Shown here: piece after piece, positions 1 to 64,000 of the stretch
Layout of the letters: each line of letters starts with the position of its first letter
Numbering within the stretch: position 1 is the first letter of the stretch
Origin: Heteronotia binoei
Lineage: Eukaryota
Length of the DNA: 64,000 nucleotides
Reading direction: 5' to 3'
Assembly: GCF_032191835.1 (NCBI RefSeq)
Contig: NC_083237.1
Location: 7,440,001 to 7,504,000, forward strand
Translations under genes and position numbers: made by a program
Notes under the pieces: generated by a model
Database searches by the model: none
The model's input: the letters and a program-made list of their open reading frames with translations, nothing else
What the model was told of the DNA's origin: nothing

Positions 1-56
1 GCAAAGGAGTTCCTGCTACAAAAAAAAGCCCTGATTATAAGATTTTAATGCTATAA

Positions 57-353
57 AAAGGTAAAGGTAGTCCCCTGTGCAAGCACCAGTCGTTTCCGAC
101 TCTGGGGTGATGTTGCTTTCACAACGTTTTCACGGCAGATGTTTTATGGGGTGGATTGCCATTGCCTTCCCCAGACATCTACACTTTCCCCCCAGCAAGC
201 TGGGACCTCATTTTACTGACCTCGGAAGGTTGGAAGGCTGAGTCAACCTGGAGCCGGCTACCTGAACCCAGCTTCCGCTGGGATTGAACTCAGGTCGTGA
301 GCAGAGCTTAGGACTGCAGCACTGCAGCTTTAACACTCTGCACCACGGGGCTC
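57..353 (-). mobile_element. Sauria SINE, full length
   Basis: Reverse-strand Sauria SINE body with an (ACCTTT)n-type tail (AAAGGTAAAGGT on +). 12-bp TSD TTAATGCTATAA at 45-56 and 354-365. Confidence 0.85.
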
Positions 354-515
354 TTAATGCTATAACTAAAAGTTAATTGCCAGTCTTTCTTAAAGCCCTC
401 CAGGGAAATGGGAGAGGGGTAGGCTGAGGCAAGGAAAGTATGAGGAAATATTCCAAAGCAGTTGGATCATGAGGGTCCTCCACTGGCACTGTGAATGCCT
501 CTGTGTTCATATCGG

Positions 516-1106
516 CAGGGCTTTTTTGGTAGGGAAAAAAAGCCCAGCAGGAACAAATTTGGGTATTAGGCCACACCCCCTGATGTCGCCATTGTTTTGC
601 TCAGGGCTTTTTTTAAGAAAAAAGCCCAGCAGGAGCTCATTTGCGTATTAGGCCACACCCCCTGATGTTACCATTATTTCACGCAGGGTTTTTTTTAAAG
701 AAAAAGCCCAGCAGAAACACATTTGCATATTAGGCCACACCCCTGATGTCACCATTGTTTCACTCAGGGCTTTTTTGTGGGAAAAAACCAGCTGGAGCTC
801 ATTTGCATATTAGGCCACACCCCCTGATGTCACCATTATTTCACGCAGGGTTTTTTTAGAAAAAGTCCAGCAGGAACACATTTGCATATTAGGCCACACC
901 CCCTGATGTCGCAATTTTTTCGTGCGGGTTTTTTTGCAGAAAAAGCCCAGCAGGAGCTAATTTGCATATTAGGCCACACCCCCTGATGTCACCATTATTT
1001 CGCGCAGGGGGGTTGTGGAAAAAGCCCAGCAGGAGCTCATTTGCATATTGGGCCACACCCAATGGGGAGCCAGCCAGAACTACGTTCCTGCTCGAAAAAA
1101 GCCCTG
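516..1106. repeat. hAT-type MITE (CAGGGCTTTTT/AAAAAGCCCTG ends) with an internal 7x ~80-bp tandem expansion
   Basis: The unit ...GCCCAGCAGGAGCTCATTTGCATATTAGGCCACACCCCTGATGTC... occurs 7 times. A single-unit relative of the same element lies at 10120-10239. Confidence 0.8.
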
Positions 1107-1649
1107 AAATATTGGCAATAAAAACGACATGGAAAATCGTTGACATATGGAAGCAGCTATTCACAACATGGCCCCCTCCCTCTGCTGAAAGAAAATGAAA
1201 ATCCTGTTGTAGCAGGAGCACTTCCTCTTTCCTTTTCTTTAAAAAAATTCCTCATGACAACCAGTGGGATGAAATGTGGCTCTGTGTGCTGTTATTGGCT
1301 CTGTGTCCTTGGGACAGGCCTGCCTGCGAGGTATGGAACTCAAATATACGTTTAGTTGCAGCAGCGTGTGATTCTCTGTGCAGAAGGCAGATGTGACACG
1401 GCCTCTTTTTGGTGGAGGCAACAATCGGCTTTCACATCTGGGCTCCAGGGAAGCTGCTTTGGGACGATCTCTGAGAACAGGCTGACAGCTGGACTGATGA
1501 TGCTAGACATACCAAATATGCTTTTGCAGCGTGCAACTTTGTTCGGAATAGATTTTCTCTTTTTTTTGCGCTCAGTTCTTCGCATCTGCATCGCGTGGGC
1601 CCGGAACCGCTTGTCAGCATCAAGCGAAGGCTTTGGATGGCCACAACCG

Positions 1650-2350
1650 ACACCCCCTCTAAGCTGCGGAGCCTTGTATGTGAAAATTGTACTTTATGAG
1701 CTACGGGCATGAAAGTTGGGAGCTACTGCATCAATTAGTTTGCTCTGGGGCCATTTTTCCTGAGTCAAGACAAAAATGTGTGAGCTGGAGGCTAAATAAC
1801 TGTGAGCAGTGTTCCCTCTAAGCTGGGTTAGTGTGAGCTAGCTCACCGTTTTTTAGCCTCCAGTTCACACATTTTTGTCTTTGCTCAGGAAAAATGGCCC
1901 CAGAGCAAACTAATTGATGCAGTAGCTCCCAACTTTCATGCCCGTAGCCAGTTTGGTGTAGTGGTTAAGTGTGCGGACTCTTATCTGGGAGAACTGGGTT
2001 TGATTCCCCACTCCTCCACTTGCACCTGCTGGAATGGCCTTGGGTCAGCCATAGCTCTGGCAGAGGCTGTCCTTGAAAGGGCAGCTGCTGTGAGAACCCT
2101 CTCAGCCCCACCCACCTCACAGGGTGCCTGTTGTGGGGGGAGAAGATATGGGAGATTGTAAGCCGCTCTGAGTCTCTGATTCAGAGAGAAGGGTGGGGTA
2201 TAAATCTGCAATTCTTCTTCTAAATGTATGCAGTAGCTCACTATTTTAACGCCAGTAGCTCACAAAGTAGACCTTTTGCTCACAAGACTCCACAGCTTAG
2301 GGAGCATTGACTGTGAGCCAGCTCACACTACCTCAGCTTAGAAGGAACAC
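1650..2350. mobile_element. Nested hAT MITEs (CAGTGTTCCCTCTAAG family) forming an inverted repeat, interrupted by a SINE
   Basis: Inverted arms at 1700-1807 and 1841-1948. Same family at 18405-19200 and 62700-62870. Confidence 0.65.
1946..2220 (+). mobile_element. tRNA-derived SINE (gecko Squam3-like family)
   Basis: A/B-box-like head (GGTGTAGTGGTTAAG...GGTTTGATTCCCC) and (TCT)n tail. Other copies at ~21700-21945(-), 28665-29660(-), 38142-38410, 50373-50680, 58598-58875 and 62255-62535. Confidence 0.8.
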
Positions 2351-3021
2351 TGGCCAAACGACCGTTGCACATTTCAGCTGGTCCCCAGCACAGAGAGGGT
2401 TATTACTCCTTACTCCCCACCCCACAAGTGATAGGGGACGCTTCCCTGTCAGTGGCTGTCACCCTCCACTGCCTCCTTTGTTTCCCAGAAAAATGCAACG
2501 CTGCGTTCCCCAGCTGCGTCTATCCTGAATTTGGGGGTAGGGCAGGGAGGCCAGAATATGTGCGGAGGGAGCGTGACTGGAAACAGAAGAGTGAAAACCA
2601 GCTGCATGCTATAGTGCATTTTCTAGCTGTGATTCAGCTGCAGGAAGAGCTGGGGTTTTCGTTCCAAAAAAAAGGAGAACATTCGCGTCTTCTTTGCACC
2701 AGCATTTTACCACCAGAAGAGCTTTTACTACTGCTGAAGCTGCATTCGTTTAGTCGCAGTTTGAGGTTAAATTCAGTTGCGTTACTCAAGACAGAGCCTT
2801 CAGCCCATTTCAAAATACCTCAGGGGAACTGCTGGAAATTGTACTGAGCCCTGGGCGCACAGGAATTGGGCAATTCATAAATTCAAAGTATAAATAAATA
2901 AACAAACCGAGGCTCTAGGGATGGCACGGACAACAATATTAGGCCAGAGCAGGGGTGGCCAAACTTGCTTAATATAAGTCACATAATATAAATGTCAGAT
3001 ATCTGAGAGCCGCAAAAACAC

Positions 3022-3158
3022 NNNNNNNNNNNNNNNNNNNNNNNNNNNNNNNNNNNNNNNNNNNNNNNNNNNNNNNNNNNNNNNNNNNNNNNNNNNNNNN
3101 NNNNNNNNNNNNNNNNNNNNNNNNNNNNNNNNNNNNNNNNNNNNNNNNNNNNNNNNNN
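3022..3158. other. Assembly gap (137 N) inside a hAT MITE (2950-3325)
   Basis: Run of N. Flanked by CAGGGGTGGCCAAAC / GTTTGGCCACCCCT ends. Confidence 0.99.
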
Positions 3159-3914
3159 GGGAAGAAAGCAACCTTAACATTAAATGCATTCTCCAAACCA
3201 CTGGCTGGCTTGCCTTGGAGAAGTGATTCAAAAATGAAAATGCCTTCTCGAAGGTGGCTGACAGGGTGGCAGTGGCTTCAAGAGCCACACAATATGTGCG
3301 AAAGAGCCACAGTTTGGCCACCCCTAGGAGGCTGAAATCAGTTCCTAGTTCCTTATTTGTGACCTATTCATGAAATCATCCCCAAACATTGAGGTGAGTT
3401 TAAAAGCTCTGAACCCCAAAATAAGGTGTGGGCCACCATAAATGAGACACCCCCACATTAAGGAGACTCTTCTCCTTCCAGGGGGCAGTTGGGTGTTTCC
3501 AGGGTTTTGTTTGAGCAGGAACGCTCAGGAACACAGTTCCAGCTGGCTTGGTGTCGGGGTGTGGCTTAATATGTAAATGAGTTCCCGCTGGGCTTTTTTT
3601 AAAAAACAAAAAGGCCCAGGTGTTTCCTAATCCAAAGCACAGGTCTCATGCCAGTTGTTCCGAAGCAGATCAGCTCAGGACAATCACACAAGCAGACACT
3701 AGGGTTGCCAAGTCCTTCCGCTGCTGCAGGGGTGGACTGTTGTGCGTGTGGCACAATGACATCACCTGGAAGTGACATCATCGCAACAGGCCACCCCTGT
3801 TCTAGCAGTAGATTCCTCAATGATCTTGCCTAATCACTGCTAATAATACAGTGGGTTGTATTATTGATTTCATGTCATGGTGAGTTCCACAGGAAAAGCT
3901 AACTTCCTTAGGCG

Positions 3915-4438
3915 TAGGGTTGCCAGAGACAATTCAAGAAATATCTGAGGACTTTGGGGGTGGAGCCAGGAGAAAGGTTGTGATAAGCATAATTGAACTC
4001 CAAAGGGAGTTTCGGCCCTTTCACTTAAAGGGACCGCACACCTTTGAAATGCCTTCCCTTCATTGGAAATAATGAAGGATAGGGGCACCTTCTTTGGGGG
4101 CTCATAGAATTGGACCCCCTGGTCCAATCATTTTGAAACTTGGAAGGTGTTTTGAGAAGAGGCATCGGATGCTATGCTGCAGATTTGGTGCCTCTACCTC
4201 AAAACACGCCCCCCCCCCCAAACCCTAGTTACTCACAGTTCAATTCTCCATTATATCCTATGGAAATCAGACTCCATAGGGAATAACAGAGTGCCCAGCA
4301 GACATTTCCTCTCCCCACCCCCGCTTTCTGATGACCCTGGGTTGTAAATAATGGAGGAGAACCAGAGTATTAGCCTGACATTTGTTCAGCCATCTTATAA
4401 AACAATCCCCTGCCCCCACCTGGGGATTGGCAACCCTA
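3915..4438 (+). mobile_element. hAT MITE (TAGGGTTGCCA TIR family)
   Basis: TIRs TAGGGTTGCC/GGCAACCCTA and a perfect 8-bp TSD CTTAGGCG. Other copies at ~6200-6475(-), 25401-25809, 44011-44540 and 44687-45150(-). Confidence 0.85.
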
Positions 4439-4559
4439 CTTAGGCGTTATTCCAGCCTTGTCGTTGCATAACTTTGCTGCCTGCTCTAAATGTCACTGGT
4501 AAAAATCACCCCCCCACACACCTGATGACATCCCTTTGCTTTCCCAACATGACATTCCC

Positions 4560-4882
4560 CAGAGGAAACGAGGATGGCGACTGCCGCCTTTCGTTCCCAT
4601 TCACTTGTGTCGAGAGGAGCAACTGCGGATCGGCTTCGTCACCCCTCAGAAGTCTCCCAACGAGCCGTGCCCTTACTTAAAATGGCGCCCGCTCTTCTTT
4701 ACCAAACCGCCTGCCCGCCCTCACCAAAAATGGCGGAATTAGCCTTCTAGGTCGCTTGTTGTGACGTAAGCCTCACCCCGCCTTCGTTTGCCCTCACGCA
4801 ACATGGCGCCCGGAGCTTTATATAGGAGATGGGCCGTAGCTCTTCCCTGAGTCACTGCTGCTCGCCCACATCCAAGATGGCG
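4560..4882 (+). promoter_or_regulatory. PSMB5 CpG-island promoter
   Basis: CpG-rich. YY1-type AANATGGCG at 4679, 4727, 4800 and 4874; CRE-like TGACGTAA at 4762; TATA-like TTTATATA at 4817-4824; AP-1 TGAGTCA at 4848. Confidence 0.7.
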
Positions 4883-5107
4883 CTGGCCAGCCTGCTGGAG
4901 CCGCAACAGACCGTGAACCGGGCCGGGTACTTCGGTTTGGGCGCCGGCTGCGAATTTCGGTTGGCCGCGCTCAGCTCTTACGATGGAGGAGAAAAGGGGC
5001 CGGAGGCCGCGGGATTGCACTTGTCTCTGGCCGCCCCTTGTCCCAGCACCGCCGCGGTGGATGCCAAGATCGAGCTCCTGCACGGGACCACCACTTTGGC
5101 CTTCAAG
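4877..5107 (+). CDS. PSMB5: Proteasome subunit beta 5, coding exon 1 (70-aa propeptide, catalytic Thr1 at 5087)
   Basis: MALASLLE...IELLHG|TTTLAFK, followed by a GT donor at 5108. Confidence 0.97.
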
Positions 5108-5267
5108 GTGCGAGGCCGGGAGCAGGCTCTGCCCTTTGGTTTGGCGTGGGGGGGCTTGGGGGCGTGTTTCCTGGCACTTAGGGTGGGTTGCTCGCGGCCT
5201 AGGGCAAAACAGGGGAGGGACTGAAATCAGGTATGGAATTGGGTTCGAGTTGCCAGTCTCCAGGTGG

Positions 5268-5713
5268 GGACAGAAAGAAGTCCTTTTCTCCCTTTCTCAC
5301 CATACGCGAACTCGTGGGCATTCAATGAAATTGATGAGCAGTCGGGTTAGAACGGATAAAAGGAAGTACTTCTTCACCCAAAGGGTGATTAACATGTGGA
5401 GCTCACTGCCACTGGAGGTGGCGGCAGCTACAAGCATAGCCGGCTTTAAGAGGGGATTGGATAAAAATATGGAGCAGAGGTCCATCAGTGGCTATTAGCC
5501 ACAGTGTGTGTGTATATATGTGTGTATTTATGTGTGTATGTGTATATATATATATATACACACATATATTGGCCACTGTGTGACACAGAGTGTTGGACTG
5601 GATGGGCCATTGGCCTGATCCAACATGGCTTCTCTTATGTTCTTATGTGACACAGAGTGTTGGACTGGATGGGCCATTGGCCTGATCCAACATGGCTTCT
5701 CTTATGTTCTTAT
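5268..5713 (+). mobile_element. CR1 LINE 3' fragment with (TG/TA)n microsatellite and 2x 67-bp terminal unit
   Basis: CR1 ORF2 C-terminus in ORF 4983..5498 (TRTRGHSMKLMSSRVRTDKRKYFFTQRVINMWSSLP) and a (TTCTTATG) tail. Confidence 0.85.
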
Positions 5714-7139
5714 GATATGGGATTCTCCGGTTTGGAGGCCCTCCCCCTGCTTCGGGGTCATTAGAAAGTGGTGGGGGAGGGAGGGAAATGTCTGCTGGGC
5801 ACTCCATGATTCCCTATGGAGACCGATTCCCATTGGGCGGGAGTGGCTGAACTTGCTTAATGTAAGAGCCGCATAGAATAAACATCAGATGTTTGAGAGC
5901 AACAAGATATGAACATTGGATGTCTGAGAACAGGCAGGCCGGCAGGCAAATAGAGGAGGGAGGGGGGAAGGAGAGGTGGAAGTAAAGCAACTTTTAACTT
6001 TAAATGCATGCTCCAATCTGCTGGCCAGCTTGGGTTGGAGACGCGATTTAAAGAGAGAAATTTTAATTCTGCATAAAGCAGCTACAGGTGATCACACCTT
6101 CTCCAAGCCAGCAAACAGGACGGTGGGGTTTTCGCACAATATAAGTGAAAGAGCCACAGTTTGGCCACCTCTGCCATGGGGTTTAATGGAGAATTGATCT
6201 GGGCATCCAGTACCTCTTCCCAAAATACCCTCCAGGTTTCAAAAAGATTGGACCAGGGGGTCCAATTCTATGACTCCCCAAAGAAGGTGCCTTCATCCTT
6301 CCTTATTTCCAGTGGTGGGAAGGCATTTAAAAGGTGTGTGGTCCCTTTAAATGTGATGGCCAGAACTCCTTTTGGAGTTCAATTATGTTTGTCGCAACCT
6401 GGCTCCACCCAGAATGTCTCCTGGCTCCACCCCCAAAGTCCTCAGATATTTTTTGAATTGGACTTGGCAACCCTACTGGGGCAAAACAATGGAGAAATTG
6501 AAATAAGGTATGGAATTGGGTGGGGGGTGTCAGTGTGGATGACTGTGAAGAGGGGTGGGGGAGCGCGGTTGGAAAGAAGATCAAGTAGTGATAAGGTTGG
6601 TGGACTTGGAGCAGGTGTAATCACCTGTAGCTGATTTGTGCAGGATTAAAATTAATGAGAAGACCACTGCAAATACAAAGATTACAGAAGCTCAAACATA
6701 TATGATATCCTTACATCAATATTGTAGGAACAACAAGATGCTGGACTATATGGACTACTGGTCTGATCCTGCAGTGCTCTTCTGATGCTTTTACTTGACA
6801 AAAATGTTTCAGGAGGCCTTAGCTTGAAACTTCTGAATTAAAGTTACAGATTTGATATGCCTTGAATTTGGCCTTGAATTTGTGTGACTTTCTTGCTAGG
6901 AAAGAGTGCATAGGTGTCTTAAACCCGGCTGCAGTTTTTGACTGGTGTGTCTATCTGAGGGAAGCCTTTGTTTGTATAAAATATCCAGTCTTCCTGCCAG
7001 TGGTCTCCAGGCTGATGTTGATATCTCCCATTCTGGACTTGCAGACAAATGCTTCCTTAAGTTGCCACATCTCGTGGCCCGTATGATGAAGTGTGGTGAA
7101 ATGGCTAGAGTCACTACCTCCCTTTAGACTAGCAAGCAT

Positions 7140-7885
7140 TAACATAAGAACATAAGAAAAGCCCATCCAGTCCAACACTCTGTGTCACACAGTGGCCAAA
7201 AAAACAAACAAAACCCAAGTGCAATCAGAAGGTTCACAAGTGGGTCTAGAAGCCCTTCCACTTTGCCCCGCCCCCCCTGGCCCAAGCACCAAGAATGCAG
7301 AGCATCACTGCCCCATACTGTTCCAATAATATACTGTGGCTAATAGACACTGATGGACCTCTGCTTCGTATTTTTATCCAAACCCCTCTTGAAGCTGTCT
7401 ATGCTTATAGCCGCCGCCACCTCCTGTGGCAGTGAATTCCACATGTTAATCACCTTTGGGTGAAGAAGGACTTCCTTTTATCCGTTCTAACCCGGCTGCT
7501 CAGCAATTTCATCGAATGCCCACGAGTTCTCGTATTGTGAGAAAGGGAGACAAGTAGTTCTTTCTCTACTTTCTCCATCCCATTCATAATCTTGTAAACT
7601 TCTATCGTGTCACCCCGCAGTCGACATTTCTCCAAGGTAAAGAGCCTCAAGCGTTTTAACCTTTCTTCATAGGGAAAGTGTTCCAAACCTTCAATCATTC
7701 TAGTTGCCCTTTTCTGGACTTTTTCCAGTGCTATAATATCCTTTTTGAGGTGCCGTGACCAAAATTGTACACAGTATTCCAAATGAGACCGCACCATCGA
7801 TTTATACAGGGGCATTATGATACTGGCTGATTTGTTTTCTATTATTCCTAATAATTCCCAGCATGGCATTGGCCTTTTTTATTGC
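7140..7885 (-). mobile_element. CR1 LINE 3' fragment
   Basis: ORF 7450..7869: [19 protein letters not shown]...LEKVQKRATRMI, the typical CR1 ORF2 end. Confidence 0.9.
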
Positions 7886-7954
7886 ATTCAGATTGTGGAT
7901 TGTGGCTCTCTGGTTACTCATGGCCTTTCTTCATTTCTTCTTGCCCTCCTCCAG

Positions 7955-8261
7955 TTCCAGCATGGTGTGATTGTAGCGGTAGACTCACGGGCCACCGCAG
8001 GAGTCTACATCGCATCACAAACGGTTAAGAAGGTCATCGAGATCAATCCTTACCTCCTTGGCACCATGGCTGGCGGTGCAGCGGATTGCAGCTTCTGGGA
8101 GCGGCTGCTGGCTCGGCAGTGCCGCATCTACGAACTCCGCAACAAGGAGCGCATCTCGGTGGCCGCTGCCTCCAAGCTGCTGGCCAACATGGTGTATCAG
8201 TACAAGGGCATGGGGCTGTCCATGGGCACCATGATCTGTGGCTGGGACAAGCGAGGGCCAG
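7955..8261 (+). CDS. PSMB5: Proteasome subunit beta 5, coding exon 2
   Basis: ccag|[16 protein letters not shown]...[10 protein letters not shown]...GWDKRGP-G|gtgag. 307 nt, phase 0/1. Confidence 0.98.
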
Positions 8262-10864
8262 GTGAGGGACCCTCTGCGTTGCCTTTCAGCAGCCTAGCTT
8301 CGCCTGAGCTTCTGCTGCTTCTCACTAAGCCCAAAATGGTTTTAAACTTCACTCTGCATTTTATGGATTTCATTTTAGGTCAGGGGTGGCCAAACTTGCT
8401 TTAACAAAAGAGCCACATAGAATAAGTGTCAGATCCTAGAATCGTAGAGTTGGAAGGGACCGCCAGGGTCGTCTAGTCCAACCCCCTGCACAATGCAGGA
8501 AACTCACAAACACGTCCCCCTAAATTCACAGGATCGTCATTGCTGTCAGATGGCCATCTAGCCTCTGTTTAAAAACCTCCAAGGAAGGAGAGCCCACCGC
8601 CTCCCCAGGAAGCCTGTTCCACTGAGGGACTGCCCTTAACGGTCAGGATGTTTGAGAGCCACAAGATGCGAATGACAGATGTTTGCGAGCTGGAAGGAAG
8701 AAAGGCAGGCAGGCAAATAGAGGGGAGGGAGAAGTGGAGAGAGACCAACTTTAAAATTCATTCTCCAAGCCGCCAGCTAGCTAGGCTTGGAGAAGTGATT
8801 TAAAGAGACAGATGCCTTCTCCAAGCTGGCCGATGGGGTGGTGGGAACTTAGAGGGCCACACAATATGTGTGAAAGCCACATGTGGCTCCGGAACCGCAG
8901 TTTGGCAACCCATTTTAGACACTGAAATTGCCCCAAGGTTCCTGTTGATAACCTGTTAGAAATGCTTCTTTGAAGGCCTGCATGGCCCCTTCTGTCAAGC
9001 CCCGAGATTCCCAATAATGAAGTCCTTTGTTTTGTTGCAAATATTTAGGAATTATTAGTTTATTTAGGAATTCAAAGGTCCTTGGAAATACTGAGATACC
9101 AGAGGTTACATGGTGCATATATAGGGTATCATAAAAGGTTACAAAAGGCAGTTCATTCAAATCTAAGGTTAAGGAGCCTGTGAATTTTAGGGAGTGCATC
9201 TTTCAGACACAGCATGCCGGCCCTGGTTAGAAGGGACCTCTAGGGTCATCTAGTCCAACCCCCTGCACAATGGAGGACACTCACAAACACTTCCCCCTAA
9301 ATTCACAGGATCTTCATTGCTGTCAGATGACCTTCTAGCCTCTGTTTAAACATTCTTTTGCCAGGTGGTGAGACGTACATGATATCTGGGTTGTAAATAA
9401 TGGAGGAGAACCAGAGTATTAGCCTGACATCTGTTCAGCCATCTTATAAAACAACCGGGCTTGACACCTTCCAACTCTGTGATCCTGTGCGCTTGTCAAG
9501 GATGCTCTAGGCTGATCCTGCATTGAGCAGGGGGCTGGACTAGATACTCAGTGGCCCGTTCCACCTCTGTGATTCTAGGATTCTTTCCACTAGTTCCCGT
9601 TTGCCCTATAACAAAGTAGTTCATGAGTTCTAATCTACTGTTGTGATGTTTCTGGTTGCACATCAGGATTCCTCCTGCGTGTTTCCTTGCAGTTATCTCA
9701 GAGACCCCAGGCCTTCACATTACTGTTTTCTGCCTCTGCAGACAATACCCCCTGCCTCCAGATTTTGAGCATAGTGTCACACCCTGTTCTGTGACATTAC
9801 ATTTTGGCAGTGGAAGGAAACGACATGTGGCTGCAGATCTCTGCCTCGTTAGGCTTAACTTAACACTCGCTTCAGCTTGGTTTCCCAGCAGTCACAGTTA
9901 GGTTTTTGACAGTTATTCTTCGCAAGCTTCCTTGACAGGAGTGACTTCCTGTTGTGTGCCTTCAAATACGAGGGGATCAATAACTAGAGGAAAGTTCCGT
10001 TAGCACTGGCAGCTTGGAGCTGCTGCTCCGATGCATGAATAGAATCATACTATCTGGACAACCTTCCCCCCCCCCCATCTTAAATAGAGAAGCATTGAAA
10101 TGTTAGTGTGAGGATGCACCAGGGTTGTATTTGTAGAAAAAGCCCAGCAGGAACTCATCTGTATATTAGGCCACACCCCCAATACCAAGCCAGTCGAGAC
10201 TGCATTCCTGTGCGTTCCTGCTTTTTTAAAAAAGCCCTGGGGTTGACAGCAACATCACAGTAGGCAAACTTGTGCTCGTAGGAAAAGGAAAGGTCCTCTG
10301 TGCAAGCACCAGTCATTTCCAACTCTGGGGTGACATTGCTTTTACAACATTTTCACGGCAGACTTGCTTTCTTTTAGCCTCTCCCCATCTATTCATCTTC
10401 CTTCCTTCCGTCCTTTCTCAAACGTCTGACGTTTATTCTGTGCGGCTCTTATGTTAAGCAAGTTTGCGCCCCCCCCCCCCCGCCCCCGATTTGGAGCTTG
10501 GGATATGTGCAACTATTTCTGCTGGGGAAAAAGGAAAAAAAACCCCAGATAGTTTGCCGTTTTAAACAGACCGATATATCTTGTCCCAAAAATGTATGGA
10601 TAAAAAGACTGAGAATGCTGTTGGAAGAGGATAGACTCTCCAGGGTCATATAACCAGTAACAGAGGGGCTTTATAACGAAAATGTGAGCAGATTGTCCTG
10701 AGCCCTGTGGTTTGCACAGCTGGTGGATGGATAGATGTGTGGTTGTAGACTTCGGCTTCATTATTTGCTCAGACATCTAGTGTTTCAAATACCTGTGTTA
10801 CTCAGATTGGTGGTATGGGCCTGTGAGCTGCTTTGCCAGAAGACTGCCCACTTACCATCTATAC

Positions 10865-11486
10865 CATAGCCCAAGGGTGTCAAACTCATTTGTTATGTGG
10901 GCTGGATCTGACTTAAATGAGACCTTGTTGGGCCAGACTATGTCAGGTTGGGCCGGGCCATGTGTGTACCTATTTATGATTAGGTAGCAGAGTTATAAAT
11001 TTTATAAAGAACAGACAAACACAAATGTGTATATTTTTTAAAACTTAAAACATGCTTAAAGTGTTAGCACTCACTGGTCTTAAAGATGCTTTCTTTGTAT
11101 TTCTCCCATGAGATCCAGGGGACTGGGCAAAAGAAGCTCTTTCCTTCCTTCCCCAGGGGATTCCGGGGGGGGGGGAGCCTCAGCCAATAGAAGGAAGAGA
11201 GGCTTGGCTCAGTAGCTCTGCTGTGCAATTGAGAGAGCCTAGCTAAGCAAGTTATTCCTCCCCTCCTTCCTCCCCAAGGGAGGGGCCTCAGCCAATGGAG
11301 AAAATAGAGGTTTTGCTCTGTAGCTCCTATGCAGTTGAGCAAGCCTAGCCAAGCAAGCTGTTGTGCAGAAGGAAGCAAGAGAGAGAGTAGGAAGCAGAGG
11401 ACAGACAGTTGCTCAGGGCCTGATAGAAGCCCTCTGGGGGCCTGATTCGGCCCTCGAACTGCATGTTCAACACCCCTACATAGCCC
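10865..11486. mobile_element. hAT MITE (CAGGGGTGTCAAAC family, ~600 bp)
   Basis: TIR-like ends with TSD CATAGCCC. Relatives at 18520-19146 (perfect TSD ATTTATGC) and ~34740-35367. Confidence 0.75.
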
Positions 11487-11793
11487 CTACCCCCTTACTT
11501 GTCTGCTAGTCTTTGTTGCCCTGTTTCCTTCTTGGATTGCCCATTCACATGTCTGGGGTTGCGTGTAACATCAAGAGGAAAGATGTTTCTGGGGCTGAAT
11601 GATTGGGAGGGACTCAGGGGGGGTGGGGGGTTGATTTGCCCTGCTGGCAACACAAGTGCGCAGAGATCATCTTTGACATTAATCTTATAATCTAGGAGGG
11701 GGGGGAAGGGCGAGTATTTATATTAATACGGCTTTTATAAGGAATGTGCCGAAAGTGTCCCAGTAACCTAAAACTTCCCACCCTACCTTTCAG

Positions 11794-12092
11794 GCCTGTA
11801 CTACGTGGACAGCGAAGGGAACCGGATCTCAGGCACAGTTTTCTCAGTGGGGTCCGGTTCTGTCTATGCCTACGGGGTGATGGACCGGGGCTACTCTCCC
11901 AATCTCTCGGTCGAGGAAGCCTACGATCTGGCCCGTCGTGCCATTTACCAGGCTACGTACCGCGACGCCTACTCAGGGGGCACCGTCAACCTCTACCACG
12001 TCCGTCAGGATGGCTGGATCCGTGTCTCGAGCGACGACGTGGCCAAACTACACGAATCGTTCAACGACACAACCGCCGAGACAGTGGCTTAA
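11794..12092 (+). CDS. PSMB5: Proteasome subunit beta 5, coding exon 3
   Basis: tttcag|[14 protein letters not shown]...YRDAYSGG...ETVA* (TAA). Total CDS 837 nt = 278 aa. Confidence 0.97.
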
Positions 12093-12364
12093 GCTAGAGG
12101 ACTGTGGCGGGTGGGCTGAGGCTCAGAACTTGGCATTGTAGGGGCTGTTGGCAGCAGAGAATTTGCATATGTATAGAATAGGTGGGAGCGTGGTTTATCC
12201 ATTAAGCAAAATGGGGTAGGGGTCAGCCAACACGATGGAAGAAGATTTGGGTCCTCTTATTGGCGGGAGGGACAGGAACACGCCCCCAGGTTGGCCGTTG
12301 TGGGGTACGTTTGTCTCATGCTTGTGGCCGGTGTTCCCTGTAGCAAAATACTTTGCTTGTTCTG

Positions 12365-12370
12365 AATAAA
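12365..12370 (+). terminator. Probable PSMB5 polyadenylation signal
   Basis: AATAAA 273 nt after the stop codon, followed by T/GT-rich sequence. Confidence 0.65.
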
Positions 12371-15026
12371 ATTTTTACTCTCCCAAGTGCTGTTTTTTGT
12401 CCTCATTTAAAGACCCAGGATAGGCAGGGAAAGACCTTTGCAGCTTTTCCAGTCCCATTAGAAGTGTCCTGTTAAGTTTGGCTCTGTGCCTGCTGAGGGA
12501 TGACCCAGAGGGGGTAAAGCATGCCAGCTGTGCGAGTGTGAGTGTTTGGGCGCAGGAACGTGCAGAGAAACGTCTCTTGAAAGTTTCATTCCTAGGCCAA
12601 AAAACAGAAGGTTGTCTCTTCCCACAGGCATCAAAACGTATGTGGCTGCGATACAAAAAGAGGGAGGGAGGGAGGGCGGAAGTCAAACGGCTGTTAAGTG
12701 GACGGTTTCCTTCTTTTTCTGTCAGTTGCAACCAGTCCTTGCGGTGGTGCGGTAGACCATTCTCCCCCATCATCTAGCTCCAGACGCCTTTGATAATCCC
12801 AACCCCTCGTCTTTTGCAGGGTTTGCCTCCGAATCTGCGTTGCTCTTTGATGTTCGCCATTTGGTACAGGCTGGCATTAGCCTGTTCTGGCTGCCTCACA
12901 GAGCATACCCTTCCCAAATATCCTTACGCACCATTGCATTCTCTGGTTCCCACCCAATTGACGCGGAGGCTGTGTGCACAGCGTGCAGAACCTAATGCGA
13001 ACGGAAAAGGTTATTGTCAGCTGCAGGGCAGCGAGGATAGAGGGGAACGAGGCAGGCCAAGATGAAGGTGTGGTTGACTAGGAGAGAATTTTTTGTGAAA
13101 TGCTGTTGAGCTTTGCGGCCTCTTTCCCCACATGCTCACTTAGGAGAAAGAAAAGAACGAAACCGGATTGTGGTGGGCAGTGAGAGACTGGGATATAGGC
13201 AGGGGAGCTAATTTTCGTACCAGTGCAGCTGCAATAGAATGAATAAGGAGGCAGAAAAAGAAAATAAAAGGGGGTTGAAACGCAAAAGGGGTGACCAAAC
13301 GGAGGGTGTACAGGGACATAAAACAGGTAATGGAGTTTGTATTCGTAGGGACATACTAAAGATAGTACCGAAGGATAGGAGCATTAAAAGCGATTGAGAA
13401 AAGAGCATGAATGTATGAGTAAAGCATAGGAACAGGGCAGTGGTATGCAAGGGAAGGGAGAACAACCTGACCCTCCAGAAGAGGAAAAATTGGCAGTGCC
13501 CAGCCTGTCTAGGTGTCCCCTGTGGGGGCCCTGCTCAGGAATGCGTGTGCAGCTTTGGTGTGTGTCTATGCGTGTAGGAGATCCAGCCAATCAGGGCAGA
13601 AGGGGGGAGTACGGGGGTGTGGCGGCTGGCAGCAGGGTGCACATCCTCCCCCTCTTGCACACACACACGAATACAAAGAGCTGCACGCACGACCTTCCAG
13701 TATCCTTTTCCCGGGACGGATGGAATTGGGGGTGGGGGTGGATCTGGGGATGGCAAAGGGAGGGAGTGAAAGAAGAGGGATCCCAATTCTCTCTTGTTTG
13801 TGTTGGCCTTTCCAGGGAAATATACGACATCCAGAGAAAGGGTTGTACGTGACAGAAGGGGGGGGGGAGGGAAGCAGGAGAGCAGAGCGGGGATATGCGT
13901 GGCAAGAAGAGATGTACATAGAAGTACAGAGCGACTACGTAGGTTGATGTAAATGGATATGGTGAAAATAAGGCAGGCAAGAGTATATGTTGTAATGAAT
14001 GGGTAAGTGTACAACTGTATCAAAGGCAGATCGTATACATTGGTACCTGGATGAGTTGCACATTTCTGCATATTGTCATGTCTGCTTCTCAAACGGGTTT
14101 TAAAGAGAGGACAAGAATTTTTGACATTTTGTTGTGGCTAAAATGGAGCTTTCTAATCAGAATTCCATATTGAGAGTAGTAGTTATTCCTGGTTTCTTAA
14201 TCCTGGATAACAGTCTGCTCTTCTGTGTGTGCTCCTACAGTTATATAGGAGGGTTTATGGAGCGGAATTTATTTTTAAAAGATTGTTGAGAGAACGAGTA
14301 TCCCAGTTATACTCACAGTGGTGTGTGAACATGATCAGGCTTCCAGAGGAGTAATGTATGCATTTGCAAGGGAAATTGATACACCTCTTCTTATCTCCAT
14401 TTAATCTTGATTTTGTTGGAACAAGGGATGCTTAGAGAGTTGCAGATATTTATTCAATACCCCCTGAGGTGACAAATGTGTGTTAACATGCATTAATCAT
14501 CCTTTTCCCACACAAATGGAGAGAGACTGAAGAGTGTAGGGCACTGGGGGCAGAGTAGATTTCTTCCATCCCAGTTTTTTGTTCTGTATTACCTACCATT
14601 TAAGAGTGGGAAAAGCAGTTTACCAGATTTCAGTTCATCTGATGTGCAAGCTTGAGGCATAGAATTCCTGAGGCGGCTATGCACACGGACGTTCAGACTA
14701 TTAAACCGGAAAATGTGTACTATTTTGTGTCATAGGATTGGATCTAGACTTTAGAAAATGGGTTATTTAAGGCCTACAGATACGTAAAATGGCAAGAAAT
14801 TATCCTTAAATATGACAAAGAGCTTGTTGGTCTCAAAGATGCTACTGGACTCAGCTATAACTTCTTAAATATGAATGTGACTTGACCGTAAGGAAAATAG
14901 CTTGGCTTTTTAATGGTGCATTGAGAAGGGAAGGCTGAATACGTAGTTCTGAAGCTACAGATAATTCATGGGATCTTTCACAGAGGACAGTTATGGGGAA
15001 TATGTGCGTTGGGGAGGTACCAGTTG

Positions 15027-15240
15027 AACATATATATGAAGCTGCCTTATACTGAATCAGACCCTGGGTCCATCAAAGTCAGTATCGTCTACTCAGACTG
15101 GCAGCAGCTCTCCAGGGTCTCAAGCTGAGGTTTTTCATGCCTATTTGCCTGGACCCTTTTTAGTTGGAGATGCCGAGGATTGAACCTGGGACCTTCTGCT
15201 TCCCAAGCAGATGCTCTACCACTGAGCCACCGTCCCTCCT
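15027..15240 (-). mobile_element. Second tRNA-derived SINE family (Squam2-like)
   Basis: Head GGTGGCTCAGTGGTAGAGCATCTGCTT...GGTTCAATCC on the - strand. Copies at ~38555-38750(-), 39444-39652(+, inside CR1) and 57968-58170(-). Confidence 0.75.
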
Positions 15241-15779
15241 CTATGAGAGTTTGTGATGGAGTTATGAGGGTTTGGGATGGAGTGAAATGTTATCTGAAAA
15301 TATGGAATTAAATGTGAAGCTGAGAAGGACAGTCCTTGTTGGTGCTCTGTTGGCAGGAGACCTTGTGGCAGGACAGCCATTTTAAGTGTCGGGTTAAGCC
15401 CTTGGCATGACCTTGTCCATTTTTGTTAGTCGGTTAACCTGACTTCAGGGACAAAATAATCTTATTTCTTATCAAGATTGGTAGCCATGTTTGTCTGTAG
15501 CTCCAGAAAAGAGCCAGAGTCCAGTAGCACCTTAAAGAGTGACAACATTTTTGACAGGGCAGGAGCTTTTAAGAATCACTGCTCTCTTCCTTCAGATACC
15601 CTACCACAAATATTGTGTCTGGTGCTTGTGTTTTGCAGTAGTGGTCCTGGATATGGTGATCAGAACGCCACTTTGGGTTCTGTCGGCCCCTCGTCTATAA
15701 GGGACGTCTCTCTGGAGAAAACTGGGGCCACGGAAGGCAAAACTCCACCAAGTAGGGGTTGTACAGTCAGACAGCCATG

Positions 15780-16200
15780 AAAGGACGCCTGGCCTCGCAC
15801 ATCTCCCTAAAGAGCCCCTTCTCCTCTGCGTCCATTCCTTTCCCCGCCTCCTTCTCAACCCCTGGCCGCGGTGCAACAGCTTGCAACCAATCGGCGGCTT
15901 TTGGCTTCTTGGCGGCGGCCAATCGGCGCGGCGGAGAACGCGGACCGTTCTGTTTGTACACGGCTGCGGCGTGCGCTCCTCTTCCCTCCCGCGGTGTACA
16001 CGCGGGATAGAACGCGGGGGAGCGCAACGTTCTGAACCGTGGCGCTCCGGGACAAGAAGCACGTCTGAATTCTGCTCTTCTACTCGCTCTGGGCGCACGG
16101 GATTTTAAAAATGCGAATCAGTGATTTCCTGTTCAGGGGGGAGGGACTCGGACCGACGGACCTATAACTCGGAGAGAGTGCATTTTTTCCTCTGTCCAGC
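15780..16200 (+). promoter_or_regulatory. C14orf93 CpG-island promoter / non-coding exon 1 region
   Basis: High CpG density, with two CCAAT boxes at 15887 and 15919 (32 bp apart). The exon 1 donor was not identified. Confidence 0.65.
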
Positions 16201-16749
16201 GCCCTTTTGCTTTCACCAAGGCAGCGCTGTGAATGTGTGGGCATTGAGTGATGCAAGAAAAACTTTGCAGAGCTGCGCTCGCTGAGTTAAAGTCCCTGAA
16301 ACGTTCCTTTGCATGTTCAGATGTGCAAAAGACTCCGAAACTCACAGTTGCATGACTTATGCTTTTGAGAAGAGATGCGTTGTGACCTGACCGTGGTGCC
16401 CTTAGCTCTCTGTTGAAAAGGCACTCTAAATGCCTAAATGGTTTAGAATAGGGCAAGGGATGTGTTAAAAGTGTCCAGGAAGATCAAGGCAACTACCCAA
16501 AGCGGCCTGGAGTTTGTGACATTTAGTGTCAATTTAACAATGTGGAAGCAGGAAATAACTTTCAGCCTGGGGTCATAGAGGTGGTGAGCAATTGGTATTC
16601 AGAAGTGCCTAAATGTAGGCCTTTGGATTTTCACACCCTGTCCAAAGTTGCCTGCTCTCTAGTCACACTAACAAAAGCATTTTTAAAATTTTTCTTGACA
16701 TCCTGTTTCCCTCAGCTTAGGCCAGCGTCTGCTTTGCCCTAGCTATTCC

Positions 16750-17106
16750 ATGGGCCTGAACCCCAAAGACTACATTGGCAGCCTGTTCGGCCTTCTTCAA
16801 AAGCAGAAAATTCCCAGAATCCCTTGGAACACCCTGAGGGGTCATGTCCTTCAGTGCCACCATTTTGTTCTCCCCTCCCAATGCCAAAGAAGCCAAATGC
16901 TGTTGCTGCACTTGCAAGCAGGAGCCTGGCGCTCCACCGGCAGCCCCGGCGCCGCCTCCGTCCCCACCCTGCACTCCCATCACCGTCACGGGGACGGGGC
17001 TGGCTGTCCAGTCTTCGGAGCAACTCCTCCATGTCATCTACCAGCGAGTCGAAAAGGCCGTGGGCCTGGCCGAGATGTCGCTGAGTTTGGCCAAAGCCAA
17101 CAATGA
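16750..17106 (+). CDS. Candidate upstream-overlapping ORF (118 aa) in an alternative frame of C14orf93
   Basis: First AUG of the exon (acceptor ~16715), CCATGG context. 12 of the first 14 codons end in G/C. Translation is unproven. Confidence 0.4.
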   Translation: MGLNPKDYIGSLFGLLQKQKIPRIPWNTLRGHVLQCHHFVLPSQCQRSQMLLLHLQAGAWRSTGSPGAASVPTLHSHHRHGDGAGCPVFGATPPCHLPASRKGRGPGRDVAEFGQSQQ

Positions 17107-17356
17107 GGCCCTGCAGCGCCTAGAAGAGGAAATGGGGGTGCTGCGCCAGGCAACAGCCCCTCCCGTCAAAGCTAGCCCTTTGTGTGTTCCAGTGGAGCAG
17201 CGAGAAGAGAACGAGGAGGAGGAACGAGAGGCCGAAGGCTTCCAAAATGGCGTCCAGGTGGTCATAGAAGAGCTGAGGCAGCTGGGAGCAGCCGCGGGGC
17301 CACCTGGACGCTTGGGTTTCTCTCCCGTGCAGCTGGGAGCTGGGGGGCTTGGCGGG
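16844..17356 (+). CDS. C14orf93: C14orf93 (RTFC) coding exon 1
   Basis: MSFSATILFSPP...CCCCTCK...TPITVTGTGLAVQSSEQLLHVIYQRVEKAVGLAE...GVQVVIEELRQLG. Donor GGG|GTACGT. The 3' boundary is less certain. Confidence 0.9.
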
Positions 17357-19483
17357 GTACGTAGGTGGAGGATTATGGGCTTTTGGGGGGAAAATTTCTT
17401 CCAACCCCATACGCACAAAAAAACCCTGCACGCACATGATCCCCATGTCCCTCCGGTCAGGCACAGATGGCCTCATGAATATTTGATGGCCTCTCTTGCC
17501 TTCCCTGCCAAAGACCTGCTCAGGAGAGAGGCATTCTGGGAGTCACGCCAAGCTCCGCTTTGCTGTTGTGGCCTGGGGTTGAGGGACCCTGGCAGGAGCT
17601 GAAAAGTGTTGTGTGTGCATACGATCCCGAGGCTGGTATAGAAACGGGACTGGAGCTGTTAGTGGTGATTGAGGGGCATTGGCAAAACCATGGACTGGGG
17701 AAATGCAAGGTTAGCAGCAGAATGTTTTCACGCACGATGCTAAAAGGCACCTTTGGGCTTCCCATTTTATTTGTGTCAAGTGTGAATTTGGTCCCTGTAA
17801 TGGGAGGGGGGGAGCAATGTATGTTTGATATTACCAATGCAGACCCGTTGAATAAAACAAAGTCTTTCCTGAGGCAGTGTATGCAGGAAGGAAGCTATAG
17901 GGCAGAGGTCCCCAGCCATTTTGAACTTACACCGTTAGAAGTTCAGGCACAGTGGGAGGGGGGGGGGGGGTGCAACATCAAAATGGCTGCCACCGGAGGC
18001 ACAGCCAACTGCAAAATGTCAGAATGAGATTATGCATAATTCTGCTAGTAACTCTTCAACATTTGAGGCAGAAGCTCTGCTTTAACAGATGCCTTTTGTA
18101 AATGGCCGTATTATCTTATAATTCTGTCTTGCATACACTCGGCTTCCTGTCAATCATACAGTGAAGAACCCTGTGTTGTGGTGGCAGCCACTGACAAAGC
18201 AACGTTTATTTTAAGTCAGCACAGCCAATCAGAATACCCTCTGGGAGAGAGCTCCGACTTGCTCTGGCCACTTTTTAAAAACGCACGATGTTCTGGGATG
18301 GCACCTGGAAAGATGCCAGCAGGAGGCATGGTACCCAGGAATCCCATGTTGGACTAGATGGCCTGTATGGCGCCTTGCAATTCTGTCATTCTGTGATGCT
18401 GTGGACAGTGTTCTCTCTAAGCTGAGTTAGTGCGAGCTAGCTCACTGTTTTTTAGCCTCTGGCTTATACATTTTTGTCTTAGTTCAGGAAGGAGGGCCCC
18501 AGAACAAAGTAATTTATGCCAGGGTGTCAAACATGCGATCCGGGGACCAAATCAGGCCCCTGGAGGACTCTTATCAGGCCCCTGAGCAACTGGCTGTCAT
18601 CCTCTCCCTTCTCCCTCTGTCTTGCTTCCTTCTGCATAACAGCTTGCTTTGCAGGGCTTGCTCAATCACACAGGCGCTACAGAGCAAAACCTCTGTTTTC
18701 TCCATTGGCTGAGTCTCCTCCCTTGGGGAGGAAGGAGGGGGAGGCAGAGCTTGTTTTTCCAGGTTCTCTCAATCGCACAGTAGAGCTACTGAGCCAAGCC
18801 TCTCTTCCTTCTATTGGCTGAGGCTCCCCCCAGTCCCCTGGGGAAGGAAGGAAAGAGCCAGAGCTTCCTTTGCCCAGTTCCCTGGATACCACAGGAGAAA
18901 TACAAAGAAAGCACCTTTAAGATCAACAAGTGCTAATGTTTTAAGCATGTCTTAAGTTTAAAAAAAAACATATTTAATTGTGTTTGTCCGTGTCCTTTAT
19001 AAAGTTTATATCTCTGCTACTTAATCTAAAGAGGTACACACATGGCCCAGCCCAACATGGCTCAGCCCAACCCGACATTGCCCTGCCCAACAAGATCTCA
19101 TTTATGTCAGATCCGGCCCTCATAACAAATGAGTTCGACATCTCTGATTTATGCAGTAGCTCACAACTTTCATGCCAGTAGCTCACCAAGTGGAATTTTT
19201 CTGTATTGGAAAACACTTGGTGACTTTCCGGGGGCGGGCAGATCTGGGAGTGGGCGGGGTTTGGAGAGAGGCCTCAGCACGGTACAATGCCACAGAGTCC
19301 ACCCTTCAAAAAAGCCATTTACTCCAGGGGAGCTCAGCTGGAGATCAGTTGTAAAAGCGGGAGATCTCCAGGCCCCACCTGGAGTCTGGCAACCCTAAGT
19401 GGGGAATAACACCAGGGCTGGAAGGGTCTGTCATTTTGACTGAGGGCCACCACTGAGGGTTGCTGAAATCTTTCCATCCTCAG

Positions 19484-19741
19484 GTAGCAGAAGACTCCTC
19501 CACAGTAGATACCTCCCTGCAGCGGGTCTACGCTGCACCCTCTTCTCCAGTCTCTCAGACAACTCTACCGGCTCTGGACGATCCTTCTCTCTCTTGCCCT
19601 GAGGTGTCTCCCAACAGCACCACCCTGGAGGATGCTCTGCATGGGGAACCACGTTTCTCTCTGGGCTTTGCAAGTCTTCCTTGCAGAAGCCGAAGCATTG
19701 GGCAGAAGAACGCCAGGCGCAAGAGGGACTTGGTCCTTTCG
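19484..19741 (+). CDS. C14orf93: C14orf93 coding exon 2
   Basis: ctcag|VAEDSS...GQKNARRKRDLVLS|gtgag. The C-terminal part matches human KNSRRKRDLVLS. Confidence 0.88.
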
Positions 19742-19824
19742 GTGAGTTGACTTCTTTCACTGGCTGGCAGAAGAGATTCTTTTGTTCGAGGAACCGGGGC
19801 CTCTGCAAACCTTTTATTTCAAAT

Positions 19825-20288
19825 CAGGCCTTGAATTCAGCAGGAGCTCACAGGAGCACAGCTCCTGAACCTTTCTGAGTGTTCCCCTTCCTCCTCCCCA
19901 CCTACCTTGTCCATTGAATAGTAGGTGCAGCTGCATAACAATCCCTGGATTAGGAGAGTGGGCAGCCAGCTACCAGGAGCTTTGCCACACCCCAGCAGCC
20001 CTCATTAACCCCTGGAGAAGGCCATGCCATCTTTTCTCCACTTATGTGATTTTGGGTGGAAGGTGGCTTGCTGGCCTTTTGACTGTGGGGGGAGGTGAGC
20101 AAGAAGAGCCCCAGGTGAGCGAGGCCTGCTTGGGCTTGTTGGCTCTCTAGCCAGTCCAAGCAGACCTCGCTTGCCCGGGGCTCTCCTTTCTTGTGTCGGG
20201 TTGCTTGTGGCTGGTGGTGTTGGGCAGCATATGCTAATGAGTTACGCTAATGAGCTCCACCACCTATTTTTCTACTGAACGGCCCCTG
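19825..20288. mobile_element. hAT MITE in C14orf93 intron
   Basis: CAGGCC.../...GGCCCCTG ends with a perfect 8-bp TSD TTTCAAAT. Confidence 0.8.
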
Positions 20289-20400
20289 TTTCAAATTATT
20301 TCCAATTATTTTGCACAGGAGTATTGCTCCATGTTAATAGCTTTGGTCTGTTGAGTTGAAGCTGAGGCTCGGTTCCTGATCTTTCCGTTTCCTTTTCCAG

Positions 20401-20462
20401 AAACTGGTTCATAATGTCCACAATCACATTGCCAATGACAAGAGGTTTGACGGCTCAGAGAG
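20401..20462 (+). CDS. C14orf93: C14orf93 coding exon 3
   Basis: ttccag|KLVHNVHNHIANDKRFDGSE-AG|gtgag. 62 nt. Confidence 0.95.
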
Positions 20463-20710
20463 GTGAGTTTTGGCTGGGGGTTGTCTGTTTCCATAAGAAA
20501 TAATCTTATATAATCTGCCCCTTGCACCAAGGAACTGAGGGAGGCATATATGATCTTTTGCTTTCCACTTCAGTCTCACAACAACCCTGTGAAGTAGATT
20601 TGGGAAAGAAAGTGTGGGGCTGACCCCAGTTTACCCAGGGAACTGCATGCAGTGTGATTGCAATCTAGCCATTAAGCCACACGGACTCATAATAAGACTC
20701 TTATGCTCTT

Positions 20711-21128
20711 CGCAGTTGTGGAAGCAAGAAAAAATACCAGAGGAATGGGATTGGATTATAAAAGTTATGACATGGAGTGAAATGGACAAATTAACAAGAA
20801 TATTAAGAGACTATGATTTAGAAGTTTTTAAAACAGAGTGGAAAAAGTTTAGAAGATATGTAGAAAAAGAGTGGAAAATAAAAGGACATTGGACAATTTT
20901 TGATAATGATTTAAGTTTTAAAAAGAAGAATATAAATTTTTGTTTTAATAGTTAAGGGTACCTTTAAATATTTGCTTTTTAAGTAAATAACACTGGCGGG
21001 GGGTCAAGTAACGGGGGGAGGGGTGGGTAGAAAGTAATATATGGGGTAGATAAAAGAAGTTTTTAAAGATGTGAGATATAGATTTATTACCATATGTTAC
21101 CAATAAAATTGTTTTAACAACAACAAAA
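20711..21128 (+). mobile_element. 5'-truncated L1/Tx1-like LINE
   Basis: ORF2 end (WSEMDKLTRILRDYDLEVFKTEWKKF), AATAAA and an A-rich tail. 17-bp TSD AAGACTCTTATGCTCTT. Confidence 0.85.
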
Positions 21129-22569
21129 AAGACTCTTATGCTCTTAACTACTGTTAAGAAGGCAGAATTTCAATAGATGTAGCTTCTCCATTATGTAGGG
21201 CTTCAGCAGTAAAAGAAACTGCAGATCAAATTCCTTTCCTGTATTGATCTGGAAGCCCTGCTTTGTCCTATCACAAACCTAGTGTCCAGAATTTGAATAA
21301 TCTCTATTGTTACTCATTAATGTCTCAGATTCAAGTTCACCTTACACCACTTAGTTACCTCTTGGTGGAAAGTAGTATCGTCAGGTTGCAGCAGGTTTAT
21401 GGTGACTCTATGGTTTTCAAAGCAAGAGCCATTCAGAGGTGGTTTGCCATTGCCTACATTTGTGTAACGTCTCCTATCCAAGTACCATCTGCGCTACATC
21501 TAGAGAAGTATGGGTTGGACAGGCTAAGATTCTGAAATGGCCGTGGATAAAGGAGCATGGGTAGGAGAGCATATTATCAGGTTGTGACTTGTGACCCATC
21601 ACATGGAGCCAAGGGACCATGAAAACAGCAAGAGAGGAATCAGCGAAGAACTGAGGATGAAAAAACACCAGGGAAGCAGACAGAGGAGTGGAAAGAAGAA
21701 GGAAAAGAGATTGGATTTATATCACACCCTTCTCAGAGCAGTTTACAATCTCCTTTCCCTTCCCCTCCCTACAACAGATACCCCTGCAAGGTAGGTGGGG
21801 CTGTGAGTTCTGTGATCGAACTGCTCTTAAGAGAACAGCTCTGAGAAAACTTGTGATTGGCCCAAGGTCACACCAGCAGCTGCATGTGAAGGAGTGTGGA
21901 CTCAAACCCGGTTCTCCTAGGTTAGAGTCACTTAATCACAACTGGCTCTCAAAAATCCCCTGGTCAACCCTTAGACTTGTGAATGTGATAACTATACAAG
22001 CCATTGGGGTGTATGAGATGGAAGCAACTTCAGAAAATGAAACACGTGATCCCAGAGAAAACGATAACATACATCTGTAGAAAATTAGAAGAGCTTGCAA
22101 CACAAGATAGACAAAAGAAACCTAGATATAGATGGGATTATTGGTGGCTGTGGTTGATGGGGAGTGTGCTATCTATAACATAATGCTGAAAGGACAAATA
22201 CAGCAATGCAAGATTGTATACCTTGTTATGAATACTTGAAGAAAAACCTATATATTGTATTTTGATTTTATGGTGTTGATAATATGATTTGTGAAGAAAG
22301 AATTATATGTAAATGTATTTGCAGTTATGAGAATGGATATGGCTTATGTATATTATATAATTCAGGTAGGGTTGCCAGTGTGTTGGGAAATACCTGGAGA
22401 AATAAATGTTTCTGTGTTGGAAAATACCTGGAGATCTTGGGGGTGGATCCTTGAGTGGCCAGGGTTTTGGGAAGTGCCATAGAGTCCACCCTTCAAAGCA
22501 GCCCTTTTCTCCAGGGGAGCTGATCTCTGCCAGTTGGAGATGAGCTGTAAAAGCAGGAGATCTGCAGGC

Positions 22570-23129
22570 CCCACCTGGAGGCTGAAAACAATCCGAGAGA
22601 GGTCACTGTAATGGATAACACAACAAAAAATGCAAGCTAGTGACCATTTTACTAAGAAGTATATAGAAATCAATCCAAATATCCAAAACATGTATATTCC
22701 AGTCCCAAAGTAGCGTGGTGACAAGCCAATCGATTAAGTACTTGTTTCTTTCCAGTCTTCATCAGACCTGGGACCAATATTGATTCAATGATATAGATTT
22801 TTTACACAATTTTCAAAAAAGAGGGATGAAGAGCATCTCCAGCAGCAATTTCGCCTCCAGGAGCTGTAGCCAAGGTGAAATTGCTGCTGGAGACACTCTG
22901 TGTCCCTCTTTTTTGAAAATTGTGTAAAAAAATCTATATAATTGAATCAATATCGGTCCCAGGTCTGATGAAGACTGGAAAGAAACAAGTACTTAATCGA
23001 TTGGGTTGTCACCATGCTACTTCGGGACTTGAATATACACGTTTTGGACATTTGGACTGATTTCTATATACTTGTTAGTAAACTGGTCACTAGCTTGCTT
23101 TTTTTGTTGTGTTACCCACCTAGAGGCTG
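22570..23129. mobile_element. Penelope-like foldback insertion (~500-bp palindrome)
   Basis: Inverted arms span 22616-23114, with a 31-bp unpaired tail (22585-22615) and a 15-bp TSD CCCACCT(G/A)GAGGCTG (14/15). Hammerhead cores in both arms. Confidence 0.7.
22956..23028 (+). ncRNA. Candidate type I hammerhead ribozyme (mirror copy on - strand at 22702-22774)
   Basis: GUCCC-A-GGU CUGAUGA agacuggaaa GAAA-CAA...UUGUC|ACC...GGGAC. Stems I and III pair; stem II does not. Confidence 0.5.
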
Positions 23130-24355
23130 GCAAACTTGGTTGCTGGAAAGGATTTATATAAAATTAGGTGGACTTTGAGTGGGTTTTTTTTTTTTTTGCT
23201 GTTGTAAATGTTTAACAGTATGTAGGATAGTAATGTAAGGTAAGGTAAGGTAAATTTATTTTTATATCCCGCCCTCCCCCGCCAAAGGCAGGCTCAGGGC
23301 GGCTGATATATCCCCCCCCCCCAAAAAAAAAATATTTTCCCATGTACTACCTGGGTTGGTTCTACTTAGCTTCTGAGATCTGATAAGACCAGGCTAGTTA
23401 CTCCTTAACATGCTTTTTAATCTTGCGTACTCACAACTGGTTTAAGGAATGATGAAAGGCCAGTTTCTTTTTTTCCTTCACACACATGCATGCCGTCTTG
23501 GGAAATGATTACACCGGAAGCAAAAACTAAAATAAGCATTATGTAGAAGAAGGGGTCCCCAAAAATTTTGAGCCTCTGGGCACCTTTGGAGTTCCGGCAC
23601 AGCATCGTGCGCGTGGCCACAAAATGGCTTGTGCATAAGATGGAGCCAGCCACAAAAATGGCCGCTACAGTTTACCTTCTGTCACCCAGTGAAGACCCTT
23701 CTGCTCTGGGGGTAGCTAGCTGCTGTCCACGCAACCTTTTGAAAAAAACCTGCACGGCCAATTAAGCCTCCAGTGGCCAATCAGAAGTCTTGCTGTGCGA
23801 AAGCCACACTTGGCACATGCCAGGAAATACGTCGGTGAGTGCCACAACACCCATGGGCGCCTCGTTGGGAAACCCTGATATAGAATGAAGGAGCCTTGAA
23901 ATGTCCAGGAGCCAGAGAGGCATATACATATTTAAAATAAATAGACTGAAATAAAACAAGAGGTAACAGTTACTTGATCTTGTTTGTGTGTGCATGTGGG
24001 GTGGGGGGTATATTCTGGTTTTTTTCATGCTGGGCAACTTGGGTCTAGCCGTTTTCTCTCCCCTAATTTAAAGCCCGATTTAACCACAATGTTTGGCTGC
24101 GGCTGAAGCACTTTCCCGTGGGACTTTGCGTTTGCACAGAGCCTTGTTTAAACTGGGTTGCTCACTTGGGAAGGGCATCGGTCCAAGACAAAAGACCCTC
24201 GGGAGAGCACTTTCGCCTTGCCAACTTCGCATTTAAATCAAGCCTAACACATCCTCTCTGACACGATTTTGTTGGTGAGAACGGCCAGGAGATGTCAAGG
24301 CAGGTGTGCCCACGTTCACTCCTCCCCTCTCTCCCCCTCCCTCTTTCTCTTATAG

Positions 24356-24459
24356 CATTAAATCTTCATGGAATATCTCTGTGGTGAAATTCTTGCTGGA
24401 GAAACTGAAGCACGAATTGGTTTCAAATCACCACAATTACACAGACAAAGAGCTAAAAG
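24356..24459 (+). CDS. C14orf93: C14orf93 coding exon 4
   Basis: tatag|C IKSSWNISVVKFLLEKLKHELVSNHHNYTDKELK G|gtaag. 104 nt. Confidence 0.96.
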
Positions 24460-25280
24460 GTAAGATGGGGATGAATAAAAAAAAAAAAAATCTTCCCGCA
24501 TCTCATTTCAGGATGTTATTGCTAGAGCCAGAACAGAAACATTTCCATTTATCTTTTCCTCCCCTGCCATGATAGTCTTTTCCAATCTTTTCTTTTAAAA
24601 GGCATTTTGGCTAGAAATGAAATCAACATAGTTTTTGGAAAGGTTTCTCCAACAAACAGGTGTGTGCATGTGTGAGAGAGAACTCTAGAATCTATTAATA
24701 ATAATTCCATTTTGTGGGCTTATTTATTATTTACTACTTAATTACAAAATTTGTACCTTTCTGTTCTCATCCAAGCCAGATTTAAAATATACATAATAAG
24801 GAACACACCATTAAAATGTACATAATAAGGAACACGTCATTAAAACAATTAACAATCTAAAACACACATGTACAAGTAGGGTTCCCAGCCTCCAGGTGAG
24901 GCCTGGAGATCTCCCACTTTTACAGCTCATCTCCAGCTGGCAGAGATCAGCTCTCCTGGAGAAAATGGCTGCTTGGAAGGGGGAGACTCTATGGCATTGT
25001 CTCATGCTGAGGCCCCACCCTTCCCTAAACCCAGCCCTCTCCCAGATCCACCCCCAAAGTATCCAGGTATTTTCCAGCACAGACCTGGCAACCCTACCCA
25101 AACAACAAACTCGTTCCTTCAAGGTGAGCACAACCTCGTCCAGAATGGGTTCCAGTTCAGACCCTCCGCTCACCAGTGGCGCTTCCATCTTGCTGGGATT
25201 GAGTTTAGATTTTTAGCCTGTACCCACACCAAATCTGCCTCCACCTTAGGGTTTCTACAACCCTTAACTTCATTTATACC

Positions 25281-25855
25281 CAGGGCCAGCTCTGCCATTA
25301 GACAAACTAGGCAGCTTTCTAGGGCGCTGGCTTTCTGGGGGCGCTGAACTGAGTGCCCCCCGTGTGACAGTGATGTTATCAGTGCAGGGGGCGGGGAGTG
25401 TAGGATTGCCAAATCCAATTCAAGAAATATCTGGGGACTTTGTGGGTGGGGCCAGGAACAAGGTTGTGACAAGCATAATTGAACTCCAAAGGGAGTTCTG
25501 GCCATCACATTTAAAGGAATCGCACCCCTTTTGAATGCCTTCCCTCCATTGGAAATAATGAAGAGAGGTACCTTCTTCTGGGGCTCATAGAACTGGACCC
25601 CCCGGTCCAATCCTTTTGAAACTTGGGGGCTGTTTTGAGGCGAGGCATCGAATGCTGTGCTGCAAATTTGGAGCCTCTACCTCAAAAAAACTAGTCCCCA
25701 TAGGGATTAATGGCATTTCCCTCCCCGCCACTTTCTGATTAACCTGAAGCAGGGAGAGGGCCTCCAAACTGCAGGACCCCCTTCCCCCACCTGGGGATTG
25801 GCAACCCTAGGGATTTTCTTTGCCTAGGGTGCCAGACAGTCTGGGGCCAGCCCTG
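25281..25855. mobile_element. hAT MITE (CAGGGCC TIR) with a nested TAGGGTTGCC-family MITE (25401-25809)
   Basis: Outer TSD TTTATACC/TTTATTCC (7/8). An uninterrupted relative lies at ~36355-36515. Confidence 0.75.
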
Positions 25856-26117
25856 TTTATTCCCCACTTTTCTCTCCAATGGGGTACCCAGAACCGCTTA
25901 CTTAATTCCCTTCTTCTCCATTCTGTTCTCACAATAACCTTGTGAGGTAGGTTAGGCTGAGTGGGTGTGACTAGCCAAAGGTCACCCAGCAACCTTCCGT
26001 AGCAGACTGGGGATTTGAACCTGGCTGTCCCAGATCCTAAGCCTGACACTTTAATCACTACACCACAATGACTGTTAAACACTGGTTGTTTGCTTGCATG
26101 CTGGTCGTTCATTTACC

Positions 26118-26299
26118 CAGGGCTTTTTTTGTAATAGAAACTCCTTTGCATATTAGGCCACACACCCCAGATGTGACCAATCCTCCTAGAACTTACAGGA
26201 CTCGCAGCACAGGGCCTGCTGTAAGCTCCAGGAGGATTGGCTACATCAGGTGGGTGTGGCCTATTATGCAAAGGAGCTCCTGCTACAGAAAAAGCCCTG
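26118..26299. mobile_element. Palindromic hAT MITE
   Basis: CAGGGCTTTTT...AAAAAGCCCTG with a perfect 8-bp TSD CATTTACC. Relative at ~36170-36334. Confidence 0.85.
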
Positions 26300-26369
26300 C
26301 ATTTACCCCTCGTTCCGGTCACCCTGCTTTCCCTACTTGTGATCGCCTCGCTTTTTTAAACTCTGCTAG

Positions 26370-26482
26370 GAGCCTGCGTGGCCTACTTCCTGACCAAGCG
26401 GCGTGAGTACCGTAACTCTCTCAACCCCTTCAAAGGTCTCAAAGAGAAGGAGGAGAAAAAACTACGCAGCAGACGCTATCGG
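26370..26482 (+). CDS. C14orf93: C14orf93 coding exon 5
   Basis: gctag|GA ACVAYFLTKRREYRNSLNPFKGLKEKEEKKLRSRRYR|gtaag. 113 nt. Confidence 0.97.
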
Positions 26483-27077
26483 GTAAGGCAGAAGTGCTCC
26501 ACTCCAGAACTTCAAGGGCTTTTTCTGCACTGTTGTTAACTCAAGAGGGCCACGCTGCTGGGTTAACTGCCCGAAAGGCACGTTTTGTCAGGATTTAAAT
26601 CCAAATACATGTGTACAGCCATTTGATTTTGGGATATTTGTAAACAAATAAAAATTCGCACCGCAGTGCGGGAGGCTGCTGCATCAGTATTCTTGCTCAC
26701 ATACCTCTGTTCGACAGATGAAGAGGGAGGCTGCATTCAGAATCACAGATTAAAGGGAAGTGTACACAAACCCAGCCTGTTTCTGAGTTTACCCACAGCC
26801 CTGTCTTCTCTATTCTCATACTTCAGTTCAGTCTTAACTTCAGGTAGCGAATATGGTTGCCAAGCTTCAGGTAGGGCCTGGGGATCTCCCAGAATTACAG
26901 CTGATTTCCAGATGAAAGAGATCCGTTCCCCTAGCGCTAATGGCTGCTTTGTAGGATGGAATTTATGTCATTATTCCTCACTGAGCTCCACCCCAAATCT
27001 CCAGGAATTCCCCAATCCGGATTTGGCCACAGGGTTTACAAATTTAGGTGCATTGGGTTAAGCAGAGTTTTTTAGAC

Positions 27078-27255
27078 CAGTTTTGCACTAGACCTTTAAT
27101 CCTGGTGTAGCCCTGTCCCCAAGCTGACATTCTGTACTAAAATTGCAGAATCATTAAATCGTAGAGTTGGTTTCTCTGATTCTGTTATTTTAGTGTAGAA
27201 TGTCAGTTTGGGGACAGAGCTAAACCAGGATTAAAGGTCTAGTGCGAAATTGGTT
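27078..27255. repeat. Palindromic MITE-like foldback (~78-bp arms)
   Basis: ACCAGTTTTGCACTAGACCTTTAATCCTGG... is mirrored by ...CCAGGATTAAAGGTCTAGTGCGAAATTGGT. Confidence 0.7.
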
Positions 27256-27357
27256 TTCGTTTGCTCCCCGCTACCTACGATAATAAGCCTGAATTAAACC
27301 TCGGTTTAGGATCCCAGTTGGTGGTGAAGAGGGAAGATAATGCTAGTTAACCCGTTT

Positions 27358-28165
27358 CCTTTTTTTTTAAGTAAAACAATTTATTGTAATATATTGTAAT
27401 AACATATTTTCATTTGTCATTAAATGTTAGAACACATACATCACATTTTCTCCACCCCACCCACCACCCTTTTGTGATCCCCAGCAGTGCATATTCCCCC
27501 TTATCAAACGTCCCCAGATTATTTAATCTAATTTGTTATAAGGTAAAAAACTTTGTCTATTAGAAAATCTTTCTCCAAAAAGCTCAAAGGTTATAATCCG
27601 TCTTCATGGTATTTCTTTTTAGTCATTGGGAAAGAGGGGAAAAAAAACATTATGAAGATTATAATCCAATAATCAAGTCTTTTAAACTGTAATCCATACA
27701 TCGTTTCTTTAAAGGTTAACCATTGTTGAATATCACCAAATGTCCTTTAACGTTCCATTGTTTTTCAGTATATTTTTGAAACTTTCCCCAGTCGTTTTTA
27801 AATTTCTCTAAATCTTGTTCATTTAAGATTCTCGTAAGTTTGTCTATTTCACTCCAATGCATAACTTTCAAAGTCATTCCCTTACTTCTGGTATTTTGTC
27901 TTGTTTCCACATTTGCGCATGCAATGTCCGTGCAGCTGAAAGCATGTACCAAATTATTATTCTATCTTGCTTTTGAAATTTTTCCATTTGTAATCCCAGC
28001 AGGAAAATATCTGGTGCTTTCTTAATATTATATCCCAAAACTTTCGAGATCTCCTGCTGAATCATTTGCCAGAATTGCTTCGCCTTTTCACAAGTCCACC
28101 ACATAGGGTAAAAAGATCCTTCGTGGCGTTTACATTTCCAGCATCTATCCGACAACTGATTGTTG
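27358..28165 (-). mobile_element. 5'-truncated L1-like LINE
   Basis: ORF2 Cys/His domain (RCWKCKRHEGSFYPMWWTC), poly-T on the + strand, 14-bp TSD TAGTTAACC(C/T)GTTT. Confidence 0.88.
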
Positions 28166-28706
28166 TAGTTAACCTGTTTTCATACCTCAATGGTAACTGA
28201 AGTCAGGACTGGCATGTGGGGTTGTGCCGCCCAAGGCAGAACCCCAACACACACCCTGAGGAAAGCGCGCACACGTGGGGTGATGATGTCATCCAGAGGT
28301 GATGTTATCACACTGAGCACTCAGTGCTTCCCCTCTCCAGCGCTCTCCAAGTTCAGAGGGCGCCGAGGATGGGAAGCACCGTTCTTTCTGGGAGCTGAGG
28401 GGCAGGGGGAGCTCCTCCAACCCCTCAGAGCCCAGTTGGATGCTCAGGGATGGTGCAAGCGGGGAGGGGGTGCTTGTCTCCCACCCCTGCTGGGAGCTGT
28501 CACCCTAAGCAATTGCCATGGTCAGTGACTCCCACACGCTGGCCCTGCTTAAGTTACAGTTTATGATTCTCACTGCAAGAATGTTAGGGAGAAGAGGGAG
28601 GTGCATATGAGACGCACAACAACTTGGGTTCTTGCATGTTTTTCTTTAGCCGCATCTGAATGTAGAAGAAGAATTGCAGATTTATACCCCACTGTTCTCC
28701 CTGAAT

Positions 28707-29142
28707 CAGAGACTCCGAGTGGCTTACAGTCTCCTATATCTTCTCCCCCCACAACAGACACCCTCTGAGGTGGATGGGGCTGAGAGGGCTCTCACAGCAG
28801 CTGCCCTTTCAAGGACAGAGACTCAGAGCGGCTTACAATCTCCTATGTCTTCTCCCCCCACAACAGACACCCTGTGAGGTGGGTGGGGCTGAGAGGGCTC
28901 TCACAGCAGCTGCCTTTTCAAGGACAGAGGCTCAGAGCGGCTTACAATCTCCTATGTCTTCTCCCCCCACAACAGACACCCTGTGAGGTGGATGGGGCTG
29001 AGAGGGCTCTCACAGCAGCTGCCCTTTCAAGGACAGAGGCTCAGAGCGGCTTACAATCTCCTATGTCTTCTCCCCCGACAACAGACACCCTGTGAGGTGG
29101 GTGGGGCTGAGAGGGCTCTCACAGCAGCTGCCTTTTCAAGGA
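28707..29142 (-). repeat. 4x 109-bp tandem repeat derived from the SINE body
   Basis: Unit starts at 28707, 28816, 28925 and 29034. Explains the repeated ORFs at 28774, 28874 and 28983. Confidence 0.9.
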
Positions 29143-29146
29143 CAGC

Positions 29147-29552
29147 TCCTGTGATAGCTATAGACAGCAAACCAGTGGCGGTACAGTGATGGCAAAATAG
29201 AAAAAACAGCTGCACCTGATAACAAAACTATTGAATAACTTGTAATATTTCTATAAAGTTAACACTACAAATACAAAAGATACATAGCAAAATTCAAAAC
29301 GATACTTCTTTTGACTCTCTGCGGATTGAGCTTTGGATCTTTTGTGACCTTTATTAAAGAAGAAAACTTTGAGGAGTCACACAGAAAGAACTTCTTGTTG
29401 CTTTAAGAGACACTGGACCTTTGGAGGTATCGTTTAGAATTTTGCTATGTGTCTTTTGTATTTGTAGTGTTAACTTTATAGAAATATTATAAGTTATTCA
29501 ATAGTTTTGTTATCGGGTGCAGCTGTTTTTTCTATTTTCCTGTGATAGCTAT
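29147..29552. mobile_element. Foldback insertion inside a SINE (Penelope-like architecture)
   Basis: 15-bp TSD TCCTGTGATAGCTAT, 32-bp unpaired tail, and 112-bp inverted arms at 29194-29305 and 29427-29538. Confidence 0.65.
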
Positions 29553-30082
29553 GGCTAACCCAAGGCCATTCCAGCAGGTGCAAGTGGAGGAGTGGGGAAT
29601 CAAACCCGGTGCTCCCAGATAACAGTCCATGCACTTAACCACTACACCAAACTGGCTCACAGTGTAGCCACAGGCACCAGGCAGTGTCAGCACTCGGGAA
29701 ACTATGCTAGGGAGAGATGCTACAACTCTGTTTTTGCCTTTTAAATCAAAGGCATCTTACAGCTTGACGCACTGCAGCCCATACAGGCTGAGTCCGAGGT
29801 CCCCTCCCTGTGTGCTATGTAACCGTCGCACCTGACTTGCAGGTTTTCCGAAATTCCTGTGTGCGGTGCCTGACTTGGACCGCGACTGCAGCATTCTTGA
29901 AGAAGGGGCTTCAGCCCCTTTTTGCCAACCTCCCATCTGGGGAGGGATGCTGTTTGGCCCATTGGGGAAAACCACGAGTGTATGGTTGGATTCACCAACA
30001 GCCCACATAGCACGCTCCTGTGGCCACAGCAAGTCATGAAAATGGTGGAGGAGGAAAGACTGAAGCTTCTCCTCCATGTGGA

Positions 30083-30752
30083 GTCTTGTGTTCAGTTTTG
30101 GGCACATTTTAAGAAGGATATAGACAAGCTGGAACGGGTCCAGAGGAGGGCAACAAAGATGGTGAGGGGTCTGGAGACCAAGTCCTATGAAGAAAGGTTG
30201 AAGGAGCTGGGCATGTTTAGTCTGGAGAGCAGGCGGCTGAGAGGTGATATGATCACCGTCTTCAAGTACTTGAAGGGCTGTCATCTAGAGCAGGGGTGGC
30301 CAACGGTAGTTCTCCAGATGTTTTTTTGCCTACAACTCTCATCAGCCCCAGCCATTGGCCATGCTGGCTGGGGCTGATGAGAGTTGTAGGCTAAAAACAT
30401 CTGGAGAGCTACTGTTGGCCACCCCTGATCTAGAGGATGGTGTGGAATTGTTTTCTGTGGCCCCAGAAGGTAGGACCAGAACCAGTGGGTTGAAATTAAA
30501 TCAAAAGAGTTTACGGCTCAACATTAGGAAGAACTTCCTGACCGTTAGAGCAGTTCCTCAGTGGAACAGGCTTCCTTGGGAGTTGGTGGGCTCTCCGTCC
30601 TTGGAGGTTTTTAAACAGAGGCTAGATAGCCATTTGACAGCAATGAAGATCCTGTGAATTTAGAGGGAGGTATTTGTGAGTTTCCTGCACTGTGCAGGGT
30701 GTTGGACTAGATGACCCTGGAGGTTCCTTCCAACTCTATGTTTCTATAATTC
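30083..30752 (+). mobile_element. CR1 LINE 3' fragment interrupted by a palindromic hAT MITE (30291-30427)
   Basis: [30 protein letters not shown]. The MITE has a perfect TSD ATCTAGAG. Confidence 0.9.
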
Positions 30753-31789
30753 TGTGTACCACAGTCATAATCCAAATCAGACACTGTGCATGGGAACTGA
30801 AGATAGCCTGTGGATCACATGTGAGTGTTAATCATGGGAGAGACCTCAGACCCAGCCTCTATACTCCATAATGTATGAAGAGATCCTTATGTGAATGGTC
30901 TTGGGAGTACAGTTATTAGAAATTTCAATGGGGGATCACTAGCCCTTTATGGAGAAGAAGCATTTAGCCTTACGTTTCTTTTTTAAAAAATATAAATGCC
31001 CTGTAATAATACCCTCCTGTGAGTTCATCTGTGATATGTGCATGCTGAATACATTCCATCAGTTGCATCAAACAAAATGTGGCTTAAAATGCACTTTAGT
31101 TTGGATAATTCATACGTGCAGTGATCAGCTCTTAGTCTTTGTCTGTTTTTTGTTCTTCACATTTGAACTCTGGCTAATCTTTGACTTCAGAATAGGCTAG
31201 AAGAGATGTGAGTCTGTGACTTTTTACAGCCTGATTTCAACAGCGCTAGGACAGAATTCTGCTAAATTAAATTACTGCTTAAAGCAGCAGTCCTACGCAC
31301 ATCTATTTAGGATTAAACATCTGAGTGAACATGCGTAGGACCGAGCTTCATAGATGTTTCGAATTGCAGCATTCTGGCATGACCCTATGCATGTTTGCTT
31401 GGAAGCAAGTGGGCTGAACTGAATTAGACTGCCTCCAACTGAAGGCAGAATTTGAATGGTGATTTACTTCTTTAATGACTATGCTCAAATAAATTTTCAG
31501 ACTGAAAGAGAAAATCCAGCTCCTGCTTTATGAACCATCTGTAAAGGATGTCATGCGATTAAGAGACTGCAGGGGAGTATCAGTTTAGGATAAAGGTTAG
31601 AATAAGGGAAGAGCAAAATGTGCCTAGGAAAGAGGGGGCTCATTAAAATGATGGTGAATGTTAAGAAAGCTTTAAGCACAAAGGATAACACTGTCAGCAA
31701 TGTCTTAAAAGCTGCAAACTCATGAACACTTTTGGGGGGGTATTTTTGTATTTTCTCATATGTGCATGTATGCACACGCACATGTGTAT

Positions 31790-31980
31790 ATGTGTGCACC
31801 TGGAAGTCATAGTGACTTCTCATCATTGACCCCTACTGGGAGCCTGGAGGATATTCATGGAGGTGGCTGAATGAAGCCTACCTCTGCCTCCTACTGCTGG
31901 TATTCCAAAGAGATCTTCCATCCAGGTACTTGCCAGAGTTGACCCTGCTTAGCTTCCAAGATCTGGCTATCCAGGTCAGG
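31790..31980 (-). mobile_element. 5S-rRNA-headed SINE fragment
   Basis: Resembles the reverse complement of the 5S internal promoter (CCATCCAGGTACT...GACCCTGCTTAGCTTCCAAGATCT). Similar remnants near 21370-21545, 23340-23400, 33400-33480 and 59125-59290. Confidence 0.55.
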
Positions 31981-32066
31981 GCTTTTGGAGGAACCAGATG
32001 TGTTCCAGTACACATCTGGCCCCACTGTTGGACCTCCTGATGGCACCTGCATTTTTTAGCCACTGT

Positions 32067-32870
32067 GGGACACAGAGTGTTGGACTGGATGGGCCACTGG
32101 CCTGATCCAACAGGGCTTCTCTGATGTTCTTATGTGACACAGAGTGTTGGACTGGAGGGGCCACTGGCCTGATCCAACATGGCTTCTCTTATGTTCTTAT
32201 GTGTCACAGAGTGTTGGACTGGAGGGGCCACTGGCCTGATCCAACATGGCTTCTCTTATGTTCTTACGTGACTCAGAGTGTTGGACTGGATGGGCCCTTG
32301 GTCTGATCCAACAGGGCTTTTCTGATGTTCTTACGTGACTCAGAGTGTTGGACTGGATGGGCCCTTGGTCTGATCCAACAGGGCTTTTCTGATGTTCTTA
32401 TGTGACACAGAGTGTTGGACTGGAGGGGCCACTGGCCTGATCCAACATGGCTTCTCTTATGTTCTTATGTGTCACAGAGTGTTGGACTGGAGGGGCCACT
32501 GGCCTGATCCAACATGGCTTCTCTTATGTTCTTACGTGACTCAGAGTGTTGGACTGGATGGGCCCTTGGTCTGATCCAACAGGGCTTTTCTGATGTTCTT
32601 ATGTGACACAGAGTGTTGGACTGGAGGGGCCACTGGCCTGACCCAACATGGCTTCTCTTATGTTCTTATGTGTCACAGAGTGTTGGACTGGAGGGGCCAC
32701 TGGCCTGATCCAACATGGCTTCTCTTATGTTCTTATGTGTCACAGAGTGTTGGACTGGAGGGGCCACTGGCCTGATCCAACATGGCTTCTCTTATGTTCT
32801 TATGTGACACAGAGTGTTGGACTGGATAGGCCATTGGCCTGATCCAACATGGTTTCTCTTATGTTCTTAT
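32067..32870 (+). repeat. 12x 67-bp minisatellite derived from the CR1 3' terminus
   Basis: Unit GTGACACAGAGTGTTGGACTGGA(T/G)GGGCCA(T/C)TGGCCTGATCCAACATGGCTTCTCTTATGTTCTTAT with an exact 67-bp period. Confidence 0.95.
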
Positions 32871-34199
32871 GTTGGTACCGCAGTCTCCAGAAGCAAGTGA
32901 CCACGGTATTGCAGGCATATAGGCAGACACTAACAGGGCCGGATCTGGGGGGAGGGGCAGAGGGGCGTGCTTGCCCCGGGCGCTGATGGAGGGGGGGGCG
33001 CCAAATTGGGTATGGAGTCCATTGTATTCTATGGGACCATACGATAGAATGGCCCATAAGAGGGCGTCATTTTTTAAATTCCCCCCCCCTTCAAAAAATG
33101 TAGATGTAGATCCAGTCCTGGACACTAAGCATCTTCCTGTTTACTGTCACTAAATCCCTTTGAAGTATAGATCTTTCGGGAAAAGCAGCTTCTGTCAGTC
33201 TCCTCCCTCCCTCCCTCCCTCTGTTCCATGCCCAGAAGATGGAGCCTCATGAACACTTCTCTGAAAGGAAATCCTATTGAATAAAATGGGACTGGCGTGC
33301 GTAAAGTGTGTTATTAAGTCATAGCCAATAGGGATTTCAAAAGCCATGAAACAGTTGGCTTGCCACTGCCAGCCTCTCTTTGGCAATCCCACATTGCCTT
33401 GTTGGTCTCCTGTCCAAGTACCAATCAGAGGCGACCCTACGAAGTTTCCAAGATCAGATCAGGCTAGCCGAGGCCATCCAGGGAAGGTAAAATGGGACAT
33501 TTCTAAGTTATGTATAAGATTGTGCTGCGATATGTGTGGGAGTGTGTGCCATAGGACGCTCTCAGCCAGAAAGACGTTACTTGATCAAGCTTGTTAAATA
33601 AACCATCACTTTACTTCCTATTAGCTCTCCACTTGAGAGAAAAGACGAAACCAAGACACTTGGATCATTTAGCCTGCATCCCACTTGTTTTCCGTGGCAC
33701 TTATCAAAGCAGCAATAATCTTCCTTTAAAAAAGATACCTGTTTGCATTGCAAATTGCTAGTCTGGGAGTGAGAGCCCTCTACTGCCACCCGCCAGTTCC
33801 TGTGCTTGCCTATAAAAGGCTGGATAAAGGAGAGCTGTGACTTTGCACATCTGCACTAAGCAGCTTCCAGTTTTAATGAGAATGTGGGCTGCAAACAATG
33901 CATAGTTGAGATTGCCTATTTTCAGACCCTGGGTAAATCTCAACTATGCATTGTTTGGCCACAAAACCCTATTTGTCAGGGTCATTCCCTGTTTCTCCTG
34001 CCTGCTTGTTGTAAATGATTGTCCTTTTGTCCCTTTTTTTGCCCGAGCTTCTAGAATCGCCACGCTTGAAGGCTCATCTGCCTTACCAGAGATAAATATC
34101 TGAGTGGGCGTATCCTCTGTGCGATGCACATGTGTGTAAATGCATGCATGTGACCAGTAAAGTAAATAGGTTTGCCAGCCTCCGGGGGGGGGGGGGGTA

Positions 34200-34720
34200 A
34201 CAGTAAAACTTATGAGACCATGCTAAACCAGAAGAATCAACAGAAAAAAAAAACGGTGTAATGGCTCCATATGAATTCGAATTTGATTCTATTCAAATAC
34301 AGTATTTGTTCCCAGTAATACACAAAATTCTGAATGGACAATATGCTGCAACAAGAGCTGTAGTATTATCGCAATACAATAAAAGCTATTTCCACAAGGT
34401 GCAGTGAAGTCCCCAACAGGTAAAACACAGTCTCAAAATCTGTAGCAGACATTCAAGAAGAATGAAAGCAGTTGATTCCAGAGCGACAGAGGTTTCCTCA
34501 GTCTTCATCGAGTCTGCATAAATTCAGCAATGGAACCAAAGCGTTAAACAATTCATCCTGACAGTTCTAAGTCACTTCTCGCTGTACGTGACTGTCTTGT
34601 CAATTTCAGATCAGCCATAAGGTTCTTGAAGAAGAACAATAGTCTCATATGGCAAGAAGTGACTTAGAACCGTCAGGCTGAATTGGACAACGCTTTGGTT
34701 CGATTGTTGAATTTATGCAT
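34200..34720. mobile_element. Probable degenerate Penelope-like fragment with an internal ~65-bp inverted repeat
   Basis: Arms at ~34515-34580 and ~34655-34718. Degenerate hammerhead-like core on the - strand at 34479-34516. Confidence 0.4.
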
Positions 34721-36693
34721 CCTCAAAGCCACATAGTCCAACAAAAAAGCGTTAGAGCTGTGGCATTGAACTCATATGTTATGAGGGCCAGATCTGACAT
34801 AAACGAGGCCTTATCGGGGCAGGCCATGTTGAGCTGGGCCATGTGTGTACTTATTTAAGATTAGGTAGCAGAGACATAAACTTTATAAAGGACACAGACA
34901 AACACAAAGATTTTTTTTAAAAACCCTGAAAATAAAAATGCTTAAAACATCAGCACACATTGGTCTTAAAGGTGCTTTCTTTGTATTTCTCCCATGACAT
35001 CCAGGGAACAGGGCAAAGGAAGCTCTGGCTCTTTCCTTCCTTTCCCAGGCGACCGGGAAGGGTAGGCGCCTCAGCCAATAGGAGGAAGAGAGGCTTGGCT
35101 CAGTATCTTCTGTGCAATTGAGAGAGCCTGGCAAGGCAAGCTCTGCCTCTGCCCTTCCAAACCAAGGGAGGAGCCTCAGCCAGTGGAGAAAATAGAGGTT
35201 TTGCTCTAGCTCCTGTATGGTTGCACAAGCCTTGCAAAGCAGGCTGTTATGCAAAAGGAAGCAAGAGGGAGGGAGAAGGAAGCAAATGACAGCCAATTAC
35301 TCAGAGGCCTGATAGGAGCCCTCCGGGGGCCTAATTTGGCCCCCGGGCCTCATGTTTGACACCCCTGCCTTACAGCTTGGGCACAATTCAGTTGGGAATG
35401 TTAAAGTGTTTGGAATTAAATTCCTGGTTGCAGCATTACGTACATTAAGAGGGAAGTCGTGACGCTCCCCTTCCCAGGTTGTGCCCCCAAATCTCCAGGG
35501 CTGGCCTAACCATAAGTTGGCAACCCTGTGTCATACTCAGCACACTGCATTGGTGAAGCTGGATTTATTTATTTGCTTTATTTATAGCCTGCCTTTCTTG
35601 CCGCATGGAATGGAAGACCCATGCAGGTATACCCGCTTGACTCTTTCTGGCTGAGACTCAGAATGGAGTCTTGCACTTGAAAGGCCCGAGAAATTGTTGA
35701 ATCCTGAATTTTTGTTAACTAGCAGGAGAGTTCAGCTTTTTTCAAACATTTCAGCCAAAAGTACAATGATTATTTTAGCTTTTACAATAGTGCAGGACAA
35801 GCTCACTCAAGGGGAACAGGAAGTAAGGCCTTCAGTACTGTGCAGAGGCGGCAGTCATCCGTGGAATGGTATTGGCCGAGCATTATAAGCACAGGGTTGC
35901 CAACTTTGGGTTAGGAACATCCTGGAGGTTTGAGGACAGAGGCTGGTGAGGATGGGGTTTGGGGAGGTGAGGCAACTCAGTGGGGCCTAGTGCCCTATGC
36001 ATCACTCCACAAAGCTTTTCCCCAGGGAGCTGATCTCTGTAGTCTGGAGACCTCCGGGCCCCACTTGGAGGCTGGCAATCCTAAGGGTTTTTCTCTGAAA
36101 TATTAGAGGCTATTTAAACTTATCGTGGGCCGTATACTGCATGGGCCTTGAGTCTGAGGACAGTTCTGTCCAGAGCTTTTTCTGTAGCAGGAAAAAACCC
36201 CTGATATAGCCAATCCTCCAAGAGCTCACAGGGCTCTTAGTTCAGGGCCTACTGTAAGCTCCGGGAAGATTGGCTACAGCAGGAGGGTGTGGCCTAATAT
36301 GCAAATGAGTTTGTTACAAAAAAAAAAGGCCCTGGTTCTGTCATCCTCCATTCAAGACTAGCCCTGCCACTAGGCAAACTAGGTGATTGCCTAGAGCGCT
36401 TGTTTTCTGGGCGCACCAAATTGCGTGTCCTCGTGATTTGGTAACATTATCACTGCAGGGTGGGAGCCAGAAATTAGCCTTGCCTAGGGTGCCAGACAGT
36501 CTAGGGTCGGCCCTGCCTCCATTCGAGACAATTCAGCAGGAGAATGTGAAGGAAGAACTGGGCTGGGGGAAGAGAGGTTTGGAAAAAGCAAAATGGGACA
36601 TGTGAGGACAGCAGCGGTGAGTAACTGCAGGGGTGGAATCAAACACGGTATTCTTAGAATGACTAATTATGCTTCCTCTTGTCTCACCATCAG

Positions 36694-37095
36694 CTTTTCG
36701 CAAACCGCTCGGGGGTGGCGCGTCTCCTAGGCCCTGAGGAGCAGCGCTTGTGGCAAGGCGTAACCGAAGAGCTCATGTCGGACGAGGAGGACAGCCTGAG
36801 CGAACCAGGGGTGTGGGTGGCACGCCCCCCACGATTCCGGGCTACTCCCCTCACCCAGCTCTGCTACCGGCTCGACGCCAACTCGAAACACGGCACCAAA
36901 GCAAACCGGATGTACGGGCCGCCCTCGGATCGCTTACCCTCTGCCGAAATCCAGCTTCTGCCCCTCCACCTTTACAACCCCCATTTTCAAGAGGAAGAAG
37001 CCAGGGCTGGCACGCCCCCTTGCCCGCCTGGCCACAAAGGCTTTTGCCCTGACCTCAGCTCCTTTGTGGAGATCAAGGTGGAAAAGGACGAGTGA
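36694..37095 (+). CDS. C14orf93: C14orf93 coding exon 6 (last)
   Basis: atcag|LFANRSGVARLLGPEEQRLWQGVTEELMSDEEDSLSEPGVWVARPPRFRA...FVEIKVEKDE*. Total CDS 1452 nt = 483 aa. AATAAA at 37123 and 37316. Confidence 0.97.
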   Translation, partial: LFANRSGVARLLGPEEQRLWQGVTEELMSDEEDSLSEPGVWVARPPRFRATPLTQLCYRLDANSKHGTKANRMYGPPSDRLPSAEIQLLPLHLYNPHFQEEEARAGTPPCPPGHKGFCPDLSSFVEIKVEKDE

Positions 37096-38784
37096 CCAAA
37101 TATGGCTGCTTGAAGCAACCAGAATAAAGGAGAGCAGGGAGGTCAAGGTTTTGAAAGACGCTACAGCTGCCCACCTTAGGTCTTTCTCCAAGATGGGGAG
37201 AGAAGCAAGTGGTTTGCCATGCCCTAAGGAATTAAGGAATAAGACACCCTGTTAGGAGTCAAGATAGAGAAGAAACAGTGACTGGGACACACAGTGCTGG
37301 AAAAGAACCTTCTAGAATAAAGGTGGGAGACTTGTATTCAGTGAGTCAACAGGCTAGGCGTGGACAGGATTACAAAGGCAATCCGGTGAGCTCTTCTTAA
37401 ACAGGGCTCCATTATGGAAGGGTTGAATCAGGAACTACAGCTATTCTCAGAGGCACCCTTGAGTTCCTGGCTCGGAAAGGTTGACAGAGGTTTGCTAAAG
37501 AGAAGGGAACTGTTTTCCGTTTAGCGGACCTGCTCTTGGGGCTGCAGGGCGTAATAGAAGCCTGGGAAACCTCTTGCTGGACATCTTTATTGAGAGTGAT
37601 GGGTTTAAAGAGGCAACATAAAAAGTACTTACGGAACTGATTAGTCACCCTCTGTTACTTGTCTTTTTCTTGGCTTGTATTCCTTAAGACCCGAGAGGCA
37701 ACAAAAGGACAAACAACTTGGGCGGGAGGGGGGGGAGTGGAGCTTATTAGGGAGCTGAGATGTATGTTTGTACTGGAGTGGGGACATCCCTTGAAACAGA
37801 AAGCTTCTCTTTCTGTAAACATAATTTCCCTGCTTCTTTGTCTTTGTACATGCTAGGGTTAGAGCAGAGCAACCTGTAGATTTGAGCAGTAGTTCATTGG
37901 TCCAACATAGGGTTTCTTAAAGTGGCCAGCTAGGTACCCAGACATTCTACAAGTAGGACATGGAGACCAAAGCACCCAAAGTTGCCCCCCCCATCACTGG
38001 GATTCACACGGTTACTAGCTCTCACATCTAATAGCCATCAACGGCTCTGTCCCCCACAAACTTGTCTAGACCCCTTGAGGTAGCACCTGTCATTCTAGGG
38101 CAGCAAATCTTGCAAACCAGTTAGTCTCTGAGTGGAGCAAGAGCCAGTTTGGTGTGGTGGTTAAGTGCGCGGACTCTTCTCTGGGAGAACCGGGCTTGAT
38201 TCCCCACTCCTCCACTTGCACCTGCTGGAATCGCCTTGGGTCAGCCATAGCTCTCGTAGGAGTTGTCCTTGAAAGGGGCAGCTTCTGTGAGACTCTCTCA
38301 GCCGCACCCACCTCACAGGGTGTCTGTTGTGGGGAAGGAAGATAAAAGAGATAGTGAGCGGCTCTGAGACTCCAAGCGGAGGGCGGGATATAAATCCAAT
38401 GTCATCGTTGTCTTTGATCTGTCCTGAATCTATTGCCCATCAGCATCATCAGGTGCGTGTAAGTTCTGGGAGGGAGAAAACGTCTAGCTAGCTATCCATT
38501 TCCTGCATAATTTTATAAAGTTTTATCATGTTTGCCCTTCGTCCTCTTTCCTGTAAATTACACATGAGGCTGCCTTCTACTGAGCCAGACCTTTGATCTC
38601 TCCAGGTCAATCTTGTCTCCTTTGCCTGGCAGCCCCTCTCTGGGGTCTCCTGTAGAGGCCTGTCTCTCACCTACAACCTCCCATCCTTTTTAAAACTGGA
38701 GATCGAACCTGGGACCTTCTGCCTGCAAAGCAGATGAGTCACAGGTGCCGTGCAAAGAACTGCTAAGTAACTTCGCTTCAAATA

Positions 38785-38910
38785 TAGATGGCTGGGGAAG
38801 GCAATGGCGACCACCCCCATAGAAAGTCTGCTAGGAAAACGTCGTGATGCGACGTCACCCCAGAGTCGGAAACAACTGGTGCTTGCACAGGGGACTACCT
38901 TTACCTTTAT
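38785..38910 (+). mobile_element. Sauria SINE 3' fragment
   Basis: GGGAAGGCAATGGC...CCCCAGAGTCGGAAAC...ACTACCTTTACCTTT. Another fragment lies at ~10285-10365(-). Confidence 0.75.
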
Positions 38911-39061
38911 CCTTTTTGAGACACCAGTGACCAGAACTGTGCATTGTTTTCCAGGTGTGGCTGCTCCTCCATACAAGAGCATTATGATACCAGCTGTTTT
39001 GTTCTCAGCCCTTCCTTATAAATCAGCTAGTATCATAATGCCCCATATAAATTTGAAAACA

Positions 39062-40460
39062 AATCAGCCAGTATCATAATGCCCCTGTATAAATCGATGG
39101 TGCGGCCTCATTTGGAATACTGTGTGCAATTCTGGTCACCGCACCTCAAAAAAATTGATATAGCATTGGGAAAAGGGCAGCTAGAATGACTAAAGGGTTG
39201 GAACACATTCCCTATGAAGAAAGGTGAAAAAGCTTGAGGCTCTTTAGCTTGGAGAAACGTCGACTGTGGGGTGACATGATAGAGGTTTACAAGATTATGC
39301 ATGGAATTGAGAAGGTAGAGAAAGAAAGAATTCTTTCCCTTTCTCACAATATGAGAACTCATGGACATTCAATGAAATTGCTGAGCAGTCAGGTTAGAAC
39401 TGATAAAAGGAAGATAAAACTGATAAAAGGAACTGATAAAAGGGGAGGGATGGTGGCTCAGTGGTAGAGCATCTGCTTGGTAAGCAGAAAGTCCCAGGTT
39501 CAATCCCTGGCATCTCCAACTAAGAAGGGACCAGGTAAGTAGGTGTGAAAAACCTCAGCTTGAGACCCTGGAGAGCCGCTGGCAGTCTGAATAGACAATA
39601 TTGACTTTGATGGACCGAGGGTCTGATTCAGTATGGCAGCTTCATATGTTCAAGTACTTCTTCGCTCAAAGTGTGATTAACACATGGAATTGACTGCCAC
39701 GAGCGGTGGTGGTGGCTGCAAGTGTAAACAGCTTCAAGAGGGGATTGGATAAACATCTGGAGCAGAGGTCCATCAGTGGCTATTATCCACAGTGTATTGT
39801 TAGAACTCTCTGGGGCCGTGATGCTTTGTATTATTGGTGCATGGGGGGTACAGTGGGAGGGCTTCTAGTGTCCTGGCCCCACTGATGGACCTCGTGATGG
39901 CACCTGTTTTTGTGGTTTTTTGTCACTGTGTGACACAGTGTTGGACTGAATGGGCCATTGGCCTGATCCAACATGGCTTCTCTTCTGTTCTTATGTGACA
40001 CAGAGTGTTGGACTGGATGGGCCATTGGCCTGATCCAACATGGCTTCTCTTATGTTCTTATGTGACACAGAGTGTTGGACTGGATGGGCCATTGGCCTGA
40101 TCCAACATGGCTTCTCTTCTGTTCTTATGTGACACAGTGTTGGACTGGATGGGCCATTGGCCTGATCCAACATGGCTTCTCTTCTGTTCTTATGTGACAC
40201 AGAGTGTTGGACTGGAGGGGCCATTGGCCTGATCCAACATGGCTTCTCTTATGTTCTTATGTGACACAGAGTGTTGGACTGGATGGGCCATTGGCCTGAT
40301 CCAACATGGCTTCTCTTCTGTTCTTATGTGACACAAAGTGTTGGACTGGAGGGGCCATTGGCCTGATCCAACATGGCTTCTCTTATGTTCTTATGTGACA
40401 CAGAGTGTTGGACTGGATGGGTCATTGGCCTGATCCAACATGGCTTCTCTTCTGTTCTTA
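39062..40460 (+). mobile_element. CR1 3' fragment with an inserted SINE and an 8x 65-67-bp terminal tandem array (39930-40460)
   Basis: RLFSLEKRRLWGDMIEVYKIMHGIEKVEK. Unit starts at 39930, 39995, 40062, 40129, 40194, 40261, 40328 and 40395. Confidence 0.9.
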
Positions 40461-41272
40461 AATTCCTAGCCTAGAATCTGATTTTTCAGTGCTGCCACAA
40501 ACTGACTTGATGTTTCCATCAAACTGTCTAGCACAACTCCAAAGAGTTTTCTCCTGGTTAGTCTCTGTCAGCTCAGACTCCATCAGTATATATTTAAAGT
40601 GAGGATTTTTCAACACCACGGGCATCAATTTACACTTATGCGGAACCTCATTTGCTCCGTTGTTACCCTTTGGAGAAATCCTTTTGAAGCTCTTTCCAGT
40701 CCACGTTGGTTCTCATTACTCTGAATAATTTGGTGTCCTGAGACAATAATCCTGCCTGTTATATACTGAGACAGGAGCGAGATGGGACGTTTCCTGAGCT
40801 ATCACTGTCCTCTAGCGGCTTCATGGGGTAGTGAAAAAGGATGGATGATTTGTTTTTCATGGCGGGCAGATATCTGTTGGCATCTGCTTTTGATCCAGAA
40901 AAACCCCAAAGGTAGAAGCATCGTCTCCAGTCGAGCCTTGCTACAACCTGCCCCCTCACTAAAGTCACCCCCTCCTCCCAACAGCGCCTCGCCCCCGTGT
41001 CTGCGTCTTCTTAGCACACATAGTGTGGCTTGCTTTACTACACATTCTGAACTCTAGCTCTCAGTTCTGGGTTTTTTTAAAATAACCACTGCAGAGATTA
41101 TTCAAATTATAGAATGTGCGGAAAGAACAAAAGAAGAAAATCTTAGACGTAGGCAAGGATTACCGGAGTTGGAGAAACTGTTGCCTGCTAGAGAGGAGGA
41201 CTCTCAGAAGCAATTAGCCATGATAGTTAAATGGAGCCTCCATTAATAGAGATAGCCTACCCATAATTTTTG

Positions 41273-42663
41273 TTCTGTTGTTGTTCAGCAGCACAGTCGA
41301 GTCCGACTCTTTGCGACCCCATGGACAAAGTCACTCCAGGCTCTCCTGTCTTCCACCATCCTCCAAAGTCTGCTCAAATTTGTGTTTGTTACATCAGTAA
41401 CGCTGTCCAGCCATCTCATCTTTTGCCATCCCCTTCTTCTTTTGCCTTCTGTCTTTCCTAGCATCAGGATCTTCTCCAGGGAGTGTTCCCTTCTCATTTG
41501 GTGGCCAAAGTATTTGAGCTTCAGCTTCAGCATCTGACCTTCCAGTGAACAGTCAGGGTTGATTTCCCTTAGGATTGACTGATTGGATCTTCTTGCAGTC
41601 CAAGAGACTCTCAAGAGTCTTCATCACCACATCTCAAAAGCATCTATTCTTCTGTGCTCGGCCTTCCTTATGGTTCAGCTCTCACAGCCATGCATTACTA
41701 CTGGGAATACCATCGCTTTGACTATACGGACTTTTGTGGGCAGGGTGATGTCTCTACTTTTTATTATACTGCCCAGGTTCGCCATAGCTGTCCTCCCAAG
41801 GAGCAAACGACTTTTAATTTCATGACTGCAGTCACCATCTGCAGTGATCTTGGATCCCAGAAATGTGAAGTCTGTCACTACTTCCATGTCTTCCCCTTCT
41901 GTTTGTCAAAGTGTGATGGGGCCAGATACCATGATCTTAGTTTTTTTGATGTTGAGTTTCAAGCCTACTTTTGTGCTCTCCTCTTTCACCCTCAACAAGA
42001 GGTTCTTTAGGTCCTCTTCACTTTCTGCCATTAGAGTAGTGTTATCTGCATATCTGAGGTTGTTGATGTTTTTCCCAGCAATCTTAATTCTGGCTTGTAC
42101 TTCATCCAGGCCAGCATTCCGCATGATGTACTCTGCATATATATTAAATAAGCAGGGTGACAATATACATCCTTGTCGAACTCCTTTTCTTATTCTAAAC
42201 CAATCAGTTGCTCCATATCCCATTCTGACCATTGCTTCTTGACCCTTATGCAGGTTTCTCAGGAGATATGTGAGGTGGTCTGGTACTCCCATCTCTTTAA
42301 GGACTTGCCACAGTTTGTTGTGATCCACACAATCAAAGGCTTTAGCATAATCAATGAAGCAGAAATAGACGTTTTTCTGATACTCCTGTGCTTTCTCCAT
42401 AATCCATCGAATGTTGGCCATTTGATCTCTAGTTCCTCTACCTCTCCGAAACCCAGCTTGAACTTCTGGTAGTTCCCGATCGACATACTGCTGAAGCCTA
42501 GCTTGTAGGATCTTTAACACGACCTTGCTGGCATGTGAAATGAGTGCAATGGTTCGATAGTTTGAATATTCCTTGGCATTACCCTTTTTTGGGATTGGAA
42601 TATAAACTGATCTTTTCCAATCCTGTGGCCACTGTTGTGTTTTCCAAATTTGTTGACATATTA
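41273..42663 (-). mobile_element. RTE-BovB LINE, 5'-truncated and inactivated
   Basis: ORF 41906..42739: WPQDWKRSVYIPIPKKGNAKE...GVRQGCILSPCLFNIY...LRYADNTTLM. Catalytic YADD is changed to YADN, and the ORF is frameshifted towards the 3' end. Confidence 0.93.
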
Positions 42664-45229
42664 CTGGACACAATAATACCCAAAAATGAAGTGGCTGCAG
42701 AGCACCGGCCGTGTTGGAACTTGCCTCACCTCTTGACATTGCCTGTTTTATTTACAAACCTACAGTGTTTGAAGCTTCTGGCCTACAAAGTTTTTCACAT
42801 TCAAGTAGCAACAAAAACACAACCTTTTGAGAATCTTGGAATTTCCCCCCCCCCCCTAGCCAAGGCAAAACAGCAATTGAAACGAAGGTTTTAAAAGCAC
42901 TCAGGGCTAAAAACGAAACTCTTTTCCTGTCTCGTTCTTCAGCAACTCTGTCAGGCAGGTTGCTTATGTAACATCTCTCTTTTGCGAACAGTAAGCTGAA
43001 GCAAAGAGACACTAACTTGCCTAAATGCTATTAATTCCAGAGGGGGAAGCCATCAAGGTAGTTTCGCTGCCTCGAAAATAAACCGGCGTTTTGCAGCACT
43101 TTAAAGACAAAGGCAAAGCTGTTCCAGTATCAGCTTCTGTGGACTACAGCCAGCTTCTTCAGAGGCTAGGCATGGAACGTCATGCTTCATTGCATAGCGA
43201 GGATGCGCTCCTAGCATCTAAAAAACTAGGTGGTATTCTGAGAAAACCAGACGGAGTTCTTTAAGTCTTAAAGTTGAAGGGACTCCAGATTCCTGTTTGA
43301 CTCCCCGAAAACCTCTCCTTGTTGGGGAAGAATTTGAACCTAATGGTGTCTAGTTCAAGGGACAGCCCCAGCCTGGCAGGACAAAGGCTAGGCGATTTGG
43401 TGTCCTGAGACGATTATTGCCTCAGGACACCAAACCCTAACCCTTTCGCAGTTGCTCGAGAGAGAACTTTGGCCAGTGCAGCTTTTCTCTCCGTTTCTGT
43501 CCCGTGACAAGATTCGATAGCGGGGTGACCAAACCGCAGCTCGGGAGCCACATCTGGTTCTTTCACACATAGTGTGTGGCTCTCAAAGCCCCCACTACTC
43601 TGTCAGTCAGCTTGGAGAAGGCATTTGTCACTTCAAATAATTTCTCCAACCCAACCCAGCCAGCAGCTTGGAGGATGCATCTAAAGTTAAAGTCGCTTTC
43701 TTTCCACCTCTCTCTCCCCATCTCTATTCCTTCCTTCCTTCTCTCAAACATCTGACATTCCTTCCTTCCTTCTCTCAAACATCTGACATTCATTTCTTGA
43801 GGCTCTCAAACGTCTGACATTTATTCTATGTGAATCTTACATTAAGCAAGTTTGGCCACCTCTGTTCGATCGGGTTGCCACATCCAGGTAGGGAAACTTC
43901 TGGAGATTTGAGGATGGAGCCTGGGGAGGATAGGAACGTCAGTGAGGTACAATGCCATACACTCCACCCTCCCAGGCATCCTATTTCTTCAGAGGAACTG
44001 ATCTCTGAAGTAGGGTTGCCAAGTCCAATTTAAGAAATATCTGGGGACTTTGGGGGTGGGGCCAGGAGACTTTGGGGGTGAAGCCAGGAGACATTAGGGG
44101 TGGAGCCAAGATCAAGGCTGTGACAAGCATAATTGAACTCCAAAGGGAGTTCTGGCCATCACATTTAAAGGGACGGCACACCTTTTCAATGCCTTCCTTC
44201 CATAGGAAATAATGAAGGATAGGGGCACCTTCTTTGGGGGCTCATAGAATTGGACCCCCTTGTCCAATCGTTTTGAAACTTGGGGGATATTTTGGGGAGA
44301 GGCACTAGATGCTGTACTGAAAATTTGGTGCCTCTACCTCAAAAAACAGCCCCCCCAGAGCCCAGATACCCACGGATCAATTCTCCATGATTTTCTATGG
44401 GAATAAATCTCCATAGGGAACAACAGAGTTCCCAGCAGACATTTCCCTCCCCTCCCCCCGCTTTCTGACGACCCTGAAGCGGGGGGGAGGGCCTCCAAAC
44501 CGGGGGATCCCCTGCCCCCACCTGGGGATTGGCAACCCTATGAGCTGTCATTCCAGAGGATCCCCAGGGCTCACCTGGAGGCTGGCAGCTCTAGAAGATG
44601 CACCAGTGCAAGACGAAGGCAGCCCTTTCTATTGCATGCCCTCATTTCCAAGGACCCCCATGACTGATGGAAAAGCCAGAGCATTTTAGGATTGCCAATC
44701 CCCAGGTGGGGGCAGGGGATCCCAGTTTTAGAGGCCCTCTCCCCGCTTCAGGGTCATCAGTGGGGGGAGGGGAGGGAAATGTCTGCTGGGCACTCCATTA
44801 TTCCCTATGAAGATCGATTCCCATTGGGTATAATGGAGAATTGATCCTTGGGTATCTGGGGAGGCTGTTTTTTGAGGCAGAGGCACCAAATTTTCAGCAT
44901 AGCATCCAGTGCCTCTTCTCAAAATACCCTCCACGTTTCAAAAAGATTGGACTAGGGGGTCCAAGCCTATGAGTCTCAAAAGAAGGTGCCACTATCCATT
45001 TCCAATCGAAGGCATTTAAAAGGTGCGTGGCCCATTTAAATAGGATGGCCGGAACTCCCTTTGGAGTTTGATGATGCTTGTCACAACCTTGCTCCTGGCT
45101 CCACCCCCCAAAGTCCCCAGATATGTCTTGAATTGGACTTGGCAACCCTAGGGCATCTACGCCTCCAGGCCACACTCCATCAGTCCTAGAATGCACCGGG
45201 GACGCAGCTTGATATTGGAGGGGTAAAAG

Positions 45230-45575
45230 CCAACCCCCGCCCTCAGCTACTGGCACGGGCGCCCCACTCGGCTTCAAACTCGACTTTCGTCGAGGTACTG
45301 CGTTCTCAAACGTTGGCCAATCAAAATGATCAAGAAGCGGCTGAAATCCCGCCTCCGTCCTTTTTTCCTTGCTCTTCATTTGAAGCGCCGCCTTTCTTTT
45401 ATCTGCGCAGCTCCTCATTGGCTCCTTGACTGTGGGCCCCGCCCCTGGCGGGAGGTTCCATCTTCCGTTTTCCTTCCCTAAAGTGGAGCTCGCGCAGAGA
45501 TCGTTGAGGGAGGGGAGGGGAGGGGGCCGACAAAAAGGCGGGAAAAACTTTATTTTCGTCTTCTTACAGGTACCT
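45230..45575 (+). promoter_or_regulatory. HAUS4 CpG-island promoter / probable non-coding exon 1
   Basis: CpG-rich. CCAAT at 45317, ATTGG at 45417, GC box at 45437, candidate donor CAG|GTACCT at 45570. Confidence 0.6.
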
Positions 45576-45829
45576 CCCCCTTTTTATTAGAAAGAGGGGA
45601 CCCTGGAGCCACTTTCCTCTCATCCTGTTGAGTAGTGAAACTGGTGTGTTTCTGGAGGGGAATAATCCTGAAATCGTGTTGCTTTTTCCCCCGTCTTTGC
45701 CTTTTTTTACCAGGAAAGGGAAAGTCTTCAGTTGCCATCATTCTGTTCTGACAGGAGCTCTTTTACCTGTTGCACCAGCAGGTGGAAGTATGACTGGGGA
45801 AGCTCCACTGCCCCTTCGTTCTAGACTAA

Positions 45830-46122
45830 GCTGCGCCAGTTGGGTTTCTGCCTGTCCAGCTGCTTTTAAAGGCACAGAGCTTCTGCCAGGAGAAGGAGCA
45901 AGGTGTGAGTGTTTAGGTGAAGGTGGCATTGCCAGATGTGCAGAGGACTAAATGTGGTTCAGAGTGGTGTGAGCATTAGTCGTTTTACAGGCAGCTGCAC
46001 CGGTTGGGTTTCTGTCCGCCCAGCTGCTTTTAAAGGCACAGAGTTTCTGCCAGGAGAAGGCAAGGTGTGAGTGTTTAGGTGAAGGTGGTGTTGCCAAATG
46101 CACAGAGGACTGGACCATGGTT
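45830..46122 (+). repeat. Direct duplication of ~130 bp (period 164)
   Basis: GTTGGGTTTCTG...CAGCTGCTTTTAAAGGCACAGAG...AGGTGTGAGTGTTTAGGTGAAGGTGG occurs twice. Confidence 0.85.
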
Positions 46123-46854
46123 CTTGGTAACGTTAGCATTGCATTCTGGGGGATTGAATGTAGACCCTGATTTTTGGTTGGCGTACGTGGTCTGGTGTGC
46201 CCCCGTGTTGGAGAGGAGAAAGAACAAAACTTTCTCCTTGGCTGTTGTAAGATGGACCTCGGGAGTGGGGGGGAGATGATAACAAGACGTGCCTTGAGGA
46301 GGAAAATTTATTTTAGGTTGCCGTGACCTCAGATGTAGCAGACGTTAAGGAGGGTTTTTTTTAACAGATTGCCATAGCATGCATGGGGAAGGAACAAAGA
46401 GGGCTTCCTCTGTTTGACACAAGTGCCATAGCTTGCAATGGTGTATTTTAAAGATAGCGTCACTCCCCTGCTAAGGGGCTCAGGAAGGGTTTCGCTCTAC
46501 CTGTTGTGGTCTCTAGGTGAGTGAGAGAAAGAAACATGAAAGGAATGGTCCTCTAGTTTATGATTCTCTGCAGGTGCTTAGCTTGAGTACCTTCATATTC
46601 AGCATAGCGTCTGAATGATGTATGGTGAGTCCTTCCAGCTCTCTGAGGTCATCTCCTAACTTATCCCTTCAGATGGCAAAAGAGACCCTTTGTGTACCCA
46701 TCTTGCTGGCACGACTCAACTTCTGACTAGTTTACTGACACTTGAGTTTGCATAGTGCTATTTTTGTGGCTTCTTGTACAAGATTGTATGATCGGTACCT
46801 TTCTGTAAGCTTCTGGGTTCTCTCTTAGCTCCTAACCACTACCATCTACCCTTC

Positions 46855-58489: not shown

Positions 58490-58986
58490 CCATTTCTTTG
58501 GCACCAGGGATCGGTTTTGTGGAAGACAATTTTTCCATGGACGGGGTGGGGGGGGTGATGGTTTTGGAATGATGCAATTGTGCACTTTATTTCTATTAGT
58601 TTGGTGTGGTGGTTAAGAGTGCAGACTCTTATCTGGAAGAACTGGATTTGATTCCCCACTCCTCCACTTGCAGCTGCTGGAATGGCCTTGGCTCAGTCAT
58701 AGCTCTCGCAGAGCTGTCCTTGAAAGGGCAGCTGCTGTAAGAGCTCTCTCAGCCCCACCTACCTACCTCAGAGGGTGTCTGTTGCGGGCGAGGAAGGTGA
58801 AGGAGATTGTGAGCCGCTCTGAGACTCTGAAATTAGAAGTGGAGGGCAGGATATAAACCCAGTGTCTTCATCTTACTATTATTATTACATTGTAATATAT
58901 AATGAAATAATTCTACAACTCACGGCCTGGTTGCTAACAGGCTACGGACTGGTACTGGTCCACGGCCCAGGGGTTGGGGACCCCTG
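58490..58986 (-). mobile_element. hAT-Charlie MITE resembling mammalian MER1, interrupted by a SINE
   Basis: CAGGGGTCCCCAACCCCTGGGCCGTGGACCAGTACC... and ...GGAAAATTGTCTTCCACAAAACCGATCCCTGGTGCC on the - strand. Confidence 0.6.
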
Positions 58987-59749
58987 ATGTAGAGGACTGT
59001 CATTTCGACAGAGGTTGGTCATTGGCTCCTGGCACCTGGTAGTTTTGAGGCATCTTGTCTCCGAAAATGGAGATTCCATTGCTGATTACTAAAGCCTTTC
59101 GTCTCTCTTTACTCCATGAAATCACATACATAAGTGCTGTCAAGCTGCAGCTGACTTACAGCAATGCCAGCAAGGGGCTTTCAAGGCAAGTGAGAAGCAG
59201 AGGTGGTTTGCCTTTGCCCCCCTCTGCAGAGTCTTCCTTGGTGGTCTCTCAGCCAAGTTCCCACCATGCTTCGCTTCCAGGATCTGATGACGGTCCTCTT
59301 TCGGTTGGCATACAACTGACCGGCATCTGAATATTTTAAGGAAGACTGTGGGACAGCGCACTGATGAATTGCGTTTATTTTATTGTGTAAATTATTAATG
59401 TATTTTAATTCTTAATTTTATTGTTAGAATTTTTATGTTGTGAGCCGCCCTGAGCCCGCTTCGGTGGGGTAGGGCGGGATATAAATCGAATGAAATAAAT
59501 AAATAATGAGATTGGGCTATACAATACCACCTTCCCTCTCCTCCATGAGATTACCAAATGTTTTAAAATAAGCAGGTCACTGCTGTTGTCTGTTGCTGGC
59601 TCTGTACTAGCTGGCTCTGAACCTATAACTGCCAATTTGTTTCATAATTTGAAAGTCATTGTTTTGTTTGTTTGTTTCAATTTTTAGCCCACCCTTCCCA
59701 TAGGACAGGCTCAGGGCGGGTTGCATCATAAAAACAATCAACAGTAATA

Positions 59750-60560
59750 ATAATAATAATAATTTTTAATTTATATCCCGCCCTTCCCGCCGAAGCAGGC
59801 TCAGGGCGGCTTACATAACATAAAATACGCATTACAGTAGTACAATAATAAAATACCCCAATTACGTAACAGTTATTCCTCAATTAAATATACAATTGCA
59901 TTAAAACCATCAATTAAAACGACAATTTAAAACCACAGATTAATTTGGTGCTACGATCTTAAAATACCATAGCTTTGCATGACGATGGAACAATAATTCC
60001 ACATTAAAAGGCCAGCTGGAAGAGGATGGTCTTGCAGGCCTGGCGGAACTGGTTAAGGTCCCGCAAGGCCCGTACCTCTTCTGGTAACTGGTTCCACCAG
60101 TGGGGAGCTGTAGCCGAAAAGGCCCTCTCCCTTGTCATTTTCAAGTTGGCCTCCTTCGGCCCAGGGATTGTCCGCAGATTTTGTGAGCTAGATCTCAGTA
60201 CTCTCTGGGAAACATATGGGGGTAAAAACAATAAAAGGCCAATTTAAAATATATGAATTCTAAAACGAGAAAGTGGCAGTAGAGACTAAAATGGCGGTTC
60301 TGCCTCACAGACATGGCCTATTGTCCAGGTCCAGCAGTGGGATGGAATGAAGGGGGGAGTAACAAGTGACGTTCGCTGCCTCAGCTGAAAGCCTGGCGAA
60401 GGAGCTCTGTTTTACAGGCCCTGCGGAATTGGAACAGATCCCACGGGGCCCGAATCTCCAGGGGGAGCTCATTCCACCAGGCAGGGGCCAGGGCTAAAAA
60501 GGCCCTGGCCCTCGTCCAGGTCAGATGGACGTCTCTGGGGCTGGGTATTACCAAAGCTAA
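59750..60560 (-). mobile_element. L2 LINE 3' fragments
   Basis: RAFSATAPHWWNQLPEEVRALRDLNQFRQACKTILFQLAF and (AAT)n/(AAAT)n tails. L2-type tails also near 23250, 48180, 50720 and 59400. Confidence 0.75.
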
Positions 60561-60709
60561 AAAAGCCCCAGTGCCTTTCCTTGAAGATACTCCATCCTAC
60601 CATCATTGTGGTTTCCCTTTCCCCCATCTTCATCCTTTAGAGATGAATTGAATAAAACTGAACCCGGTATCCTAAAGATGGTTCTCTGTGTTTTTCTGCC
60701 CCTTTGCAG

Positions 60710-60844
60710 GCCATGTTGCAAGAGCTGAACTTTGGGGCATACCTGGGACTTCCAGCCTTCCTCCTGCCCTTGACGCAGGCAGACAACCCCAACTTGGCTC
60801 GTGTTCTGTGTAACCACATCAATACCGGGCACCATACTTCCATG
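60710..60844 (+). CDS. PRMT5: PRMT5 exon 4 (alternative identical donor at 60874/60875)
   Basis: ttgcag|[45 protein letters not shown]|gtatgt. 135 nt. Confidence 0.96.
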
Positions 60845-60883
60845 GTATGTTCAACCGGGCTCCATACATCCATGGTATGTTCA
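60824..60883 (+). repeat. 30-bp tandem duplication spanning the PRMT5 exon-4 donor
   Basis: ACCGGGCACCATACTTCCATGGTATGTTCA / ACCGGGCTCCATACATCCATGGTATGTTCA (28/30). Confidence 0.97.
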
Positions 60884-61510
60884 ACCATCTCTTCCTTTCT
60901 CCTCTATCCAGTCTCCATGGAGCCTCACACTCACATTTCCCTCGCCCTTGCTAAATGTCTCATCTTCAAGACACTCTCCTCACTCATCCCAAACTGTAAT
61001 GTATTGGCCACGTACCTGAAGTAGAGCAGAGGAGAGCCAAAGACATTGGCTGTAGAGTGGTAGCTCAAGTAAGTGAGCCAAGGAGAAGACCAGCACCCAA
61101 ACTGACCTAAGAAAGAATTCCTTAGGGACATCACAAGAGCCCTGCTGGATCAGACCAGGGTCTATCTAGTCCAGTGTCCTGCCTCACACAGTGGCCATAC
61201 AAACAAACAAACACACAGTGATAATGCTGGCTAACACAATGAGTAAAACGTTTTTTCAAGGATCATACGAATCTTTGGTCGCCTTATAAATAAGTACAAC
61301 CTTTCAGTATTGCAAAGAAAAGTCCATCCAGGAGTATTCCGATTTACTTGAAAGTTATCAGCCTCTTGTTACAGTTCAGTGTGTATATTGGGGAGCATGT
61401 GAGTCCTTAACCTCTTCTCTAAACAGATGCAAAAGCCTTCTGAATTCGGCTGGCAAAATGCTCTCTGCAACCTCTTAATTTTCTTCAAAATTACCATCCG
61501 TGGAAGAAAC

Positions 61511-61728
61511 CATGGCAATTATGAGTCAAGATGCACCTTTGAGACCAACAAAGTTCTCTTCAGAATGTAAGCTTTCATGGGCTCTAAGCGCACTTCATCA
61601 GACGAGGAATCAGGTACAGTCTGAATTAAACTTTGTTGGTCTTAAAGGTGCCCCTTGACTCCTACTTTGTTCCGCTGCTTCAGACCAACACGGCTGCCCG
61701 CTTGGATCTATCTGCATGGTAATTATGA
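61511..61728. mobile_element. Short Penelope/Neptune-like insertion, same family as 48244
   Basis: Same tail (GCTGCTTCAGACCAACACGGCTGCC...GGATCTA), 14-bp TSD CATGG(C/T)AATTATGA, and a degenerate hammerhead on the - strand near 61560-61600. Confidence 0.7.
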
Positions 61729-63683
61729 TGAGATACAACACAAAGCTGAATAGAAGTGAATAATTTTTTTACATTTAAATTAAGGACTTACCTCTCAGTG
61801 CCACTTAAGTGTTTATATTTTTATTAGGAGCGAGCCAGACCTGAACCTCTTCTCTAACCAGATGCAAAAACCTTCTGAATTTGGCTAGCAAAATGCTCTC
61901 TTAAAACCGCTTAAGTATTTCCTTTAGTCACCGTGGTCGGTAGCTGCTGATAGATCAGTCCATGAATCTGTATGCTCCTCTTTTAAAGCTGTCTAAATCC
62001 TTCCCAGTTCCAAGACTCTGAGCCACGTTCGAATCTCTCCCAAGTCCCGTCAAGGAGATCTTATTAGGAACTATGCCACAGTATACAGAGCCTTTATCTG
62101 TAGCTTCAAAATTTTGTAATTCCTTATGGGTGGTTGCTGGGTTGGGGGGGGACCCACCAAAATTTTGCTGGGCTAAAATCCCCTTCTTGGTCTCAGTGCG
62201 TTGCATCAAGAGAGGAAGTAGAATAAAAGGAATAAATTATATTGTGTTCACCAGAGCCAGTTTGGTGTAGTGGTTAAGTGTGCAGACTCTTACCTGGGAG
62301 AACTGGGTTTGATTCCCCACTCCTCCACTTGCAGCTGCTGGAATGGCCTTGGGTTAGCCATAGCTCTCGCAGAGTTGTCCTTGAAAGGGCAGCTGCTGTG
62401 AGAGCCCTCTCCAGCCCCACCCACCTCACAGGGTGTCTGTTGTGGGGGGGGGGAGAAGATGTTGGAGATTGTAAGCCGCTCTGAGTCTCTGATTCAGAGA
62501 GAAGGGTGGGGTATAAATCTGCAGTCTTCTTCTTCAGTGTTGTAAATTTTACGTAAATGTACCCCCGTGTTCTCTCCAAATGAACCAAACTGGGTTACAG
62601 CAGAAAAATAAATCTCTCTGCATAATGCAATAAACAAAATTCCAACAAGCAGCTTCTTGGTCTGATCCTGGATTTGTTGGCTAGCTGATCCTTGGCATAG
62701 GCTGTGGGCAATGGCGGCAGTCGTGTGAGCAAAAATTCTACTTTGTGAGCTACTGCATAAATTATTATGCTCTGGGGTCATCCTTCCTGAGCCAAGACAA
62801 AAATGTGTGAGCTGGAGGCTAAAAACCTGTGAGCTAGCTCATGCTAACTCAGTTTAAAGGGAACACTGGCTAAGGGTAAACTTGGCAACTCCAAGTTGAG
62901 AAATTCCTGGATATTTAGGGGGTGGAGCCTGGGGCAGACAGGATTTGGGGAGAGGAAGGACCTCAGCAGGATATAATTCCATAGAGTTCACCCTCTGAAG
63001 CTGCCGTGTTCTCCAGTGGAACTGATCTTTGTCTTCTCAAATCAGTTTTAATTCCAAGAGATATCCAGGCTCCACCTAGAGGTTGACAACTTTAGCTAAG
63101 AGCCAGGGCAGAAGAAAAATGAGCCTTTGTCGTGTGACTCATACCCAGTGCTGTATGCCTCTGGCCACATTTAAGCTTCGTCGCTTATCTGAACAGGAAG
63201 AGGGGGAAAAAATCCCAAATCCTCAGCAAGAGGATACAGCTGGTAAAGGTTTTCCTGCCACTCTTTCCCTCCTTTCATAGAATCCTAGAGTTGGAAGGAA
63301 CCTCCAGGGTCATCTGGTCCAACCCCCTGCACAATGCCTTCCCTCGTACATCCTCAGTGATCCCCTTCACATGCCCAGAAGATGGGGGGGTGGGTGGGAA
63401 ACCCCTCCAGGATCCCTGGCCAAACTGACCTGGAGAAAAATTGCTGACTGACCCCAAAGTGGCAGTCAGCGTTTCCCTGGGTGTGTAAGAAGGGCCACAA
63501 GATCTAAGCCCTGATGCAGCCCTTCCTGCCCTCCTTCTCATGATCTGCCTGTTCACAAAATCAGCATTGCTGTCAGATGGCCATCGAGCCTCTCCTAAAA
63601 ACCTCCAAAGAAGGAGAGCCCATGCCTCCCGAGGTGGTGGAGGATCCTCCTAAAGATCCTCTGGCTATGTCCATTCCTTATAA

Positions 63684-63825
63684 AGGGGGTGGCCAACGGT
63701 AGCTCTCCAGAGGTTTTTTTTGCCTACAACTCCCATCAGCCCCAGCCATTGGCCATGCTGGCTGGGGCTGATGGGAGTTGTAGGCCAAAAAAAAAAATCT
63801 GGAGAGCTACCGTCGGCCACCCCTG
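63684..63825. mobile_element. Palindromic hAT MITE, same family as 30291
   Basis: Perfect 8-bp TSD CCTTATAA. Confidence 0.85.
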
Positions 63826-63929
63826 CCTTATAACTCTCTCCAGCTCCATTTTGAACCCAAATTGGGGATCCGGCCACAGCATATCTCTAAAACTTTTTCC
63901 CTCCTACTCGCTTTCTTATTCCACCCCAG

Positions 63930-64000
63930 TTCTGGATGCGGGTTCCCCTACTGGCCCCAGAAGACTTGCGGGATGACTTGATTGAAAACGAGCCCATCCA
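63930..64000 (+). CDS. PRMT5: PRMT5 exon 5 (truncated by the window end)
   Basis: cccag|[23 protein letters not shown]. Confidence 0.96.

What the first reader, a model, noticed from the sequence alone, without database searches (positions are those of the whole stretch)
16750..17106. Candidate hidden microprotein: 118-aa ORF overlapping the C14orf93 start in another frame
Seen: the first AUG in the start-codon exon (acceptor ~16715-16725) is at 16750, 94 nt before the main AUG and out of frame with it. No other AUG lies between them. The ORF runs 263 nt into the main CDS. Its non-overlapping part reads like real coding sequence (MGLNPKDYIGSLFGLLQKQKIPRIPWNTLRG; 12 of the first 14 codons end in G/C). 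Both AUGs have only partial Kozak contexts (+4G versus -3G). Known: overlapping uORFs cannot permit reinitiation on the main AUG, so main-ORF output would depend on leaky scanning. Inference: a bicistronic, dual-coding C14orf93 mRNA making a second small protein or throttling RTFC. I recall no annotation for it.
Basis: partly seen in the sequence, partly recalled or inferred. Interest (0 to 1): 0.78.

Follow-up and report, generated by a model that had tools for sequence, protein, structure and literature searches.

The report
Unconserved overlapping upstream ORF in C14orf93
The upstream ATG and its 118-codon frame overlapping the C14orf93 start are really there, but related reptiles keep neither the ATG, the frame nor the peptide, so it is an ordinary lineage-specific upstream ORF rather than a hidden protein.

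Summary
ATG 16750 lies 94 nt upstream of, and out of frame with, the C14orf93 (DUF4616) start at 16844. It is the only ATG in the 128-nt leader, and it opens a 118-codon ORF ending at 17106.

- **Start codon:** of six other sauropsid copies of this exon, the nearest relative has ACA there and another has CTG. One keeps the ATG but has a 15-codon ORF that stops before the main ATG. Two squamates have no leader ATG, and the turtle has only a short uORF in another frame.
- **Frame:** leader indels are not multiples of three.
- **Peptide:** the first 31 residues match nothing in any relative.
- **Substitutions:** in the overlap, 18 of 19 differences from the nearest relative fall on main-frame third positions, giving 18 non-synonymous and 1 synonymous change in the alternative frame.
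- **Chance:** 38% of shuffled leaders give such an overlapping ORF.

Best reading: a lineage-specific out-of-frame overlapping uORF whose peptide is unconstrained. At most it lowers RTFC translation through partial capture of scanning ribosomes. This is inferred, because the RNA reads were too few to show the leader or its translation.

The scan's notes hold no earlier finding of this kind. No human sequence was used knowingly; one contig, L012, may be human and was dropped.

The parts
16695..16715 (+). 3' splice site of the start-codon exon: branch-point-like TTGAC, pyrimidine tract, CAG acceptor (AG at 16714-16715)
   Evidence: Read directly. The T-rich block, the YTNAY motif and the terminal (C/T/A)AG are kept in L001-L006. 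Use of the site was not shown by RNA, because one search had too few reads.
16716..16843 (+). 128-nt 5' leader part of the start-codon exon
   Evidence: It holds one ATG. It aligns with L001-L003 with indels that are not multiples of three.
16750..16752 (+). Upstream ATG, context TATTCC-ATG-G (-3 T, +4 G)
   Evidence: The aligned triplet is ACA in L001, CTG in L002 and ATG in L003.
16750..17106 (+). Out-of-frame overlapping uORF: 118 codons plus a TGA stop, 94 nt upstream of the main CDS and 263 nt inside it
   Evidence: No Pfam family and no PDB relative. No conservation of the peptide.
16844..17358 (+). Coding part of the C14orf93/RTFC start-codon exon (171 codons), main ATG at 16844 in context GGGGTC-ATG-T
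   Evidence: Pfam DUF4616, E = 6e-71, profile positions 1-177. 96% to 66% amino-acid identity to sauropsid orthologues. An in-frame TGA 9 nt upstream makes 16844 the first in-frame ATG.
17359..17364 (+). 5' splice site GTACGT that ends the exon
   Evidence: GG|GTAYGT (GTGTGA in the turtle) is kept in all seven species.
15870..16040 (+). Candidate promoter or first-exon region: CpG-rich block with two CCAAT boxes, about 700-850 nt upstream of the start-codon exon
   Evidence: Read. It is the only upstream block that aligns with L002 and L003. Its role is inferred: no RNA reads lay on it.

Best explanation
This is a lineage-specific, evolutionarily unstable, out-of-frame overlapping upstream ORF (oORF) in the leader of the C14orf93/RTFC start-codon exon. 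It is not a conserved second gene. If the leader is in the mature mRNA, as the conserved 3' splice site suggests, scanning 43S complexes meet AUG 16750 first. Its context (-3 T, +4 G) is only moderate, so some ribosomes should start there and the rest should scan on to AUG 16844 (-3 G). Ribosomes that start at 16750 read 118 codons in a frame under no detectable selection and stop at 17104-17106, inside the main CDS and 252 nt before the next exon junction. They cannot reinitiate at the main AUG, and they may expose the mRNA to nonsense-mediated decay. The expected net effect is a modest constitutive lowering of RTFC output in this lineage, with the peptide an unselected by-product. Shown here: the anatomy, the lack of conservation of start, frame and peptide, and the lack of dual-coding constraint. 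Inferred: inclusion of the leader in the mRNA, initiation at 16750, and any repression or decay.
For: Anatomy. Start codon not conserved: L001 (96% aa and 86% nt identity, the nearest relative found) has ACA and no leader ATG. L002 has CTG there and a different ATG at -8 in the other frame. L003 keeps the ATG but its ORF has 15 codons and stops 34 nt before the main ATG. L004 and L006 have no leader ATG. The turtle L005 has a 20-codon non-overlapping uORF at -95 in another frame, plus an in-frame ATG at -54. Frame not conserved: against L001 the leader has indels of 2, 4 and 2 nt and one of 7 nt. The window lacks a 7-nt piece that L001, L002 and L003 all have, and in L003 that piece holds the uORF's TGA stop. 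Peptide not conserved: tblastn with the first 31 residues finds nothing in any orthologous locus (best E about 0.1), and in L001 the weak matches switch frame. No dual-coding constraint: in the 86 overlapping codons, 18 of 19 differences from L001 are at main-frame third positions. That gives 18 non-synonymous and 1 synonymous change in the alternative frame. Main-frame identity is 0.99 and alternative-frame identity 0.79. Third-position divergence in the overlap (18/86) is not lower than in the rest of the exon (9/85). L002-L006 show the same pattern, with 35-46 non-synonymous against 2-3 synonymous changes. Chance: 38% of shuffled leaders give such an ORF. Background from papers: about half of animal mRNAs carry uORFs, and leaky scanning is the way past them (PMC10123092). 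Out-of-frame oORFs are the most damaging class of uAUG (PMC7253449).
Against: The stop-free run of the alternative frame inside the CDS (258 nt) is longer than in 97.6% of synonymous-codon permutations, and GC3 in the non-overlapping part is highest in the uORF frame (0.68). Both are weak signals that fit a very young coding ORF, and comparison with an 86%-identical relative cannot exclude that. An ATG at the aligned spot in both the window and L003 could mean an old uAUG kept for regulation. No RNA evidence shows that the leader is transcribed and spliced as assumed: laid only one or two reads per run on the exon. So 'no effect at all' is also open.
Confidence: 0.75

Rival explanations
1. A young, species- or genus-specific microprotein: the 118-aa product is translated and has gained a function too recently to show in comparisons at 86% or lower nucleotide identity.
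For: The ORF is intact and its AUG is the first in the exon. The alternative frame stays open nominally longer than synonymous permutations predict (P about 0.024). GC3 is 0.68 in the uORF frame.
Against: No relative keeps the start, frame or peptide. The alternative frame takes 18 non-synonymous and 1 synonymous change against L001. There is no Pfam family and no PDB relative. The overlapping part reads like the off-frame translation of a GC-rich exon. The P value does not survive the 14 frame-by-species tests, where another species and frame reaches 0.029 without any uORF.
Confidence: 0.05
2. An old regulatory uAUG of the C14orf93 leader. On this reading the presence of one upstream start about 80-120 nt before the main AUG is the selected feature. 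The ORF behind it is free to change (15, 20 or 118 codons), and the window shows the overlapping, strongest-repressing form after a 7-nt deletion removed the old stop region.
For: An ATG sits at the aligned spot in the window and L003, and the turtle has an ATG at -95 in a similar CC-ATG-G setting. L003's uORF stop lies in the 7-nt piece that the window lacks. More distant copies (L007-L011) also carry one uATG at -113 to -122.
Against: Four of the six sauropsid relatives have no ATG at that place, and three have no uATG in the leader at all. Leader alignment between clades is only 51% identical, so homology of the ATGs is uncertain. An ATG in a leader of this length is expected by chance (1.5 expected). 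The near-identical contigs L007 and L008 differ by one A, which switches their uORF between 64 overlapping codons and 5 codons. That argues against constraint on form.
Confidence: 0.15
3. No role at all: the ATG is not in the dominant mRNA (a different start site or acceptor is used), or almost all scanning ribosomes ignore it.
For: No RNA read shows the junction into 16716 or covers 16716-16739. Exon depth is about 0.5-2 in four RNA runs. The -3 T context is poor.
Against: The branch point, pyrimidine tract and AG are kept in all seven species. A second possible acceptor (TAG at 16740-16742) also lies upstream of the ATG. +4 G gives the ATG a moderate rather than weak context.
Confidence: 0.1

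Closest known systems
Out-of-frame overlapping uORFs (oORFs) of vertebrate mRNAs, as classified in PMC7253449
   Same: A uAUG in the leader, no in-frame stop before the main AUG, a different frame, and termination inside the CDS. The predicted consequence is loss of main-ORF initiation for every ribosome that starts upstream. The context here would count as moderate.
   Different: That paper deals with human variants and their selection. Here the oORF is the reference state of a reptile genome, it is absent from relatives, and neither translation nor repression has been measured.
[quoted passage not shown]
   Same: An upstream-starting ORF that overlaps the main CDS out of frame and is proposed to limit translation of the downstream protein.
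   Different: oSCRIB has peptide evidence from mass spectrometry and in vitro translation assays. The ORF here has none, and it fails the conservation tests for start, frame and peptide.
Ordinary non-conserved uORFs bypassed by leaky scanning (PMC10123092)
   Same: About half of animal mRNAs have uORFs, and bypass depends on start-codon context. The peptide sequence is usually irrelevant.
   Different: This one overlaps the main start, so reinitiation cannot rescue main-ORF translation. Only leaky scanning can.

Membership tests
Out-of-frame overlapping uORF (oORF) | AUG upstream of the main AUG within the mature 5' leader | tested here: inconclusive
   The ATG lies 34 nt inside the exon behind a conserved 3' splice site. 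The RNA reads were too few to show the leader in mRNA.
Out-of-frame overlapping uORF (oORF) | No in-frame stop before the main AUG, a frame different from the main ORF, and a stop inside the CDS | tested here: met
   Distance 94 nt (frame +1). The stop at 17104-17106 ends 263 nt into the CDS.
Out-of-frame overlapping uORF (oORF) | Ribosomes initiate at the uAUG and main-ORF output falls | not testable with these tools
   No ribosome profiling or reporter data are available, only the sequence context (-3 T, +4 G).
Conserved dual-coding alternative ORF or microprotein | Start codon conserved in related species | tested here: not met
   ACA in L001, CTG in L002, no leader ATG in L004 and L006. 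Only L003 keeps the ATG.
Conserved dual-coding alternative ORF or microprotein | Reading frame preserved (indels in multiples of three, stops absent in relatives) | tested here: not met
   Indels of 2, 4, 2 and 7 nt against L001. In relatives the alternative frame inside the CDS ends after 39-371 nt, varying by species.
Conserved dual-coding alternative ORF or microprotein | Purifying selection on the alternative frame: excess of changes synonymous in it, and lowered synonymous rate of the main frame in the overlap | tested here: not met
   18 non-synonymous and 1 synonymous change in the alternative frame against L001. Third-position divergence is 18/86 in the overlap and 9/85 outside it. L002-L006 show the same pattern.
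Conserved dual-coding alternative ORF or microprotein | Peptide detected | not testable with these tools
   No proteomic data are available for this organism.
Conserved-peptide uORF | uORF peptide sequence conserved across species | tested here: not met
   tblastn with residues 1-31 against all orthologous loci gives a best E of about 0.1.
C14orf93 / RTFC (Pfam DUF4616), the main ORF | Significant match to the family profile from its first position | tested here: met
   E = 6.4e-71, residues 2-164 on profile positions 1-177 of 524. Orthologues include named Sphenodon and Chelydra proteins.

The most novel reading that the evidence does not exclude
The 118-codon ORF is a very young, lineage-specific translated product. 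On this reading a 7-nt deletion removed the stop region of an older short uORF and made it read into the CDS. It now acts as a strong repressor of RTFC and as raw material for a de novo protein.
Probability: 0.06. Interest if true: 0.4.

Novelty: new member of a known kind. Interest (0 to 1): 0.1.

Why it matters
It matters little. uORFs sit in about half of animal mRNAs, and unstable, unconserved ones are the rule. This case adds one unannotated out-of-frame oORF in a poorly studied gene of one reptile lineage. The useful result is negative: 118 codons, a locally coding-looking start and an overlap with a real CDS do not indicate a hidden protein here. The long alternative frame is what a GC-rich exon gives, and its apparent similarity in relatives is carried passively by the main frame. 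If the oORF does repress translation, RTFC dosage in this lineage would differ from relatives that lack the ATG. That is testable but of narrow interest.

Tried and rejected
- **RNA evidence:** four raw-read RNA runs were laid on 14800-20600. Almost all reads were repeat-derived at 90-95% likeness (14994-15575, 18292-19455, 20232-20425). The exon got one or two reads per run, and no joint or loose end was reported at 16716. The transcript's 5' structure stays unproven.
- **Family and structure look-ups for the 118-aa product:** Pfam and PDB sequences gave nothing.
- **Rfam on 15500-18000:** no match.
- **Papers:** none joins C14orf93 with uORFs. The gene literature concerns thyroid function and cancer.
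- **A 347-aa minus-strand ORF called upstream in L002:** tblastn finds no conserved counterpart in the window, so it was rejected as a spurious call in GC-rich DNA.
- **Homology of uATGs between distant clades:** the leader alignment is only 51% identical, so this was left open.
- **Amphibian and second turtle outgroups:** Hyla gave no DNA and Lepidochelys was not on record.
- **Not done on purpose:**
  - Mammal-type hits P0008-P0022 were not fetched, because some could be human.
  - L012 is an ENA metagenome contig whose N-terminus resembles what I recall of the human protein. I took it as possibly human. It was not used again and no conclusion rests on it.
  - The N run in 3001-4000 was left alone.
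  - The large representative-protein search was not spent, because the decisive comparison is of orthologous DNA.

Full report
**What is in the sequence.**
- A pyrimidine tract and a CAG acceptor end at 16715, so the exon starts at 16716.
- The only ATG of the 128-nt leader is at 16750, in the context TATTCC-ATG-G.
- The next ATG is at 16844, in the context GGGGTC-ATG-T. It opens a 171-codon coding stretch that ends at a GTACGT donor (17359).
- That stretch matches Pfam DUF4616, the C14orf93/RTFC family, from profile position 1 with E = 6e-71. An in-frame TGA 9 nt upstream makes 16844 the first in-frame start.
- The two ATGs are 94 nt apart, so they are out of frame.
- The upstream ORF has 118 codons and stops at 17104-17106, 263 nt into the main CDS.

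**Is it more than chance?** No.
- Base composition predicts 1.5 ATGs in a leader of this length, and one is seen.
- 79% of shuffled leaders carry an ATG. 38% carry an out-of-frame ATG whose ORF runs past the main start.
- The exon is 63% GC and holds other off-frame ORFs of 86-126 aa on both strands.
- The '12 of 14 codons end in G/C' remark is true. Over all 31 non-overlapping codons GC3 is 0.68, against 0.52 and 0.40 in the other frames, which is a weak signal at this length.
- One nominal oddity remains. The alternative frame stays open for 258 nt inside the CDS, and only 2.4% of synonymous-codon permutations reach that length. In six relatives the same test gives 0.12 to 1.0. Among 14 frame-by-species tests, another one reaches 0.029 where no uORF exists. 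I do not treat this as evidence.

**Relatives.**
- A word search with the 171-residue exon product found 32 proteins. The best were unnamed Logan contigs at 96%, 81% and 80% identity. Tuatara followed at 74% and the turtle Chelydra at 70%, so the window is from a lepidosaur, most likely a squamate.
- I fetched the genomic contigs behind six of them, L001-L006.
- L001 is 86% identical in DNA over 1.4 kb of exon and intron. It is the nearest relative available.
- All keep the splice acceptor, the MSFSATILFSP start and the donor.

**Start codon.** At the aligned position:

| Locus | Aligned triplet or leader state | Upstream ORF |
|---|---|---|
| L001 | ACA, no ATG in the leader | none |
| L002 | CTG | an unrelated ATG at -8, in the other frame |
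| L003 | ATG kept | 15 codons, stops 34 nt before the main ATG |
| L004, L006 | no leader ATG | none |
| L005 (Chelydra) | ATG at -95 in another frame | 20 codons, non-overlapping; also an in-frame ATG at -54 |

No two species share the same upstream ORF.

**Frame.**
- Between the uATG position and the main ATG, the window differs from L001 by indels of 2, 4 and 2 nt and one of 7 nt.
- The window is 7 nt shorter than L001, L002 and L003 between two conserved blocks. In L003 that 7-nt piece holds the TGA that ends its short uORF.
- A plausible but unproven history is that an older short uORF lost its stop region in the window's lineage and now reads into the CDS.

**Peptide.**
- tblastn with the first 31 residues against every orthologous locus finds nothing (best E about 0.1). 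In L001 the two weak pieces lie in different frames.
- The overlapping part does match relatives in the alternative frame, but only as a shadow of the main frame.
- In the 86 overlapping codons, window against L001 shows 19 nucleotide differences. 18 of them are at main-frame third positions.
- Main-frame identity is 0.99 and alternative-frame identity is 0.79. The alternative frame takes 18 non-synonymous changes and 1 synonymous change.
- L002-L006 give 35-46 non-synonymous against 2-3 synonymous changes.
- Main-frame third-position divergence is not lowered in the overlap (18/86 against 9/85 in the rest of the exon). So there is no sign of dual-coding constraint.
- The product has no Pfam family and no PDB relative.

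**RNA.**
It gave only one or two reads per run on the exon and none in 16546-16739.
- No joint was reported at 16716. Most laid reads belong to repeats.
- The exon is therefore expressed at best at a low level in those samples, and the 5' structure of the mRNA is not shown.
- A CpG-rich block with two CCAAT boxes at about 15870-16040 is the only upstream stretch that aligns with L002 and L003. It is my candidate for the promoter or first exon, by inference only. If an upstream exon carries further AUGs, 16750 is not the first AUG of the mRNA.

**Mechanism.** By the scanning model (established knowledge; see PMC10123092 on leaky scanning and PMC7253449 on oORFs):
- An AUG with -3 T and +4 G should capture a fraction of scanning ribosomes.
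- Those ribosomes end translation inside the main CDS and cannot reinitiate at 16844.
- The stop lies 252 nt before the next exon junction, so such rounds could trigger nonsense-mediated decay.
- The remaining ribosomes reach 16844, which has the more important -3 purine.

The best-supported reading is a lineage-specific oORF that at most lowers RTFC output, with an unselected peptide. All functional steps are inferred.

**Comparison with known cases.**
- The kind is well known: out-of-frame oORFs (PMC7253449), with oSCRIB as a case that has peptide and in vitro evidence (PMC8448870).
- This ORF meets the sequence definition of an oORF.
- It fails every testable criterion of a conserved dual-coding gene or conserved-peptide uORF.
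- No paper links C14orf93 with uORFs, and the scan's own notes hold nothing similar.

**Limits and cautions.**
- The nearest relative is 86% identical, so a very young function cannot be excluded.
- I did not fetch the mammal-type hits P0008-P0022, because some may be human.
- A more distant group of contigs, L007-L011, is probably mammalian by its level of similarity. It carries its own uATG at -113 to -122. The near-identical L007 and L008 differ by one A, which switches that ORF between 64 overlapping codons and 5 codons. I use this only to illustrate lability.
- L012, an ENA metagenome contig, has an N-terminus like what I recall of the human protein. I took it as possibly human, did not use it again, and rest nothing on it.

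**Verdict.** Interest is low.

Noticed in passing
window 17446-17560 (intron after the start-codon exon): A noncoding block of about 115 nt, some 90 nt past the donor, is almost identical between the window and L001 while the overall DNA identity is 86%. It is kept in all five squamate contigs and partly in the turtle (the TGGGAGTCACGCCAA core). It contains a CAGATGG E-box-like motif and an ATGAATATTTGATG motif. Rfam gave no match, and the alignment fold showed no supporting covariation (covariation term +1.5). It is probably a DNA-level regulatory element.
   Followed up: partly
window 15870-16040: A CpG-rich block with two CCAAT boxes (around 15887 and 15920) is the only upstream stretch that aligns with L002 and L003. 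It is a likely TATA-less promoter or first-exon region of C14orf93. No RNA reads lay on it.
   Followed up: partly
window 14994-15575, 18292-18679, 18874-19455, 20232-20425: Hundreds to thousands of RNA reads from four runs lay here at 90-95% likeness, with many loose ends and internal joints. These are transcribed interspersed repeats, not C14orf93 exons.
   Followed up: no
L007:340-470 and L008:345-475: Two near-identical contigs from different runs differ by one A in an A-run just after their uATG. The difference switches the upstream ORF between 64 codons overlapping the CDS and 5 codons.
   Followed up: partly
window 16775-16830: Two short leader blocks (TTCTTCAAAAGCAG and TCCCAGAATCC) are kept in the four closest squamates whatever the uORF state. 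This suggests constraint on the leader at the nucleotide level, unrelated to the upstream frame.
   Followed up: no
window 19479-19753, 20387-20499, 36691-36778: These stretches align with downstream parts of L002, L003 and the Chelydra gene. They are probably later C14orf93 exons, which would make the gene span at least 20 kb of the window.
   Followed up: no

What the first reader, a model, noticed from the sequence alone, without database searches (positions are those of the whole stretch)
60824..60886. 30-bp duplication gives PRMT5 exon 4 a second, identical, in-frame splice donor
Seen: the duplicate copies the last 21 exonic and first 9 intronic bases. Both donors read CCATG|GTATGTTCAACC (60845 and 60875). 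Using the distal one adds [10 protein letters not shown] with no stop and no frameshift. The two mismatches between copies show it has persisted for some time. Known: this region is in the PRMT5 N-terminal TIM barrel, which mediates oligomerisation and partner binding (MEP50, pICln/RIOK1/COPR5), and PRMT5 itself controls snRNP biogenesis. Inference: a lineage-specific +10-aa isoform of an otherwise highly conserved enzyme, caught during exon extension.
Basis: partly seen in the sequence, partly recalled or inferred. Interest (0 to 1): 0.7.

Follow-up and report, generated by a model that had tools for sequence, protein, structure and literature searches.

The report
Duplicated splice donor in gecko PRMT5
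A gecko's PRMT5 gene carries a real, lineage-specific 30-base duplication that gives one exon two identical splice donors; this architecture is already known from other genes, and I could not test whether the second donor ever makes a protein ten residues longer.

Summary
A 30-nt tandem duplication (60824-60853 and 60854-60883, 28/30 identical) copies the last 21 nt of PRMT5 exon 4 and the first 9 nt of intron 4. This gives two donors (60845 and 60875) that are identical from -6 to +12. Splicing from the second donor to the exon 5 acceptor (63930) would add [10 protein letters not shown] in frame.

New here:
- The duplication is absent from eight other squamates, including three geckos. The nearest is Gekko kuhli, 81% identical across the introns.
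- Both mismatches are derived in the intron-side copy.
- The unit is flanked by an ACC microhomology, which points to replication slippage.

Use of the second donor could not be tested.

Published experiments predict opposite outcomes. Human F7 intron 7 has identical donors 37 nt apart and uses only the upstream one. Duplicated globin donors reach the switch point at about 30 nt.

My estimate is about 50% silent or minor pseudo-donor, about 42% substantial +10-aa isoform, and about 5% artefact.

The scan noted similar donor-spanning repeats elsewhere in this genome. This is a new member of a known kind, of modest interest.

The parts
56161..56300 (+). PRMT5 exon 1, coding part from the ATG
   Evidence: tblastn of Gekko kuhli PRMT5 (P0109) and direct reading; ORF list
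57553..57671 (+). PRMT5 exon 2
   Evidence: [18 protein letters not shown]...LLLSGR; AG acceptor, GTGAGA donor
58383..58468 (+). PRMT5 exon 3
   Evidence: [29 protein letters not shown]; donor GTGAGT at 58469
60710..60844 (+). PRMT5 exon 4 in its canonical form: 45 codons, matching human residues 106-150
   Evidence: 45/45 identical to the Gekko kuhli, Eublepharis and Hemicordylus proteins
60824..60853 (+). Copy 1 of the 30-nt unit (last 21 exonic nt plus first 9 intronic nt). It holds the upstream, ancestral-position donor at 60844|60845.
   Evidence: its exonic 21 nt are identical to Gekko kuhli
60854..60883 (+). Copy 2 of the 30-nt unit. It holds the downstream duplicate donor at 60874|60875 and carries both derived substitutions (60861 T, 60868 A).
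   Evidence: this is the 30-nt insertion relative to the eight other squamates read
60845..60874 (+). Potential in-frame exon extension ([10 protein letters not shown]) if the downstream donor is used
   Evidence: the next in-frame stop comes only at 61022
60884..60886 (+). ACC that repeats the first three bases of the unit, a microhomology at the duplication boundary
   Evidence: (2.1 copies); Sphaerodactylus keeps ACC at the orthologous intron position
63928..64000 (+). Intron 4 acceptor AG (63928-63929) and the start of exon 5 (from 63930, phase 0); the window ends inside the exon

Best explanation
A replication-slippage tandem duplication of 30 bp, primed by an ACC...ACC microhomology, arose in this gekkonid's lineage after it split from the Gekko kuhli lineage. 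It straddles the exon 4 / intron 4 boundary of PRMT5. My reading is that the upstream donor (60845) still makes most or all of the mRNA, because it keeps the whole native exon in front of it. The downstream copy (60875) would then be a pseudo-donor that is silent, or that yields only a minor in-frame +10-aa by-product with no selected function. This is a near-neutral donor repeat of the kind described for human F7 intron 7. Shown: the duplication, its anatomy, its absence from relatives, and its polarity. Inferred: which donor is used.
For: (1) Anatomy and non-chance nature are established. (2) The duplication is absent from eight other squamates, including three geckos. (3) Copy 1 matches Gekko kuhli at 21/21 exonic positions, although the two species differ by about 19% across 5.7 kb of aligned locus. 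Copy 2 gained two changes, one turning a nearly invariant His codon into Leu (conservation). Copy 2 is therefore not held to the constraint on the native TGHH motif. (4) In human F7 intron 7, a 37-bp repeat spans the exon-intron boundary and gives five to nine identical donors. Only the most upstream is used, in three cell types, even though the downstream ones are functional when unmasked (PMC1557585). (5) No vertebrate PRMT5 model retrieved has an indel at this junction, except two annotated alternative isoforms. G154 is invariant and T153, H155 and H156 are nearly invariant. A sudden large share of +10 protein would therefore probably have been selected against. (6) Tandem duplications of this size are common in this window, 3 per 64 kb. 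My rough extrapolation is that on the order of 100 donors per genome would be spanned under neutrality. The scan's notes list further donor-spanning repeats in this genome.
Against: The two donors are identical from -6 to +12, so nothing intrinsic favours the upstream one. For duplicated globin donors, use of the intron-proximal (downstream) site rises steeply beyond about 30 nt separation and is about 100% at 45 nt or more (PMC3413131). 30 nt therefore sits at the switch point, where mixed use is expected. The duplication is in frame. That has a 1-in-3 chance if the donor is silent, but would be close to a requirement for survival if the donor is used. In Hemicordylus capensis, RefSeq isoform X1 uses a weaker donor (ATG|GTACGC) 39 nt into the same intron, so extension of this exon is at least annotated in another lizard. 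Computed accessibility is 5- to 1000-fold higher for the downstream donor, though very low for both. No RNA data were obtained.
Confidence: 0.5

Rival explanations
1. Both donors are used at appreciable levels, or the downstream one predominates. This gecko would then make a PRMT5 with ten extra residues in the helix-to-strand loop just before the FWMRVP strand: a real lineage-specific isoform or an exon boundary that is shifting.
For: The donor cores are identical from -6 to +12. Eperon-lab data show that neighbouring identical donors are both bound by U1, and that downstream use rises from about 30 nt separation (PMC3413131). The extension is in frame and free of stops. The downstream donor keeps the native pyrimidine-rich intron context, which is shared by the other geckos. 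Hemicordylus isoform X1 has a 13-aa insertion at the same junction. By TIM-barrel topology, the insertion point lies on the face opposite the MEP50-contacting loop (Xenopus residues 152-178) and the tetramer contact D125 (PMC3581573). This last point is an inference.
Against: The F7 precedent shows exclusive upstream use at 37-nt spacing (PMC1557585). The TGHH-SM|FW junction is strongly conserved across vertebrates. A His-to-Leu change in copy 2 shows no constraint on the duplicated motif. No protein model or transcript fragment with the insertion was found for any gecko, although this species' own models were not among those listed.
Confidence: 0.42
2. The duplication is not a fixed feature of the species. 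It is an assembly or polishing artefact, or a private allele of the sequenced animal.
For: No independent reads or second assembly of this species could be examined. No run held more than 15% of the sampled words of the stretch.
Against: The two copies differ at two positions. That is not what a collapse or polishing artefact produces, and it implies time since the event. The nearest assembly gap is 57 kb away, at 3022-3158. The boundaries show a clean 3-nt microhomology, typical of real slippage duplications.
Confidence: 0.05

Closest known systems
Human F7 intron 7 37-bp minisatellite (Borensztajn et al. 2006, PMC1557585)
   Same: The first repeat unit spans the exon-intron boundary, so the authentic donor is followed by sequence-identical donors a few tens of nt apart (37 nt there, 30 nt here). 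The pseudo-donors are intrinsically functional.
   Different: F7 has five to nine copies and is polymorphic, and only some of its pseudo-sites would keep the frame. Here there are exactly two copies, 93% alike, in frame, in a highly conserved essential enzyme. Upstream-only use is demonstrated for F7 and untested here.
Experimentally duplicated globin or consensus 5' splice sites (Eperon laboratory; Hodson et al. 2012, PMC3413131, citing Cunningham et al. 1991)
   Same: Two identical donors compete for one acceptor, and the outcome depends on their separation.
   Different: Those are engineered constructs with stronger sites (CAG|GUAAGU, AGG|GUGAGU). They splice almost wholly from the downstream site at 45 nt or more. 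The natural site here is ATG|GUAUGU at 30 nt, the reported threshold.
One-sided splice-site shifts in multiples of three and exon-boundary tandem duplications ('intron sliding'; Lehmann et al. 2010, PMC2891723)
   Same: An in-frame displacement of one intron border could start from a duplicated splice motif.
   Different: That work infers completed shifts between Drosophila species. Here the old border is intact and no shift is shown.
Hemicordylus capensis PRMT5 isoform X1 (XP_053121705.1, P0110)
   Same: An annotated in-frame extension of the same exon at the same junction (13 aa, VCPTGPAEHHASM). It uses a second donor 39 nt downstream that sits in a diverged copy of the exon end. That copy matches at 21/30, the only such match in the 20.7-kb locus, with 0 of 20,000 shuffles reaching it.
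   Different: It is a different and older event. The Hemicordylus element is orthologous to a degenerate intronic element in geckos that has lost its GT. Its donor is weaker (GTACGC), and the two species align only in and around exons.

Membership tests
PRMT5 gene, N-terminal TIM-barrel domain | The exon translates to the conserved PRMT5 segment | tested here: met
   E = 2.6e-20 to human PRMT5 chains, residues 106-151. 45/45 identity to gecko PRMT5 models. Database hits carry PF17285.
PRMT5 gene, N-terminal TIM-barrel domain | Neighbouring exons lie in order on the same strand | tested here: met
   Exons 1-5 were located with Gekko kuhli PRMT5.
Donor-spanning tandem repeat with pseudo-donors (F7 intron 7 type) | The repeat unit spans the exon-intron boundary | tested here: met
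   The unit is 21 exonic plus 9 intronic nt.
Donor-spanning tandem repeat with pseudo-donors (F7 intron 7 type) | The downstream copy carries a donor identical to the authentic one | tested here: met
   Identical from -6 to +12.
Donor-spanning tandem repeat with pseudo-donors (F7 intron 7 type) | Only the most upstream donor is used | not testable with these tools
No transcript-derived protein of this species was found.
Alternative 5' splice-site exon giving two protein isoforms | Two in-frame GT donors share one acceptor | tested here: met
Alternative 5' splice-site exon giving two protein isoforms | Both junctions are present in mRNA | not testable with these tools
   Same reason as above: no RNA evidence could be obtained.
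Alternative 5' splice-site exon giving two protein isoforms | The alternative segment is conserved in relatives | tested here: not met
   The 30 nt are absent from eight other squamates. Copy 2 carries a His-to-Leu change.

The most novel reading that the evidence does not exclude
The duplicate donor is used for a large share of transcripts. An essential, almost indel-free enzyme would then have acquired, within one gecko lineage, a ten-residue insertion six residues upstream of the loop that holds MEP50. The locus would also be a natural test of how the spliceosome chooses between identical donors exactly at the roughly 30-nt threshold. Together with the older copy still used in Hemicordylus, this would make PRMT5 exon 4 a recurrent site of donor duplication in squamates.
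Probability: 0.35. Interest if true: 0.5.

Novelty: new member of a known kind. Interest (0 to 1): 0.3.

Why it matters
If the second donor is silent, this is one more neutral donor repeat and mainly a caution for gene annotation: predictors may emit a spurious +10-aa PRMT5. If it is used, it becomes a naturally occurring, evolutionarily tolerated insertion in the PRMT5 TIM barrel. It would also be a clean in-vivo case for the unresolved question of whether identical neighbouring 5' splice sites are chosen by upstream scanning or by proximity to the acceptor. One RT-PCR would decide between the two.

Tried and rejected
1. RNA and DNA reads. The look-up of sequencing runs found no run holding more than 15% of the words.

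2. Search with the 106-aa genomic read-through ORF 60704-61021. It returned only mammal-like and fish fragments (P0001-P0009), with no reptile and no self hit. P0001-P0006 have the mammalian exon sequence and could come from human-like contigs, so I did not fetch or compare their contigs.

3. phmmer of the 45-aa exon against the representative library. It gave fragments and one mis-spliced monkey model (P0040), which served only as a full-length handle.

4. Listing the two squamate clusters twice gave the same 15 members each. The other 32 members, which may include this species, could not be seen.

5. AlphaFold2 of Hemicordylus isoform X1 with a 37-sequence alignment gave mean pLDDT 38. I did not use it beyond noting helix 141-153, then a loop, then strand 172-177. 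I ran no fold search on it.

6. I did not build or search a joined spliced +10 protein of this gecko.

7. RNA accessibility of the two donors differs, but both values are tiny. I give this little weight.

8. One literature search on 'identical donor' returned only transplant papers. PMC11718197 and PMC11912018 were read and found irrelevant.

9. The look-up of Pogona isoform X3 found no record.

Full report
**What is there.** Reading 60600-61100 shows the exon GCC ATG TTG CAA ... ACT TCC ATG followed by GTATGTTCA, and then a near-repeat of the preceding 30 bases.
- The repeat finder and TRF both report 60824-60853 and 60854-60883 as a head-to-tail pair, 28/30 identical. TRF extends the match by three further bases (ACC) to 60886.
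- The mismatches are 60831 A / 60861 T and 60838 T / 60868 A.
- The exon (60710-60844, 45 codons) matches human PRMT5 residues 106-150 with E = 2.6e-20 against solved structures.
- With Gekko kuhli PRMT5 as a guide, exons 1 to 3 lie at 56161-56300, 57553-57671 and 58383-58468, and exon 5 starts at 63930. 'Exon 4' is therefore correct.
- The two donors are identical from -6 to +12 (ATG|GTATGTTCAACC).
- Splicing from 60874 to 63930 would insert [10 protein letters not shown] between ...TGHHTSM and FWMRVP..., in frame and without a stop.
- Twenty Markov-simulated windows gave no such tandem pair, while the real window has three: here, at 43724 and at 47116.

**Where it came from.** Through a monkey PRMT5 model used only as a full-length handle, I reached the squamate PRMT5 clusters. 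I then fetched the genomic loci of eight species.
- The window aligns with the Gekko kuhli locus through the introns at about 81% identity over 5.7 kb. It aligns with Eublepharis and Sphaerodactylus at 73-77%, and with Hemicordylus only in and around exons. The window therefore comes from a gekkonid that is not very close to Gekko.
- None of the eight species has the 30-nt insertion (alignment A1).
- Gekko kuhli matches copy 1 at all 21 exonic positions, so both mismatches are derived in copy 2.
- The unit starts with ACC, and the base triplet after copy 2 is again ACC (also ACC in Sphaerodactylus). This is the signature of slippage at a 3-nt microhomology.
- Two changes in 30 nt, against about 0.19 pairwise divergence from G. 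kuhli, place the event well after that split but not yesterday. The Poisson error on two events is very wide.

**Is the second donor used?** This is the heart of the interpretation, and I could not test it.
- The run search found no strong holder of the stretch.
- Protein searches found no transcript-derived fragment or model from any gecko with the insertion. The listed cluster members did not include this species, so this is weak negative evidence.
The exons were treated one by one.

**What established knowledge predicts.** Two experimental systems speak directly to this question, and they disagree.
- In human F7, a 37-bp minisatellite whose first unit spans the exon 7 / intron 7 boundary gives five to nine identical donors. 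[quoted passage not shown] - Thirty nucleotides is exactly the threshold.
- Local context does not settle it. The upstream donor keeps the native exon and gains a GGG 13 nt downstream. The downstream donor keeps the native pyrimidine-rich intron start shared by other geckos.
- Both donors can be sequestered in a small CAUAC/GUAUG hairpin. The 60868 change weakens it by one pair in copy 2. I give this little weight.

**Evolutionary arguments.** These are also balanced.
- Against substantial use: across about 60 vertebrate PRMT5 models the SM|FW junction has no indel, and the preceding TGHH motif is invariant or nearly so. Copy 1 has not changed at all relative to G. kuhli, whereas copy 2 has turned one of those His codons into Leu.
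- For some use: the duplication is in frame. That has a one-in-three chance if the donor is silent, but is close to a condition of survival if it is used.
- Also for some use: Hemicordylus capensis RefSeq isoform X1 carries a 13-residue insertion at the very same junction. It uses a weaker donor (ATG|GTACGC) 39 nt into the intron.
- Location, by inference: in Xenopus numbering the insertion would fall between M145 and F146. Strand 146-151 leads into the 152-178 loop that contacts MEP50, and D125 of the same exon makes a tetramer salt bridge (PMC3581573). By TIM-barrel topology, a helix-to-strand loop lies on the face opposite those strand-to-helix loops, which would make an insertion there more tolerable.
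- The AlphaFold model I made of the Hemicordylus isoform was too poor to support this (pLDDT 38).

**Verdict.** Weighing these, I put about 0.50 on the upstream donor remaining dominant with the copy silent or minor. I put about 0.42 on a substantial +10 isoform, and about 0.05 on an artefact or private allele. The artefact reading is unlikely because the copies differ at two sites and the nearest gap is 57 kb away.

**How unusual is it?**
- Tandem duplications of 20-60 nt occur three times in this 64-kb window. My rough extrapolation is that, under neutrality, on the order of a hundred splice donors per genome would be spanned by one.
- The scan's own notes list a TRIM exon and three neighbouring genes in this same genome with repeats across their donors. 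I did not check those notes myself.
- The architecture is therefore a known kind. What is specific here is the gene, the exact two-copy in-frame form, and the 30-nt spacing.

**The Hemicordylus case.** It is a separate event, and I followed it only in part.
- Its second donor sits in a 30-mer that matches its own exon end plus donor at 21/30. This is the only such match in the 20.7-kb locus, and 0 of 20,000 shuffles reach it. It too is a copy of the exon end, at a 39-nt offset.
- That element is orthologous to a degenerate intronic element in Eublepharis and G. kuhli (16/30 and 15/30 to their exon ends, GT lost). The corresponding stretch in the window is about 60917-60946.
- An older duplication of the same boundary early in squamate history is possible, but it is not demonstrated.

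Noticed in passing
L001:4934-5002 (Hemicordylus capensis PRMT5): RefSeq isoform X1 (P0110) extends exon 4 by 13 aa (VCPTGPAEHHASM) through a second donor, ATG|GTACGC, 39 nt downstream. The 30-mer holding that donor matches the exon end plus donor at 21/30, the only such match in the locus, and 0 of 20,000 shuffles reach it.
   Followed up: partly
window 60917-60946; L002 about 4472-4501; L003 about 3930-3959: Geckos carry a degenerate intronic element orthologous to the Hemicordylus second copy (GCTGAGC..CAC...TCCAT..TAC in Eublepharis), with the GT lost. It may be the remnant of an older duplication of the same exon end. The similarity to the exon end in geckos (15-16/30) is not significant on its own.
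   Followed up: partly
P0088 (Malaclemys terrapin isoform X1) and P0011: Turtle-like models show a 24-aa insertion at the same junction. It starts like a donor (VSAG...) and ends like an acceptor (...CFPPQ), which looks like retention of a very short in-frame intron 4 of about 72 nt. The intron is 3085 nt in this window.
   Followed up: no
window 55598-55670 (- strand): A tRNA-Arg(ACG) gene lies about 490 nt upstream of the PRMT5 start codon. A 79-nt stretch around it is 100% identical to the Hemicordylus locus, and the region is also conserved upstream of Sphaerodactylus PRMT5.
   Followed up: partly
window 43724-43785 and 47116-47233: There are two further two-copy tandem duplications (periods 31 and 59 nt, 93% identity or more), so duplications of this size class are frequent in this genome.
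   Followed up: no
window 58598-58855 and 62253-62533: SINE-like repeats in introns 3 and 4 match several places in the PRMT5 introns of Gekko kuhli and Sphaerodactylus at 73-82%. They may explain the small word shares of the sequencing runs.
   Followed up: no
window 63700-63810: A near-perfect palindrome of about 110 nt lies just upstream of the exon 5 acceptor, with arms ending in T-runs and A-runs. It matches both strands of several places in the Hemicordylus locus. It may be related to the intronic palindrome that another note reports at 22570-23129.
   Followed up: no
window 60833-60850 and 60863-60880: Each donor can pair with the CAUAC that lies 6-11 nt upstream of it (GUAUG/CAUAC hairpin). 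The 60868 T-to-A change removes one pair in copy 2.
   Followed up: partly
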